Below, piece after piece: positions 1 to 64,000 of a stretch of 64,000 nucleotides of DNA (position 1 is its first letter; every line of letters begins with the position of its first letter). The stretch lies in the NCBI GenBank assembly GCA_963733095.1, contig CAVTBV010000003.1, positions 63,502 through 127,501 on the forward strand, read 5' to 3'. Both the position numbers and the translations under genes were made by a program. Origin of the DNA: Candidatus Bathyarchaeota archaeon (lineage in GTDB: Archaea; Thermoproteota; Bathyarchaeia; Bathyarchaeales; Bathycorpusculaceae). Below the pieces are notes generated by a model. The model saw only the letters and a list, made by a program, of their open reading frames with translations, ran no database searches and was not told the origin of the DNA.

Positions 1-1
1 A

Positions 2-385
2 ACTGCTCACGACAACGTTGAGCTATCCATGTCCATAGCAAACATGACTAAAGCACAAAGAAAACAACGCGCCATAGAACTCTTAGAAACCGTCGGTTTA
101 AAAGACCGTGTCAACCACAAACCGGCAGAACTTAGCGGCGGACAACAGCAGCGCGTCGCCATCGCACGTGCACTGGCAAACAACCCAAAGTTCCTTTTGC
201 TCGATGAACCCACGGGTAACGTGGACTCAAAGACTGCGAGTGAAGTATTAGCTTTAATCGAGAAACTTAACGTGGAAAATAAAGTAAGCATAATCATGGT
301 GACCCATGACCAGAGACTAGCGCATGAAGCCAAAAAAACTGTACAAATGCTTGATGGTCTAATCTCAAATGAAGTGGTGAACTAA
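2..385 (+). CDS. ABC transporter ATP-binding protein (LolD/MacB-type), 5'-truncated by window edge
   Basis: LSGGQQQRVAIARAL signature, LLLDEPTGN Walker B, VTHD H-loop; frame open from base 2. Confidence 0.93.
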   Translation, partial: TAHDNVELSMSIANMTKAQRKQRAIELLETVGLKDRVNHKPAELSGGQQQRVAIARALANNPKFLLLDEPTGNVDSKTASEVLALIEKLNVENKVSIIMVTHDQRLAHEAKKTVQMLDGLISNEVVN

Positions 386-387
386 CA

Positions 388-1728
388 ATGAAGACGATTG
401 ATGTTTTTGGTTACTCGTTTAGCGCAATTAAACTTCGCAAGCTCCGTGCAGCGTTAACTACTTTGGGCGTTGTCATAGGCATCGCAGCCATAGTGGCGCT
501 GTTGTCGATTACTCAGGGTCTTCAAGCAACCTTAACCCACCAGTTAAACCAAGGATTATCCGCAAACACCTTAATTGTGACTCCAGGAAGCGGCGGAGTT
601 TTAGGTGGAGCAGTAGGAGGTGATGGAGCAGGCGCTGGTCCGGGTGGAGCAGGTGCAGGCGGCGGCACTGGAGGCTTTGGCGGAGGCGGCGGAGCCAGCA
701 ACTCGGGCTTCAACCTATACGTCAATTACACTAGCGAAATTGATGCTTTGTCACCAGACATCGAATCTTCAATCGCAGTAATTAGCCGCACGGGATACGT
801 CCAAACTGACAACTTGAACAGGACAGTTATGATTTATGGCGTTGATTTCAATCAATACGCTAAACTCTACAGTACCACCTTCGTAGCAACAAGCGGAACT
901 ATACCTAATAGCCCAGCAGAAACTGACACAGTTGTTGGTACACGCGTGAACCAGCCAGGACAAAACGGAACCCTATTCTTTGCTCCAGGCGATAATATCA
1001 ACATCGTATGGACTAACGCTACAGTTCTGCCACCAATAAACGAGACCTACAACGCCAACGTTACAGGGGTACTCGGCAAAATCGGCGGCTTCGGCATCGG
1101 CGGACCATCAGACACAGGCGTATACATACCGATTGACAAAGCTGAAAGCTTCTTTGGAACCCAACAATGCGACATGATAATTGTTACGCTCAAGAGCAGC
1201 GACAACGCAACCATTTCAAACGTTTCCAAACTCATAACTGACCACTTCAGCAACCAAGTATCCGTAATATCTGCAACAGCAGTCCTCAGTTTGCTCACAA
1301 GCATCTTTAGCATACTGCAGTTGTTCTTAGGCGGAATCGCAGCCATCTCACTACTTGTCGCCGGCATCGGCATAATGAACATTATGATCGTTTCGCTAAT
1401 CGAGCGAACACGGGAAATCGGCATCCTCAAAGCCTTAGGCATGAAAAGCAGAACAGTATTAACTATATTCCTCGGCGAATCCGTAATAATTGGCTTAATC
1501 GGTGCAGTCGTGGGAATAGTGCTGGGCTGGATACTGGCTAACGTGACGGCAAGAGTCTTGGGGACAGGCTTATTTGGCGGTGGCGGATTCACGGTGACAC
1601 CTTTGTTAACTCCGGAGGTGTTGGTGGGTGCACTGGCTTTCGGTATCGGCGTCAGCGTAATCTTTGCCCTCTACCCAGCATGGCGCGCATCCAAACTAAA
1701 ACCAGTAGAAGCCCTACGATACGAATAG
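388..1728 (+). CDS. ABC transporter permease (MacB/FtsX family) with Gly-rich extracellular insert
   Basis: LTTLGVVIGIAA N-terminus, GIMNIM...ERTREIGILKALG, PAWRASKLKPVEALRYE C-terminus. Confidence 0.93.
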   Translation: MKTIDVFGYSFSAIKLRKLRAALTTLGVVIGIAAIVALLSITQGLQATLTHQLNQGLSANTLIVTPGSGGVLGGAVGGDGAGAGPGGAGAGGGTGGFGGGGGASNSGFNLYVNYTSEIDALSPDIESSIAVISRTGYVQTDNLNRTVMIYGVDFNQYAKLYSTTFVATSGTIPNSPAETDTVVGTRVNQPGQNGTLFFAPGDNINIVWTNATVLPPINETYNANVTGVLGKIGGFGIGGPSDTGVYIPIDKAESFFGTQQCDMIIVTLKSSDNATISNVSKLITDHFSNQVSVISATAVLSLLTSIFSILQLFLGGIAAISLLVAGIGIMNIMIVSLIERTREIGILKALGMKSRTVLTIFLGESVIIGLIGAVVGIVLGWILANVTARVLGTGLFGGGGFTVTPLLTPEVLVGALAFGIGVSVIFALYPAWRASKLKPVEALRYE

Positions 1729-1825
1729 AAGCTTCTTCTCCAACCCTTTTTTCTTCTATTTTTTATTGAGAAACTATCCATTGCAGTTTTAAGATACAAC
1801 CAACATATTACGTTGAGGCTTCTGC

Positions 1826-2272
1826 ATGAAACGCTTGTATCCAGACCAACCTGTCGTAGGCATTGGGGCAGTCATAATTCAAGATGGAAAAATAGCGCTG
1901 ATAAAACGCGGCAACGAACCAGGCAAAGGCAAGTGGAGCATACCCGGTGGTTTAGTGGAACTCGGCGAAAATCTCCCAGCTGCAGTTATCCGCGAAACCA
2001 AAGAAGAAGTCTGCCTCGACGTCGAAAATCCACAGCTAGTTGACGTGGTGGATAATGTTGATTTTGATGAGCAGGGCAAAGTAAAATATCACTATGTAAT
2101 CGTCGACTACCTCGTACACGTAAAAGCAGGAACTATACAAGCTGCAAGCGACGCTGCAGAATTACGCTGGGTATCCTTCGACGAGGTAGAAAGTTACAAT
2201 TTGACGGCTTCTTTTCGGTTTTTCTTCAAACAAAATAGGAAAAAACTTGAGGAAGCTAATTCTTATCGCTAA
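1826..2272 (+). CDS. NUDIX hydrolase (ADP-ribose pyrophosphatase-like)
   Basis: Nudix box GGLVELGE...AVIRETKEEV. Confidence 0.9.
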   Translation: MKRLYPDQPVVGIGAVIIQDGKIALIKRGNEPGKGKWSIPGGLVELGENLPAAVIRETKEEVCLDVENPQLVDVVDNVDFDEQGKVKYHYVIVDYLVHVKAGTIQAASDAAELRWVSFDEVESYNLTASFRFFFKQNRKKLEEANSYR

Positions 2273-3716
2273 AAAACAGTCGTGTTTCTCCCAGTGTCTT
2301 GATATCTAAAGCTCTGACCCGGGCAACAATTGGGAAATCCCTCACCACTTTTCCTAAAGTTAAGCAATGATGAGGTGGCAAATCACGGGCGATTGAACGT
2401 ACAGTCTCCGCATCAACGCGGGCAGCTCTCGAAACCACGTCGAGGTCATGTTCGTTGGTGAAATTGAAGAGGAAAATGTTGTCAGCTTGGCGGTAGATGG
2501 TTTCTTGGATCGTGTCAGGTTGGTTTGTGATGAAGGTTGTGAAGATGCCATAGTGGCGCATGCGGGTAACAATGTCGTCCCAGTATGTTTCGCGTAGGTA
2601 AAGGTGGGCTTCTTCGGCAAAAAGGAATACAGCTTTGAGTTTCCAGTTTGACAGAGAATCAACCAGTTTGCCCAATACGTATTCGACGACGATTTGGCGA
2701 TCGATGTTTGAAGTATTTTTTAGATTTACAACTATTGCGCCGCCCGTGTCTTTGGATTTGAAAATGGTCTCGTCAAGCAACGTTGCTTCTCCGAGACAGT
2801 CAGTGAAAAACCCTGAGTTAGCAAATGAATGAAACCTTGAAGCCAACGCATCACGCACATGCTGATTACAGTTCAAATCGCGAATTGCTTCACCCAAATT
2901 CTGCATGTTAAGTTTCCCTTGTTCTTTGAGCATTTTCCAAAGTCGCCTGAATTCTCGAGCTGAGGTTCCTGGTAGGTGCAATGCGTTCACCAATATTCCC
3001 ATGACCGTGTTTAATGGTAGCTGCTCAAGTGCCACCTTGAAGTTCTGTGAAGGTACCAGCGTGTGGATTTTATCGTAGTACATGTTTCGTTTGCCGTCGT
3101 TGGTCATTCCAAGGCTGCTGTATTCGCCGTTGAGGTCGAATATGACGACAGTGGCTTTGTAGCCGACAAGGTTTACCATGAGGAGTTTGCTGAGGTGTGA
3201 TTTACCACAGCCTTTCTTGCCTGTAATGATGTTAAGGGTACCATCGATGGATGACGCATCAACTGTAAGTAACGTGGAGTCTTTTGTTCCGCCCAATGTT
3301 ATGGGTAGTCTGCCGTCGACTTTGGCGAGCTTCATAAGCATTGGAATGGAGAGTTTCTTGATTGTGGATTGCGAACGGCTTGGAAGCCAACTGCTGCTTG
3401 GGCTGAGCATTTCGTTTTCCAACGTGGCGCGTATTTTGCAGATGAGTAGGCTTGCATCTTGGATGTACGTGATATGCGGTGCGATCTCCATAGGGTCGAT
3501 GTCTTCGCCCTGCAAGGGTTCGCCCCCATCGGGCAGCGTCCGCAACAACTCCTCCAGCACCCCTGGAACAGCAGCGAATTGAACATCGATAACCTGTGCA
3601 ATCAACGCCTTCGCGGCATCAGCATCTTCCACAAAGAGGTAATCTCCTTTTTCTGCGCTTTCCGTGGGGAAACTGATGACTTGAAGAATGTTGCCTTCTT
3701 TTTTGTATAGTTTCAT
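2256..3716 (-). CDS. herA: HerA/FtsK-like ATPase (DUF87)
   Basis: Walker A TGKKGCGKS, DLNGEY, Walker B FAEEAH, RMRHYG..TNQP; ATG at 3716 directly after nurA stop. Confidence 0.85.
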   Translation of the reverse strand: MKLYKKEGNILQVISFPTESAEKGDYLFVEDADAAKALIAQVIDVQFAAVPGVLEELLRTLPDGGEPLQGEDIDPMEIAPHITYIQDASLLICKIRATLENEMLSPSSSWLPSRSQSTIKKLSIPMLMKLAKVDGRLPITLGGTKDSTLLTVDASSIDGTLNIITGKKGCGKSHLSKLLMVNLVGYKATVVIFDLNGEYSSLGMTNDGKRNMYYDKIHTLVPSQNFKVALEQLPLNTVMGILVNALHLPGTSAREFRRLWKMLKEQGKLNMQNLGEAIRDLNCNQHVRDALASRFHSFANSGFFTDCLGEATLLDETIFKSKDTGGAIVVNLKNTSNIDRQIVVEYVLGKLVDSLSNWKLKAVFLFAEEAHLYLRETYWDDIVTRMRHYGIFTTFITNQPDTIQETIYRQADNIFLFNFTNEHDLDVVSRAARVDAETVRSIARDLPPHHCLTLGKVVRDFPIVARVRALDIKTLGETRLFFSDKN

Positions 3717-3717
3717 G

Positions 3718-4785
3718 TTAGTTTTCTCCTTTGAAACTGTAGCAGCCGAAGAGAACTTTGTGCATGTCGGGGCGGTTGACGATTTGGATGCCGTGTTTGC
3801 GGGTGATGAAATGTTTGATTGCGTAGACTTCGTTTGCGGTAAATGTGCATAGTATGTGTGAGAGCCGCAGGGTTTCTGGGTAGCTCTGAGTATACAGGTC
3901 GTTGCCAAGCAGTTTTTGGATAGCGTCAATTCGTTGTTCAACGGGTGTTTCTCTGTCAATATCCATTCTAAACGCCAAATTTGCCTTGTTTAGACGCGCC
4001 ACATACACATCGCCCAGTAACATCATAGGCGGCTTAGAATGCAACCCAGCAGTCTCAAGCAAGTAAGGCGAATCACGTTTAGGCAGTTGCTCCGTTATCA
4101 ACAAGCCATTCGCCCTCAAAGTAGTAGCTTTTGAGAACGCCAAGACGGTGCTCAGGTTTCTTCTTGCATATGTCAAGATTTCTCGGAGGCGCCGAGTTGG
4201 GGTTTCAGGGGTGCCTGCGGTTAGGGAACCATCGAAGAGAAGGACACCTTTCTGCACGGTTTTGGCTATAACGGTTTGAAGCCAACGTTCAAGGAGGCTA
4301 GCAAGGCGGTTGGGCATTTGCATTATGTTTGGGGTGGCTTGGTGGCAGCTTCCGTATGTGGTGCTGAAGTATGCGTGTTCTAAGGTGTTATAGAGTTGAT
4401 TTTTGTTGTCTTCAGTTATGTGGAAAATGAATGGTCCTAAACGCGTGTATTTGTAGGTGCCGTTCTGTTTCCAAGTTGTTGCTCCCCGGACGGCGATAAT
4501 TATGCCCGTCGTGGTTTCGCCGATTTTTATGGTTGAGGTGTCGATGGCGGCAATTAAGGTTTGTTGGTGGTTGGGTTTTAGGGTAATTGGTTGCGGTTTT
4601 AGAATTATGTTGTGGGGGATTTGTTCGGTAGTATTGAACTGTTGTACAGTTTGCTGGTTTAGGTAGTTGGGTTGGATTTGTTTTAGGGTGTGGATTGATT
4701 GTTCGAAGAAACGTTGGGGGAGGATCGAGTCTATGCCGGGTTGTGGAAAGTTATATTTGTTAGTGGTTGTATATTGTTCAATCAC
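3718..4785 (-). CDS. nurA: NurA-family nuclease
   Basis: AAIDTS, LLFDGSL, SKAT, YPETLRLSH motifs; directly upstream of herA. Confidence 0.8.
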   Translation of the reverse strand: MIEQYTTTNKYNFPQPGIDSILPQRFFEQSIHTLKQIQPNYLNQQTVQQFNTTEQIPHNIILKPQPITLKPNHQQTLIAAIDTSTIKIGETTTGIIIAVRGATTWKQNGTYKYTRLGPFIFHITEDNKNQLYNTLEHAYFSTTYGSCHQATPNIMQMPNRLASLLERWLQTVIAKTVQKGVLLFDGSLTAGTPETPTRRLREILTYARRNLSTVLAFSKATTLRANGLLITEQLPKRDSPYLLETAGLHSKPPMMLLGDVYVARLNKANLAFRMDIDRETPVEQRIDAIQKLLGNDLYTQSYPETLRLSHILCTFTANEVYAIKHFITRKHGIQIVNRPDMHKVLFGCYSFKGEN

Positions 4786-4790
4786 GATGA

Positions 4791-4856
4791 TTCACCAATA
4801 TTCAATATCTTTATTGGTGAAATATTTAAGTATTGTGCATGCACATCTTGCACAAT
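4791..4856. promoter_or_regulatory. Divergent promoter region with two inverted repeats (putative operators)
   Basis: TTCACCAATA-N11-TATTGGTGAA (4791-4821); ATTGTGCA-N9-TGCACAAT (4832-4856), overlapping palindrome TGTGCATGCACA (4834-4845); TATTTAAG between them. Confidence 0.6.
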
Positions 4857-4878
4857 TCAATATACAATAGGTGAAGAG

Positions 4879-5286
4879 TTGACACAACCACAGCAAAACC
4901 CACCAATCAAAGTAAAAATGAAAATCGGCGACATAGAATTCGAAATCGAAGCCCAAAGCGACCAAATCCAAACCGCCGTAAACCAAATCCTCACAACCGT
5001 CACTGAACACTCAAAAAACATCAACCTAACCCAAATTACCGAACGCCCCGCACCCCTCCCAAGAGCCGAAACCTGCCGAGGCGTAATCCAAAAACTCTGG
5101 GAAGAAAACTGGTTCAGCGAACCAAGAGGGTTAGACGACGTCCACACCGAACTCGCACGCAAAGGGTTCCACTACGACCGCACCGCAGTCGCCCACGCCC
5201 TCGTAGATTTGGTCAAAGACAACATCCTAACACGCATCGGCAAACCACGCCGATACCAATACGCACAAAAAAGACCCCCAACATAA
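4879..5286 (+). CDS. Small protein with C-terminal winged-HTH domain
   Basis: GGTGA RBS then TTG 4879; WFSEPRGLDDVHTELARKGFHYDRTAVAHALVDLVKDNILTRIGKPRRYQY is wHTH-like. Confidence 0.7.
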   Translation: MTQPQQNPPIKVKMKIGDIEFEIEAQSDQIQTAVNQILTTVTEHSKNINLTQITERPAPLPRAETCRGVIQKLWEENWFSEPRGLDDVHTELARKGFHYDRTAVAHALVDLVKDNILTRIGKPRRYQYAQKRPPT

Positions 5287-5294
5287 TCTATCTT

Positions 5295-6374
5295 ATGAAC
5301 CACTTTACCATAAAACCGCCCGGAATTTATGTGGAAAACATCAGGATTCAGCCGCAATCAATCGAGGGTGTAAGCACAAGCACCGCAGCTTTTTTAGGCG
5401 AAACCCAAACAGGCCCAACTACCCCGACGCTCGTTACCAGTTGGGGTGGTTTCCAGAAGTTGTTCGGTGGCTATTTTGGCGTAGATAGGTTTCTGCCTTA
5501 TGCTGTTGAAGGGTTCTTTGGGAATGGCGGTCACCGATTGTATGTGTGTAGAGTAACCAATAGCGATTATTCATCTGTCCTTGCTTTAATGGAAAAAGTT
5601 GAGGACGTATCCATTGTTTATGCTCCAAACGCTCAAGCCATAACAGGTTTGTCAAGCGCGTTAATTACTCATTGTGAGCGGTTGAGGAATCGTTTTGCCA
5701 TTTTAGATTCGCTCAAGGGACAGGATCCATGGAGCATAAATCAGCCAGTTGATTCATCGTTTGCCGCGTTGTATTACCCATGGATTTACGTAAGGGAAGC
5801 AGAGACAGGACCCGTACGTTTGGTTCCGCCAGGCGGCCATGTCGCTGGAATCTACGCTCGCACCGATAATGATGTCGGCGTCAATAAGGCACCAGCAAAT
5901 CAACTCGTCAAAGGTGCAATGGATTTAGAGTTAACAATGAAGTCTCACCAACAAGACAGCCTTGTCCCTCAAGACATAAACTGTATCCGCAACTTTGCAG
6001 GCAGAGGCATACTTGTGTGGGGTGCCAGAACCCTATCTAGCGACCCCGAATGGAAGTATGTGAATGTCCGCAGGTTACTGATTTACCTTGAGCAATCAAT
6101 AAAGAAAGGAACTACATGGGCCGTTTTTGAACCAGACAATGAGGCAACATGGACGAAAATTACAGGGTCAATCGAAAATTTTCTGATGCAAACATGGAGA
6201 AACGGCATGTTGATGGGCGCTTCTCAGAAGGAAGCTTACTTTGTACATTGTGACCGAACCACAATGAACCAAAACGACATCGACGGCAGGCGAATAAATG
6301 TTCTTATCGGCGTCGCAGTCACCAAACCAGCCGAATTCATAATTCTAAGAATTACCCATACCCTTTCCTCTTAA
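5295..6374 (+). CDS. Phage/eCIS contractile tail sheath protein (Afp2/Pvc2-like, minimal size)
   Basis: PGIYVE, AAFLG, FFGNGG, ALYYPW, VPPGGHVAGIYARTD, KAPAN, WGARTL, YVNVRRL, WAVFEP, KPAEFI. Confidence 0.92.
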   Translation: MNHFTIKPPGIYVENIRIQPQSIEGVSTSTAAFLGETQTGPTTPTLVTSWGGFQKLFGGYFGVDRFLPYAVEGFFGNGGHRLYVCRVTNSDYSSVLALMEKVEDVSIVYAPNAQAITGLSSALITHCERLRNRFAILDSLKGQDPWSINQPVDSSFAALYYPWIYVREAETGPVRLVPPGGHVAGIYARTDNDVGVNKAPANQLVKGAMDLELTMKSHQQDSLVPQDINCIRNFAGRGILVWGARTLSSDPEWKYVNVRRLLIYLEQSIKKGTTWAVFEPDNEATWTKITGSIENFLMQTWRNGMLMGASQKEAYFVHCDRTTMNQNDIDGRRINVLIGVAVTKPAEFIILRITHTLSS

Positions 6375-6424
6375 AGCGATTGGGCATCACCTGACATAGG
6401 CTTTTGGCGTTATATAAGCGATTC

Positions 6425-7555
6425 TTAGAGATATGAGTGAAACCCAGCAAAAATAAAACTGCTCAACCCCGTTATGACTACTAATCCGCAAGTGAGCAGG
6501 GATAGCAATTTTGTTGTCGTATACTTCTTTTGGACATAGAAAAGTTGCGATGCAGAAGCAGAAAGGAACAGTGCCAGCGTCATTGTTTCTTTGGGGTCCC
6601 AGGACCAATAGCTTCCCCAAGCAAACTGCGCCCACAACATGCCCGTCAATAATCCAAGAAAGGTGAACAGCCAAAGCATCCTTCCCGTTATCTTTGTTAT
6701 TCTGCTTTCCAAGTCGTTTATCTTTAGAACAAGGATTGCAAACAGGAATGTTAGTACATAGCCGGTAATTGCGAGTGGTGGATGGATGTAGAGCATTTGG
6801 GAGTTAAATGAATGTGAAGATGTTGTTGGGTTTGGCTGGGTTGTTGGTGTTGTTGATGGGGTTGAGTTTGAGGTGGGAATGCGCGTTGGGGTAGCTGCAG
6901 TATTGGTGGGTTGATTTGTTTGCGCATGTGTAGGTATGGGCGTGTTTGTGACGGGTGGATTGGTTGAGGTTTGTGGGGTTGTGGATGATAGGGGTGTTAA
7001 TGTTGGAATGGGTGTTGGTGCTGGAGTTGGGGTAAGTGTCAGGTTGGGATTGAAAGCAACGGTTATCAAAGGATTGGGTAAGTAACTATCTGAGTAGAAA
7101 AGATGCTCATGGATAGTTATGGCCGAAGCCGAAATCACGAGCTCATCTGGACCTTGTGAAATTCCAGTTATTTGCCATGTTGCAGTGGCAGTAGTTGGAC
7201 CAAGGGTACCGATGTTGAATGTGGGGTTGCTGACTGAGAAATGGCCGTTCTGAGAACTTAGGGTGACAGTAACGCTTAAAAACTGATTGAATAGTGGAGG
7301 CGCGTTGTTAATGTTTTGTATAGCTACGGTAACTGTTGTGGTTTGTCCAACCACTATGGTTGAGGGAATAATGTTTTGACTATTGCCCTCTAAGATGTCT
7401 AACTGTTGATTGTATGTTGAACCGTGGCAGGAACTACACTGGTTTGAAGACAGTGAAAAGACGAGTGATGCCAACAAAGCAACAGCAATAGAGATGGTTG
7501 CAAACAAAACTGTAAAAGTCATCCAGTGCAACTTTACAGTTGGTCGGGAAAACAT
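6425..7555 (-). CDS. CxxCH-containing surface protein fused to cytochrome c assembly (CcsA/CcmF-like WWD) domain
   Basis: N-terminal TM, CSSCH, beta-rich domain, Thr/Pro linker, then HPP...[20 protein letters not shown]...GFHSY. Confidence 0.85.
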
Positions 7556-7785
7556 TTTTTTCTTAGACAAACTCAAGGGTGCTAAAATAACGGGGTGCCA
7601 ACCAATTTAACTATTCTTGAAAAAGCACTTTTACAGTTAAGCAACAGAATCAAACCAGACACAAAAACCTTGTAGAAATAGAGTTGGCAAACGTGCACTT
7701 TGGTTAGCAAGCAACATTTATAGTGTGTTTTGTTCATCGTATTTAATTGATCTTTTCAAAAATTAACCAGTTGGAGGTGAAATTT

Positions 7786-8262
7786 TTGCCAGATATTGTC
7801 GATACCGCTGTGGCATCAGGAACTTTTAACACCCTTGCAGAAGCGGTTAAAGCAGCAGGCCTAGTTGATACATTAAAGGGGCCGGGTCCATTCACGGTTT
7901 TTGCACCCACCGACGAAGCATTCAAGAAAGTACCCAAAGCAGACTTTGACAAACTCATGAAGGACCCAATGAAACTAAAAGAGGTTTTAACTTTCCATGT
8001 CGTGGAAGGAAAAATGACGACCGCCGACCAGAAAGAGCATGAGTATTTGAAGGCGCTTAACGGTGGAGAACTCAGAATAGACGCAAAAAGTTGGCATCTA
8101 CACAGGAACTTAAAGGTAAACGATGCAAACGTCGTCAAACCTGACTTAGTGGTGGATAACGGAGTTTGCCATGCCATAGATAAAGTGCTGATGCCAAAGA
8201 TAGTTACCATGGAAAAATCAATTGTAAATGACCTGACAATTTTACAGGTTCCTATTTTCTAA
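7786..8262 (+). CDS. Fasciclin (FAS1) domain protein
   Basis: DIVDTAV, GPFTVFAPTDEAF, FHVVEG, NGVCHAIDKVLMP; GGAGGTG RBS then TTG. Confidence 0.92.
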   Translation: MPDIVDTAVASGTFNTLAEAVKAAGLVDTLKGPGPFTVFAPTDEAFKKVPKADFDKLMKDPMKLKEVLTFHVVEGKMTTADQKEHEYLKALNGGELRIDAKSWHLHRNLKVNDANVVKPDLVVDNGVCHAIDKVLMPKIVTMEKSIVNDLTILQVPIF

Positions 8263-8285
8263 TTTTTGTCTCTAATGCTTTCTGT

Positions 8286-8705
8286 TTAGAGTTGTTGTTT
8301 TATTTTCTCCGCCATAACTTCTAGTTTGGCTCTTTCAACTTCTCTAAGTTCGCTGAATGGCGGCAGTTTTTGCCCTTCAAATCGGGGAACCACGTGAACG
8401 TGGATGTGGAATATGTCTTGTCCTGCAGCCTTTCCGTTCTGTTGAATTATGCTTATGCCGTCAGCGTCGGTGGCTTTTTTGACTGCAAGGGAAACTTGTT
8501 TGGCGGTTTTATGCATTTGGCTTAACTCGTTTTCTGGAATGTCAAAAATGTCTATGTAATGGTCTTTGGGAATGATTAAGGTGTGACCCATGTTTAATGG
8601 TCGTATGTCGAGGAAAACCATGATTATGTCATCTTCGGTGATGATGCTTGCTGACGCTTGTTTGTTAACTATTTTGCAGAAAATGCAGTTTTCGTCGCGT
8701 TTCAA
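8286..8705 (-). CDS. HIT family nucleotide hydrolase
   Basis: CIFCKI, GHTLIIPK, AGQDIFHIHVHVVPR. Confidence 0.93.
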   Translation of the reverse strand: MKRDENCIFCKIVNKQASASIITEDDIIMVFLDIRPLNMGHTLIIPKDHYIDIFDIPENELSQMHKTAKQVSLAVKKATDADGISIIQQNGKAAGQDIFHIHVHVVPRFEGQKLPPFSELREVERAKLEVMAEKIKQQL

Positions 8706-8854
8706 AGTTAAACAACCTTGAGTTAATCATTCAATTATCCTGTTTGCTGCTGAATTAACTTTCCCTTTTGCCAGCCAGGAATCGCCAAAAAGGGAGGTAA
8801 CCGTAAAAACTAAAAACAAACATCAAGCATCAATATACCAGAGAGGAATACGCT

Positions 8855-9838
8855 ATTTCTGAACTTAACAAGCCACCAGCAAACATACAGGCAGAACTAA
8901 TAGCCCTAAGAAAAGCTTTAGACGACCAGATTCCCCCCAAAACACCGGACCGCAACTTGCTAATTGCAACATGGAACATTCGAGCATTCGGCAACTTAAC
9001 CGAAAAGTGGGAGACAAATGAAAAAGACAGCCCCAAAAGAAACTTACATGCATTAAGATGCATCGTTGACATTATCTCACGATTCGATATCATTGCGATT
9101 CAAGAGGTAAAAGACAACCTCAAATGCCTGCGTGAAACAATTAAGGCGCTTGGACCGAACTGGATGTTCATAATGACAGATGTTACCAAAGGAAAAGAAG
9201 GTAACGATGAACGCTTAGCCTTTATTTTTGACACACGTAAAATCAAAATGTCTGGACTCGCCTGCGAAATCGTAGTTCCCGAAGAATACTTAATTGATCT
9301 AAGTTCCGAGGCGATGAAAACACAGTTTGCAAGAACACCATACGCCGTCAGCTTTTACTCGGCTGGAAGAACCTTCATCCTCTGCACTCTACACGTAAAA
9401 TATGGCCAAGCACCAGAACGGGTGCCTGAACTTAAGATGATTGCCAAGTGGCTTTCGGATTGGGCTAAGGAACTTCAAAGCTGGAAGCACGACCTCATTC
9501 CGCTGGGCGACTTCAACATCGACCGAAAAGACGACGACCTTTACAGAGCCTTTACGTCAACAGGGTTAGCTGTGCCCGAAGTTTTAACCAAGGTTCCGCG
9601 AACCATATTTAGCGACCCCAAAAAACCCGATACAGGACACTTCTTTGACCAAATTGCATGGTTCACAAAGCAAAAAGGCATTCCCGAGCTAACCTTGAAG
9701 TTTTTAAGTGGAGGAACCTTCGACTTCGTGCCTTACGCAATGTCCTCGCTAAAACTTACAAAGAACCAATTATCCTATCGCATTTCAGACCATTATCCGC
9801 TCTGGGCAGAATTCGACGTAAGAATCGACAACATTTAA
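8855..9838 (+). CDS. Endonuclease/exonuclease/phosphatase (EEP) family protein; start uncertain (ATT 8855 or TTG 8957)
   Basis: ATWNIR, IAIQEV, GDFNI, FDQI, SDHYPLW. Confidence 0.88.
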   Translation: MSELNKPPANIQAELIALRKALDDQIPPKTPDRNLLIATWNIRAFGNLTEKWETNEKDSPKRNLHALRCIVDIISRFDIIAIQEVKDNLKCLRETIKALGPNWMFIMTDVTKGKEGNDERLAFIFDTRKIKMSGLACEIVVPEEYLIDLSSEAMKTQFARTPYAVSFYSAGRTFILCTLHVKYGQAPERVPELKMIAKWLSDWAKELQSWKHDLIPLGDFNIDRKDDDLYRAFTSTGLAVPEVLTKVPRTIFSDPKKPDTGHFFDQIAWFTKQKGIPELTLKFLSGGTFDFVPYAMSSLKLTKNQLSYRISDHYPLWAEFDVRIDNI

Positions 9839-9938
9839 AACTGCTAAATCCACCTTCGTTTTAGGTATTCGCTGGAAACAATGGTTTATATCTTTTGTAA
9901 CGTTTTATTTCTTTCATCTGTTTTAGGAGTTAAAAATT

Positions 9939-10223
9939 ATGACTGAACTTGAAGAAAAAGTGCGCGTAGAAGTTGGCAAAGTGCAAGACCCAGAAACTGG
10001 ACAGAGTTTCGAGGAAATGCAGATGATTCAGAGCGTAAAAGAAAACGAGCCTGGAATAGTCACGGTTGAATTTGTTCCAACAAGCCCCTTCTGCCCCATC
10101 GCATTCAAGCTCTCAGCAGACATACGCGATGCGGCAAAGTCGGTTCCTGGTGTGAAAAGAGCTGTTGTTTTCTGCCGTGGACATGCAATGGAACAGCAAA
10201 TTAACGAAATGACCAACAAGTAA
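9939..10223 (+). CDS. DUF59/SufT (MIP18-like) Fe-S assembly protein
   Basis: VQDPETG, PTSPFCPIA. Confidence 0.85.
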   Translation: MTELEEKVRVEVGKVQDPETGQSFEEMQMIQSVKENEPGIVTVEFVPTSPFCPIAFKLSADIRDAAKSVPGVKRAVVFCRGHAMEQQINEMTNK

Positions 10224-10272
10224 GGTTTGTTTTCATTTTCTTTTTTCTTTATCTTGAGCAAACATTTGCAGA

Positions 10273-11043
10273 TTATTTCATTCTTGTAAATGCCCACGTA
10301 CCAACAACAATCATTAAGCCGTCAAAGAGCGCGACGACTCCAAGATCAACCCATAACGGTTGAACCTGAAGAGCAGTCCATGAGGAACCTAACATGACAT
10401 TTCTCAAGGCGTCAACCCCGTAGGTTAGGGGATTCCATGCGGCAACGGCGGTTAACCAGCTTGGAAGGCTACCGCCTTTAAGGGGAAACAAAGCGCCGCT
10501 TAAAAAGAACAAGGGAAGGTTAACGAATGTTTGGATGGCGCCGAAGCCTTCAAGGTTACCCATAAAACTTGCAATCGTTAACCCAATGCTGACTAAGCCG
10601 AAAGTGACTAGCATCATTACTGGTAATGCGAACAGGAGTGTTATGGGGTTTATGGGGATACCCAGCGCCAAGCCGATGGCAAAGACTATTATGCCCTGCA
10701 GAAAAGCGTCTGTGCTGTCACCTACCATTTTTCCTAAGAAAATTGTTAATCGGGAAACAGGTGAAACCAGGATTTCTTTCATGAACCCAAATTCCTTGTC
10801 CCAGATAACGTTTATGCCCATGAACATGGCTGTAAAGAGCAAGGTTTGACCGATTATGCCTGGAAGTATAACTTGTTGATAGTTCAAGTTTGCAGGTAAT
10901 GAAAAACGTGTACTAAACGCTGCAACGAAGATGACAAGCCAAAGCAGTGGCTGAATAAAACTGGTTACAAGACGGGTTCGGTCGCGGTAGAACCGTTTGA
11001 GTTCACGAAGCCAAAGCGTGTAGAAGCCGCGGGTTTCACTCAT
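10273..11043 (-). CDS. ABC-2 type transporter permease (DrrB-like)
   Basis: DKEFGFMKEILVSP, FFLSGALFP, NPLTYGVDALR. Confidence 0.92.
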   Translation of the reverse strand: MSETRGFYTLWLRELKRFYRDRTRLVTSFIQPLLWLVIFVAAFSTRFSLPANLNYQQVILPGIIGQTLLFTAMFMGINVIWDKEFGFMKEILVSPVSRLTIFLGKMVGDSTDAFLQGIIVFAIGLALGIPINPITLLFALPVMMLVTFGLVSIGLTIASFMGNLEGFGAIQTFVNLPLFFLSGALFPLKGGSLPSWLTAVAAWNPLTYGVDALRNVMLGSSWTALQVQPLWVDLGVVALFDGLMIVVGTWAFTRMK

Positions 11044-12029
11044 CTTATTACCCTCCTGCGAGCCGCTGCGCCCCCATGCAACTCTTTTCCCGTGTCTTGA
11101 CGAATCGTTCTCCCCGTGTAATGCAGGAATACGTCTTCGAGGTTGGGCTCGCGTAAAAGCAATGATTCAACATAAATTTTGTTTTGAGTTGCAATCTCCA
11201 TGATGCGGGGCATTACTTCTTTGCCCTTTCGCACCGTAATTTCAAGTGCTCCATCAACCAAAGTTGTTTGATTTAACCCCAACGATTTATTGACAAGTTC
11301 AGTTAAAGCGGGGATGTTGTTAGATCTGACAATTATTACGTCGCCTTCAAGGGTTTCCTTAAGTTTAGGGGGCGTATCCAAGACAACGATTTTGCCGTGA
11401 TCCATGATGGCGATGCGGTCTGAGAGTCTGTCTGCTTCATCCATGTAATGCGTTGTTAAGACTACAGTGATGTCGTGGGTTTGTTTGAGTTCTTTTATGT
11501 ATTTCCAGATGTGATCTCGGGTTTGGGGATCCAATCCAACTGTTGGTTCGTCTAAGAAGAGCACTTTAGGGTAATGGATTAAGCCGCGTCCCAATTCCAG
11601 CCTTCGACGCATCCCACCTGAATAGGTACGAAGTAAATCATCTGCTCTATCCTCGAGCTCAACGAGTTTTAGGATGCGGTTTATGCGGTCCTTCTGTTCT
11701 GACGCAGGAACTCCATAGAGGTTAGCGTGCATGTAGAGGTTTTCTCTGCCTGTTAAGCGGTCGTCGATGCTGGGGTCTTGGAAAACTATGCCTATGGATT
11801 TTCGAACTTTGTTTGCTTCCCGAACGATGTCAAAGCCGTTTACGGTTGCGGAGCCAGAGGTTGGCTTTAGAATTGTACAAAGCATTGAGACTGTGGTTGT
11901 TTTTCCTGCGCCGTTGGGTCCTAGCAATCCAAAAATTTCGCCTGATTCTACTACAATGTCTAATGTGTCAACTGCTTTGAGGGAATTGTAAGTCTTCATC
12001 AGCTGGTGGGTTTCGATGGCGTAGAACAT
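11040..12029 (-). CDS. ABC transporter ATP-binding protein (DrrA-like)
   Basis: GPNGAGKTT, YSGGMRRRLE, FLDEPTVGLDP, TTHYMDEA. Confidence 0.93.
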   Translation of the reverse strand: MFYAIETHQLMKTYNSLKAVDTLDIVVESGEIFGLLGPNGAGKTTTVSMLCTILKPTSGSATVNGFDIVREANKVRKSIGIVFQDPSIDDRLTGRENLYMHANLYGVPASEQKDRINRILKLVELEDRADDLLRTYSGGMRRRLELGRGLIHYPKVLFLDEPTVGLDPQTRDHIWKYIKELKQTHDITVVLTTHYMDEADRLSDRIAIMDHGKIVVLDTPPKLKETLEGDVIIVRSNNIPALTELVNKSLGLNQTTLVDGALEITVRKGKEVMPRIMEIATQNKIYVESLLLREPNLEDVFLHYTGRTIRQDTGKELHGGAAARRRVIR

Positions 12030-12180
12030 ATTTTTGATTTCTCTTTTTAGCAATGAAACTTTGGACAGATTTAAGGATATTTGCCCTACTCATTCATAGA
12101 GCCAAAAAAAACAGTTCTGACGGAAGATTTCGTAAACATTAAATTGCTCGAAATATCATCTTATTGCTGAGATGGATTTT

Positions 12181-12618
12181 ATGCCAGAATTGAATTTTGA
12201 AGGAAGTGCCACTTGGAAAGGCGGCGCTGAATGTGAACTCACCGTTGGAGATAAAACAATTACAACCGTAAGTCCACCGCCCTCGTTTGGGGGCAAAGAA
12301 GGCTATTGCACACCAGAGCACATCTTTGCTGCTGCACTCGCATCATGCATCAACACCTTGTTTCTGCTAATCGCCAAAAACAGCCAGCTAGGACTCAAGA
12401 ATCTAGAAACCCAAGCAAACGTTAAAATGAACGTCGAAGGCATGGAGAAACTGATATTCACAAACGTACACTTCAAAATGAACGTTGCATTAGAAAATGA
12501 CAATGAACGCGAACGCAAAAAAGCATCCACAGTCTACGGCATGGCACAGAAGATTTGCCCAATCAGGCAATCTTGGGGCGAAGCGGTTCCAATAAGCTTT
12601 GAACTGAATTTTAAGTAA
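12181..12618 (+). CDS. OsmC/Ohr family protein
   Basis: PPSFGG...PEHIFAAALASC and second Cys in KICPI. Confidence 0.85.
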   Translation: MPELNFEGSATWKGGAECELTVGDKTITTVSPPPSFGGKEGYCTPEHIFAAALASCINTLFLLIAKNSQLGLKNLETQANVKMNVEGMEKLIFTNVHFKMNVALENDNERERKKASTVYGMAQKICPIRQSWGEAVPISFELNFK

Positions 12619-12712
12619 ACTGGCTGTTTTTCTACGCTGGTCAACCCTTTTTTATTTTAATCTTAAAAATTATTTAAGTGACAATAGTAAGTATCTCAAT
12701 TGGGCTTGAGGT

Positions 12713-13420
12713 ATGTTTGATTCAGAGCGGCAACTTGGAATCATTGTAGATCTTATTTTACCACTCGATTTTGCCACAAGATATGACGTTTATTTCACGG
12801 ACGCTCGCATTGCGATTGTTTGCATGGGAAAACCAGACCGTGCTGGTGAAGCTTTAGAGAGTCGTCCTTTGCTCTTTGGGATTACGCCGGCAGTTCCAGT
12901 GAATAGAGCCGAGGCAAGAAAGAACAGGCAAATAATGGAAGAACAACTCAACAAATTGAGCTTAGTGGAGAAATTAAAGCTCAGCAAGAAAAGTTGTTTG
13001 TACACTTACGACGAGATAGAAGAGGTAAAGTTGGTTGCAGGCAAGAAGCCCAAGTTTGTTATTCTAAGCAAAGATTGCGTATCAAAATTTGCCCCAAATG
13101 AAGAGCAGTTTAGACAACTGATTGATTTGCTGCCCACAATAGAGATGTTGAAGAATAAGCTTTCGATTTTTGGCAATTTTAACTTGAATGCTTCTCAGAA
13201 ACTAAAATCGGCAACCTTCAGTTGCAAGTATTGCGGTTATGAAAATGACCTTGACGCAGTATTTTGCCAAATGTGCGGAAATCAAATTCAAACTCAAATA
13301 CCAAACAACCCAGCTTTCACTGAGATTTCTTGCGTTTTTTGCCACGCAAAGAATAAGATGCAAGCATTATTCTGCAAAAAATGCGGCAAACCGACTATTA
13401 ACAATCAAACCACCATGTAA
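12713..13420 (+). CDS. Protein with C-terminal double zinc ribbons
   Basis: CKYCG..FCQMCG and CVFCH..FCKKCG. Confidence 0.75.
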   Translation: MFDSERQLGIIVDLILPLDFATRYDVYFTDARIAIVCMGKPDRAGEALESRPLLFGITPAVPVNRAEARKNRQIMEEQLNKLSLVEKLKLSKKSCLYTYDEIEEVKLVAGKKPKFVILSKDCVSKFAPNEEQFRQLIDLLPTIEMLKNKLSIFGNFNLNASQKLKSATFSCKYCGYENDLDAVFCQMCGNQIQTQIPNNPAFTEISCVFCHAKNKMQALFCKKCGKPTINNQTTM

Positions 13421-13496
13421 GCCATATTGCTGAGTGACGGTTACGCATTAGGCTTAAATACAGAGTCTTTTCTATTTGCAATCGGTGCATCGAAAC

Positions 13497-14270
13497 ATGA
13501 GTATTCCACATGCGGTAGACCTTCAAGGCGTAACAAAGCGCTTCAACGAAATTGTAGCAGTAAACAACATGAACTTAACCATAGAAACAGGTGAAATCTT
13601 TGCTCTTTTGGGGCCTAACGGTTCAGGAAAATCCACCACCCTAAAAATGTTGCTGGGTCTGCTTCAGCCAACTGCAGGATCTGTTAACGTCTTAGGCATT
13701 GACGTACAAAAAGACCCCGTAGCAGTTAAACGACAAGTAGGATACGTGCCCGAATCACCCGACGTATACGAGTTCCTTACTGGACTTGAATACTTAGACT
13801 TCATCGCCGACATTTACAGTATACCAACAAGTGAAAAACAGAAACGCATAACCGAATACCTAAAAGCCCTTCAACTCGAAGGCCGAGAAGGCGACATGAT
13901 AAACAGCTATTCAGACGGCATGAAAAAGAAAATCAGTCTCATCTCTGCTTTTCTGCACAAACCTAAACTGCTGATATTAGACGAACCCCTAAACGCACTT
14001 GACCCCAGAAGCGCCAGAATAGTCAAAGACTACCTAAACCAGCTCAAAACACAAGGTATAACCACCATCCTCTCAACACACGTTTTGGAAATCGCAGAAG
14101 CTGTATGCGACCGAATAGCTATAATGTATCAAGGCAACATCTTAGCATTAGGCAACATGGGCGAACTCCGAGAGAAAGCAAGTTTGCCAGGTTCAGGATT
14201 AGAAGACATATTCCTCAAACTCACTGGAACGGGCGACCTAAAACCTGTTGTTGAGGAACTGTTGAAATGA
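13497..14270 (+). CDS. ABC transporter ATP-binding protein
   Basis: GPNGSGKST, YSDGMKKK, ILDEPLNALDP, STH. Confidence 0.92.
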   Translation: MSIPHAVDLQGVTKRFNEIVAVNNMNLTIETGEIFALLGPNGSGKSTTLKMLLGLLQPTAGSVNVLGIDVQKDPVAVKRQVGYVPESPDVYEFLTGLEYLDFIADIYSIPTSEKQKRITEYLKALQLEGREGDMINSYSDGMKKKISLISAFLHKPKLLILDEPLNALDPRSARIVKDYLNQLKTQGITTILSTHVLEIAEAVCDRIAIMYQGNILALGNMGELREKASLPGSGLEDIFLKLTGTGDLKPVVEELLK

Positions 14271-15964
14271 ACTGGAAAAATGTCCTCTACCTGCTACGTG
14301 TGGAACGCAAATCAGGTAGGCTAGTTCGGGGTGTAAAAACCACAAGATACCGCGAGAGCGGCATTCTGGCTTATTGGCCATATTGGGTTGCAGCAATAAT
14401 CGGCGTTATCGGCGGTTTACTGGCTAATTTGGCAGTGGCGGCAATATACTCAAGCGGCGAAGTCTCAGGTTTGCCTTCATTATCTGATGCAGCGCTTAGC
14501 TTTTTTGTTTCTCTGCCGACGCTTATTCTTATCTTAAGCGTAGTCCTAACAATGCTGCAGCAAATCCAGTTGGCAGGCGTTAAAGCAACTAGGCAAGTAA
14601 TGTACTGGTTGCCTATAACATGGCAGGAACACACGTTAGCTTCAATTCTGGCTAATCTGTTTGGAATCCCCCTTGCAGCCGTGATAGCGTTTGCCTCTGG
14701 AGTTATTGCTTTCTCAGCTTTCAACGGCTTAATGGCACCTGCATTACTGACCTCGCTTGCACTGTTTGCGGCAGCTTTTATGGCAAGTTCCACAACTGAA
14801 ATTCTTCGTGTCGTCCAAGTTCGATTTACAGGTGCAGTTTACAAATCAAGCGGCAAAGCCGCCGTCTGGGTAAGATTCATCGGAACCTTAGCGTTTTTCC
14901 TCATATTCTACATAATATACTTCTCTCTCACTCAAGGAACCGCAGCCTTCGTGCAAGGTTTAGCACAAGCCCAAAACACGGTTTGGTTTGTCCCCTTCGT
15001 TTGGCTTGGCGTTACCCTCTTCTACTTGTTAGGTGGCGCATTCTTGCAAGGCATCATATTCGTCGCTTTATCAGCAATATTCATAGCAGGCATTTACTAT
15101 CTTGCCATCTCATTAAACAGCCGATTTGGATTGTATGAGCCGCCAGCTATTACCGTTCAAAAAAGCGGCACCATTTACACGCCGAAAACGGGCTTCTTAG
15201 GAAAACTTGGATTCTCAAGCGTAGAAGCAGCTCTCATCAACAAAGACACCCGAGCGTTCACCAGACGTAGAGAACTCATTAGCATATTCATCGTACCTAT
15301 AGTCTTCATCATAATACCAATCATGCAATCAGTAGGTGTAACAAGCAACGCTAACGCGCCCTCTGAAATTAGCATATTTTTTGTTGGCATGACCTTTTTG
15401 TTGCCAGCTTCAGTCATGGCTATGTCGCTGGGAAACATGCTGATTGGCGAAGAAGGGCAAGCCGTATGGAGAATCTATGCTTCACCTATTTCCCCCAAAA
15501 ACTTAGTTAAAAGCAAAATGTTCTTCCTCACGGCGCTCTCAATACTTGTCCTTCTTGTAACTGTGACAGCTGGAACCCTATTTTACCATCCTTCAATTAG
15601 AATGGTAATTACAGGTTTCATAGAAGGACTCCTGTTGATCCTTGCTTTAGGCTCAATCGGTCTTGCAATCGGTTTCAAAGGTGCTGATTTCACCGTGAGT
15701 CGAAGAGCAAGGATGATTCGCCAAAAATGGTCTCTCATAAGTTTAGGTGTATGCTCCATTGCTGGCCTAGCAATACTGGCGCCAATAATACCGTATGTTA
15801 TAAGTTCCCTCCTCTCCAGCTTGTTCCCTATGGGTCCAATAAGCAACCTCAACCTTGCTGTATCCCTTGCAATCAGCGCAGTAATCGCCACCGTGATAAC
15901 CGCAATCTTTTACAAAGTGAACATCAACAGCGCCACAGAACTCATTCGGAAAGCTGAAACCTAA
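14267..15964 (+). CDS. Multi-pass membrane protein, putative ABC exporter permease
   Basis: ATGA overlap with the ATPase gene; two blocks of about six TM helices. Confidence 0.75.
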   Translation: MNWKNVLYLLRVERKSGRLVRGVKTTRYRESGILAYWPYWVAAIIGVIGGLLANLAVAAIYSSGEVSGLPSLSDAALSFFVSLPTLILILSVVLTMLQQIQLAGVKATRQVMYWLPITWQEHTLASILANLFGIPLAAVIAFASGVIAFSAFNGLMAPALLTSLALFAAAFMASSTTEILRVVQVRFTGAVYKSSGKAAVWVRFIGTLAFFLIFYIIYFSLTQGTAAFVQGLAQAQNTVWFVPFVWLGVTLFYLLGGAFLQGIIFVALSAIFIAGIYYLAISLNSRFGLYEPPAITVQKSGTIYTPKTGFLGKLGFSSVEAALINKDTRAFTRRRELISIFIVPIVFIIIPIMQSVGVTSNANAPSEISIFFVGMTFLLPASVMAMSLGNMLIGEEGQAVWRIYASPISPKNLVKSKMFFLTALSILVLLVTVTAGTLFYHPSIRMVITGFIEGLLLILALGSIGLAIGFKGADFTVSRRARMIRQKWSLISLGVCSIAGLAILAPIIPYVISSLLSSLFPMGPISNLNLAVSLAISAVIATVITAIFYKVNINSATELIRKAET

Positions 15965-16055
15965 AATCCAACCTATCCTTCAAAATTTTTTACTTACCGA
16001 GCAGTCAACCTTAAAAGCAAATAACGAGTCAACGTTAACTTGTTATTGATAGCTT

Positions 16056-16226
16056 ATGGGTAATGAGGGAAAAGGACCCATCTTTAGGCGAAAAGACGAC
16101 AGGTATTTGCTCTATTTACCCGTTCGCGTGGTAGATGACAGCATGTTTCCGCTCAAATGCGACGGCTCAATGCCAGTTAAAGTCCATTTTAAACTCAAAG
16201 ACAGCAAGTTAATCGTAGAAAAATAA
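16056..16226 (+). CDS. Small (56 aa) AbrB/SpoVT-like protein, below ORF-track cutoff
   Basis: MGNEGKGPIFRRKDDRYLLYLPVRVVDDSMFPLKCDGSMPVKVHFKLKDSKLIVEK; swapped-hairpin pattern. Confidence 0.6.
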   Translation: MGNEGKGPIFRRKDDRYLLYLPVRVVDDSMFPLKCDGSMPVKVHFKLKDSKLIVEK

Positions 16227-16584
16227 ACAGAAGAAAATCCCTAAACCCAAACACGTCTTTAAACAATCTTTTCTGATAGTTGCTACTGCGTCACAGTCAC
16301 AAATTCATTTAAACCATCCATTGCCTTTGGCTGGCAAAGGGAACAGCAACGACATATGAAACCTATAAGTGCCCAATCTGCAAAGCAGAGTTTTCGACTC
16401 CTGAAGAATTAAGGTAACATAGAATGAACCTGCATAAAGAACAGAGCCACGATTCAAAGACAGATGCTTCTTAGCCAAAAAGCTTCGAACTTTTGCTCCA
16501 CTTACCTTAAGAATTTTGTTGTTGCACAACATTATTTCATCAACTTTATCTATCAGACAAAACATTGTTTTTTAGAGGCATTTT

Positions 16585-17025
16585 ATGAAAGAACTAACAT
16601 TAAAAAGCCCAGAGTTCCAACATAACGGCCCAATTCCCAAGAAATACAGTTGCGACGGCCAAGAAGTTAATCCACCCATAACAATTGAAGGCACCCCTAA
16701 AGAAACAAAGAGCCTTGCGCTGGTTATGGATGACCCAGATGCGCCAAGCGGAACATTTGACCACTGGGTCGTCTGGAACATTCCGCCTTTAATAAGCAAA
16801 ATAGCTGAGAATTCAGTTCCTGGAACTGAGGGTTTGAACAGCTCGCATCAAACGGGGTTTATGGGTCCCTGTCCGCCTTCGGGCACGCATAGGTATTTTT
16901 TTAAGGTTTACGCGTTGGATGTCAAATTAAGTTTGGACGATAGGTCCACGAAAAAAGACCTTGAAAAAGCAATGGCAGGGCACATAGTTGCTAAGGGCGA
17001 ATTGATAGGCCTCTACCACAGATAG
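16585..17025 (+). CDS. YbhB/YbcL (PEBP/RKIP-like) protein
   Basis: MDDPDAP..FDHWVVWNI, GPCPPSGTHRYFF. Confidence 0.93.
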   Translation: MKELTLKSPEFQHNGPIPKKYSCDGQEVNPPITIEGTPKETKSLALVMDDPDAPSGTFDHWVVWNIPPLISKIAENSVPGTEGLNSSHQTGFMGPCPPSGTHRYFFKVYALDVKLSLDDRSTKKDLEKAMAGHIVAKGELIGLYHR

Positions 17026-17115
17026 CCAAGTTCTTTCTTTTTTTGTGTCCGTTTGGTTTGTTTCAAACGTTAAATACTCTTGTTTATGATTATTCTATCA
17101 TTTGGTTGAGCAGAC

Positions 17116-18297
17116 TTGAACCGTAAACTCGCCGCCTTAACCGCCATAGTCCTCATCGTGCTGATTGTCCTATCGCTGTTTATAGCGTTGAACGCTTTCA
17201 GTAACCAAACCGCAGCTAGGCCATTCTACGTGGGCGTCGAATACGCGTATGGAAACAACCAAACCGAAGAAGTCCAAATAGACCAAATTCAAACCTTAGT
17301 AAACAAAGTTAAGGATTACACAAACCTGTTTGTAATGGGCGACGTCAGCTTGACCTTCAATCAAACGGCTCTGTACGAAGCTTGCGATTACATCTACAAC
17401 AATTCTGAACTGAACTTCATCATTCTGTTCACAGGCGGAAACTACTACAGCTACAACATCGTTCAATGGATGTTCGAAGCAAAAGACAGGTACGGCGACA
17501 GACTCCTTGAAATCTACAAGTACGATGAACCCGGCGGAAACCAAATCGACAATACACCCTCTCAACTAATCAACAAGACTGTAATCAGCCCCGACGCAAC
17601 CTACAGCGCCATAGCAGAAAACTATGTCGGAAACCTAAGTTTCATGGTAAATTTTTACCAGAATATGGCCCATCTTAATCTCTCAACCGCAGACTATGGA
17701 CTCTACTGGTTTGACTACAAATCAAACTACACCTCAATCTATGCAGAGTTTGTTGGCAACGAAAGTAGCCAACGCATCATCGCTTTAGACAGGGGCGCAG
17801 CAGACGCTTTTGGCAAAGACTGGGGCGTGATTGTTAACTGGAAATATAACCAAGCGCCATACCTTGAGTCTGGGCTCGAATTGTACGAGGATTTATCGTT
17901 AGCTTATAGTGCAGGAGCCAAGTACGGAATTGTGTTCAGTTATCCAGTCTACCCAGAAAACAACCCATATGGTACTTTGCAGGATGAGCATTTCGATGCA
18001 CTTAAGAAATTCTGGAACACTCTCAACAGAAGCCCCGCCAATTTTGGCTCAAACACGCCTGAAGCCGCATACATCGTGCCCAAGGACTACGGATTTGGTT
18101 TTCGAAGCCCAACTGACACTATCTGGGGTCTGAAACCGGCTGATGCACTATCACAAAAAATCTACGAAGACACAAACATCATTCTTCCCAGCATTTATGG
18201 CTCCCGCTTTGACATTCTTTATGATGAGCCAGAAATAATTACTGCTCTATTACAGAATTATACGGCTATTTACTACTGGAACCAAACAATTCCATAA
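17116..18297 (+). CDS. Membrane-anchored/secreted hypothetical protein (paralog of 36047-37267)
   Basis: N-terminal TM; YDEPGG, RGAA..GKDWG, NPYG..DEHF, YYWNQT shared with paralog. Confidence 0.8.
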   Translation: MNRKLAALTAIVLIVLIVLSLFIALNAFSNQTAARPFYVGVEYAYGNNQTEEVQIDQIQTLVNKVKDYTNLFVMGDVSLTFNQTALYEACDYIYNNSELNFIILFTGGNYYSYNIVQWMFEAKDRYGDRLLEIYKYDEPGGNQIDNTPSQLINKTVISPDATYSAIAENYVGNLSFMVNFYQNMAHLNLSTADYGLYWFDYKSNYTSIYAEFVGNESSQRIIALDRGAADAFGKDWGVIVNWKYNQAPYLESGLELYEDLSLAYSAGAKYGIVFSYPVYPENNPYGTLQDEHFDALKKFWNTLNRSPANFGSNTPEAAYIVPKDYGFGFRSPTDTIWGLKPADALSQKIYEDTNIILPSIYGSRFDILYDEPEIITALLQNYTAIYYWNQTIP

Positions 18298-18328
18298 CTC
18301 CGCAACTAGTTCCATAACATTTCAACAT

Positions 18329-18882
18329 TTATTTTGGCTTCCTGTAATATTGGGTTCCGTCTGGGTCGCTTGTCACGTATTCCCAACAATCTTCTATGAG
18401 GGCTAATTTTTCTTTTGGCGTGGTTGCTATGGCTGAAAAGTATTTGTCGCCTATATACTCGAATAGGTGAACGTAGCGTTCTGTATTGATTATTCTTTTG
18501 TGTCCTAAAAGATATTGAACATGGGTTAGCATCTTTGTTTGTCTAAGTTTCTCAGTTGCAAAGTGATGTCTGAATGTATGAAAATGGATTTGCAGAAATC
18601 TTGGGTTGTTCTGTGTTTGGGCTAAACGTCTTTTGAGGTGGCACATATTTGTTCTTGAGCTGTCAACGTTAGGATTGAAAACGTAGGGAGCGAACTTTTT
18701 GGGCAAGGCGTTAATCATTGTTATTGTTTTTTCAGGTACTTTTATGGTTCTGTTTCGGCTGCCTTTTTCTGCTTCGTTTATGCTTTTTGTTTTCTTCGCT
18801 GTTCATGTCAGTCCATTGAAGTTTAGCGATTTCTCCACATCTAGCGCCTGTTGTTAAGGGTCCCTGTAGAAACGCCAACGCG
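18329..18882 (-). pseudogene. Tyrosine recombinase/integrase remnant (N-terminus missing, frameshift ~18785-18805)
   Basis: Box I TTGARCGEIAKLQWTD in one frame; EKGSRNRTI and box II HFHTFRH...LLGH...TERY in another. Confidence 0.85.
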
Positions 18883-19188
18883 GAGGCCAAAAAGTTAAAC
18901 GCTTAATCCAATTAGGCAAAAAACACGAGAAAGAATAACTAGGATTGTGCTCAATGAAAAATGGGTGATGCGGGTGAAGACTGAAAAACTATAGAGATGT
19001 CTAAGCTTGAATTCTGAGTTAGTGAAGTCTCTATATTCTAAGGAACTAAACGCGCGCTCATAAACTCATATTTGTTAAATCATCGCACTAGTCGGCAGTA
19101 GAATCGGTAATTTATATTTCCGTAAATTATAATAGCGTATTCAGTTCAAGTTATTAATGATACAGAAGCGTTTGTTTGGGCGATAAAA

Positions 19189-21004
19189 ATGCAAAAAAAG
19201 CTCAGAGTTATGTTGGTGATTTTTGCAATCGCTTCTGTTTGTTTTAGTTTCGCACCAGTACTTCAATTGGTGGTAGGTGTGAGCTCAAACAATCCAGACC
19301 CATATTCTTGGCCTATGTACCAAAACGACCTGAGGCATTCTGGGTATTCCCCATCTGCCAGTCCGTTGGGTAATCAAACCCTTTGGAAATACACTACAAA
19401 TGACACTTTTTGGACTGCGCCAACAATAGCCAACGGCATACTTTATGTCGGCTCTGACCAAACTGGATCTGTGTATGCATTTAAGGTTTCCACAGGTACA
19501 ATACTGTGGCGTTACACAACACCCGGTCCAACATCATCATCACCCGCAGTAGTTGGCGGTATGTTGTATGTAGGTTATGTGGGCGGTTTTTGTGCCCTAA
19601 ACGCATCAAACGGCTGGTTCCTTTGGAATTTCGCAACACCTTATCAGACCACCTATACATCACCCGTCGTATGTGATGGCGTAGTTTATACAAGCTCTAG
19701 TGACACAAATGTTTATGCACTTAACGCCGCAACAGGCTCGAAAATCTGGAGCTTTTCCACTAATGGTTCGATTTTATCAGCTCCAGCTATAGACAACGGC
19801 CTTGTAATCGTTAGCTCAAGTAATATGAATTGGGCAATCAATAGCAATGTGTATGCATTAAATGCTTCCACGGGCTCTTTGGCTTGGAATTTTACTGGTA
19901 AGAGTCGATTCTGTGCATCGCCTGCTATTGCTGATGGCATGGTCTTTGTAGGGTCAGAGGACGGTTATCTTTATGCGTTAAATGAGTCGACAGGGGTAAA
20001 ACTGTGGAGTTATGCGGCTAAGTTCTGGAGTTACGATGGGTATGGCTACAGAGCTGGAGGTTATGTTGGTTCGGCAGCAGTAACCAACGGCAGAGTGTAC
20101 TTTGCTGCAGAAAATGAAAACACATCGAGCTTGACTAACATTTATGCGTTAGAGGAGGCAACAGGCTCGAAAATCTGGACCTACAATATGAGTGGTTTCG
20201 TTAACGGGGCAGTCGTAGTGGCAGGCGATGAGGTCTTCCTAACTGGAAACGACAGATACATCTATGCATTGAATGCCGAAACTGGATGCGAGGTCTGGAA
20301 ATACATGACTGGCAGCGGATTCATGTCCTCTCCAGCTATCGCCAACGGGACAGTCTATGTCGGGTCAGACGACGGCGGCCTATACGGTATCGGCGGAGAA
20401 ACCCTCTCCTTCGCACCAAACCCTACAGCAAAGCCAACCGCTACACCCGGCCCAACGCCAACTCCTTCACCTATGCCAACTGATATCCCCGTTATCAATA
20501 CCCGATTTATCGCCCTCTTCAACCCCAACGCCCACGCCGACTCCTCCAGCATACGTAGGGTTTGACATATCTGGAAACATAACTAGCTCTCAAATGTCTG
20601 ACGTTAGTTTATTAACCAACCAGACAACAACCAAAATTTTATTTACAGTCACAGGAGAAAGCGGCACGTTTGGCTTTAGCAACATAACGATTGCAAAAAG
20701 CCGAATCCCTCAAGCAACAACTCCTGTAATCTATGTGGATAACACAATAATTCCAGAGCAAGGCTACACTCAAGACGCAAATAATTATTATGTCTGGTAC
20801 ATCGTCCACTTTAGCACGCACCAGATTCTCATAGAATTTAACCGCGATGCTACTCTGTCACCTCAAGCAACTAATCGAATTAGCGGAGCCGAGGGAGAAA
20901 TAAATTATCAGTCTGTGATCTATGGCCTGGGAATTTCATTTGTAATTTTGGCAACGGTTAGCGTCGTTCTTAAATTGGTGCTGAATGAAAAGAAAAGAAT
21001 TTAA
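19189..21004 (+). pseudogene. PQQ/BamB-like beta-propeller surface protein with Pro/Thr linker and C-terminal TM anchor, frameshifted at ~20482
   Basis: WPMYQND, repeated VYALNAxTGxxxW; linker and anchor continue in the +1 frame (ISPLSIPD...YGLGISFVILAT). Confidence 0.8.
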
Positions 21005-21145
21005 TTGAATTGTAATTTTTATGCACTTTTTTTTATTAATTTTTCGTAAGCAATAAAGCCAGAAGCTACGGTAATAGACATGCTGCATGGGGTTAAACGC
21101 TGTAACGACGAACAACAGTTACCAAGCGTTAAAGATAGTGACGAG

Positions 21146-21188
21146 TGGACCGAGCGGGATTTGAACCCGCGGCTTCCGCGTTGCGAAC
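21146..21188 (-). mobile_element. 3' half of tRNA-Ala(CGC), probable att site remnant
   Basis: Reverse complement GTTCGCAACGCGGAAGCCGCGGGTTCAAATCCCGCTCGGTCCA: anticodon loop, T-arm and acceptor 3' strand; no D-arm or 5' half. Confidence 0.75.
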
Positions 21189-21333
21189 ACTGTTGAAATC
21201 CGAATTTAAGCCTTGAAGACGCTTTATTGCTTCTTTTAAGTGCGCGCTATACTAAACTACTGCTCTAAGTTCTAATAGTGCTGAAAAAAAATAAAAGAAA
21301 AGTTTATTATTCACCATAACAGCGTTATAATTT

Positions 21334-21427
21334 GGGGCTCTGGCTAAAATTCACGGTACTACCCCACAATTTCGTGACGAGCGTTTTTCATTTTCGCGCT
21401 CCCTCCTATAGATTGGGCCAGAGCCTC
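21334..21427 (+). ncRNA. Candidate three-way-junction structured RNA
   Basis: GGGGCTCTGGCT/GGCCAGAGCCTC closing stem, inner TCACGG/TCGTGA and GAGCG/CGCTC; G-U pairs favour + strand. Confidence 0.4.
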
Positions 21428-21487
21428 AGCATACCCATTCCGCAGAGTAACGCGCGCTTTTAAATTAATATTTTTAATTATTAAAAC

Positions 21488-21703
21488 TTATAAGCGCTCT
21501 ATGACTGCAAAGAAAACCGCTCCAACTATAATACCTATGCCTAATGCAAAAAAGAACAGGGCAAAAAATTCATGATGAAGGACTTGATCGAACTGAAACC
21601 AAGTACCAAAAGTTACCTTCTGATGATAAAGAATAAGAAAAGACGCAATTAAAGAAGAAACTGCAAATACAGTCATGACGACAATAGCTAAACGCTTGCT
21701 CAT
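21488..21703 (-). CDS. Small two-TM membrane protein
   Basis: Two hydrophobic segments flanking HHE. Confidence 0.6.
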   Translation of the reverse strand: MSKRLAIVVMTVFAVSSLIASFLILYHQKVTFGTWFQFDQVLHHEFFALFFFALGIGIIVGAVFFAVIERL

Positions 21704-22002
21704 TATCCATTCCAGTCTATAATATAACAAAGAACTCAATTATTGTTTTGGTTAAGGGCATGACCTTTTAGCGCCCGCTTAGCTTAAAAAGTGTGTTAAA
21801 TGTTTACTCTTAGCGCGCGCTACATAAATATTTTTTTTCCCACCGCGTCGAGTGATTTTGAATCCAAAAAGGATCTAGTCAAGAGGCAAAAAGGTACGAG
21901 CGTGTGGGCTAAGATTTACCGTTCATTCTAAAAGGTCAATCGAAAGCAGAAAGCAAAATTTAATATTCTTAAATATACGAAAAGAAAATGAGGGGTTAAG
22001 AA

Positions 22003-22491
22003 ATGAAGGGTGTAGTTGTTTATGATACCTCTACTGGAAACACAAAGAAAATCGCAGAGACCATCTCAGAAACACTGAGAGAATCGGAAATAGAAAGTGA
22101 CCTCTTCTACGTAAAAGACGCAAAGAAGTTAAACGCCAAAAACTACAATTTTCTGATCCTCGGATCTCCAACTAGATTTGGCACAATGAGTTTTACAGTC
22201 AAATCCTTTTTGGGCAAAATCAAGACTGAAGAATGGATAAACAAGCCTTTCGCTGCTTTTGACACTGAAAACCCTGAGAACGTTGAGAAATCTCGTGCCG
22301 AAAATAAGAATTGGAGCGCAGCTGAAAAGATTGCTGAAAACCTGAGAGAGAAGAAAATGAACCAGTTGCTGCCGGTTCTGAAGGCTCTTGTGGAAGCTAA
22401 GTTGAAGGGAACGCTTCTGGAAGGCGAAATCGACCGGGCAAAAGACTACGCAAGGCAACTCGCCACAAAATTGAAAAATGAAGGAGTCTAA
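22003..22491 (+). CDS. Flavodoxin family protein
   Basis: YDTSTGNTKKIAE, LGSPT, AAFDT. Confidence 0.9.
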   Translation: MKGVVVYDTSTGNTKKIAETISETLRESEIESDLFYVKDAKKLNAKNYNFLILGSPTRFGTMSFTVKSFLGKIKTEEWINKPFAAFDTENPENVEKSRAENKNWSAAEKIAENLREKKMNQLLPVLKALVEAKLKGTLLEGEIDRAKDYARQLATKLKNEGV

Positions 22492-22543
22492 ATGAAAAAA
22501 CTTAGCGCGCGCCAAGCGGGTCGAAAATAAGTAAATTAGCCGT

Positions 22544-22681
22544 TCATTTGTGAGTATGCTTTTGTTCTAAACGCTTAAATCTCTCTTCAAGTCTTCTATC
22601 CCGCTCTTTCTTTTCAAGCCCTGACAAGGGAGCCAACGCAAGAGCTGTAAGACCTCGCTCAATTTTTTTTAATGATTTCAT
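22544..22681 (-). CDS. Possible small basic protein (45 aa)
   Basis: MKSLKKIERGLTALALAPLSGLEKKERDRRLEERFKRLEQKHTHK; preceded by imperfect direct repeat GATTTTAT..CTCAGATA. Confidence 0.3.
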   Translation of the reverse strand: MKSLKKIERGLTALALAPLSGLEKKERDRRLEERFKRLEQKHTHK

Positions 22682-22888
22682 GATTTTATGCCTCAGATAA
22701 ATCCTGCGATTTTATATTCTCAGATATGATTTCAGAAATATAAGTGTATAGTGTATATTAATATTTATTACAGTGCTTCCGGTACTATGTTAAGTTTTGC
22801 TGTTTCTATTTTTCTTTTAAGTCTTGCCTCTTTTGGTGCAGGAAAGCTTAAAAAAAAGTCAACATATCGCTTAACAGAGAAGTAGAAA

Positions 22889-23095
22889 ATGGAAAAATGC
22901 AGCGACGACAAATTTACCTTTTATTTTATTGCAGTAATGCTGCTTATTATAACTGCAATAATGACAGGTTCAATTCTTCGCGCTAATCCATTAACCGCAG
23001 CAAATTTGATGGCTCCTTCAGTCTTTGGTGCTTTAGGCTTAATCTTTGTTATAGGAACATATGTATGGAGCATAAGAATAAGAAATAGTATTTAA
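22889..23095 (+). CDS. Small two-TM membrane protein
   Basis: Two hydrophobic helices, ATG start. Confidence 0.55.
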   Translation: MEKCSDDKFTFYFIAVMLLIITAIMTGSILRANPLTAANLMAPSVFGALGLIFVIGTYVWSIRIRNSI

Positions 23096-23557
23096 TTTTT
23101 TCAAGGTTCAGCTCTAAAACGAATAAAATAGGAAATAGGAATCTGTTTATTATCGTTCCGCTTCCCTAAACGCCGCTTACAATAGGTGTAGGGCGCTGCT
23201 CTGTGCTCAGGATAATTGTGTCGTTTGCCCTTGTCGGCTCGGTGTTTATGCTTACGCGATTTAAACCCCGATATAGAAAACTCGGCTTCGCTAGACAACT
23301 AAGAAGCCTCCAAAAAGAGAAAAAGGGGTTGTGTTTGTGCTGGTGACATGACCACTATTTAGGAAATCAAACAATATCCTGACAATACGGCTATTTGTCA
23401 ACCTGTTTGGACCTATTAGGGTCCTGATAGTGGTTCTATGCAGTAACTATAAGGGGTCTATCTTTAAGATGAGGTATTGGCTGTATTTACTGAACACAAG
23501 CGGATTAGCACATAGAAAAACAGTAGAACAAAGTTTTTTTTGAAAAAAAGGGTGAAA

Positions 23558-25567
23558 TTATTGGAGGTTGACTTGTGCGATTTGCGAGAGGTCTGTTAGG
23601 CTGTTGAGTTTTACTTCGCTGTTGGATATGGTGTAGAGTGTGTTGCCGATGTAGAGGCTGCGTGTTATCAATTGGTTTTGGGTGTTGTAATAGTCGTTAG
23701 GGTTGTTTAGGTGTCCTTGGCTGTTTAATAGTGAGGGGTCAAGGTGTGTTATGGTGCCTTTGAGTGTAAAGCCTCCGTCCAAGGAGAGGCTGAAGACGTA
23801 GGCTCCTTGCCAAACGGTTGTGCCGTAAGCCGAAGCTGCCGATTGACCATATTGCTGTATTTGTTGCAGAGTTGCATTACCCACCAGCGCCAAGCTGACT
23901 GGAATCACCAATAGATTTTTGCTCGCATCAAACAGAAACGCTTTAGGATCGGTTAATGCTGGAGAATCAGTTCCTCTGTCTCCGATAATAAAGTTCGATA
24001 GCTGAACAGGATTATTTACGTTGCTGACGTCGAAGAGGGATAGCTTCAAGCCTTGGTACCATGCAAAGTCACCTTGGTTTGAATCAACGGCTTCTTTGCC
24101 AACTCCGATTAGATGTGTTTCGTCGTAGGGGTGGAGGTAGTCGCTGTAACCAGGGATTTTGAGTTCACCGAGCACTGTTGGGTGAGTTGGCTGGCTGAGG
24201 TCGATTACGAATAATGGGTCGGTTCTCATGAAAGTTACCAGGTAGCCTCTGTCGCCTATGAAGCGGACGGAGTGGAGGTTTTCGCCGTTTGCTAATCCTT
24301 CTAGGCTGCCTATAACTGAGAGGTTTTCGTTGAGTATGTAGATATTGTTTGATTGTGTACTCTGAGTGGATCCTATGTCGGTAAAGGGTACGGCGACAAG
24401 TCCACTCTGCACGTTGGTTGCTATTCGTAGGTTTCCGCCATATTCGTCTAAAGCATACTGGTTAATGGTGTAGCCTGGAACGCTGCCTTGAGCTTCAAGT
24501 GTTAATTGTAAACCGTCAATTTTCACGCGGTAGATAGAGGTCACTTCGGTCTCATTGATCCAGTTTGGATAAGTGACGTAGATGTTGTCGGTTGAAACAT
24601 ACATTGTGCTGGCACCGCTCATTAGGACTGTCATGTTTGTGGGTTGTTGCTGGTTGTTCGACACGTCAAGTCCATAGAAACTTGTAAACGAGTAGCTGTT
24701 GGATTGGTTCATGTCAGCGTAGTATATGCTGGTGGGTGAAGCGGCGTAAGCTACTCCGTTATTGTAGACTGCGGGCACCGAGACAGCTCCGTTGTAGATA
24801 AAGGCGTTTTGGCTGGTTACTGTGTATAGGTAGTTACCTATCATGCGTGAATCTATGTAGCTTCCGCTGACGGTGAAGTTGCGGGTTAAAATGGGGTCTG
24901 CTTTGTTTGAAATGTCAAAGATGCTTACGGATGTTGAAACGTCGCTGTAATATGGAATAATTGCTATGCCGTTTGTGGGGGCGATGTACGATTGGTATGA
25001 TAGGTACTTGTTTGATAGAACCACAAGTCTTGAGTTATTAGGATTTAAGAACAAACCTACAGGGGAGGAATCGTTGTCTAGGACAATTTTAGAAACGACT
25101 TTTGCGTTTTGGGGATCAGCTTTAACAATGTAAACATTGTTGATAGCTTGAGAATTTGCGCCTAAATAGTAGTAACTGTTTTGGGTGGTGGACAGAGTGT
25201 AGATGTATTGGCCGTCTGTTTTCACAGTGTCAGCCTCATCTACTCCAGCAACTTGGATGTTGGTAGTGGAGTAATCAGCAGTTGCGCCATTAGTACTCGC
25301 AGTTGGGGCCGCAAGCTTAGGACTCGCCTCGCCAAAATTTCCCCAATACATTTGGGGCAAATAATTAATTGAAGTTTCGTTGAGGTAGTTTTTTAGGTCA
25401 GTCATAGATGAAAAAGTTTTCAATCCCCCCGCAGAGATGGGTTGACTCGAAGGCAGAATCGAGGGTGATGTGCCGAAAACATAAATTGCAGAAATCAAAA
25501 TGACTGCTGAAAGGATTGCAACTGTTCCGTAGATGCTTGTTTTTCTCTTAACTTCTTTCTGAACCAT
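23558..25567 (-). CDS. Secreted beta-propeller domain protein (Beta_propel family)
   Basis: N-terminal TM, YSTTNIQVAGVDEADTVKTDG, DSRMIG, VTFMRTDPLFVIDLS, GELKIPGYSDYLHP. Confidence 0.9.
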   Translation of the reverse strand: MVQKEVKRKTSIYGTVAILSAVILISAIYVFGTSPSILPSSQPISAGGLKTFSSMTDLKNYLNETSINYLPQMYWGNFGEASPKLAAPTASTNGATADYSTTNIQVAGVDEADTVKTDGQYIYTLSTTQNSYYYLGANSQAINNVYIVKADPQNAKVVSKIVLDNDSSPVGLFLNPNNSRLVVLSNKYLSYQSYIAPTNGIAIIPYYSDVSTSVSIFDISNKADPILTRNFTVSGSYIDSRMIGNYLYTVTSQNAFIYNGAVSVPAVYNNGVAYAASPTSIYYADMNQSNSYSFTSFYGLDVSNNQQQPTNMTVLMSGASTMYVSTDNIYVTYPNWINETEVTSIYRVKIDGLQLTLEAQGSVPGYTINQYALDEYGGNLRIATNVQSGLVAVPFTDIGSTQSTQSNNIYILNENLSVIGSLEGLANGENLHSVRFIGDRGYLVTFMRTDPLFVIDLSQPTHPTVLGELKIPGYSDYLHPYDETHLIGVGKEAVDSNQGDFAWYQGLKLSLFDVSNVNNPVQLSNFIIGDRGTDSPALTDPKAFLFDASKNLLVIPVSLALVGNATLQQIQQYGQSAASAYGTTVWQGAYVFSLSLDGGFTLKGTITHLDPSLLNSQGHLNNPNDYYNTQNQLITRSLYIGNTLYTISNSEVKLNSLTDLSQIAQVNLQ

Positions 25568-25620
25568 GTGTTCTTTTCTCCTACAGAGTATTATGCGATG
25601 TTTTTATTTGATGCTAAGCA

Positions 25621-25641
25621 TGCGAACATGCTGTTCTAATA
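25621..25641. promoter_or_regulatory. Putative operator GAAC-N5-GTTCTAATA, copy 1 (upstream of beta-propeller gene)
   Basis: TGCGAAC ATGCT GTTCTAATA. Confidence 0.6.
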
Positions 25642-25642
25642 T

Positions 25643-26089
25643 TTAGAATGGCCTCATTTCCCAAACACGGTAAGCTTCATACCAAAATATCGAGCAAACG
25701 ATTGCTCCAAACGATATTATGAATAGGTTGTCACGGGTTAAACTGTTAACAATAATCAACATGTAAGCGGCATAGAACACTGTGGAGAACAGGGCGTAGA
25801 AGAAGAAACGTGGAAACAGAAGCTTACCTAACTTGACGTAGTGGCGGAGCACGCCGATTTTTACTTGCCCAACCAATATGTAGTGTCCGCCGACTTCTTG
25901 CTTTTCAACCAATCCCAACTCGCGCAGCTGTTCAAGATGATGAAATGCGATGCTTGGACTGCTGAAATGCAGAGATCGCTGGACTTCGCGGACTCCGACG
26001 GGGCCACCAGTTTTCAGCAGAAACCAGTAAACTTTCCAGGCTTTGCCGCGTAGAGCGTACTCAAGCTCTGTTTCATTGTGAGCATTCAA
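25643..26089 (-). CDS. Membrane-anchored winged-HTH transcriptional regulator
   Basis: VYWFLLKTGGPVGVREVQRSLHFSSPSIAFHHLEQL (ArsR-like wHTH) followed by two TM helices. Confidence 0.8.
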   Translation of the reverse strand: MNAHNETELEYALRGKAWKVYWFLLKTGGPVGVREVQRSLHFSSPSIAFHHLEQLRELGLVEKQEVGGHYILVGQVKIGVLRHYVKLGKLLFPRFFFYALFSTVFYAAYMLIIVNSLTRDNLFIISFGAIVCSIFWYEAYRVWEMRPF

Positions 26090-26141
26090 CCAGTAACCCC
26101 TCTGAACATAGAACGTTGTAGGGGGGATATAAGTCCAGTTG

Positions 26142-26162
26142 TTAGAACATTTCGTTCTAATA
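26142..26162. promoter_or_regulatory. Putative operator copy 2 (perfect inverted repeat)
   Basis: TTAGAAC ATTTC GTTCTAA TA. Confidence 0.65.
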
Positions 26163-26211
26163 TTTAATTCCAGGAATTTCTTTATTTTGGGATTAAGTAT
26201 CCGTTCAGTTC

Positions 26212-26232
26212 TTGGAACCGTTTGTTCTAATA
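26212..26232. promoter_or_regulatory. Putative operator copy 3
   Basis: TTGGAAC CGTTT GTTCTAA TA. Confidence 0.6.
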
Positions 26233-27224
26233 AAAATTCTTGAAGTGATAAGGATTATTTTTTTTCCGCAAATTTATTTTATTAACAAATAGACCGCAAA
26301 AAAGTTAGCGCTGGCGGTTTAAGCAAGTGGCGTAACAGTCTAGAATGGTTGCGTATTTGCTGTCTGCAAAGGTGAAAGTCAATTTAAACTGCACGTGGCT
26401 GAGAATAAAAGAGGACACATGTCACGTTCTCGCAACTAAAGGTAATTACATGAATCTCGGGTTTACCCTGGGATAGCTTGAAATGCTTTAACATCGGTAA
26501 AAAAGTCACCTATTGAATATCGAATATTTGTATAGATGAACTGTATTAATTAGAAATCCTGAAGTATATCGCCCAGCCAGAATTATCGAATCGAGTGTAC
26601 AAATTTGTAACTAAAATTTTAGGTCGTGTATTTAAAGGAAGAATGAGAACGGAAATAATAACGGCTTATATTATTATGGTTGCTACAATAACCATTTTAT
26701 TCAATTTAACAAGTAGGAGATATCTGAGGAGGGGCTATGTTAGATTTTAGTATGGTAAAGAGAAAAATCGTTCGTCTAACATATCTTTCCTCAATTCGAT
26801 TCATGCTTAAAAAATGCAATTTGTGTTTATGATATGTCAAATTTGGGCATATATGAGAAGTTGAAATAAGTGATTTATTAAGAAATGATATTCCTTAAAG
26901 AATAAGGATGTAAAATGAAAACAATAAAAATTAAGTGGTTTGATAATCTGACTCTCATTAAGCAAGAGTATCGGTGCAAGCTAATAATCGAAGACGCTGA
27001 TTGTAGAAGAATTGGTAAAATTAGTTCCTCAACGAGTGATGATTAAGATTGACTACTCACTAAAATTCCATAAAGCATAGTCTTGTCGCTATCCAAATTA
27101 AGAACATGCATCCTTCTATGACAATTGGTCTAATTATTAAAACAAACTTTTCTTCGGATAATTCAACATAGCAGAAATAGAAAATTAAAAAGAAAAAGAG
27201 AGAAGAGAAAGAAGAGATTTTAGT

Positions 27225-27875
27225 TTATGCTTTGGATTTGTTGGCTGCGCCAGGCATTCCTGGTGGCAGATCGGGGAAGTTTGCACTGACTCTTTGCTCG
27301 GCTACGGTTGCTGCTTCAGCTAAGATTTTTGAGGCGTCTTCGTTTACTGCGTCAAAGTTCAGTGACATTCCACTAGATGTTCCTGCTTCGAACATTAGAC
27401 CGCTCAGCATGTTGCCGATGTCGCCTAATTCGCCTTCGGCTTCAGGCAAAACACCGCCTAAGCCGCTGCTAACGCTTCTTAGAACACCGACGCATGGTCC
27501 TAATGTTGCAACTACGTCACCTAGTTCTGATACTGTGCGTATTCTAAGAGCTACTTGGTCTAGTGCAAGTCTTGCGTTCATTATGAGCTTTGACATCTTG
27601 CGGATTTCAGCTAGTTCAGTAGAGTAGATGTTTGCGTGTGCAGAATCATGTTTGGTGTATGCATCAACAATTTTAGCGAATAATGCTTTGTCTTTCTGTT
27701 GGAAACGTTCGTTTGCTTGGTCCAATTTGTTGATTTGCAGATCAAGTTTTCTGCAGGCCATGTCTAATTGTGGCTTTAGTGCTGGAGGCGGCTGAATTGT
27801 GTCACGAATTGTTTTGGTGAATGAGTCTCCTTCATCTCTTTTTTGTTCCCATTTCTTTGCGAAACGTTCAGACAT
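27225..27875 (-). CDS. cdvB: ESCRT-III / Snf7 family cell division protein (CdvB-like)
   Basis: ANIYSTELAEIRKM, ALDQVALRIRTVSELGD, EDASKILAEAA, FPDLP C-terminal motif. Confidence 0.85.
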   Translation of the reverse strand: MSERFAKKWEQKRDEGDSFTKTIRDTIQPPPALKPQLDMACRKLDLQINKLDQANERFQQKDKALFAKIVDAYTKHDSAHANIYSTELAEIRKMSKLIMNARLALDQVALRIRTVSELGDVVATLGPCVGVLRSVSSGLGGVLPEAEGELGDIGNMLSGLMFEAGTSSGMSLNFDAVNEDASKILAEAATVAEQRVSANFPDLPPGMPGAANKSKA

Positions 27876-28387
27876 GTTAATATCCTCTTGAACACTGATT
27901 CAGTGCCATGAAGTACTTAATGGTTGCTAACATGCCGATATATACATAAACAAGCCAGCGCTTGTTTTTTCAGATAGTTGTCCGGAAAAGACGCCTATAC
28001 TCCAACTAACAACCAACAGTTAGTATTGCCCAAAGCGTTTTAGTGTCAGTGTCAGGTTTTGCTGCTTTCTGGTTGTGGAAGATGCCCCAAGTAGCAAGAC
28101 TTGGCTCAAAAAAACCAATATCAATCGCCGATGAAGTATCTACCTAAAGGCGCGGGTAATCCGATTAGCCGAATGCCACAGACAACAGAAGACGAGTTAC
28201 AACCAACACACAAGCCCAATTCATTTGCCTAAAGGGTACCAACCTAAAAGCAGACAAGGACTCTGTTTTGCAACATTTCAATCCGTTTAGCAAAGGAATC
28301 TTAAAACTGGTCGACCCAAACAAAAGTGAATAGAAAGAAGATAAAGCATATATTTGGAACAAATCAAATTATTATTAGGTGAATTGT

Positions 28388-28675
28388 TTGATAAATTTTG
28401 AAGATATTGTGGGGTTGCAGGTAGTGACTTCAGGGGCAACGATTATTGGAGAAGTGAAAGGAGCAAAAATTGACACCGCGACTTGGTTGATAAAGTTTTT
28501 GAATGTGAAGCTTACTGGTGATGCTGCTGAGAGTCTTGGTTTGAAGAAGAGGTTTAGAAGTTCTAAGATTTGCATTCCAGTTGGCATGGTTCAAGCAGTC
28601 GCTCATGTAGTGACAATCAACAGGTCTACAGAAGAATTGGTAAGCTCTCAAGAGATTGCAGAGTGCAAAGAGTAA
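28388..28675 (+). CDS. PRC-barrel domain protein
   Basis: IVGLQVVTSGATIIGEVKGAKID..W.I, IPVGMVQAVAHVVTI; AGGTGA RBS. Confidence 0.8.
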   Translation: MINFEDIVGLQVVTSGATIIGEVKGAKIDTATWLIKFLNVKLTGDAAESLGLKKRFRSSKICIPVGMVQAVAHVVTINRSTEELVSSQEIAECKE

Positions 28676-28948
28676 AAAAAGTTAAATAGCATAACTAAAC
28701 TAAAATTCATTTTTTTCTTTTATTAATTTGTTGAAAGCATAATTGCACTTTTGTTCAAAATCACAATACATTTCTGCCCAGATGTGAATATATCCAAAGC
28801 CTTCTAACTATAATTAGCTAACAATGTGTGGAGGATAAAATAAATGAGCAAGAAATTACTAAGCCCGAAGGCGGGTTGTGTCCAGCACAGTGCATCTTCA
28901 GGTTACACTCCTGATTTTTTGTAGATTGTAAATAGGTTGAGTTTTTGT

Positions 28949-29797
28949 TTATTTTAAAACGCCGAAGATGTACGCGAGCAGTCCCATTAGGAACAAGTAA
29001 AGGACTATTTTTTTGATTTTTCGTGCTTTTTCCCTTGAATGATTCAGCAACAACATCCCCGAACAAGTAAGTAGACCTATGTCGGTCACTAATACAAACG
29101 GAATAAACCAGACACCAACTAACCCCAAAAACCACGTGAGAGGCGTTAGGGCAACGGCAAAAACAAAGAAAACCACTGCTACGATGGCTGCGTTCCTTTC
29201 TCCAAACCGGACGGCTAATGTTTTGACGCCTTCGGTGCTATCGCCTTTAACGTCCACGATGCCCTTGGTAATTTCCCTGCCTGTGTTGGAGAGGAAAGCC
29301 ATTGATGCAAATAGCAAAACATTCAAACCGACGGTTCCGATGGCGGTTATGCTGCCGTAGATGAAGGGTATGGCAACGCAGATGCTGACTAAAAAGTTTC
29401 CCGGTAACCCGCTACGTTTGCCAACGGTTATGTATGTTGCAGTTATAGCCAAAGATGCTCCTGCAACAATAAAACAAAGATAACTGACCAAGCCAGCGAA
29501 GACAAAACCCACCAAAGCTAGCGAACCCACAAATGCCAGGGCTTCAGCAGGTTTTATTGTGCCGCTTGGGATTGGACGTTGGGGTTCGTTGATGGCGTCG
29601 ATTTTGCGGTCGTAGTAGTCGTTGATGACCATGGCGGCGGCGCAGAATGTGAACCCAGTTAGAAAACCGAACAGGATGTTAAGCCAATTCAAAGAGCCCA
29701 AAGAAGCAGCAAGAACCGCACCTACAAGTACGGCAAACCCCATCATTGCACAGTTGACTGGTCGCATTAACCTTATGAAGCCGCCAAGTTTATTCAT
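28949..29797 (-). CDS. UbiA prenyltransferase, digeranylgeranylglyceryl phosphate synthase
   Basis: MRPVNC, INDYYDRKIDAINEPQRPIPSG, REITKGIVDVKGD. Confidence 0.88.
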   Translation of the reverse strand: MNKLGGFIRLMRPVNCAMMGFAVLVGAVLAASLGSLNWLNILFGFLTGFTFCAAAMVINDYYDRKIDAINEPQRPIPSGTIKPAEALAFVGSLALVGFVFAGLVSYLCFIVAGASLAITATYITVGKRSGLPGNFLVSICVAIPFIYGSITAIGTVGLNVLLFASMAFLSNTGREITKGIVDVKGDSTEGVKTLAVRFGERNAAIVAVVFFVFAVALTPLTWFLGLVGVWFIPFVLVTDIGLLTCSGMLLLNHSREKARKIKKIVLYLFLMGLLAYIFGVLK

Positions 29798-29929
29798 GCT
29801 GCCGTACCCGTTTTGACACTAAGTTACTCAGGTTACCTATAAAATTGTATACCTACAATACAGAAAATCGGCTTCGGTTTTTAGAAACAGTTTAAAAGAC
29901 AGCAACAACTATCATCCAACAACAGCTTA

Positions 29930-31237
29930 TTGGTGAAGCCCTTGAGCAACAACTATGCCCCCCTCATCGGAGACAACTATGCTCCAGAAAAAATTCGCGT
30001 AATCATTCCTGTCGGCGGAAAAGCCACACGACTCCTACCCTTGACCGCTGAGACAAGCAAAGCCTGCCTACGCCTATTAAACAGGCCACTGGTGGAGTTT
30101 TCGCTTCTATCATTGGCAAGCCAAGGCATACGGAACTTCATATTCGGCGTCAAAGGCTATACCAACTACCGAGACCTCTATGATTACTTCGAATCCGGCG
30201 TTGGATTCTCCGCCCGATACAACATCAAACCTCGCATCCACATAAAATACCAGCCCAACGTCCCTGACCTTGGCAGCGCAGACTCTGCAAGAATCAACAT
30301 GGACTACTATGAACTATGCAACCCAGTTTTTGCGGTGCAAGGCGACAACATCTTTGACATAAAAGTCAAAAACCTGGTTGACTTCCACAAAGAAAAATGC
30401 GCAGCACTAACTATAGTACTCCGCGAAGTCGACAATGTGGAAGGCTTAGGCATAGCAGACATCGACAAAGACGGTCGCATCAAACGGTTCGTCGAAAAAC
30501 CTCTACCTAAAGATGCCCCAAGCAACCTTGCCAACACAGGCTTGTATGTGCTCTCGCCAGAGGTGCGCAAAATTTTCAGGGAAAAAGGCATCCAACAAAT
30601 CATCAAAGAAAAGAACCGTTTAGACTTTGGCTACGACTTTATACCTTACGTGATTTCAACTGGGCGCCCAGTTTATGGGTATACGTTAAAGGGCAGCTGG
30701 TTTGATGTTGGTACACCGAAGAGTTACTTGGAAGCCATGAAGAACCTCCTCGATGGAGGATTTTCAACACTAAATGATTTCGGCGGCAGATTAAACAAGG
30801 ATACGCCCATTTGGGTGCAGGGGGAGAGTGCCGATTCAGAGAAGCGTCGTCAAGAGATTATTCAGAAAATTAAGCAGAAGAAAATCCAGCTTGAAGGTGC
30901 AGTTTTGATTGGGCGGCACTGCCAAATCGAAGATGGGGCTCGAATCGTTAACTCATGTATCGATGACTTTACTAGGATAGGAAAGAACGCAGTAGTCGCT
31001 AATTCAGCCGTCATGGACCGAGTTATAATCGGCGACAACGCAGAAATCTATGACAGCATAGTCGGTAGGCATGTGGCGGTTAACTCAAGTTGCCATAAAC
31101 CCACAAAAATTACCGCAGTCAGCGTAGTCGCCGACGACGTCACACTCGAAGAAGGCTGCTCATTGAGCGCAACTAAAATTTACCCTCACCAAACAATCCG
31201 CGGAGAGTTCCAAAACCAAACCATAATCGCAAATTAG
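29930..31237 (+). CDS. Sugar-1-phosphate nucleotidyltransferase with left-handed beta-helix
   Basis: GGKATRLLPLT..SK, QGDN, FVEKP, WFDVGTP, hexapeptide repeats. Confidence 0.88.
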   Translation: MVKPLSNNYAPLIGDNYAPEKIRVIIPVGGKATRLLPLTAETSKACLRLLNRPLVEFSLLSLASQGIRNFIFGVKGYTNYRDLYDYFESGVGFSARYNIKPRIHIKYQPNVPDLGSADSARINMDYYELCNPVFAVQGDNIFDIKVKNLVDFHKEKCAALTIVLREVDNVEGLGIADIDKDGRIKRFVEKPLPKDAPSNLANTGLYVLSPEVRKIFREKGIQQIIKEKNRLDFGYDFIPYVISTGRPVYGYTLKGSWFDVGTPKSYLEAMKNLLDGGFSTLNDFGGRLNKDTPIWVQGESADSEKRRQEIIQKIKQKKIQLEGAVLIGRHCQIEDGARIVNSCIDDFTRIGKNAVVANSAVMDRVIIGDNAEIYDSIVGRHVAVNSSCHKPTKITAVSVVADDVTLEEGCSLSATKIYPHQTIRGEFQNQTIIAN

Positions 31238-31788
31238 GCCTTAAACCACTTAAAAATCAAATACTTAATTTCTTTCGAAGTCAAATCGGGCACGGCGATT
31301 ATGAAGCGTTTGCGAACGGTCGTTGCTAACCTGCCGTTCTTCACGATTTCCGTGGCAGAAATATCGGAACCCGCTTTCTTAACTGTCACCATGTACGGTG
31401 CATGTTCGACGCCCGGACCATACTTGTAGACGGCGAAGTCGCAACCGAACTTTATGCCTGGAGTAACGATTAAACCGCTGTCACGCAGGTCATGGTAAAC
31501 AGCGTATTTTTCTTCAAACCCATCGTAGAGTTGCTTGACTTTCAGCCGCAGTTTCCTTAGGCTAACCGTGGTTTCACCTGGGTTCTCGTAAATCTCGATA
31601 CGTTCAACCTCAGCAAGATACAACCCCTCCATTAAATCCAAAATGAGGGGCACATCAAACTCGGGAATTTTTGGTTTTGGGATGCCTACTGGTTTGCCAT
31701 AGTAGGCGGTTTTGTAGAGTTCGGAGCCTTCAGTTGGGTTCCACACGACAAGGAAGTTTTCTATTAACTCAACTTTGGTTTTGGGCAT
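31234..31788 (-). CDS. endA: tRNA-intron endonuclease catalytic subunit
   Basis: GIKFGCDFAVYKYGPGVEHAPY, RLATTVRK; YGKPVGIPKPK crenarchaea-specific loop. Confidence 0.92.
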   Translation of the reverse strand: MPKTKVELIENFLVVWNPTEGSELYKTAYYGKPVGIPKPKIPEFDVPLILDLMEGLYLAEVERIEIYENPGETTVSLRKLRLKVKQLYDGFEEKYAVYHDLRDSGLIVTPGIKFGCDFAVYKYGPGVEHAPYMVTVKKAGSDISATEIVKNGRLATTVRKRFIIAVPDLTSKEIKYLIFKWFKA

Positions 31789-31803
31789 CTGTGTCGCTCT
31801 AAG

Positions 31804-32463
31804 CTACATGATGAACGAGATCATACGGGCTACATCTGCGGCGTCTTCTGCTTTGTCAGCGGAGTTTTCCAGAAGCTGCAAAACGTCTCGCAGGAGCAGC
31901 AGGACGGGGGTTTCTAGTTTGCTGCTAAGGACTTTGATGGCTAAGGTGCGGTATTGGTCGTCGACTATGCGTTCGGCGATTTCTACGTCTTTGGCGCGTT
32001 CAAGGGTTTTTTGTGAGCCATAGTTTAAGACCAGCATGGTTTCTCGGAGTTTAAGTACGGAGTCCAAAACCGCTGATGACAGTTTTATGAGGTCTTTTTT
32101 GATTTCTGGCGAGATAACCCAGTTATGCTCCATAATCTCGACAAGGTAGTAAGCAATACCCTCTGAGAAATCTGCTATTTCACTCGATAAGTTGGTGAAC
32201 CTAAGGAAGTCTTCGCGAGCTATGAGGATGGCGCCTATTTCAGCTAGTTCCTGTGAGACCATGCGCCTTGCTTTGATGACTTCTTCTTCGCCTGCTCGAA
32301 CTTCACTTAAGAGTTTGCGTGCGTTTTCTTTGTCTCCGCTAGCAAAATACTCCACTAGTTGAGGGATTTTTCTTGAAACATCAACAACCTTACGTAAGTT
32401 ATCTTGGCAAGCATTAAGTGCTCGACGCTTCACGCGTTCTTCTGTTTCTGCTGGAAGTACCAA
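31804..32463 (-). CDS. DUF47/PhoU-like phosphate transport regulator
   Basis: REDFLRF, ERIVDDQYR, LENSADKAEDAAD. Confidence 0.82.
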   Translation of the reverse strand: MVLPAETEERVKRRALNACQDNLRKVVDVSRKIPQLVEYFASGDKENARKLLSEVRAGEEEVIKARRMVSQELAEIGAILIAREDFLRFTNLSSEIADFSEGIAYYLVEIMEHNWVISPEIKKDLIKLSSAVLDSVLKLRETMLVLNYGSQKTLERAKDVEIAERIVDDQYRTLAIKVLSSKLETPVLLLLRDVLQLLENSADKAEDAADVARMISFIM

Positions 32464-32534
32464 ATCTTTCCCCCGCTATAATCAACCCTAAATTAATCGG
32501 TTTACTATCGTGTGTGCATTAAAAAAGGTAGCTG

Positions 32535-34307
32535 CTATGTTTTTATTATGTTGCCTAATTGTTCAAAGTTTAGTTTTCCCTGGAAGTATTTGAGCAGTTG
32601 CTCAGGTAAGTCTTTGATTGAGGTGCGGATTTGTTGCCAGCTATCTCGGTCGCGTATTGTTACTTTGGCGTCGTTTAAGGTGTCGTAGTCGATGGTTATG
32701 CCGAGTTGTACGCCTGCTTCGTCAGCTCTTGCATACCGCCTGCCAATGGAGCCTGTTTCATCGTATTCCGTCATGAAGCCTTCGTATGTGAGAAGTTTCT
32801 GCACTTCTTTGGCTTTTGTGTCTAAGCCGTCTTTTCCCATCAGTGGGTAGATGCCGACTTGGATGGGTGCGATGCTTCGCGGGAAACTGAGGATGACACG
32901 GTCATCTTTTAGGTTGTAAGCGTATTCTAATGTCACGTAGAAGAGGCGGTCGGAGCCAAAGCTGGGTTCCACAACATGAGGTACAAAGCGGGTTCCGCGG
33001 ACTATAGTTTTTTGTTTGCAGATGTCCACTTGCTCTGGAAAAATCTGGTAGTTACCCGCCAAATAGCTGCCTTTCTTTGCCATTTCATCTGAGACTTCTT
33101 GGGCTGGAACCTTGGCAAGTGCCGCAGCAACTTTTCCTGCATCTCCCTTGTAGACTGGACCGAGCTTTGCCATAATGGGCTTCACCGTTAGCTCCTCCTT
33201 CTCCATAGGAGTTGCATATTCCTTGTAAACAGTCATGTCTACACCGCTGGCTTTCATGTGGCAACTCAAGTCATAGTCAGTGCGGTAAGCATGACCTGAA
33301 ACCTCCACCCAACCCCAACGGTCAACCAGCACTTCTTGGTCAAAGCTTTGGCTGCTGTAGTGGGCTTTTTCCCATGTGAGTTTCTCGATGAAACGCTGTT
33401 TGTTTGCGGGAACCCCTAGTTCATTTAGGAGGCGCTTTGCCATTGCCATGAAGTATGCTTGCCACTCGGAGCGGATGACTTTTTGGTCGAGGGCTTGGCG
33501 AACGGTTAGGTCGGTTGTGTCTTCGCATTCTTTGAGTCTTGTGTCGCAGAGCAGGATGGGTAAAACCTCGTTTTCCACCTCACATATCCTATCGCAAGCG
33601 GGCTCTTCGGGGTCGAAGAAAAACTCTAAATCGGCAATGGTGAATTCGCGGAGGCGGATTAGGCCTTGGCGTGGGGAAATCTCGTTGCGCAAAGCATGTC
33701 CGATCTGGATGCAGCCAAAAGGCAGTCGTTCCCTTGCAGAAGTAAATAGTCTGTTGAACTCCACAAAGATGTTCTGTGCAGCTTCGGGTCTGCCGTAACC
33801 GATTGCGCCCGAGTAGGGTCCGATGGTGGTTTGGAACATAGTTAAATAACGTTGGGGCTCGCCGAATTTGCCGCCGCAGTCAGGACATACAACACCGTGC
33901 CGCTCCAACTCCTGCGCGATCTCTTCCAAAGTCATCTTCTCTGCTTCAGCGTTGCTGATTCCTTTTTCCTCAAGCAAGTGGTCAGCTCGGAAGCGTTGGT
34001 GGCAGTTTTTGCACTCAACCATAGGCTCTTTGAAGTGGTCAACGTGCCCAGAAGCCTCAAACACCTTGCCCGGTGCAATCACTGAAGACTCCATCTCGTA
34101 AATTCCATTTTTCTTAACGAAAAGTTCCCTCAGCTTGGCTTCAACATTCTGTTTCAGCCGTGTGCCGAGTGGACCGTAAGTGACAAAGCCGCCGCTGCCC
34201 CCATAAATCTCAAAAGATGACCAAAAAAAACCTCTACGTTTAGCTAACTCATTGATTGCAACGAATTTGTCGCATGCTGGTTTGGAACATTTAGCTTCAC
34301 TGCTCAA
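32535..34307 (-). CDS. glyS: Glycine--tRNA ligase (archaeal/eukaryotic type)
   Basis: ASGHVDHF, RPEAAQ, RNEISPRQGLIRLREF, VVEPSFG, SIGRRYARADEAG. Confidence 0.96.
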   Translation of the reverse strand: MSSEAKCSKPACDKFVAINELAKRRGFFWSSFEIYGGSGGFVTYGPLGTRLKQNVEAKLRELFVKKNGIYEMESSVIAPGKVFEASGHVDHFKEPMVECKNCHQRFRADHLLEEKGISNAEAEKMTLEEIAQELERHGVVCPDCGGKFGEPQRYLTMFQTTIGPYSGAIGYGRPEAAQNIFVEFNRLFTSARERLPFGCIQIGHALRNEISPRQGLIRLREFTIADLEFFFDPEEPACDRICEVENEVLPILLCDTRLKECEDTTDLTVRQALDQKVIRSEWQAYFMAMAKRLLNELGVPANKQRFIEKLTWEKAHYSSQSFDQEVLVDRWGWVEVSGHAYRTDYDLSCHMKASGVDMTVYKEYATPMEKEELTVKPIMAKLGPVYKGDAGKVAAALAKVPAQEVSDEMAKKGSYLAGNYQIFPEQVDICKQKTIVRGTRFVPHVVEPSFGSDRLFYVTLEYAYNLKDDRVILSFPRSIAPIQVGIYPLMGKDGLDTKAKEVQKLLTYEGFMTEYDETGSIGRRYARADEAGVQLGITIDYDTLNDAKVTIRDRDSWQQIRTSIKDLPEQLLKYFQGKLNFEQLGNIIKT

Positions 34308-34439
34308 TTCTAAGACCTGTTTACTGGTTAGAAGCCCCTAACAATTAAAACATTACCATAAAGGAATTGCGACTCTGCAGATGTATTTCAAGTTTGTAAT
34401 ACAATGAGACCTCGATTTGCGAGAAAAAAAATTTAGTAA

Positions 34440-34832
34440 TTATTGTACAGCGTCTATGGCTTCTTTTAGTTGTCCTTCAACTTCTTCTGCAAGGTCTTTT
34501 AGGTCGTTAAAACCCAAGGCTTTTATAGATTCTGAAGGGCGATACATGGCGATTGTGGTTTTGTCGTTGTCTTCGTAGATTACGATTTTGCAGGGAAGTG
34601 CTAGTCCGATTTCTTTGTGGTTTTTTAGGGCGATGCTGGCGTCTTTGGCGTTGCAGACGTCGAGGATTAGATAGTCATCGATTGTGCCGCCTGTTTTTTC
34701 TCTGATTATTTTGCTTACATTTATGGTTGCGAGGATCCCGAAGGTTCGCTGCTTGAGAGCCTCCGTTAATGCTTCTAAGGTTTCCTGCACGGTTTTTGAG
34801 GTTTGTTTTGAATAAGAAACTGGGGTGCTCAT
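34440..34832 (-). CDS. DUF302 domain protein
   Basis: ILDVCN, IGLALPCKIVIYE. Confidence 0.88.
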   Translation of the reverse strand: MSTPVSYSKQTSKTVQETLEALTEALKQRTFGILATINVSKIIREKTGGTIDDYLILDVCNAKDASIALKNHKEIGLALPCKIVIYEDNDKTTIAMYRPSESIKALGFNDLKDLAEEVEGQLKEAIDAVQ

Positions 34833-35075
34833 TGTTTTTACCTAAAAAAAAGCATTCGCTATAGCATATTAGCGTATGTGACTACATAGCGACAACCACT
34901 ATGCTGAAAAGTAGCCAGCAAACTTGCTGATGTCAGCAGTTTCACTAACCTATTAAGATCCTAATAGTGTTCATTGATGAGACTTTAGAAGGGTCTACTT
35001 CCCTAAGAGGGTTAGGTCGTTGGAGTTACCCCCTCATTAGATGTTGAAAAACAGTAAATTAATGTTTGGTGGGAG

Positions 35076-35357
35076 TCACGGTTTTTTGGTTTTTGCACTT
35101 GTTTTAGTCAGCGGTATTTTGGTTGGTTCGTCCCAGTATTTGTTGAATTCTGCTGGAGACATAAGGTTTAAACTTCTGAGTTGTTGGCTAAACGCATCCA
35201 GAGCGCACGGGTTGTTGAGGTGCGCACGGTAAATCTCCATAAGTAAATCGACCGCCATAGACGTTGAAATGGGCTTCTTGGCCATCAACGACAATTCCTC
35301 TGAGACTTTAACTAAATCTTCATGAACCCGCAAGGGTAAAGCAACCGTTTTAGTCAT
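35076..35357 (-). CDS. Hypothetical protein (possible ribbon-helix-helix N-terminus)
   Basis: ATG 5 nt after flavodoxin stop; MTKTVALP..VHEDL pattern. Confidence 0.6.
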   Translation of the reverse strand: MTKTVALPLRVHEDLVKVSEELSLMAKKPISTSMAVDLLMEIYRAHLNNPCALDAFSQQLRSLNLMSPAEFNKYWDEPTKIPLTKTSAKTKKP

Positions 35358-35362
35358 GCCAA

Positions 35363-35899
35363 TTACAACCGCTTAGCTATCTGCTGAGTGTCCTCTTTAA
35401 TTTTCACCAAATCATCCGCCGTAGGTTTGCCGCGGATGTCGCCAAGCCTGCCCAAAGTACTCATGTCTTCTCGACCCTGAAACTCACCGACCACATACCA
35501 TTCACCCACGATGTTGAAGCCGAAATGCTCAAAATACTGCCTCATGGTCTTCCCGGCGGGCGTTGCTTCATCGATGCCCGTGTGTGGTCCCGAATAGGTG
35601 CAGAAGACCAAGGCGTTTTTGCCTGCAACTTTTGGAGCGCTGGGCTTAATTTTTCCTTGGCTGCGGTACAAGTTGAGTTTAGCTTTCAGCAAATCAGTCA
35701 TTGGTTTAGCTGGATGCCACTCAATCGACGGCGAACCCACACAAACCAGGTCATAGCCGTAAAAATCAACTTCCGCAGCTTCTTGGGGTTTTTTCAAATC
35801 TACAGCTAATCCTTCGATTTCTAGTCCTTCTTTTATGGCATAAGCCACTTTCTGAGTGTTCCCTGTGCTTGAAAAATAAACTATTAACGCTGACTTCAA
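35363..35899 (-). CDS. Flavodoxin family protein
   Basis: YFSSTGNTQKVA, VGSPS, FCTYSG. Confidence 0.88.
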   Translation of the reverse strand: MKSALIVYFSSTGNTQKVAYAIKEGLEIEGLAVDLKKPQEAAEVDFYGYDLVCVGSPSIEWHPAKPMTDLLKAKLNLYRSQGKIKPSAPKVAGKNALVFCTYSGPHTGIDEATPAGKTMRQYFEHFGFNIVGEWYVVGEFQGREDMSTLGRLGDIRGKPTADDLVKIKEDTQQIAKRL

Positions 35900-36046
35900 A
35901 CCTTACACCTATCTAACTCAAAATCATCTTTCGAATAAAAGCATATTCGTCTTTGAGCGGAACTTGGAATATGCGTTTGAGAAGATTAAATAAACAATCC
36001 AACCACTTTGTTTTATGAGAAAAATTTGGTGTGAGTGCTTGGGTTA

Positions 36047-37267
36047 ATGGAACAAGCGAAAATTTTAGCCCCCTCAATATTGTTGATTGTGGTTGTTTTA
36101 GTGGCTGTTTTCATTAACTATGGTTTCGTGAGCCCGAGCGAAAGCAACAAATCTCCCTTTCATGTCGGCGTCTCCTTCTGCGGAAACACCACCGCCGAAG
36201 CCAAACTCTTAATCGACGAAGTCAAAACCTACACCAACCTCCTCGTTATCCAGTCAGGACCCGTAAGCAAGAACGAAACAAGCCTAAACGAGATAGCAGA
36301 CTACGCAACACAGCAAGGATTGGACATAATCCCTTTTTTCGGCATTTTTGACCCCGACCAACCTTGGCAACTTTCATGGATTGACTCAGCCCAGCAGAAA
36401 TATGGTCCACAACTTTTGGGTATCTACTATTATGATGAACCCGGCGGAATCCAACTTGATATTCCCTATTCCAACTGGACCCACTACTTCTCCCTCTACA
36501 ATACGCGGCTCCAGAATTCTACTTTTTACAAAACACATGAGCCTGCCATACAGGATTTTCTTAACGGCAACCTAACCCGAGACTACCAATCAGCTACCCG
36601 AGTGTATGTGGAAACGCTTAAACGTGACAGTGGGCTTCGCGCCCTGCAAAACCGTTCAATTACAACCTTCACCTCAGAATACGCCCTCCATTGGTTCACT
36701 TACCTCGGCGGCTGGGATGTTGTCTTTACACAAATCGGCTGGAACGATTCTGTCACTCAAGACATAGCCCTTGCTCGTGGCGCCGCCAAATTGCAGGGCA
36801 AAGAGTGGGGGGCTATGATAACTTGGAAGTATGATGAACCACCTTATCTTGATACGGGTGAACAAATCTACAAGCAGATGCAGATGGCGTATACAGCTGG
36901 AGCAAACTACATTGCACTCTTCAATTATCCACAAAGCCCTGCTGATAATCCCTACGGCGTCATGGCTGACGAGCATTTCCAAGCACTCCAAAACTTCTGG
37001 AACGACATAAAGACCCAAAAAATCACCCATGGCTCAACCAAGGGCTATGTGGCATATGTTTTGCCTGAAAATTACGGTTATGGAATTCGGCGTAGCGACG
37101 ATAAGATTTGGTATTGGGGACCTGATGAGCTTTCATCGCAAATCTGGAACTCGACGCGGCAACTGCTTTCTGAGTACAGTTTGCATCTAGACATTGTTTA
37201 TAATGACCCACTGTTTCCTCTTGAAGGCAATTATTCGCGGGTTTACTATTGGAACCAGACGCTTTGA
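36047..37267 (+). CDS. Membrane-anchored/secreted hypothetical protein (paralog of 17116-18297)
   Basis: N-terminal TM; YDEPGG, RGAA..GKEWG, NPYG..DEHF, YYWNQT. Confidence 0.8.
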
Positions 37268-37596
37268 CATTTCAAATACAGCTTTGGGTTCTCTGAAGTT
37301 GTCGGTTGAAATGGGGTTCATGTGAAAAATCGGTTGATGGAGCGTTCGGGCAAAACCCAAATCATAAATAATTATATTCAAACAATCTGGTATCTATGCC
37401 TAAGAGAGCTACCGTTAACCACAAAGGCTTATTTTAGATTTCATGCTCTAACAACAAAAACATATTGATTTTTTGTTATCAACCTTTTTTTCACAGCAAA
37501 AATCATCAACCGCTAACTTCACAGAACCCAGCTTTGTATTCTTTAAACTATAAATATCCTTCAAGCAATATCTAAAGCAAGTTACAGGTGACTTTT

Positions 37597-38835
37597 TTGA
37601 GAATTGGCTTTTTTGTCTATGAATATCCACCTCAACTCGTCGGCGGCTTGGGCACATACGCCGAATACATAACCCAGCAATACGTTGACATTGGACATGA
37701 CGTTTCAGTTTTCACACTAAACAACAACGGGCTCAAAACAAGAGAAATAATGAAGGGCGTCGAGGTCCACCGACCCCAAATCGCGGATGCAAGTAACATC
37801 TGGCCTTTCTTCGTCGCCGATGACCTCAAAAAATGGGGCACCAACATCAAATTCTTTAACGACATCTTCATCTACAACATCTTAAGCGCAACTAAATTCA
37901 TCAACGGATTAATAAAAAAAGAAGGATACCATTTTGATGTAGTCTGTTGCCACGATTGGTTAAGCAGCATCGCAGGATTGGTTATTAAAAATGAAACCAA
38001 AATTCCAGTTGTTTTTCACGTACACAGCACCGAGTGGGGTAGAAGCGATGGACCCGGTTCCGAAGTCGTATCCCACTTTGAAAACGCCATGGCTCAAAAC
38101 TCAGACAAAATAATAACTGTAAGCTACGCCATGCAACAAGACCTCGTAAAACACGGTTGGCAACCCAGCAAAATCAGTGTCGTTTGGAACGGTGTGGATC
38201 CAGACAGCTATGACCCAGTTAATGTTCAAAAACATGAGGTCATTGCGATTAGGCAGAAGTATGGGATTCCAAACAATTGGAACATGCTGCTTTTCGTTGG
38301 AAGACTTGCATGGGTAAAAGGTGTACGCAATTTGCTTCAAGCAATGCCTCTTGTCCTCAAAGAATATCCCAACACCAAACTGGTCATCTTAGGCAAAGGC
38401 GAAGAACAAAACGACATCGTTGAAACCGCTGAGAGGCTAAACATTAAAGACAATGTTGTGTACAGGTTCGATTTTGTTTCTGAAAAAGAAAGAATCATCC
38501 ACTACGCAGCATCAGACGTCTGCGTCTTTCCCTCACTCTACGAGCCTTTCGGAATTGTCAGTTTGGAAGCGATGGCTATGGAGAAACCCGTAGTGGTAGG
38601 CGCCCGCGGGGTAGTGGGCTTTAAGGAACAGGTTGTAAACAGCGGAACAGAACAAACTGGTGTTCACATTAACGCTGAAGACCCCTCAGACATAGCTTGG
38701 GGTATAAAGGAGACACTTAGGAACCCTATGAAAGCTAAGAACTGGGGCGAAAACGGCAGACGTCGTGTGCTGGAATACTTTACATGGAAAAAAGTCGCTG
38801 AGCAAACCATCAAGATCTATGAGTCACTGCTTTAA
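37597..38835 (+). CDS. Glycosyltransferase family 4 (glycogen synthase-like)
   Basis: EYPPQLVGGLG, HDWLS, HSTEWGR, PSLYEPFGIVSLEAMA. Confidence 0.9.
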   Translation: MRIGFFVYEYPPQLVGGLGTYAEYITQQYVDIGHDVSVFTLNNNGLKTREIMKGVEVHRPQIADASNIWPFFVADDLKKWGTNIKFFNDIFIYNILSATKFINGLIKKEGYHFDVVCCHDWLSSIAGLVIKNETKIPVVFHVHSTEWGRSDGPGSEVVSHFENAMAQNSDKIITVSYAMQQDLVKHGWQPSKISVVWNGVDPDSYDPVNVQKHEVIAIRQKYGIPNNWNMLLFVGRLAWVKGVRNLLQAMPLVLKEYPNTKLVILGKGEEQNDIVETAERLNIKDNVVYRFDFVSEKERIIHYAASDVCVFPSLYEPFGIVSLEAMAMEKPVVVGARGVVGFKEQVVNSGTEQTGVHINAEDPSDIAWGIKETLRNPMKAKNWGENGRRRVLEYFTWKKVAEQTIKIYESLL

Positions 38836-38852
38836 CCAAAAAAAGGTAGTTG

Positions 38853-39821
38853 TTAAGTTGCAAGCATTTCAGCGACCTTCAACAACCTCATATCCAGATG
38901 TTTTTTGTTGTTGGCTGCTTTCTCAAGCGCAAGACTTGTAACAGCACCCTTCTGCAATCCAACCGCTAAGTTGCCTTTTCCTTCGCAAACCACTTCAACA
39001 GCCCTCTCTGCAAATAAACTTGCGAGCAACCTGCTTCGAGCCGTTGGAGACCCGCCACGCTGAGCGTAGCCAAGTATCGATAGCCTAACCTCGGCTTCTG
39101 TTTGCTGCTGCATTTCCTGTGCAAGCTTACTTGAGTTACCGAAACCTTCGGCTACAACAATTATTCCTGCGCGTTTGCCTTTTCTGGCGTTATCTTCCAG
39201 TATTTCGCACACCTTTTCCAGTTTCATCGGGTTTTCAGGAATCAAAATAACTTCTGCACCCACACTCAATCCCACATCAAGCGCTAGAAACCCTCTTTTT
39301 CGACCCATAACCTCAACGATAAAGACGCGTTCATGAGAGATTGCTGTGTCCCTGATTTTGTCGATAGCTTCTACGGCGGTGTTGACTGCTGTGTCAAAGC
39401 CGATTGTTTCGTCTGTGCCGTAAATGTCATTGTCTATAGTGGCGGGAATTCCAATAATTAAAGCGTCAGATTTCTTGCCTAAAGCCAAGGCACCACGGAA
39501 CGAACCGTCTCCGCCTATAACTACTAGGGCATCTACGTTGTTGGCTCGCAGGGTTTCTGCTCCTGTTTCGACCCCGCCTGGCTGCTCAAACGCGGGGCAC
39601 CTCAGTGTGTGGAGTATGGTGCCTCCCAGCTGGATTATCCCGCCGACGCTGCGCGGCGTCAATTTCTTGCAAGTATTAGTCAATAATCCGTCCCAGCCGC
39701 GTTCAAAACCTAACACCTGAAAACCCATCGCGTGTCCAACACGTGTGACAGCGCGGATGGCTGCGTTCATGCCTGGTGCATCGCCACCTGAAGTAACTAT
39801 GCCGATGGTTTTTGTCAACAT
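38853..39821 (-). CDS. pfkA: ATP-dependent 6-phosphofructokinase (PfkA family)
   Basis: TSGGDAPGMNAAIRAV, GGDGS, PATIDND, EVMGR, QRGG. Confidence 0.93.
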   Translation of the reverse strand: MLTKTIGIVTSGGDAPGMNAAIRAVTRVGHAMGFQVLGFERGWDGLLTNTCKKLTPRSVGGIIQLGGTILHTLRCPAFEQPGGVETGAETLRANNVDALVVIGGDGSFRGALALGKKSDALIIGIPATIDNDIYGTDETIGFDTAVNTAVEAIDKIRDTAISHERVFIVEVMGRKRGFLALDVGLSVGAEVILIPENPMKLEKVCEILEDNARKGKRAGIIVVAEGFGNSSKLAQEMQQQTEAEVRLSILGYAQRGGSPTARSRLLASLFAERAVEVVCEGKGNLAVGLQKGAVTSLALEKAANNKKHLDMRLLKVAEMLAT

Positions 39822-39932
39822 CTAAGCCTCATAACTTCACTCTTGTTAAAAGATTAAAACATTTAGTATGTCTCATAAAGTGTAACAATTCCAAAACACA
39901 TAAATTCCCATCTTTGTCTTTATCGTCTTTGT

Positions 39933-40086
39933 CGGGAGGTAGCTCAGCCTGGCAGAGCTCTCGAGCTAGCTAACATGCTTAGCTGGTGGAGAAGCTGTAG
40001 AGGCCTACCCGTGGTGGGCTTCATTCTAGCCTGTCTAGGCCACAGATACCGAGCCGTCGCAGGTTCAAATCCTGCTCTCCCGACCA
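39933..40086 (+). tRNA. tRNA-Tyr(GTA) with two introns (39964-39993 at 30/31; 40001-40047 at 37/38) and encoded CCA
   Basis: CGGGAGG/TCTCCCG acceptor with C1-G72 and A73, GCTC/GAGC D-stem, GCAGG TTCAAAT CCTGC T-arm; both introns form BHB motifs. Confidence 0.9.
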
Positions 40087-40103
40087 AGTTAACTTTTAAG
40101 AAA

Positions 40104-40367
40104 TTAATTGAAAATGGTTTTGTGTAAGAAAGGGTTTGTGTTTAGGCTGCCGCTTTCATTGCTATTTATGTACCACACGTGACTTGTGAAGACGTACATT
40201 TTTTCTTTCTGCACCTGATTACTAGTTAAGTTGATTGCGAAAAGAACTACTGTGGTTGAAAGTATGACGGCGGCTACCAGTATGATTAAGTTTCCAACGG
40301 GTGCGCCTAAAGCGGTTTTGCGTTTTAGTAGCTGCTTTAGGTTCAAGCTTCTTATTGTTTGTTTCAA
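40104..40367 (-). CDS. Archaellin/type IV pilin-like protein, probably C-terminally truncated
   Basis: Class III-like signal KRKTA|LGAPVGNLIILVAAVILS; only 87 aa. Confidence 0.55.
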   Translation of the reverse strand: MKQTIRSLNLKQLLKRKTALGAPVGNLIILVAAVILSTTVVLFAINLTSNQVQKEKMYVFTSHVWYINSNESGSLNTNPFLHKTIFN

Positions 40368-40481
40368 TCTTTCTACTCCTTGCTTCTAGTTTTCACGATG
40401 TTCTAAATGAAGTGTTGTATAGTGAATATTGCTATATAATAAAATATTGTGTGTTCATATTCAAAATACACAAATTACAAA

Positions 40482-40971
40482 CTAAATAAACATCAACACA
40501 ACTTCACCCGGAGCAAACCAAATAGCCCCAAAAAAACTAAACACACGCCAACCAAAAACCCGCCACAAACCCAAAAAACCCATCCGCAAAAAACCCGCCT
40601 TGCCCAACGTCGCCAAAGCACCCTTATTCCTCCGTTACAGAAGCAAAAACCGCCTGTACACCTCCACTTTTAAGGCAGTCTGTGCTTGTGTTTGTTAAGT
40701 TTAAGGCAATCCCTCGGCGGCGATATGCAGGGTGAACTGCAATCCACAGAATACAACCGTACTTGAGTGCCCCGATGTGGAATTCGATAAGTTTAGCGAA
40801 ACCCACAATAACCCCTTGCGTCTTGGCTACGAGGACTTTTCCTTCTTCTGAAGTCACGCTATGGCTGGCAAAGTAGCGGTAAAACCTTGGAAACGACAAG
40901 TCAATTATCTGCCTAATTTGTGCATAATCGTTTGGAGTAGCCTGTCTTATCGCTGAGGCGTTGCTTTCCAA
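40482..40971 (-). pseudogene. GNAT N-acetyltransferase, frameshifted at ~40636
   Basis: IAVHPAYRRRGIA motif A; after FASV the protein continues in another frame as RRNKGALATLGKAGF...WFAPGEVVLMFI*. Confidence 0.8.
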
Positions 40972-41038
40972 TTTGGGTGCTCCTGCTTTGGATAATTTGA
41001 TAAAAAGAATTTAAGTTTGTTTTCAAAAAATGCACAAG

Positions 41039-42154
41039 TTAAAGAGGCGTAGTCGGCGGTAATGTAGGTTCCATTGGTTTTTTGCGTGAAAAGACTAGGC
41101 TTGTAGATTTCACGATTTGGGGTACTCCCACTAGGTCTTCTACAATCAGTAAGCCTCTTGCCAAGATTGCGAATGCTCCGATTGCGCCTAATGTAGCGGC
41201 GCTTGGGTTGACAAATAGCAGGGTCATGATTCCAACTATTCCGAATTCTTGGACACCTGCTCCAGCTGGAGTGATTGGTACAAACGCCAATGCCGTTACT
41301 AACGGGTGAATTAAAAAGAAGCCAAGCCATGCTATTGCCAAATTGCTGTTAAGCGTTATTCCTAATGCAGCTCCTAAGAAGTACCATTCAAAGCCCTTTA
41401 GAACCCAACACACCATGGTTAGTCCGAAGATTTCTGGGATTGCTGAACGTGTTTTCTGGGAACTATCTTTGTATTCTTCAAGTTTGCCCATTATGCCCCC
41501 AGTGAATCTTTTTAAATATCTGGAATTGGCTATTCGGTCAAAAACTGATATGGCTCTCTCGGACCATGAAAACGCAGCTAGCAAAAGAGCTCCAGTTAGC
41601 ATAAGAGCAATGCCTAATCCAATAACAAAAAAGGTTACATTAATTCCCAAGATAGTGGCTGAAGGCCAGTTGCCCGCTGGAACCATTTCGATCAGAAATA
41701 TGGCTGCACCGACGCCGCCTATTACTTTGACCAAAAACTCTATAGTTTGTATTCCTAAGATGCTTGAAAGCCCTTTTGATGCTGGCACATTTTGGTCTCG
41801 AAGATAAACTGGCGTTAGTATGTAGCCGGAGCGCCCCGGGGTTACGTCACTGGTTAGCATTCCTGCATATTGGGCCAGAAGTGTTTTGCCAAAAGATGTT
41901 TTTACTCCTCCTTTGCCTAAGACTCTTCTAAGTCTTACAGTAAAAAAGATGTTTATTCCAAAATACATCAGAAAAGCAAGAGCCAAATACTCTACTTTAA
42001 TGGTGAGTAAGGCGTTGTAAAGTGAACCAATTCCTATATACCAAAACAAGGCTGCGAAAATGGCGATCATGACAACTACTTGGATGAGAATTCTGAGAAT
42101 TTTTTTTGATGAACCGTGGGTGTCAACTGCTGTTGGTGCTTTAGGAGTTGTCAT
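41039..42154 (-). CDS. UPF0104 / LPG-synthase-TM (flippase-like) membrane protein
   Basis: VTPGRSG, PITPAGAGVQE, multiple TM helices. Confidence 0.85.
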   Translation of the reverse strand: MTTPKAPTAVDTHGSSKKILRILIQVVVMIAIFAALFWYIGIGSLYNALLTIKVEYLALAFLMYFGINIFFTVRLRRVLGKGGVKTSFGKTLLAQYAGMLTSDVTPGRSGYILTPVYLRDQNVPASKGLSSILGIQTIEFLVKVIGGVGAAIFLIEMVPAGNWPSATILGINVTFFVIGLGIALMLTGALLLAAFSWSERAISVFDRIANSRYLKRFTGGIMGKLEEYKDSSQKTRSAIPEIFGLTMVCWVLKGFEWYFLGAALGITLNSNLAIAWLGFFLIHPLVTALAFVPITPAGAGVQEFGIVGIMTLLFVNPSAATLGAIGAFAILARGLLIVEDLVGVPQIVKSTSLVFSRKKPMEPTLPPTTPL

Positions 42155-42292
42155 GAGTTTAGAAATTGCCCCTTGAAGGTTAAATGGATTGTGGAAAAAC
42201 ATCAAACCCTCTTAACATTCTTTTCTTGATGAAAACTGCGGAATCCCTGTCAACCTTTAGGGGTACAATAATAGTCTTTAAAACAGCAACTT

Positions 42293-42475
42293 CTACGGTC
42301 TTACACATTCGGCTTTAGGTCTGTATGGGCGCTTGGTTGTTCTTCTGCGTTTGTGGTACTTGCATTCGCTGACTCGGGTAAGCATCCAGTTGCTCTCTTG
42401 ATAGATGCATCCGCAGGGTAACTTTTGCTCTTTTGGTGCATCGGTGGCTGGTTCAGCTTTTTTAGGTTCTGCCAT
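42293..42475 (-). CDS. Small Cys-containing hypothetical protein
   Basis: GGTGGA RBS then ATG; LPCGC...ECKYH possible Zn site. Confidence 0.55.
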   Translation of the reverse strand: MAEPKKAEPATDAPKEQKLPCGCIYQESNWMLTRVSECKYHKRRRTTKRPYRPKAECVRP

Positions 42476-42557
42476 TTGTTTCTTCCACCAGACGTCTTAG
42501 TTAGAATTGCCGTATTAACTTAACCGTCGAGTTTGCCTAAAAAATTAAGAAAAAGGT

Positions 42558-42800
42558 TTGGCTGATTTTTATCGGTTTTTTTACATGTTAGCTGCGACTA
42601 ATCTGGTTAATCCCCCAACCTCTATTGACCAGGTAACTCCCGTAGCTTCGGGCGCTTCCGTATCTTCTACAGTTAACCCTTCAGTTCCCGAGTTTCCACA
42701 AGTGACAATCATGGTATTGCTCGCAGGGTTCGCAACAGTAGCAGTGATTGCTTCGGTTAAACTAATAAAAAACAAGGTAGACTATCCAACCGTAAAGTAG
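42558..42800 (+). pseudogene. C-terminal remnant of a surface protein with PEF-type sorting signal
   Basis: Ser/Thr/Pro linker, VPEFP, TM helix, basic tail; no signal peptide or body. Confidence 0.5.
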
Positions 42801-42895
42801 CCTTGAAAAAAAAGCCGCAAGAACTCTAAGAGGGGTAGGTCCTATTGGCTGAAAAAAAGTGCATTAGTAAGTTTAAAAATAGTGTTTTTTTTGAG

Positions 42896-43717
42896 TTACT
42901 TTGGCTTTATAGTGATTTGGTACAGGTTTGGCCAGTTTTTGCCCGTGACAAAAAGTCTGTTAGTGTGTGAATCGTAGGCTATGCCGTTTAAAACTGAGTC
43001 TTGGTTATTTGATTGGTAAAGTCCTGTTAGGTCTATCCAACCTTTAACTGTTCCAGTTTGAGGGTTTATTATAGCGATTTTTTGCGTTAACCAAATGTTT
43101 GCGTAAACGTCTCCGTTAATGTACTCTAACTCGTTTATGTTTGTGATAGAGGAGTTTCCATCATGAACACTTACCTGACCTGTTTTTTGGAAGGTAACTG
43201 GATCAAGGAAATAGATGTTTGACGTGCCGTCGCTCATTATCAGTTCACTTCCATTATAAGTTAGACCCCAGCCTTCGGTATTGTAACTGAAATTGCCCTC
43301 TAACGCAAAAGTTTCTTTGTTGTAGACAAATCCAATGCCGTTTTGCCAAGTCAACTGAATCAATGAATCATTAACCACCGTTAACCCCTCGCCAAAATAG
43401 TCTGCTAGCAACAAGATTTTCTTAGTTACATTTCCAGTTTCAAGGTCAACTTGGCGTAACGAAGATACGTCACTACTGCTAAAACCAAACATCGCTCCGT
43501 AACCGCCTGTACTCTCATACAAAACACCGTTATCAAAGACTAAGCCTTCAGTGAAGGCTCCAGTGTCATGTGGGTATGTTTTGACCACGTGGGAGATGTA
43601 GAGTACCGGTGAATTAGGTTTTTGCGTTTGACTATTATTAAAAATGGCAATCGAAGCTGCACCTGCCACAAGAATCGCAACTATAACCAGGATGGCCGCT
43701 AAGTGAAGTCTTCTCAT
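42896..43717 (-). CDS. Glutaminyl-peptide cyclotransferase (bacterial/plant type)
   Basis: YPHDTGAFTEGL, YFGEGL, EGWGLT, NELEY, VLNGIAYD, TGKNWP. Confidence 0.93.
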   Translation of the reverse strand: MRRLHLAAILVIVAILVAGAASIAIFNNSQTQKPNSPVLYISHVVKTYPHDTGAFTEGLVFDNGVLYESTGGYGAMFGFSSSDVSSLRQVDLETGNVTKKILLLADYFGEGLTVVNDSLIQLTWQNGIGFVYNKETFALEGNFSYNTEGWGLTYNGSELIMSDGTSNIYFLDPVTFQKTGQVSVHDGNSSITNINELEYINGDVYANIWLTQKIAIINPQTGTVKGWIDLTGLYQSNNQDSVLNGIAYDSHTNRLFVTGKNWPNLYQITIKPK

Positions 43718-43844
43718 AAAAAACCAAAAGTACTAAACCACCTAATATGCACAACGCTAAAACCGCCAAAACGTTAAAGCGAAACCCTTAAGTGTAGAGA
43801 AATCTAAGTTGTGTCTCAGACTACAAAATAGGTGTTGAAATCAA

Positions 43845-44423
43845 TTGGCTGTTGAAGGTTTTTTCGAAAACAAAAAGGAACCAGTAGAAGCAAAAGTCGG
43901 AGACTTAACCCCACAATCTAAAGCGGTTAACGTTACGGCCAAAGTAGTATCCAAAACAGAAATCAGAGAAATTCCAATGGGCAGAGACGGCTCTGCACAC
44001 AAAGTATCTGATGCACTCATTGGCGACGAAACAGGTGTAGTATACTTAACCCTATGGGACGACAACATTGAGAAAGTCAACGAAGCAGACACAGTACGCA
44101 TTGAAAACGGCTATGTTACACTCTTCAAAGGCAACATACGCTTGAACATCGGCAAATATGGCAAACTCGAGCCGGCAAAAGAACCACTTACCGTGGAAGT
44201 TAATACGGAAAACAACGTTTCAAGCAAGACATACGAGCAAGAACGCAGACCATTTAGAGGCGGCAGAGGCGGCGGACGAGGATTCGGTGGCGGCGGATAC
44301 GGTGGCGGACGCGACAGACGTGGCGGCGGATATGGCGGTGGCGGCGGATACGGTGGCGATCGACGCGGTGGCGGAGATCGACGCGGTGGCGGCGGCAGCG
44401 GCGGATACAGGCCAAGATACTGA
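43845..44423 (+). CDS. ssb: Single-stranded DNA-binding protein (single OB fold) with RGG-rich tail
   Basis: VNVTAKV, IGDETG..LTLWD, NGYVTLFKG.IRLNIGKYG; C-terminal GGRGG/GGYGG/DRRGG repeats. Confidence 0.88.
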   Translation: MAVEGFFENKKEPVEAKVGDLTPQSKAVNVTAKVVSKTEIREIPMGRDGSAHKVSDALIGDETGVVYLTLWDDNIEKVNEADTVRIENGYVTLFKGNIRLNIGKYGKLEPAKEPLTVEVNTENNVSSKTYEQERRPFRGGRGGGRGFGGGGYGGGRDRRGGGYGGGGGYGGDRRGGGDRRGGGGSGGYRPRY

Positions 44424-44595
44424 GCCCTTCAAATGTGTTAAGTTTAGAAATATTTTCTTCTTTTTGATTTTTTATCATTTAATTATTCTCTTGCCAACTT
44501 CCTAAGTATCTCCGAATATTTGTCAAAGCACGAACGTTTTTAATAAAAACTTAAATCCTCAGCGGCGATTCTCACCGTTGAATGAGATGTCTTGA

Positions 44596-45975
44596 ATGGT
44601 AGCCGAGAAATCTGAAGTTAAGCCAACCGTCGATGAATTGCTTGCGAAAGCCAAAAAACCCGCGCAGCTATCTCCAGCAATGCACAAATTCTATGAGGGA
44701 AAAATGCAAGTTATCCCTAAATGTGCCATCAGAAGTACCGACGATTTTGCCATTTGGTACACTCCAGGCGTCGCGGCACCCTGCAGAATGATCCAAGCTG
44801 ACCCCGACAAATCATTCGAGTTAACTAACCGCTGGAACTACGTTGCCGTCGTCACTGATGGGACGCGGGTTTTAGGTTTAGGCGATATCGGTCCTGAAGC
44901 GGCTTTGCCTGTGATGGAGGGTAAGGCACTTTTGTTTAAGTACTTAGGTGGAGTGGATGCGTTTCCGATTTGCCTGAGAACCAAAGACCCAGATGAAATA
45001 GTGAGGATTTGTAAGGCGCTGGAACCGACGTTTGGTGGCATCAACCTTGAAGACATCGAAAAGCCCAAGTGTTTTCAAGTTCTTGAAAAAGCTCGAGAGC
45101 AGATGCAGGTGCCCGTATGGCATGATGACCAACAGGGAACCGCAACCGTCATCTTAGCAGGACTGATGAACGCGTTTAAAATCGTTGGCAAGAAACCCAA
45201 AGAGAGCCTGATTACTCTGGTGGGTTCAGGAGCTGCCAATATACGCACTGCGTACGTGCTTATGAAGTGGGGCGTTAAACCAGGCAACATAATTCTTGCT
45301 GACAGTAAAGGTGTCATCCATACGGGCAGAGTTGACATCACCCAAGAAGAAGATCCTTGGAAATATGACGTAACCCAAAAAACCAACGGTGAAGGAAGAA
45401 CAGGCGACATCACAGAAGCTTTCAAAGGCGTCGACGCAGTCGTGGCTGCTTCAAAACCTGGCCCCAACACCATAAAGAAAGAATGGGTAAAAACCATGGC
45501 GACCAATGCAATAGTTTTTGCATGTGCAAACCCGATTCCGGAGATTTGGCCATGGGACGCCCAAGAAGCTGGAGCACGAATTGTAGCAACTGGAAGAAGT
45601 GACTTTCCAAATCAAGTGAACAACAGCCTTGGTTTTCCTGGGATATTCCGAGGCGTCTTAGACGTCAAAGCCAAAACCATAACTGATGATATGTGCATCG
45701 CAGCTGCAACGGAGCTGGCAAATTACGCTGAGGCGCGAGGCATAAGTGAAACAGATATTTTGCCTCGGATGGAAGAGTGGGAGGTATTTCCCAAAGAAGC
45801 CGTTGCATGTGCCTTGAAGTCGATTGAACAGGGAGTTGCACGCGTTAAACCCAGCAGGCAAGAATTGTACGAGCGTGCATCAGCGATAATCGTGAATGCC
45901 CGAGAATCGACTGAGCTGTTGATGAAACATGGTTTGATTAAACAGCCGCCAACAGAGGCAGAACTGCTAAAATAA
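44596..45975 (+). CDS. NAD(P)-dependent malic enzyme
   Basis: YTPGVA, VTDGTRVLGLGDIG, INLEDI, HDDQQGTA, FACANP, TGRSDFPNQVNN. Confidence 0.95.
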   Translation: MVAEKSEVKPTVDELLAKAKKPAQLSPAMHKFYEGKMQVIPKCAIRSTDDFAIWYTPGVAAPCRMIQADPDKSFELTNRWNYVAVVTDGTRVLGLGDIGPEAALPVMEGKALLFKYLGGVDAFPICLRTKDPDEIVRICKALEPTFGGINLEDIEKPKCFQVLEKAREQMQVPVWHDDQQGTATVILAGLMNAFKIVGKKPKESLITLVGSGAANIRTAYVLMKWGVKPGNIILADSKGVIHTGRVDITQEEDPWKYDVTQKTNGEGRTGDITEAFKGVDAVVAASKPGPNTIKKEWVKTMATNAIVFACANPIPEIWPWDAQEAGARIVATGRSDFPNQVNNSLGFPGIFRGVLDVKAKTITDDMCIAAATELANYAEARGISETDILPRMEEWEVFPKEAVACALKSIEQGVARVKPSRQELYERASAIIVNARESTELLMKHGLIKQPPTEAELLK

Positions 45976-46029
45976 ACCCTAAGTATTGCGAAACTTCTGA
46001 CTGGTTTGAAAAACAAAAAATAAAGAGAA

Positions 46030-46299
46030 TTAGAGCGGCGATATCTTCACTATATTTCTTTTCTCAAGCCTTTTTAGGGCATCGAGACACTCATCTTTTT
46101 TCTCGCCGGTAATATTTAGGTTGAGCATAATGTCCTTCACTGAAACGCCAGGTTTACCAAAGTTTTCGTGACGCTTATAGAGGTGCTTAACGATGGATTT
46201 TTCCAGTTTGCCGCATCGCCATGTTGTGTTGCGGATTAGGACAACGATGGTTTGGACCAGAGTCTGCTCGTTTGATTTTCTTCCTCGGGAATCTCCCAT
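46030..46299 (-). CDS. Hypothetical protein, wHTH-like
   Basis: AGGTGG RBS; ECLDALKRLEKRNIVKI pattern. Confidence 0.6.
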   Translation of the reverse strand: MGDSRGRKSNEQTLVQTIVVLIRNTTWRCGKLEKSIVKHLYKRHENFGKPGVSVKDIMLNLNITGEKKDECLDALKRLEKRNIVKISPL

Positions 46300-46373
46300 C
46301 TTCTCCCCACCTACTAACCTTCACCACTCTAATTCATTTAAACATTTGTTCCTCTGTGGAAAGAGGGCTCTGT

Positions 46374-46823
46374 TTACAATGTTTTTTGGAGGTATATACC
46401 GTTTTTTTTGCCGTAGTAGTTTTCAAGTCTACCTATGTTCCGATAGCCGAGCGTTTGGTAGAGTTTGATGGCGGAATGGTTGTCTTCGCGCACTTCTAAG
46501 TGGCATTCACCTATGCCTTTTTGTTTTAGGAGGTTTTCTATTTCGCGTAGCATTTTTGTGGCAATTTTTTTGCGTCGGTATTTTGGGGTAACGTTAATCG
46601 TTATTATGTGCCCGAACTCTGTGTTTTCTTCAACTTCTACCTGGGCAATTATGAATCCTGCTATGTCGCTGTCTGCTTTGGCAACTAATGCGATGGTGTT
46701 GTAGTCGGTTAGTAAGTAGGCTATTTGGCGCTTGCTGAAGGCTTCCTGATCGAAGCATTGCTCTTCGATTTGGTAGAGTTGGTCGAGCAGTTTGAGGTTT
46801 GCAGTTTCGATTTTAACTTCCAT
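46374..46823 (-). CDS. rimI: RimI/Ard1-like N-acetyltransferase
   Basis: GHIITINV..YRRKKIA, LEVREDNHSAIKLY..LGY, NYY. Confidence 0.88.
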   Translation of the reverse strand: MEVKIETANLKLLDQLYQIEEQCFDQEAFSKRQIAYLLTDYNTIALVAKADSDIAGFIIAQVEVEENTEFGHIITINVTPKYRRKKIATKMLREIENLLKQKGIGECHLEVREDNHSAIKLYQTLGYRNIGRLENYYGKKNGIYLQKTL

Positions 46824-46841
46824 TTTAATGATCTAAGGTAC

Positions 46842-47924
46842 TTAGGGTTGAGGCAAGATTTTAGTTTTTTCCGTTTCCGCCGAGAGGGCTATAGCCGGTT
46901 TTAATTCGAGGTACTGTTGGGCTACAAACCCTGTGAAGAAGCGGAACCACAAAGTAATTATTCTTACAAGAATGGTAGCTGTGGCAGCCAAAGGTCCGTA
47001 TACGCCCATCGAAATGTAGAGCGTAGTCATTACGGCTTCTGGAAGACCAACCTCAAAGGGTACCCCGATCGGGATTGCTTTGACCGCTAAAAATATGGCT
47101 GAAGTAACGATGATGATGCTCCAAGTAACCGGGTGTCCCAGCGACACGAACACAAGGTAAGGTATGCTTAAACTGAAAAACCATGAAATAATCAAATAAA
47201 ACATTGAGCCAGCTAATGCTTTGGGGTTGTTACGGAACTCTTTCATTGAATCGTGGAAGTGTTCGGTAACTTCAACAGTTTGCCCTGTTAGTTTAGCCAT
47301 GTTTACTCTTCCAAACGTGATTTTATGAGCAAAATGGGTTACAACATTAATGACCTTAAGTGTCCACTGTTGCTTGAACGATAAAACCAACATTAAACCA
47401 ATTATGCCAACTATTGCTGCGCCCACAAAAATGATTGCATTGAAGACCAAAGGGTTAACATTTCCGCCTCGGGTAAGCAATACTATTCCCGCAACTAACG
47501 CCACAACGTTAAGAACCATACCCAGGAGTCGATGGGTAAAGAGTGAAGCAACTACTTTCCCGAATGGACCACATTTGTCCCTTGTGCACAGGTAGGTTCG
47601 GGTGACTTCTCCGCTAATAGATTGGGCAGGCACGATGGTGTCAACGTATATGCCGTACCAAACATAGAGGTAAGCTCTAAAAATACTAATTTTGATTTTA
47701 AGGTAGTTGGTAAGCACACGCCACGAAATAGTGAAAAAAAAGACTTCCAGCAAACCAAAAGCAATCGCCACCAAGTAAATGAGTGGATCAGCACTTTTCG
47801 CCTTCGAAAGTATATCTAAAATGTCCACATGAAACAAGTAAATGTAGATGAAGAACCCAACTAAACCCAGCAGAGGAAAAACCAATGTCTTCCAAGTTAG
47901 CTTTGGCTTAGTAGGAGGTTCCAA
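46842..47924 (-). CDS. UPF0104 / LPG-synthase-TM (flippase-like) membrane protein
   Basis: PAQSISGE, PFEVGLPE, RIITLWF. Confidence 0.85.
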   Translation of the reverse strand: MEPPTKPKLTWKTLVFPLLGLVGFFIYIYLFHVDILDILSKAKSADPLIYLVAIAFGLLEVFFFTISWRVLTNYLKIKISIFRAYLYVWYGIYVDTIVPAQSISGEVTRTYLCTRDKCGPFGKVVASLFTHRLLGMVLNVVALVAGIVLLTRGGNVNPLVFNAIIFVGAAIVGIIGLMLVLSFKQQWTLKVINVVTHFAHKITFGRVNMAKLTGQTVEVTEHFHDSMKEFRNNPKALAGSMFYLIISWFFSLSIPYLVFVSLGHPVTWSIIIVTSAIFLAVKAIPIGVPFEVGLPEAVMTTLYISMGVYGPLAATATILVRIITLWFRFFTGFVAQQYLELKPAIALSAETEKTKILPQP

Positions 47925-48274
47925 GTGATTTTTACACCCAAATTAAAAGGAGAGGTACAAACCAGCAATTATATACTTTACCCAAATCTCACCACGTTTC
48001 TTTACTAAGCAAACAACTTCTCGTTGTTTTCCAGAACCTGTGGCGCGGTGTTTACTGGCCATTTTCTACATTTTAAACTTTAAAGAAAACTACATATCAA
48101 TACCTATCTTAGGATTTTGTTTATCCTTCTATATTTTCTGAAATGATTTGATATGGGATTCAAATAGGTTCGTGAAAACCTACCCGTCCATGGTTTCAAC
48201 ATAGAACCTAACATTGGAGCCTACCCTGTTAGGCAGCCACACAGACGAAAGGATCATGAAAAAGAATTGGCTTT

Positions 48275-48811
48275 TTAAATCGCTTCTAAAGCTTTCTTGA
48301 TTAACTGCTCTGACAGTTTTTCTCTATTTGCGAAAGTTACATAAAAAATTTCTGCATCAACTCTACGCTTTACCTGAGTTACAAGCGGGTCCTTGGCTTT
48401 TCCATGCACAACCGCCATTACCAGCTTTTTGCTCTCCAAAACCTGCGCTACAGCCTGTTTGAACTTCTGCGAGTAAAGTTCCATGGGGCCAATCTCGTCG
48501 ATGGCAATCGCGCTGCATTTTTCGAGGGCTTGTGAGATGGCTGCGGTGCCGACGTTGTCAAGGTCATCGAGGTTAACGTGGTACTTTCCCACCTTTGGGC
48601 CGCTCTGCCCATTTACCTGTGCTAGCCAACCATGCTTGCCGCTGGTCATGTCCAAGATTTCAAAACCCACACGTACATTGCCTTCCCGAACTTCTCGGCT
48701 AATCATGCCGCCAACACTGACACCTTTCGCTTTAAGAGCGTCTGCCGCTTTTGTGAGTACCGTGGTTTTTCCAACCCCGGGGGCGCCAGTCAAAATCAAA
48801 ACCCTTGTCAT
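48275..48811 (-). CDS. Nucleoside-triphosphatase (THEP1/NTPase_1)
   Basis: TGAPGVGKTT, REVREGNVRVGFEI, IDEIGPMEL. Confidence 0.92.
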   Translation of the reverse strand: MTRVLILTGAPGVGKTTVLTKAADALKAKGVSVGGMISREVREGNVRVGFEILDMTSGKHGWLAQVNGQSGPKVGKYHVNLDDLDNVGTAAISQALEKCSAIAIDEIGPMELYSQKFKQAVAQVLESKKLVMAVVHGKAKDPLVTQVKRRVDAEIFYVTFANREKLSEQLIKKALEAI

Positions 48812-48892
48812 CAATTCTTTTACATCCAACATACCATAAGTCTAATATGCCGATTAAATTCTTTTCATACCAACATCTCTGGAGCAGACCCA

Positions 48893-50113
48893 ATGGAGGA
48901 AAAAGAGGGCTACGTTGCAGATTTTCCAAGCGAAATAATTAAGGAAGGCAACGTTCAAGTCTTAGTGCCTAAACTCTCTGCCTACGGTGTCGTCCCATCC
49001 GATTATGCTCCATCCAAAGCTCCCGTCTTCTACAACCCCGTAATGGAATTCAACCGTGACCTAACCGTTTTAGCCTTCAAAGCTTACCAGCATATATTTA
49101 ACCATGAAATAAGCATCTGCGAACCCTTCACCAGCCAAGGAATACGCGGTATCCGTTTCGCGGCGGAAATCGACGGTGTATCAAGGGTGCTGCTCAGCGA
49201 CATCAACTCCTCCGCTTATGAACTGGCAAAACACAACATCCAACTAAACAATCAGCAACACAAAATCACCCTCAAAAATAAGGACGCCAACTGCGTTCTA
49301 AGCTGTAACGCTTCACCAAAAAAACGCTTTGATATCGTTGATATAGACCCATTCGGTACTCCAGTGCCCTACTTGGATTCGGCATTTACAGCCCTAAAAA
49401 ACAAGGGCTTATTGGCGGCTACTGCCACGGATTTGGCGCCGCTTTGTGGAGTTCATGCTAAGGCTTGTGTGCGCAAGTACGGTGGCAAACCGCTGCGCAC
49501 AGAATATTGCCATGAGTTGGCAGTGCGGCTTTTAGCGGGTTGCATGGCTTCGGTGGCAGCGAAACATGACATCGGAATCCGAATTCTCTTTAGCCACAGC
49601 AGCGACCACTACATCCGAGTTTACGCCCAAATCGCCTACGGCTGCCAAAAAGCCGACGAAAGTCTCAAAAACACAGGGTACATCCTTCACTGCTTTAACT
49701 GCCTACACAGAGAAGCTGCTCATAAAATTTTTGGCAAAACGGACCAGTGCCCCGAGTGCGGCTCAAAAATGGAGCAAGCAGGCCCCTTATGGATTGGGGG
49801 TATCTCCGACCCCGCCTTCATCGATCAAATAATTATAGAAAATAAGAATATCGCTTTCAAAAAAAGCGCTAAAATCACAAAACTCCTAACCCTGACAAAA
49901 AACGAAGCCACGTTTCCCGCCACTTACTATGTGATTGACAAGTTAAGCGGGAAACTAAACCTTCCTGCTCCATCAAACCAAGCCTTTCTGACCGCGCTCC
50001 AAAACAGTGGCTACCAGGCAGTACCAACCCATTTCAACCCACGAGGCATAAAAACAGACGCACCAGCGCTAATTATGCATAAGCTACTCAGAGAAATTGG
50101 GACAATGAAATAG
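48893..50113 (+). CDS. trm1: tRNA (guanine-26-N2)-dimethyltransferase
   Basis: VFYNPVMEFNRD, GIRGIR, DIDPFGTP, TATD, HYIRV, GPLWIG, THF. Confidence 0.93.
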   Translation: MEEKEGYVADFPSEIIKEGNVQVLVPKLSAYGVVPSDYAPSKAPVFYNPVMEFNRDLTVLAFKAYQHIFNHEISICEPFTSQGIRGIRFAAEIDGVSRVLLSDINSSAYELAKHNIQLNNQQHKITLKNKDANCVLSCNASPKKRFDIVDIDPFGTPVPYLDSAFTALKNKGLLAATATDLAPLCGVHAKACVRKYGGKPLRTEYCHELAVRLLAGCMASVAAKHDIGIRILFSHSSDHYIRVYAQIAYGCQKADESLKNTGYILHCFNCLHREAAHKIFGKTDQCPECGSKMEQAGPLWIGGISDPAFIDQIIIENKNIAFKKSAKITKLLTLTKNEATFPATYYVIDKLSGKLNLPAPSNQAFLTALQNSGYQAVPTHFNPRGIKTDAPALIMHKLLREIGTMK

Positions 50114-50180
50114 TGAACGACTTTTTTGCAACAAAAGTTTAAAGAGCAAAACCTGTGTTCTAACAAGTAAGTGAGCATTC

Positions 50181-50990
50181 ATGAATGATAAAATCACAGT
50201 TATTGGTGCGGGCATGATGGGAAGCGCTATAATTAAAAGTCTCGTTAAGGGCAACTACGGAGGCAAGATAACAGCAGTTGACATTGCACCAGAAAAGCTC
50301 GGTGACCTAGAAAAGCTGGGTGTCCAGGTTTCCTCTGATAATCGCCTTTCCGTAGTCCACGCTGATATTGTATTTATTATTGTTAAACCTGGTGATGTAG
50401 CGAAGGTCCTAAAAGAAATCAGCAATGAAATCAAGGGAAAACTCTTAGTCTCTGTTGCTGCTACCGTGCCATTGAGTTTTCTGAAGAAGAATGCTCCAGT
50501 CGAATGTAAAATAGTTAGAATAATGCCGAATCTTGGAGCAATGGTGCAGGCAGCTTACATTGCGTATTGCTGCGGAGAAAATGTGACAGCTGAAGATAAA
50601 GAAAAAGTCAAAACGCTCCTCAACATGATGGGTGAGTGTGACGAAGTAGATGAGAAATACATGGATGCCATCACTGCGGTCAGCGGAAGCGGACCCGGCT
50701 ACATGTCCATAATCATAGAAGCCTTAACCTACGCGGGCTTGAAGGTTGGATTGCCAAGAAACATCGCCCTCAAATGCGCCGCCCAAACTGTCATGGGAAC
50801 GGGCAAACTCGTGATCGGCCTAAACGAAGACCCTGCAAGAATCAAAGACATGACCACCACCCCCGGCGGAACAACCATCGAAGCCATCTACCAAATCGAA
50901 CAATCACAAATCCGACCCGCCATGATTCGTGCCATCGAAGAAGCCACCAAAAAAAGCCAAACCATACGAGAAAAACTCAACCTTACATAG
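50181..50990 (+). CDS. proC: Pyrroline-5-carboxylate reductase
   Basis: IGAGMMG, RIMPN, TAVSGSGPGY, TTPGGTTI. Confidence 0.95.
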   Translation: MNDKITVIGAGMMGSAIIKSLVKGNYGGKITAVDIAPEKLGDLEKLGVQVSSDNRLSVVHADIVFIIVKPGDVAKVLKEISNEIKGKLLVSVAATVPLSFLKKNAPVECKIVRIMPNLGAMVQAAYIAYCCGENVTAEDKEKVKTLLNMMGECDEVDEKYMDAITAVSGSGPGYMSIIIEALTYAGLKVGLPRNIALKCAAQTVMGTGKLVIGLNEDPARIKDMTTTPGGTTIEAIYQIEQSQIRPAMIRAIEEATKKSQTIREKLNLT

Positions 50991-50999
50991 CGAAAAAGC

Positions 51000-51656
51000 A
51001 TGTTTGAAGCAGTAATCTGCGATTGGGACGGAACTCTCGCCGACACACGAAAAGCCATCGTAATTTCATTTCAAAAAGCACTTAAAGAAATCAACCTCGA
51101 AGTCCCCGCCTACTATGTGGAACGCAGAATGGGTATCGGTGCAGCTGAAACCTTCCGCGATATTCTCGCCGTCGCAAAAAAACCGATTGATGAAAAAGTT
51201 GTGCAGCAGTTGGTTGAAAGAAAGAGTCAAATGCAAATCGAATTAGCTAAAGAAGTTGTAATGTTTGAGGGCGCACGAGAGCTTTTGCAGTCGTTGCGAG
51301 GTAAGATGAAGGTGGGGTTGGCATCGATGAATAACCGCTCCGTTGTTATGCGCCTGCTTAAAATGAACGACTTAACGGATTGTTTTGATGCGGTTTTAAC
51401 GGTTGAAGAAGTTTCCCACTCTAAGCCAAACCCAGAAATCTTTCTAAAAACTGCTGCTCAACTCAAAGCGATCCCTAATATGTGTGTAGTTTTGGAGGAC
51501 TCGCTTTTCGGTGTTAAAGCTGCTAAATCTGCCCTAATGAGTTGCATCGCCGTTACTACAGGCGCCTACACTGCGCCAGAACTTAAAAAAGAAAACGCTG
51601 ATTTAATCGTTAAAACCTTAAAAGACCCTCAAATCTTCAAGTTTATCCTACAGTAA
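51000..51656 (+). CDS. HAD family phosphatase
   Basis: DWDGTL, SKPNPEIF, EDSLFGV. Confidence 0.9.
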   Translation: MFEAVICDWDGTLADTRKAIVISFQKALKEINLEVPAYYVERRMGIGAAETFRDILAVAKKPIDEKVVQQLVERKSQMQIELAKEVVMFEGARELLQSLRGKMKVGLASMNNRSVVMRLLKMNDLTDCFDAVLTVEEVSHSKPNPEIFLKTAAQLKAIPNMCVVLEDSLFGVKAAKSALMSCIAVTTGAYTAPELKKENADLIVKTLKDPQIFKFILQ

Positions 51657-51751
51657 ACTCGATGCACTTGTGGTAGCGCGCTAGCAACAACATAGCTTTA
51701 AACATTTATCGCAGAAATATACTTTTATTCTCTAACTGAAGGAAGGATTTT

Positions 51752-52021
51752 TTGACAGTGCAGCTAAGGAAACGAAATAGACCCTCTATATTCCAAGTCT
51801 TGCTCCTCGAAAATGACGCCAGTGAAGACGTTGCAGTTCAAGAAGCAAAACAAGTAGATTTTTCCCAAGTCAAAGAGCACCTCAAAAACGGGGGCTCAGT
51901 CTTCATAACAAGCAAAGGCTCACAAAAACTTTCCCTGCCAAAAGCCAAAGCTCAACAAAACTACAGCAGATCCAGACGAACTTGTGGATTCCTCTTCCAA
52001 CAACACATGAGAAAATCATAA
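51752..52021 (+). CDS. Hypothetical protein
   Basis: GAAGGA RBS then TTG; 89 aa. Confidence 0.6.
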   Translation: MTVQLRKRNRPSIFQVLLLENDASEDVAVQEAKQVDFSQVKEHLKNGGSVFITSKGSQKLSLPKAKAQQNYSRSRRTCGFLFQQHMRKS

Positions 52022-52327
52022 AATGTGACGTGCATCCAAACAATTTTCCTTTATCCCCTCTCTCTTCCAACCTTTGGGTGCACGCCGCTCCGCTAACCAA
52101 CTTTTTGTTTGTTGTTGAAGCAGAAAAATCTGTTAGTGACAACTACTACCAAAAGATTACCTGGTTGCTGCGTCTTTTTGTTAAGTTCTCTTCGGTTGTG
52201 TAAGTTGCCACAAATCTCTTTTTAGAACCCTGAAATTTTACTTAAAGAAGCCATTAATTGCCCTCCAAGATATCTATGCCTTGGATATGCAAGGTGTTAT
52301 TCTCGATTTGGGTAAGGCGTACAATGG

Positions 52328-52570
52328 ATGTGCCAATGGGATTTGGTCGAGCAGGAGAGCGAGTGGCAAATATTCCGTGAAATTAATCGTCTAGAAAGGG
52401 TTTTACCATCAAAGTACTCTTTTTTATTAGATGAAAATGGTAGAGCAACATTATATGTGAGAAGCCTTCAAGATCCTTTAATCCTTCAACATATTCCAGG
52501 TGAATTTCAATCGTTCCTAAGGTGCCCTTTGCCGAGGTTGGTTGAAAGGGAACATTTTTGGGCTCCTTAA
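52328..52570 (+). CDS. Hypothetical protein
   Basis: 80 aa ORF in otherwise empty region; no recognised motif. Confidence 0.35.
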   Translation: MCQWDLVEQESEWQIFREINRLERVLPSKYSFLLDENGRATLYVRSLQDPLILQHIPGEFQSFLRCPLPRLVEREHFWAP

Positions 52571-52746
52571 ACGGCGAGTGTACTACACCAATAGTTTGCA
52601 GGTTAATTTACCTGTCAATATTACATATCTTCTGACCAGATATTGTGAAATGCTTGCAATTAAAATGTTAGTGTACAGGGTATCGGTCGCTTGTGAACTA
52701 TGGTCAACTTTAAATTATTTAACACGTAGAGGTATTTGGTGAAATT

Positions 52747-53163
52747 ATGGCAAAACTTAAAGCGAATGCGAAACTTCTTGAAAATGTCCGTTTAGAAACC
52801 GACAATGGTAGAGGACACAAAGTTATCTGTGATTTGTCTGAAGCAGCAGGAGGAACAAATGCTGGAGCTTCGCCACTGGAGCTTGCATTGATGGCTTTGG
52901 CTGGGTGTGGAGTCATCATATACGCAGACGTCTGCAAGAACAGCAAAGTTGACCCAGGAAAAATCGAGATAAATGTTGAAGCTGAAAAAACAGGCAGTTC
53001 CCCAACATTAACAGGTGTAACGATGAAGGTAAACATTGATTCTCCAGCACGGAAAGCTTTAGTGGAAGCAGCTTGGAGACGAACTGAAGCAAACTGCCCA
53101 GTGATGTTTGTCTACAAGGAATCAGTGCCAGTCAAAATTGAATTAGATATCAAAGCGCCATAA
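52747..53163 (+). CDS. OsmC family protein
   Basis: GGTNAGASPLELALMALAGC...NCPV. Confidence 0.88.
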   Translation: MAKLKANAKLLENVRLETDNGRGHKVICDLSEAAGGTNAGASPLELALMALAGCGVIIYADVCKNSKVDPGKIEINVEAEKTGSSPTLTGVTMKVNIDSPARKALVEAAWRRTEANCPVMFVYKESVPVKIELDIKAP

Positions 53164-53204
53164 TAACCAATAACTTTTTTTATATTAGAAGGAGGTGATT
53201 TTAT

Positions 53205-53489
53205 TTGTTGTATGAAGCTGAACATATGCATCCTGCAGCACAATGTCCCCTAAACAGCGAACAAGGAAAAGCGATGCTCAAAGAGCTTTTTTCAGAAGCT
53301 AACGTTAAAAATGCTGGAATAAAAATTGATTCAGCTTACATGAGCTGTCCAAAAGACAGCCAAGCCGACCACAAAGGCTTCTTTGCTGTAGAAGCAGACA
53401 GTCCTGAAACAGTTACAAAATTTTTCGGTCCACTGACTGTGCAATTAAGAGAAGTAGTGCCATTAAGCGAAGTCGCAAAGACTCTGTAG
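53205..53489 (+). CDS. Hypothetical protein (His/Cys motif, ferredoxin-like alpha/beta pattern)
   Basis: GGAGGTGA RBS then TTG; HMHPAAQCP, DHKGFFAVEADS. Confidence 0.65.
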   Translation: MLYEAEHMHPAAQCPLNSEQGKAMLKELFSEANVKNAGIKIDSAYMSCPKDSQADHKGFFAVEADSPETVTKFFGPLTVQLREVVPLSEVAKTL

Positions 53490-53782
53490 TCAATTTTTTA
53501 TGAAGAATTTTCTGTTGTTGAGGGAATGATAAAACCACATTGCTCTCTCCCTTTTTTGATAACCTTTTTTAATTAAGCTCTTCTACAGTCAAGTGAGGAG
53601 AAGGAGAAATGGAAGAAGGAATTCTGTTTAATGTAAGCCAGCCCAACTGTACCCATCAAAAACAGGAATTTTACAAGCAAACACGCTTTGACGTACTAAA
53701 CGGCTTCGAATTTAAATTGACTCGCTGTCTTAATTGCCACAAAATTGTGGAGTTAGAAGCAAAAAAATTCTCAAAACTTTAG

Positions 53783-54193
53783 CTACTCTTTTTTCGCGTA
53801 AAGATAAAGTTCTCCCTGTTTTAAGGCGTCTAAAGCATTCTGGGTTTCTAGAGATGTCAGCTTGCAGGTTTTGGTGGCTTTTAGGAAGGGAAGTTTTTCA
53901 GGTGCATTTTGGAGTATATGCAGTTCTTCCCAAGTTACTTTGAGGTCCTCGGAGGGAATATGCGTATCAACATCCAAAGCCCATGCGCCTGCGTCTAATT
54001 CGTCGCCTTCAGCTAAGGCTGTGAATGGACCAAGCAGGGACTTGTCATCGGTGTTGTAGAGGAAAATTATTGAGCCAATCTTGATTTGGTCTTCCGCTGG
54101 TTTGGTTTTTTCATCTGCACATGTGTAACGTTTGTTGCTTAAACATTGCTGTTGGGATGTTTTGTTACAGAAAAAGATGTATCCGTCGTACAT
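53783..54193 (-). CDS. DCD (development and cell death)/EVE-like domain protein
   Basis: GYIFFCN..SQQQCL, IKIGSIIFLYN....LLGPFTA pattern. Confidence 0.65.
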   Translation of the reverse strand: MYDGYIFFCNKTSQQQCLSNKRYTCADEKTKPAEDQIKIGSIIFLYNTDDKSLLGPFTALAEGDELDAGAWALDVDTHIPSEDLKVTWEELHILQNAPEKLPFLKATKTCKLTSLETQNALDALKQGELYLYAKKE

Positions 54194-54654
54194 AACTCAG
54201 TGAAACCTTCTGTACAAGTTGGATTCGTGTCCGCGTTTATTTCCTTTTCTTTTTTAGTGCGCGCTATGAAAGAGTATGTTGGTTCATTGGTGAATCCACA
54301 ACGATATTTATTTCATCAACCCCATACCACAACACACAGATACCACTGCCCAAACCCATAGTCCTTTTCCGAAACCTACGTACACACCGAAAACAACAGC
54401 AGCCCAAAACCCCAAATTCATCAGCACCATTCAATCCAAATATGTTTTCTTGAAGCGAAGCATACCGCGCAGGAATAGCTGTGACCTCCATAATCGGTGT
54501 CACAGTGGCGGCAATATGAGCGATTAAGATGCGGCAGCAGACGACGAGTTGCTTGAAAATCCCGTAGACAAATAGTCTAAACAGCCCTGTCCACCTAACC
54601 GTTAATATTAGAAAATTTTATTAAAGCTGGATTTACTGTTGCTATTTCTGTTAG

Positions 54655-56079
54655 GTGGAATGCGCTTTAAAGACTGTTTCAGTAGCAAAGTTTGGCGGAA
54701 GCCTCCTTGATGTAGAAGGCAGAGGAATCCCCAAAATTATAAAGCGAATAAAAGAAATCAGAGATAAAGATGATTGTGGACCGGTAACCGTGTTTTCTGC
54801 GCCTATCGGTTGCACGGACGCGCTCATCCGAATAGGCGAATCCCATGCGCAGGCGTGTGCGTTGCCTCTGGATCCTGTTTTTGAAGTCTATGAAAACTTG
54901 ACGAAACTCTACGTTAAAGGAGAATACTTAAAACCAGCCCAAGATGAAATGGCAAACTACAAAGCATTAACTCAGACCACTTTAAACGCTGTGAACAAGC
55001 GGTTTATTGGCACCATCAAAGCACGAACTCTCACATTAGGCGGTGAACGTGCGATGTCTTGTCTGATGTATTATATTCTAAGGAGTAACAAAATTGATTC
55101 ATTCGCTCTCTCCATGGAAGACTGGCCCGTCGTAACCGACGACAACTTTGAAGACGCCCTTCCAAACTACGATTCAAGCAAAAAAAGGCTCCATACACTA
55201 ATCGAACCCCTTGAAGAGGGCAAAGTTGTTTCGATGGCAGGTTTCTTAGGCGTTACAGCGGACGGACTTGAAACAATCCTTGGAAGAGGCGGCTCAGATT
55301 TAACCGCAGTTTTTGTTTCTTGCCTTCTAAAAGATGTTTACTCGACAAAAACGCTCCTCTACAAAGATGTGCCAGTTCAGAGCGCTGACCCCAAAGTGGT
55401 TAAGGGACAAAAGACCGAACACGTAGATGCCTTAACCTACAACGAAGCCCATAAAGCCTCCATGATGGGAATGAAAATCGTGCAGAGCCCAGCAATCGCC
55501 ATGGCAAGGCGCTTTGGTCAGCCGTTAATGGTCGTGCCAATAGATGAGCCCAAAAAGTTCTCTGTAATCGAAGCTGAAACAGTCGGCGGCGAAGTCGTCA
55601 AATGCTTAACAGGCAAATCTGGCTGTGCAATCCTCTCCATGAATGACGAAAAAAGCCGCTCGCTAGAAGATTCCCTTCGGATTTGGGAACGCAGAAACGA
55701 CTTCATGGATCTAGGCGCCGAAACCATGGAAACGGGCGAGCGTATCCGAGACTTCCTCTTCTTAGACTCAGACTTCCTAAAGAAAAACGAGGAAAAACTC
55801 AAGGGCTTCGATGAGAACCTGCGGATTGATTATGGTTTAGGCGTGGTGACGCTTATTGGCGACCGCATGAAAGATTCTCCCGGCGTCGCATCGTTAGCCA
55901 TCAGCGCCATCTCAGGTATCAACATTAAACGCGGCATCTTCGCACCCCACACATCCCAAATAATTCTTGTTGTCCACGAAAAGAACGTCAACGCAACCGT
56001 CGCTGCCATCCACAACAAAAAACAAGAACTCAACAAACAGCCGCCAGACTGGCCAATGGGCTTTCAATCCACAGCCTAA
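54655..56079 (+). CDS. lysC: Aspartate kinase with ACT domain
   Basis: VAKFGGS, LGRGGSDLTA, SADPKVV, GDRMKDSPGVA. Confidence 0.85.
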   Translation: MECALKTVSVAKFGGSLLDVEGRGIPKIIKRIKEIRDKDDCGPVTVFSAPIGCTDALIRIGESHAQACALPLDPVFEVYENLTKLYVKGEYLKPAQDEMANYKALTQTTLNAVNKRFIGTIKARTLTLGGERAMSCLMYYILRSNKIDSFALSMEDWPVVTDDNFEDALPNYDSSKKRLHTLIEPLEEGKVVSMAGFLGVTADGLETILGRGGSDLTAVFVSCLLKDVYSTKTLLYKDVPVQSADPKVVKGQKTEHVDALTYNEAHKASMMGMKIVQSPAIAMARRFGQPLMVVPIDEPKKFSVIEAETVGGEVVKCLTGKSGCAILSMNDEKSRSLEDSLRIWERRNDFMDLGAETMETGERIRDFLFLDSDFLKKNEEKLKGFDENLRIDYGLGVVTLIGDRMKDSPGVASLAISAISGINIKRGIFAPHTSQIILVVHEKNVNATVAAIHNKKQELNKQPPDWPMGFQSTA

Positions 56080-56324
56080 GACCGCCACTTCTAAACGCAA
56101 CTTCATTTTTGTTTGTTTCAAGCAGAGTTTTGGATAATAAAGCAGTCTTGACTGCGTTGCCGTTTGTGCCATTATTGAAGTATCTGAACACTCGTTTCAG
56201 ATTCTGTTTTTTTAATTTTTCAGCCATTCCTTAAGCTGTTCATCAGGGCGAGTGGTAGAAAAAGGATATAACTTTAAAGCTGTTGTATCAATAGGAAATC
56301 GGTCTTAGCTAGCAGGAAGCAGCT

Positions 56325-57449
56325 TTGTCAGGCGTTACAAAGTACCTTTCAGTTAAACGGTCCGTTCTCTTCATGGTAGCGGGCTTGGCAGCCTTTGTCA
56401 TTTACCTGTACTTCTTCATCGGCATACCAAGAATACTCAAGGTATTGGATGGCATTAACTCTGTCAACTACGCCTTCTTCTACAGTCTGGCGCTTATCTC
56501 CGTGCTTGCTTCTGTATTTTTTTGGTCAACCGCATGGAACAACATCTTAAGAAGCCTCTCAGTCAAAATCTCATATCGAAAAGCTTACCTTTACTATTGG
56601 GTGGGCTACTTCAGCGATTTAGTCCTTCCATGCGCAACCATATGCGGCGAATTAACCCGCCTATACCTTGTGCAGAAACAAACCGACAAAGACTACGGGG
56701 TCCTCGCCGCTTCTGCAGTAACTAACCGCATAGTCGCCTACACCATAGTCACCATCGGACTCTACAGTGGAGGCAGTTTGATTTTTCTAAAACCCAGAGT
56801 ATCTCCCGTAATAACAAATTTATTTATCGTTTTCTTATTCGGCGTAACGTTCTATTTGGCGGTGCTTCTTTACTTAGCATTCGTAAAGCATGCAGCTAGA
56901 AACTTTGCTTTGGTGTACCAGAAAATCCAAAAAACCTTCCGCCCCAAACATTATAGCCCCTACAAAGAACTGCAGACAAAACAATCCCTAGAAAACTATT
57001 ATTCGGGTTTCAAAATATTTCGTGAAAAACCCCGATTGCTGATAAAACCTTTCATTCTGCATGTGTTGTCTTACTTTTTCGGGATATCCGTATATATTCT
57101 AATATTCTATGCAATAGGAATCCCATCCTCCATTGAATTCTACGTCGTAGTTTACTTCATAGCTACGGCAATTCAGGATGCGGCAGCAAGCTTCTCGGTG
57201 GGTTCGCTGGAAATAGTTTTAACCAGCATCTTTTTGCTGTATGGTATACCATTGGACAAATCTTTCATAACAGCTTTACTTGTGAGAAGTGCGGGTTTCT
57301 GGTTCCCGTTGTTTGTAGGTTTTTTGGCTGTTCAAATAATGGGTGCGAGAAACTTGATAGCCAAAAGTCCCGAGCTAAAAGTTGAAGACGGCAAGGTTAC
57401 CTTGGATCAAACAGGACCTAAAGGTAGCGCCAAAGTTGCCTATGAATAA
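56325..57449 (+). CDS. UPF0104 / LPG-synthase-TM (flippase-like) membrane protein
   Basis: PCATICGELTR, VGSLE, RSAGFWFP. Confidence 0.82.
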   Translation: MSGVTKYLSVKRSVLFMVAGLAAFVIYLYFFIGIPRILKVLDGINSVNYAFFYSLALISVLASVFFWSTAWNNILRSLSVKISYRKAYLYYWVGYFSDLVLPCATICGELTRLYLVQKQTDKDYGVLAASAVTNRIVAYTIVTIGLYSGGSLIFLKPRVSPVITNLFIVFLFGVTFYLAVLLYLAFVKHAARNFALVYQKIQKTFRPKHYSPYKELQTKQSLENYYSGFKIFREKPRLLIKPFILHVLSYFFGISVYILIFYAIGIPSSIEFYVVVYFIATAIQDAAASFSVGSLEIVLTSIFLLYGIPLDKSFITALLVRSAGFWFPLFVGFLAVQIMGARNLIAKSPELKVEDGKVTLDQTGPKGSAKVAYE

Positions 57450-57541
57450 CACTTTTAGTTACCTCTCCCCCACTCCGCAAGGTCGCGTGGACACCTGCCT
57501 TTTAAGCTTTATCCACAATATCGGAGGCTTCGTGAACTAAC

Positions 57542-57772
57542 ATGACTCAAACCGAAATAGCCACTGAAGAAGACCTTCTTGTATCCCTAACATTCCACAA
57601 CTTCTCCGCAAAAACCTTAAAAGAATTCGCCCAAAAAATAGTTAAACCTTACTTCGGCGGCAATATGAACCAAGCAATAAGAAGCCTAATGGAAAAAGCC
57701 ATCAACGAAGAAACAATTGTCACCCAAGCCCTAATCACAAACAATAGAACTGCAAAGCTTTCGTTACCATAG
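57542..57772 (+). CDS. Small hypothetical protein (RHH-like)
   Basis: LKEFAQKIVKPYFGGNMNQAIRSLMEKAI. Confidence 0.6.
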   Translation: MTQTEIATEEDLLVSLTFHNFSAKTLKEFAQKIVKPYFGGNMNQAIRSLMEKAINEETIVTQALITNNRTAKLSLP

Positions 57773-57994
57773 AGTCTGGTCTTGGTTAACCGAACGCGCA
57801 ATTCTCTCTCTGGAACCAATGTTCTCATACTTTATTGAGGGACCCTCTTTCCATAGGGTTTCATAGACCTTTTGAAATTCTTGGGTTGAAAGTCTTTTTT
57901 GATTCTCCATTTTTGCGGTAGCTTGAGCTATTTCTTCGTCTGATTTCTCTTTGTTGTTGTTTTTGAGCGCATCAACTAATCTGCTTTTAGACAT
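57764..57994 (-). CDS. Small hypothetical protein
   Basis: AGGAG RBS then ATG (MSKSRL). Confidence 0.5.
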   Translation of the reverse strand: MSKSRLVDALKNNNKEKSDEEIAQATAKMENQKRLSTQEFQKVYETLWKEGPSIKYENIGSRERIARSVNQDQTLW

Positions 57995-58182
57995 GTTTTT
58001 TCTCCTTTCGTTAAATTCTTGACGTTTTGGCGTAGCATTTACTCTACTATTGCATCTACTGTTCTGCATAATCAGTTGCCTGAGGATAAAAGCGAGATTT
58101 CGTCTGGAAAAACATGTCATAAACTAAATTGTTTATTCAGTTGGAAGTATGTCAAAAAGAGGAATATGTTTCAGAAGTGTCT

Positions 58183-58731
58183 TTAAACTGAAGGCGCTGT
58201 TAAGGAGTGAACAAAGTCGAGTTTGTGGGTTTGAACCCATTTGTAGTTTATGTTCATTGTCGCATTTTTGCTCTTGCGGCGTACAAGAAATATTATCAGA
58301 ATGCTTCCAACAATGGCAATTATTATAGGTATTGCAAGATAGGCAAGTGGGCTGCCTGAGTTGTTATCCGGTAATTCAGGGTCTGTAATGTAAGAGAAGC
58401 TCACTTGGACGGAGTTAGGTAGGTCATTCTCAAAGTTCAACGTGTAATTTCCATCTTGCTGCGCAACAAAATTGAAAGTAGCGGCTTTGTCGACTAAGCC
58501 CAAGTTAACGATGCTAGAGCCGTTGGGGTCGCTTACCCAAACACGGATAGTGCCTGTGGTGGTGATTGAGCCGTTAAAAATTGTTTCCGCGGGAAGCACA
58601 ATAGGTATCTGCGCTGAAGAAGAGGAAAGGCTGAACGCTGGAAGTGTGGTTGCAGAGGCTGAAAGAACAATAAGGGGTAACACAAGCAGCATCGCTAACA
58701 AACTAAATGATAGTAGTTTAGTTTTCTTCAT
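58183..58731 (-). CDS. GOLD (emp24/p24)-like domain surface protein with C-terminal TM
   Basis: Signal peptide, VSDPNG, FNFVAQQDGNYTLNFEN, TM then RRK. Confidence 0.72.
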   Translation of the reverse strand: MKKTKLLSFSLLAMLLVLPLIVLSASATTLPAFSLSSSSAQIPIVLPAETIFNGSITTTGTIRVWVSDPNGSSIVNLGLVDKAATFNFVAQQDGNYTLNFENDLPNSVQVSFSYITDPELPDNNSGSPLAYLAIPIIIAIVGSILIIFLVRRKSKNATMNINYKWVQTHKLDFVHSLTAPSV

Positions 58732-59019
58732 TTTTTCCACTTACGTAAGTTAGGTAAATAGAAAATGGCCATATTAATAATCTCGATGTAAAAGGAAAAA
58801 TAGAAAAGGTCAGAAAAGCAATTAAATAACACAGAATTTTATGTGAACCTCTCAGAAATTATTTGCCTACGAATGCGTAATCAACACATAACTAATTCCT
58901 CATTTTAGCGATCTGAAAAAGTCATAAGATAGTTTGGCGCTATGCAGGCTTAGGATTACTCTGCTGCAAAATTGGCAGTAGATTTGCGCTCTAAATCTCT
59001 CATTGGCAGCTCGGATATA

Positions 59020-59928
59020 TTATTTTTTTGGCAAGAGTTCAGCAAGCTCAACTGTTGCCACACATAATGTACTATCCGCACCGCCGTAGTAGATTAAGAG
59101 TTGGTTGTCCATCATTACTTGCCCGCAGCTGAAAACTACGTTGGGAACTTTTCCAAAGCGTTCGTAGTCTTCTGTCGGGGTCAGAATTGGCTCTTCCGAG
59201 CGATAAAGGACTTGCTCAGGGTTGTCCTTAGCCAGTAATGCAACACCAAGGGAGTAAACTTTGTCAACACTCACGCCATGATAGATTAGAAGCCAGCCTT
59301 CATTTATTAAGAATGGTGGCCCCGCCGCGCCTACTTTCCAGGAATCCCACCCTTTCTCTCGCGGCCCTAGAATGTACTTTAAGCCGTACCAGCGGCGTAG
59401 GTCGGTTGAGCGGGCAATACAGAGATCAGGTTCCAAACGATGAAACATCACGTAATCGCCATTGAACTTCTTTGGGAAGAGCACTGCATCCTTGTTGTGG
59501 ATTCCTGGAAAAGTCAGAATCCTTTCCCCCCAGTTCCATCTTCGGGCTAGAAAATCGTTCGTGCTTATGGATGTCATTGCAATTTGGTAAACTTGATGTT
59601 GAAAGTGAATTCCGAATGCTGTATATGCCATGATGAGTGAATCGCCAAATTGAACCACTCTGGGGTCCTCGCAACCCTGGCTTTCCATGTCGTTTGATGG
59701 GCTGAAAACTGGGAGTGGCAAACGCTCATCTATGTTGTATCCATCCGAGGAGGATGCTAATCCTATGCGTGAGACATTATCAGTGCCCATTGCACGGTAG
59801 AGAATTTGGACGCGGTTGTTAGCGGCAAAGGCTGCTGCGTTAAAGACCAAACTTGATTCCCAGGCATGAGTGCCAATGGGCTCAAGTATAGGGTTGTGCG
59901 GATATCTTTTCACTTGTTTTTTCTCCAA
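59020..59928 (-). CDS. GH130-like glycoside phosphorylase/glycosidase (start TTG 59928 or GTG 59961)
   Basis: NPILEP, VFNAAA, GCEDPRV, NKDAVLFP, GWLLIYHG, VPNVVFSCG, YYGGAD. Confidence 0.9.
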   Translation of the reverse strand: MEKKQVKRYPHNPILEPIGTHAWESSLVFNAAAFAANNRVQILYRAMGTDNVSRIGLASSSDGYNIDERLPLPVFSPSNDMESQGCEDPRVVQFGDSLIMAYTAFGIHFQHQVYQIAMTSISTNDFLARRWNWGERILTFPGIHNKDAVLFPKKFNGDYVMFHRLEPDLCIARSTDLRRWYGLKYILGPREKGWDSWKVGAAGPPFLINEGWLLIYHGVSVDKVYSLGVALLAKDNPEQVLYRSEEPILTPTEDYERFGKVPNVVFSCGQVMMDNQLLIYYGGADSTLCVATVELAELLPKK

Positions 59929-59948
59929 TGAGTGGCTCTGGTTTTTAG

Positions 59949-60323
59949 TTATAGTCCGCACAGTTCATTTAATATGTGTCTGACGGATATCAGTCCCACT
60001 AGTTTTCCGTCTTTGTCTATTACAGGCAGATGTCGGATTTGATGCATTTTGATTATGCTTTTTGCTTCTTCAAAAGTGGAGTCTTCATTAACAGTAAAAG
60101 GGTCTTTAGTCATGACTTTTTCTATTGTGGCATCTAAAGGCAAGTTTTGCGCTACGATTCTTATGGCATCTCGCTCAGTGAATATGCCTATGCATTTTTG
60201 ATTATCGTTGACAACAACTATGCACCCAATATGTCTTTTGAAAAGAAGCTCAATTGTCTCTTTTATGACGGCGTTTTCGTTTGTTGTCACTACGTCTGTT
60301 AACATCAAGTCGCGCGTCATCAT
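59949..60323 (-). CDS. CBS-pair protein
   Basis: GIFTERD, IRHLPV..GKLVGLIS. Confidence 0.9.
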   Translation of the reverse strand: MMTRDLMLTDVVTTNENAVIKETIELLFKRHIGCIVVVNDNQKCIGIFTERDAIRIVAQNLPLDATIEKVMTKDPFTVNEDSTFEEAKSIIKMHQIRHLPVIDKDGKLVGLISVRHILNELCGL

Positions 60324-60406
60324 GTCTACATGTCTCCAGTATCAATCTGGTTTTCCCTATTAATAAACAAAAATTATGCCTCGCCTCGAAAAATTCGACA
60401 TTACAA

Positions 60407-61474
60407 TCAAAGAATGTTGTTGCGTTTGGCTTCTGGGTTATCGTATTGTTTTATGTCTTCCAAGTTTAAGCGCGCTTGAAAGTAAGCTACGGTGGCCTCG
60501 GCGCCTTTATTCATATTTAATCCTTCTGGTGTTATGCCATCACAGCAACTCCCATTTTCTGGGTCATACAAAACCAGACCTTTCAGGTTTCCTCCCAAGA
60601 ACCATTGAAAAGCATCGTATGCTACTTTGATGTAGGCTTCTTTACCGGTGTTTTGAAAAGCTGCAACGGCTGCTTCGGTCGTGCAGGACGCTTCAATGGA
60701 TTGTTGGTCATAAATTGCTCTTTCGGAACCTCTTTTATACCACCCACGATTTCCCACAGGGACAAAAACGTTGTCTATCGTTTGGGTGTCAATTAGAAAT
60801 TTCATCGCTTTCGAGGCTACTTGAAGATACCTATCTTCTCCAGTTGCCTCGTAAGCTAGAAAAAGTGAATGCGGCAGTCGCGCATTGGAATAGGTTAGAT
60901 AAGATTCAAACCAATCCCATCCTCCTGAAGATACCAACTCAAATTGCTTAGTCAGTTGATCAGAAAGTGTTCTAATGTTTATTTTGACATTTTGGTCTTC
61001 AGGATAGGCTTTCTGATAATAAAACAACCCCATAATTGAGAATGCTTTTGCTCTTGGTGACGTTAATCTTGGAGTCCATTTGAAAGCTTTGTCGAAAATT
61101 TCTTTGCAGAGAAGTTTTGTTTCTTCGGGCAATTTGGAGTCCAAGCAGGATCCACATGCCCAGATTGTTCGACCTATGCAATCCTCCGAACCCACTTCAT
61201 CCATAAATTTACGATCATAGCTAAGGTAGTTGTGCATTTTGCCGTCCTCTCTCTGCATGTAGAACAATAAGCCCAGGTAGGTGTCAATCAGTTTCTTAAT
61301 GCTTGTATCATTAAACAACATGCGGTACTTTGTACATGCAATTAACGCTCTTGCGTTGTCATCTGTTGTATATCCCTCTTTTTTATTAGGTGTCGCATAT
61401 TTGGCGTGCTGGAGCATTCCTGCATCGTCTGTTAGTGCTCTGATAAAATCGGTGTTTATGGGAAAGATTTTCAA
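60407..61474 (-). CDS. (alpha/alpha)6-barrel glycosidase-like partner of GT4 glycosyltransferase
   Basis: TDDAGMLQHA, YTTDDNARAL, WFESYLTYSNARL, DQQSIEA, CCDG..NKGAE. Confidence 0.8.
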   Translation of the reverse strand: MKIFPINTDFIRALTDDAGMLQHAKYATPNKKEGYTTDDNARALIACTKYRMLFNDTSIKKLIDTYLGLLFYMQREDGKMHNYLSYDRKFMDEVGSEDCIGRTIWACGSCLDSKLPEETKLLCKEIFDKAFKWTPRLTSPRAKAFSIMGLFYYQKAYPEDQNVKINIRTLSDQLTKQFELVSSGGWDWFESYLTYSNARLPHSLFLAYEATGEDRYLQVASKAMKFLIDTQTIDNVFVPVGNRGWYKRGSERAIYDQQSIEASCTTEAAVAAFQNTGKEAYIKVAYDAFQWFLGGNLKGLVLYDPENGSCCDGITPEGLNMNKGAEATVAYFQARLNLEDIKQYDNPEAKRNNIL

Positions 61475-61481
61475 CTTGAGA

Positions 61482-62648
61482 TCACTCGTTATTCCTAGTT
61501 ACTTCTTCAATAAGGGTCATGTATTTTTTTGCAACATTTTTCCAGAGGAAGCGCCTACTGTATTTGTACGCTCTTTTTTGAATCTGATTACGGAAGTTTT
61601 CGTCTAATAGTCTTTTTATGCCTTCTGTGATTGAGGTGGAATCCTTAAATTCGCAGAGTATTCCTCTACCGTTTGCCAAAACTTCTTGGGCATGATAGTA
61701 TGGAGTGGACACCACCGCTTTTCCCGCGCCAAGAGCATATATAAGTGTGCCACTGCTGATCTGGTTAGGGGATATATATGGTGTTAAGTAAATGTCGGTT
61801 GCTTGAAGATATTTGATTAGTTCGCGTTTGGTGAGAAATCTGTTCGTAAATCGAACGTGTTCTTCCAATCCGAGTTCACAAACAAGCCTCATTAGTTCAT
61901 TTCGGTATTTTTCGCCCTCGTGCTTTCTGACTTCAGGATGAGTTTCTCCAATTATTAGATAAATTATTCGGGGGTCTTTTTTGACCACTTCTGGGAGTGC
62001 TTGGAGCGCATATTCTATTCCTTTGCCGCTGCTTATTAGACCGAATGTGGAAGCAACCAGACGCCCCTTCAGACCGAGTGATTCCTTAATTGATTTGTTG
62101 TCTGTGCAGTCTATACTTGGGCAACCGTGTGGAATAACAACGCATTTCTTGTAAGGTATCCCTTGTTGTTTTAGCATATCAATAGCTGCATGCGCGATTA
62201 CAATAATTGATGCGCTTTTTTCAGCTATACATTTTAGTACATCAAGCGCTTTCTGGTCAAAATTAGGCTGGACAGTGTGAAGGGTGAGAATAACTGGTTT
62301 CTTGACATTTTCTAGAAAGAAATTAAGGTATTCACCGTAGTCGCCTCCGAAAAGACCGAACTCATGCTGAACAACTACCAACTGGATATTGGACGAGTTA
62401 ACGTATTCGGCTGCCTTAACGTAGTCCTCGACATCGTCACGGTCAATTGTCCATTTGACTCGTCGGTCATAATCGTAAATCGCGTTTTTTTCGTTTACTG
62501 CAATTACTGAAGGCTTAAGCCCATCTAATTCGCAAGTAGCATCAATGAGGTCTTTTGTGAAGTTTGCAATGCCACATTCTCTTGGGGGATAGGTGCTCAA
62601 ATATGCGATGCGCAATGCGCTATTATCGAATCCAAGTTTTTGTGTCAT
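61482..62648 (-). CDS. Glycosyltransferase family 4
   Basis: TYPPRECGIANFT, QHEFGLFGG, GETHP, TPY..NQISSGTL.YALG. Confidence 0.9.
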   Translation of the reverse strand: MTQKLGFDNSALRIAYLSTYPPRECGIANFTKDLIDATCELDGLKPSVIAVNEKNAIYDYDRRVKWTIDRDDVEDYVKAAEYVNSSNIQLVVVQHEFGLFGGDYGEYLNFFLENVKKPVILTLHTVQPNFDQKALDVLKCIAEKSASIIVIAHAAIDMLKQQGIPYKKCVVIPHGCPSIDCTDNKSIKESLGLKGRLVASTFGLISSGKGIEYALQALPEVVKKDPRIIYLIIGETHPEVRKHEGEKYRNELMRLVCELGLEEHVRFTNRFLTKRELIKYLQATDIYLTPYISPNQISSGTLIYALGAGKAVVSTPYYHAQEVLANGRGILCEFKDSTSITEGIKRLLDENFRNQIQKRAYKYSRRFLWKNVAKKYMTLIEEVTRNNE

Positions 62649-63073
62649 TCTAAATAAACTCGTAGTTTTGGTGTTTAACACCCAAAATTTCCTGTTTTGC
62701 AATTCATGAGAAGTGGAGATTTCTCAAATTGATAACTGATTTTCTGTCTTCAGCAAATAGGTAATTGAGGTGTTATGGTTGTGGCTCTAAAGCGTCAGCT
62801 TTGCATACTTTAATAAGTTCTCGCGCGACCTTTAAGTCTGTTGTGACTGTTTACAACCATTTTTATTAAGAAAGGACTTGAAAATTTATCTCGGATTAAT
62901 GGTATTGGGTTTGTATTTTTAGAATTAACAAAGAGACACGTTTTTAGAAACCGTGAAAGCTCTTTCCAATTTTCCGTAACAACTATTTTGTGACTGTACT
63001 GCTTCAGCCACTGAAGTTAATATTCTAATTTAACATCTGTATAGCTTGAAGGAATCTGGGTGAAGGGAACCGT

Positions 63074-63376
63074 TTGAAAAAAAACTTGAGAGGTCAATGC
63101 CCTTGTGGATATGATTTCGGCATTTTCAGTGAGGAGAAGGACGCCATAGCTGCAGTGCGGTTACATTTTGAACATTTCCACAATGATTTTCTTCCTTTCG
63201 GAATTACTAAGGCTGAAGCATTGTCATTGCTAAAGGAAACAAAGTCATATAGAAAACAAAAAGTTTCATCAAACAATTCATACTCAGTTCAAACAATATT
63301 CGCATCTAAATCAATAAATACAAGTGAAAAAGCCTCACTTAAAGAAAAAGGCGCTAAAAAATGTATTTTTTGCTAA
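63074..63376 (+). CDS. Hypothetical Zn-binding protein
   Basis: CPCG...HFEHFH. Confidence 0.55.
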   Translation: MKKNLRGQCPCGYDFGIFSEEKDAIAAVRLHFEHFHNDFLPFGITKAEALSLLKETKSYRKQKVSSNNSYSVQTIFASKSINTSEKASLKEKGAKKCIFC

Positions 63377-63548
63377 AATTTAAGGCTCAAATAACTAAAC
63401 GCGCTGAAAGATGTTCGTTTAAAAGTTATTGTTCTTGAATCTTTGTTCTGCCATAAGAGTTTAATTTAAGCACAAATTACTGGCTACTTCGTTTTTATCC
63501 AAAGAAAAAAGTATATTGATGGTTGAAAATAGTTCGCAGGAAGGTTAC

Positions 63549-63836
63549 CTATTTTTTTGCAAGCGCTATTTCAATTGTTGAAACCATTCGTGATCTGGTT
63601 TCACCTTCTCTTGGCGGCATCTCTTCTGTCCCTATCGCAATTTTACTTACAGTTAGGTCTTTTAGGAAGCGATTTCTCGTTATTTCAGCTGCATCAACCG
63701 CTGTAGTTATTGCTTGCCCTCTAGCCTTCAAAGTTATTTCTTTTGTATCGCTCGCCGATAGACCTGTGATAATCGCTAGAACATAGTCCATAGGCATTTT
63801 ATTTCCAACAAAAACAATTTTTGATTTTTCTGACAT
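63549..63836 (-). CDS. albA: DNA/RNA-binding protein Alba
   Basis: VFVGNK.PMDYVLA, KARGQAITTAVD, VSTIEI. Confidence 0.95.
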   Translation of the reverse strand: MSEKSKIVFVGNKMPMDYVLAIITGLSASDTKEITLKARGQAITTAVDAAEITRNRFLKDLTVSKIAIGTEEMPPREGETRSRMVSTIEIALAKK

Positions 63837-63989
63837 TTTACATCACTATTTCGTAACAACCTATACTACGTAGCCTTCCTTATTAATCGATTAATCAGAG
63901 CGGCTGAACCTTTGTGGGCGACTTTTAGCGACTATGTTCTACAACCAAAGCTAAAAGGAATAATCCCTATGCCTGAACCTTATTGCTAA

Positions 63990-64000
63990 TGGACCGGGCG
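63990..64000 (-). tRNA. Possible 3' end of a tRNA (Ala-like) running off the window
   Basis: Reverse complement CGCCCGGTCCA matches the 21146 tRNA-Ala half at 10 of 11 nt. Confidence 0.35.

Follow-up and report, generated by a model that had tools for sequence, protein, structure and literature searches.

Pvc2 of the Photorhabdus PVC and Afp2 of the Serratia Afp (6J0B, 6RAO) are contractile injection system (CIS) sheath proteins of 354-355 aa with the same minimal architecture as the protein described here. Their genes adjoin those for the tube, additional sheath paralogues, baseplate, spike, cap and ATPase. In published sheath structures, N- and C-terminal arms connect the subunits of the sheath mesh. 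Sheath proteins can also assemble without a tube or baseplate: T4 gp18 and T6SS VipA/VipB form polysheath tubules, which arise as by-products of over-expression or mutation and are not a selected natural state.

[quoted passage not shown] 2021, PMC8213781). In archaea, Cis2 of Halogeometricum borinquense lies within a cluster of 14 structural genes, including baseplate, spike and ATPase, that encodes a T6SS-like CIS (PMC11566945). The CIS of Streptomyces coelicolor works inside the producing cell and is not released (PMC10066040).

We analysed a 64-kb stretch of archaeal DNA (hereafter, the window; positions are counted from its first letter) that carries a sheath gene. The features that define this locus are:

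1826 to 2272, forward strand: NUDIX hydrolase (PF00293), left synteny anchor of the sheath site
2256 to 3959, reverse strand: HerA-type ATPase (DUF87; PF01935, E 8.7e-14), part of an optional cassette
3718 to 4785, reverse strand: NurA-like gene, 355 aa, part of the optional cassette (NurA match at E 0.0011, below cut-off)
4699 to 5286, forward strand: upstream ORF, likely ATG at 4918 (122 aa), possibly winged-helix by weak Foldseek matches, in the HerA/NurA-like cassette
5287 to 5294, no strand: 8-nt spacer between the stop of the upstream ORF and the sheath ATG, read from the sequence
5295 to 6374, forward strand: CIS sheath gene, minimal two-domain, 359 aa, Cis2/Afp2/Pvc2-like (ORF, Pfam, PDB, AlphaFold2)
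6425 to 7576, reverse strand: CcsA-like membrane protein (PF01578), downstream of the sheath and outside the conserved neighbourhood
7747 to 8262, forward strand: conserved ORF, 171 aa, right synteny anchor, recognised by its identity among congeners

The product of 5295-6374 is a real, intact CIS sheath with a sheath fold. An intact sheath ORF with motifs from PGIYVE to KPAEFI was the core of the original prediction, and the reading frame (359 codons from an ATG, without interruption), Pfam, PDB and AlphaFold2 (AF2) all bear it out. Pfam assigned PF04984 (Phage_sheath_1) to residues 87-247 with 66.2 bits against a gathering cut-off of 31.4, and PF17482 (Phage_sheath_1C) to residues 248-354 with 54 bits against 26.9. 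These two phage/CIS sheath families were the only ones returned; the T6SS sheath families (TssB/TssC, VipA/VipB) were not among them, and no T6SS sheath chain appears among the listed sequence or fold matches. NCBIfam assigned no family, and a search of the protein Atlas returned sheath clusters only. In the PDB sequence search, 21 distinct sheath sequences matched at E <= 0.01. The AF2 monomer model (pLDDT 89.8) can be superposed on CIS sheaths of known structure at TMq 0.75-0.85. A Foldseek search returned 117 PDB matches at E <= 0.001; those at the top of the listing are CIS, tailocin or phage sheath chains, with TMq no higher than 0.85.

The ORF contains, besides PGIYVE, the motifs GVNKAPAN, FEPDN and GVAVTKPAEFI, and GVNKAPAN, FEPDN and GVAVTKP had been read as altered consensus positions. 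A 33-row sheath alignment with the consensus GVHKAPAN, FEPNN and GVAPxKPAEF shows them to be ordinary family variation, and the N-for-H change is common to several other rows. The protein has both terminal arms, which can be aligned with the Pvc2 arms. Conservation is 0.72 in the N-terminal arm (residues 6-35), 0.70 in the C-terminal strands (333-356) and 0.74 in the core. The monomer model leaves residues 1-15 disordered, a state that an exchange arm would be expected to show. A two-copy complex prediction on the same alignment scored 0.02, against a mark of 0.42, and is given no weight in either direction.

The closest solved relative in both sequence (9ezm_A, 9.5e-114) and fold (E 4e-39, TMq 0.85, 37% identity) is H. 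borinquense Cis2 (PDB 9EZM). The two archaeal proteins share a conserved sheath core, but Cis2 has 574 aa with an extra domain, whereas the window's sheath has 359 aa and stands alone, and neither family scans nor phmmer found an H. borinquense-like cluster in the source genome. The second-best sequence relative is the cytoplasmic CIS sheath of S. coelicolor (8BKY, 8BL4, 9GTP/9GTS; 2.2e-93), with 40-45% identity in structural alignments. The alignments with Pvc2 and Afp2 span the full length of both (residues 8-356 with Pvc2 7-351, 4.6e-54; TMq to Pvc2/Afp2 0.76-0.80). Unlike in their operons, partner genes are absent within the 64 kb and form only a partial set genome-wide. CIS sheaths match at 1e-114 to 1e-27, whereas T4 gp18 is a distant relative (~1e-11). 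Polysheath is a precedent for tube-free self-assembly of the kind we propose below.

We examined how the sheath gene sits among its neighbours. The stop codon of the upstream ORF occupies 5284-5286 and the sheath ATG 5295, which leaves the gap of 8 nt that had been noted. The wHTH label of the upstream ORF could not be confirmed: the protein has no Pfam, NCBIfam or PDB sequence match, and a moderate model (pLDDT 62.8) that contains a three-helix unit gave only weak Foldseek matches, mostly to winged-helix regulators (best E 0.21). The proposed linkage to the sheath holds as local adjacency; the 8-nt spacing is seen just where the HerA cassette abuts the sheath, and the HerA/NurA-like cassette is missing or non-adjacent in many congeners. 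The upstream ORF itself is 85-98% identical in five congeners, and its offset from the sheath varies from -520 to -3355 nt or the ORF is absent, which rules out a conserved upstream-ORF/sheath operon. Among cassette-bearing congeners the NurA-like gene is 68-87% identical, and the HerA-type ATPase, whose real start is probably downstream of the listed TTG, is 89-97% identical in congeners. In cassette-less congeners the NUDIX gene lies directly 5' of the sheath, and we used it as the anchor for locating empty sheath sites. On the other side, the 171-aa ORF (63-85% identity) flanks the site in sheath-bearing and sheath-less congeners; an opposite-strand ORF at 7743-8210 overlaps it and is an alternative reading. 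No homologue of the CcsA-like gene occupies the same position in the congener loci, and one congener (G071) has a 54%-identical ORF upstream of its sheath. The neighbours are NUDIX, HerA, NurA-like, CcsA-like, HIT and ABC transporter genes, and these, with the scans described below, confirm a stand-alone sheath among housekeeping genes. We note that seven DNA sequencing runs match the stretch, the best with 0.36 of sampled words, and that no RNA runs are listed.

We searched the whole genome (archaeal, 16 contigs, 95% complete) for CIS partners. Family scans returned a single sheath gene and a single tube match (PF06841; contig C14, 37761-38285). The same scans had no hit for PF04865, PF04965, PF04717, PF14065, PF05954 or PF13699, and none for a spike, Baseplate_J, gp25, Pvc16_N, Phage_GPD or eCIS_core gene. 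The tube is followed 21 nt later by a 224-aa PF19266 protein (tube2), whose top hits in the PDB are 9gtp_P (9.9e-05), a LysM baseplate chain of the Cis7 type, and 8kea_P, a 'tube initiator'; the Cis7 chain comes from the entries of the Streptomyces system, which has a full baseplate. BLASTP between tube2 and the Pvc16-like protein that accompanies the other tube type gave just E 0.007 over 55 residues, and a common family was rejected. Contig C10 carries a shortened gpD-like hub relative. When 4662 ORFs from 80 related loci served as BLAST queries, two targets alone recurred, the sheath (80 of 80 loci) and the tube (35 of 80), and contig C3 gave no CIS-family hit besides the sheath. Queries with all ORFs of three canonical congener clusters (phmmer) matched the sheath, tube, tube2, one gpD-like ORF and AAA ATPases, the last being generic CDC48-like proteins rather than the Afp15 type; the Afp16 cap is likewise unmatched (no Pvc16_N). 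Profiles from 10 of 46 seed families recovered sheath and tube only. The idea of an ammonia-oxidising archaeon was dropped, as AmoA (PF12942) was not found.

Family scans and BLAST thus agree with the original prediction that the window holds no tube, baseplate or spike partner; capsid, terminase and tape-measure families lay outside the set searched. Seen against the definition of an eCIS locus, the sheath is the single core gene in the 64-kb window and the tube is on another contig. For Afp8 and Afp11, scans of limited sensitivity found neither a PF04717, PF05954 or PF04865 match nor a homologue of the congeners' spike or Baseplate_J proteins in this 95% complete genome, apart from the gpD-like ORF on C10. 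One false negative is proven: the whole-genome PF19266 scan missed tube2, which hmmscan detects. Family scans can therefore miss weak members, and a highly divergent baseplate could have escaped detection. The genome-wide check on the original prediction turned up no complete eCIS or prophage locus, but it did reveal the tube pair on C14 and the gpD-like gene on C10. As read from sequence, the CIS set of this genome is partial and dispersed, without a recognisable baseplate or spike. Its tube is 61-66% identical to the tubes of canonical long-sheath clusters in congeners, which are its closest relatives, whereas the sheath is only 38-39% identical to the sheaths of those clusters; the two may therefore not be cognate.

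We next consider the genus, sampled as 81 genomes (80 congeners and the source genome). Intact orthologues occupy the same chromosomal site in 18 of the 80 congeners (19 of 81 with the source genome). The 19 are monophyletic (SH-aLRT 100) and all share one neighbourhood, whose housekeeping genes are syntenic in more than 20 congeners, sheath-bearing or not. Tree and synteny show vertical inheritance at one chromosomal site, probably after a single acquisition by a lineage of the genus. By family, 32 of the 81 genomes have a sheath, 34 a tube, 10 a spike and 6 Baseplate_J; among the 19 with an intact orthologue, a tube is present in 16, a spike in one and Baseplate_J in none. In two single-contig assemblies (G014, G068) the sheath lies ~0.5 Mb from the tube. 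In the near clade (NUDIX identity at least 79%), a tube accompanies 10 of 11 intact sheaths and occurs in 2 of 8 genomes without one. All these co-occurrence counts are drawn from related genomes and lack independence. Partner sets vary between a tube with an initiator-like protein and a tube with a Pvc16-like cap, with no tube in 3 of the 19, and such non-uniformity is odd for a single coherent machine.

The intact copies have diverged by ~1 or more synonymous substitutions per site, and 110 of the 171 pairs are saturated. Among the 30 lowest-dS of the 61 unsaturated pairs, sheath dN/dS is 0.09-0.19. The median of 0.150 compares with 0.02-0.17 for neighbouring genes, most of which it exceeds, and 0.082 for the tube. 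Three congeners carry broken copies (G012, G077, G094) and one a fragment (G048); the 20 sheath-less congeners examined comprise two with a short remnant (G059, G007) and 18 with clean absence at the syntenic site. This patchy distribution and breakage mean that the sheath gene is not essential. The synteny and dN/dS check attached to the original prediction does not refute it: the orthologues are syntenic and the ratio (~0.15) is far from 1, although loss and pseudogenisation do occur. The sheath is under purifying selection where present, yet dispensable and repeatedly lost.

Orphan short sheaths also occur in bacteria, including Acidobacteriaceae, Phenylobacterium, Aestuariivirga, Gaiellaceae and others (loci L005-L017, L021-L023, L029, L041 and more). 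These nearest relatives outside the genus are 41-51% identical to the window's sheath over nearly the whole length, and the tree places them as sister to the archaeal orthologues (support 87). A tube is missing within up to 10 kb at 25 of the 80 related loci, and 24 of these 25 also lack any other CIS family. Like the window's sheath, the bacterial orphans have no tube or other CIS gene nearby, and Pfam shows housekeeping neighbours for three of the loci. In contrast to the archaeon with its unlinked tube pair, they sit in unrelated contexts, with no neighbour gene common to them and often in tube-less genomes (no tube was detected genome-wide in 6 of 10 tested). Two diverged copies in Acidobacteriaceae (L007 and L008) share neighbours.

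We consider the chances about even that the archaeal gene encodes a selectively kept, dispensable, baseplate-less stand-alone sheath, putatively a polymer, that is neither one piece of a full eCIS scattered over the genome nor a dead leftover. The choice first offered, between a dispersed eCIS component and a stand-alone polymer (a putative polysheath, scaffold or decoy), is settled only in part: the sheath is solitary and kept and no complete locus was found, but partial partners exist. The protein is a minimal Cis2/Afp2/Pvc2-type sheath without insertion domain that would have been uncoupled from an injection machine and would probably still polymerise through its conserved N- and C-terminal arms. 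The most likely product in this genome would be either a sheath around a tube that the C14 tube and tube-initiator-like pair would build, or a tube-free, polysheath-like tubule. We would not expect a canonical puncturing device, as no spike or baseplate trigger was found. A solitary intact sheath for which no baseplate or spike was found, and with solitary relatives, makes a use other than classical injection probable.

The alternative that survives best, although we judge it unlikely, is a complete CIS that is dispersed over the genome, in which the sheath, tube pair and hub-like gene would work with an unrecognised, divergent or archaeon-specific spike and baseplate wedge. The three further CIS-derived genes scattered on C14 (tube and initiator-like) and C10 (gpD-like), the co-occurrence of sheath and tube across the genus despite their lack of linkage, and the proven false negative of the scans would all fit such a system. 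However, the spike, Baseplate_J and cap genes of the congeners' canonical clusters are easily recognised, and searches with the proteins of these clusters brought up no counterpart here. The 19 orthologue genomes, two of them single-contig, tell the same story of no Baseplate_J and one spike. The gpD-like gene is missing from the closest sheath-bearing relatives (G001, G002, G010) and has stop codons in 4 of ~11 genus copies, and the majority of tested bacterial genomes with orphan relatives have no detectable tube.

Lower again in probability, and in our view distinctly unlikely, is a decoy against viruses or other CISs, that is, a host sheath subunit that co-polymerises with and poisons the sheaths of myoviruses or of competitors' injection systems. 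Support for it is indirect: the polymerisation arms are conserved, the gene shows accessory-like gain and loss, and the tube-less status of many bacterial orphans would suit a protein acting on foreign assemblies. The idea does not predict co-retention with host tube pairs, and no recognisable defence gene is linked to the sheath, as judged from the Pfam content of the window and shared neighbours.

We give still less credence to a gene without function, left over from a decayed eCIS or tailocin cluster and so far spared destruction, and regard it as very improbable. Repeated loss and breakage, a dN/dS somewhat above that of most neighbours and the resemblance of the C10 hub-like gene to a decaying relic lend it something. 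Against this, 19 full-length frames persist with a low dN/dS despite their high synonymous divergence, the terminal arms are conserved, the orphan relatives in Acidobacteriaceae persist in parallel, and neither the Pfam content of the window nor the congener loci contain any further CIS debris. An integrated myovirus (prophage) tail module can be set aside as barely credible, for although the Pfam families are common to phage sheaths, the housekeeping flanks shared by congeners with or without the sheath contradict it, no tube or baseplate genes lie nearby (capsid and terminase being outside the searched families), and the closest solved relatives are CIS sheaths rather than gp18.

A stand-alone sheath remains our preferred reading of the archaeal gene. 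We also put forward a broader proposal, tentatively and as somewhat less probable than its opposite: a widespread, undescribed class of stand-alone sheaths, spread over bacteria and one archaeal genus or more, that would derive from the sheaths of injection systems and be selected without baseplate or spike, often tube-less. Its members would assemble into a polymer that does not inject, or into a minimal filament of sheath and tube whose nucleation an unlinked initiator or cap would provide. No description of orphan, solitary or domesticated sheaths was found in the literature searched, including PMC9230969, PMC8987985 and PMC8213781, sources whose supplementary tables might list partial loci. 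Genome surveys recognise a CIS by an operon that holds many core genes (PMC8213781), a design that discards solitary sheath genes.

The sheath described here combines vertical inheritance at one site, purifying selection and co-retention with unlinked tubes, and the orphan sheaths of several bacterial phyla mirror the archaeal case. With complete clusters, three-gene mini-clusters, unlinked pairs, single genes and dead remnants side by side, one genus illustrates the break-up of injection systems. If these solitary sheaths are functional, the sheath fold also serves beyond the classical machine with its baseplate trigger, and a baseplate-free role would become directly testable with one small protein. 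Should the stand-alone class prove true, it would represent a new cellular use of the contractile-sheath fold.

The sheath gene and its immediate surroundings occupy the following positions of the window:

Window 2256-5286: cassette of HerA, NurA-like and upstream-ORF genes
Window 4699-5286 (+): upstream ORF, with a probable ATG at 4918
Window 5295-6374 (+): sheath gene of contractile injection system (CIS) type, 359 codons, ATG start, uninterrupted frame
Window 6425-7576 (-): membrane protein of the CcsA-like cytochrome c assembly family

We identified the product of the sheath gene by family, structure-database and model comparisons. It matched Phage_sheath_1 (66.2 bits) and Phage_sheath_1C (54 bits) in Pfam, both above curated cut-offs, and no NCBIfam model. 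A sequence search of the PDB returned 21 distinct sheath chains at E<=0.01, headed by 9ezm_A (9.5e-114), the Cis2 sheath of Halogeometricum borinquense (accession given in PMC11566945). CIS sheaths of Streptomyces coelicolor ranked second (~1e-93), Pvc2 (4.6e-54) and Afp2 (1e-39) aligned end to end, and T4 gp18 matched at only ~1e-11. The AlphaFold2 model, built with 33 aligned relatives, had a pLDDT of 89.8 with disorder only at residues 1-15, and superposed on solved CIS sheaths in Foldseek (TMq 0.75-0.85). Most relatives carry an insertion domain that brings them to 500-1100 aa, whereas this protein lacks one; only 10 of the best 150 representatives in a 1.84-billion-protein library were 410 aa or shorter. 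Given the Pfam, PDB-sequence and AlphaFold2/Foldseek matches, the protein is a bona fide minimal CIS-type sheath. The sheath motifs named in the original prediction are present, and the positions it singled out as altered are ordinary variation within the family.

The protein, then, belongs to the CIS sheath family; considered as a genetic system, the locus lacks the features that define an eCIS locus, namely many core genes nearby, Afp8, Afp11, an adjacent tube and a cap. The source genome, G000 (2.84 Mb in 16 contigs, 95% complete), contains archaeal SSU rRNA (1484 bits against RF01959), and no archaeal AmoA was found in it. Its 16S rRNA gene (C11:37629-39122; L133:1130-2623) is followed in the 4.4 kb fetched downstream by a tRNA only and no 23S rRNA, so the rRNA genes may be unlinked. 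Spread over many of its contigs are about 50 paralogues of 850-1000 aa that combine PQQ_2 beta-propeller with bacterial Ig-like domains, and for an archaeal genome of 2.8 Mb this family is very large.

Whole-genome family scans of G000 identified the sheath gene as its sole sheath and a single PF06841 tube gene, on contig C14. They gave no match to Baseplate_J, gp25, Phage_base_V, Pvc16_N, Phage_GPD or eCIS_core; the PF19266 scan missed the tube2 gene beside the tube, yet hmmscan detects PF19266 in its product (E 9.7e-08), so negative scans, especially for weakly matching families, are no proof of absence. Two further searches of G000 were independent of Pfam. In the first, 4662 ORFs taken from the 80 public loci most closely related served as BLAST queries, and only the sheath (80/80 loci) and the tube (35/80) recurred as targets; in the second, phmmer with every ORF of canonical clusters in four congeners (G017, G006, G063 and G045) hit nothing beyond sheath, tube, tube2, generic AAA ATPases and one more ORF. 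The genes found away from the sheath are:

C14:37761-38285: tube ORF (PF06841)
C14:38307-38981: tube2 ORF, 224 aa, CIS_tube match, 21 nt after the tube
C10:50536-51237 (L178:6537-7238): shortened Phage_GPD-type hub relative, 233 aa, from the phmmer search with canonical clusters

The best PDB relatives of tube2 were 9gtp_P, a Cis7-type LysM-domain chain of the Streptomyces baseplate, and 8kea_P, annotated "tube initiator". Genes neighbouring the tube/tube2 pair (C14:37761-38981, or L003:15762-16982) are unrelated (radical SAM, TrkA, GNAT, glycosyltransferase). The C10 ORF lies among AHSA1, cupin, GNAT and FtsY genes. When it is aligned to the 359-aa Phage_GPD-type hub protein encoded by G063, only the ends of the latter (residues 6-116 and 297-355) are covered, which is why we describe the ORF as shortened. 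It occurs in 14 of 81 genomes of the genus, and because four copies contain stop codons it looks like a decaying relic. In sum, G000 contains a real sheath in an orphan position, that is, apart from tube and other CIS genes, and the searches of the genome turned up neither a spike nor a baseplate wedge that could be recognised.

We compared G000 with 80 congeners (81 genomes in total). Family matches were found in 32 genomes for the sheath, 34 for the tube, 10 for the spike, 6 for Baseplate_J and 33 for Pvc16_N; the sheath matched nothing in 16 genomes representing other genera of the same order. Complete CIS clusters do occur within the genus: a contig of G017 carries a CIS_tube protein, a spike, an eCIS_core protein, a 566-aa sheath and a tube, and clusters of 20-35 kb are present in G063 and G045. 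True orthologues of the window's sheath are distinct from the sheaths of these clusters. Eighteen congeners have an intact orthologue (357-365 aa, 58-75% identical), and all orthologues share one site, ordered MacB, NUDIX, the optional cassette, sheath, orf171, HIT, orf94 and an ABC transporter. In a quick maximum-likelihood tree of 71 rows (26 from the genus and the best 45 of 80 outside loci, the other 35 being excluded), the 19 orthologues formed one clade (SH-aLRT 100, stem 0.46).

The original prediction correctly placed the upstream ORF 8 nt before the sheath ATG, and called it a wHTH gene. This label is plausible but not established: the ORF finds no sequence match in Pfam, NCBIfam or the PDB, its three-helix model is of moderate quality (pLDDT 62.8), and its Foldseek matches, mostly winged-helix regulators, are non-significant (best E 0.21). 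Congener synteny shows that it belongs to the HerA/NurA-like cassette and is not tied to the sheath; the sheath directly follows NUDIX in cassette-free congeners, and several genomes have other genes between the two ORFs. The cassette itself is optional at this same site between NUDIX and sheath, and its HerA is 89-97% identical between species, a conservation far above that of its neighbours (dN/dS 0.023). On the other side, the CcsA-like gene lies immediately downstream of the sheath in G000 only; among the congener loci compared, its one counterpart is a 54%-identical ORF upstream of the sheath in G071.

Nei-Gojobori dN/dS of the sheath was 0.09-0.19 in the 30 lowest-dS pairs listed (61 of 171 pairs were non-saturated), and since dS is already ~1 or more these ratios are, if anything, overestimates. 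Over pairs with dS <1.6, median dN/dS was 0.150 for the sheath, 0.023 for HerA, 0.090 for NUDIX, 0.088 for HIT, 0.167 for the upstream ORF, 0.082 for the tube and 0.168 for tube2. Sheath copies are broken in G012 (deletion and stop codon), G077 and G094 (both split), and G048 retains a fragment only. The syntenic site of 20 sheath-less congeners holds no sheath; remnants persist at the empty site in G059 (39 C-terminal residues) and G007 (32 N-terminal residues). Several sheath-less genomes are as close to G000 as sheath-bearing ones (NUDIX 86% identical). The gene therefore goes back to the ancestor of much of the genus; genomes that have it maintain it, and others can do without it. It descends vertically, under purifying selection and with recurrent loss.

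The sheath is co-retained with unlinked tube pairs. An intact orthologue occurs in 19 genomes; a tube accompanies it in 16 of these, a spike in one and Baseplate_J in none. The three tube-less genomes have completeness values of 91-92%, and a contig of one, G050, begins with a cap fragment. Two kinds of unlinked pair were found: type A, a 165-aa tube followed directly by the initiator-like tube2 (12 genomes including G000), and type B, in which a Pvc16_N cap protein of ~195 aa comes after a 150-aa tube (11 of 14 type-B tube loci examined). The single-contig assemblies G014 and G068 put ~0.5 Mb between sheath and tube. Within a near clade defined by NUDIX identity of at least 79%, a criterion independent of the features counted, a tube is present in 10 of the 11 genomes whose sheath, be it orthologue or paralogue, is intact, versus 2 of 8 without an intact sheath (Fisher p 0.006, for kin genomes that are not independent). 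As a separate observation, 12 congeners with neither a sheath nor a tube match (G009, G013, G016, G020, G044, G047, G051, G053, G056, G064, G091 and G093) have Pvc16_N (cap/terminator) matches in open frames of ~290-316 aa, whose sequences may represent another solitary CIS-derived family.

The same tube tendency is seen with another short sheath, acquired separately and 46-49% identical, in G012, G054 and G059, all without an intact ancestral orthologue. The G012 copy overlaps a tube gene by 4 nt in a two-gene operon (L103:1-17110, contig C13) flanked on both sides only by large PQQ_2/Ig-like proteins of 860-980 aa, with no baseplate genes within 8 kb. In G054 (L136:6647-9665) the paralogue stands back to back with a tube gene and a 384-aa CIS_tube-AAA ATPase fusion, and in G059 (L174:3761-5516) a long tube2-like ORF of the same kind adjoins the tube. 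We know of no described tube-initiator-ATPase fusion. Counting against a simple cognate machine, the G000 tube is 61-66% identical to tubes of long-sheath canonical clusters (G006, G017) and the sheath only 38-39% to theirs.

Outside the genus, we compared the best 80 sheath loci, one genome per species. A tube was present in the fetched flanks of 55, and nearly all tube-bearing loci with adequate flanks carry an additional 5-8 canonical CIS families. The remaining 25 showed no tube in their fetched flanks, which reach up to 10 kb per side and ~9-10 kb on both sides in 13 loci, and 24 had no other CIS family; the sheath ORFs of these 25 range from 306 to 624 aa, and most are short. Pfam confirmed a housekeeping context for three:

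Acidobacteriaceae: ECF sigma factor, TPR protein, GH31 glycosidase, signal peptidase II, IleRS
Phenylobacterium: GTP cyclohydrolase I, PRA-CH, LysE, hybrid histidine kinase
Gaiellaceae: TPP enzyme, alcohol dehydrogenase

No neighbour family was common to orphan loci beyond close relatives. Genome-wide searches of ten bacterial genomes, all within these 25, found a tube in four (one copy with a stop codon) and none in six. Bacterial orphan relatives often lack a tube altogether. In the tree, the sister of the archaeal orthologues (support 87) is a bacterial orphan group of Aestuariivirga, Phenylobacterium and Acidobacteriaceae. The remaining orphan groups branch among canonical long sheaths, where the backbone is poorly resolved; orphans may have one origin or many. 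These bacterial relatives shifted our interpretation most.

In solved sheaths, an N-terminal arm and C-terminal strands mediate subunit exchange. Over the 19 orthologues, conservation is 0.72 for the arm, 0.70 for the C-terminal strands and 0.74 for the core, and the arm, disordered in the monomer model, is yet as conserved as the core. From this conservation we infer that the protein still polymerises. We therefore favour, with about half of our confidence, a baseplate-less polymer. The sheath would assemble either around a tube whose nucleation falls to the initiator-like protein, or as a tube-free, polysheath-like tubule. Over-expressed phage and T6SS sheaths form such tubules.

A dispersed but complete CIS with an unrecognised baseplate is unlikely. 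A decoy that poisons assembly is less probable again. Slightly below it stands a dead relic, contradicted by dN/dS and 19 intact frames at saturated dS, and a prophage module, contradicted by synteny, is very improbable.

The comparative evidence is the strongest part of this case. We found no description of orphan or stand-alone sheaths in the literature searched, nor in passages of PMC9230969, PMC8987985 and PMC8213781. Solitary sheath genes are invisible to CIS surveys built on operons of many core genes.
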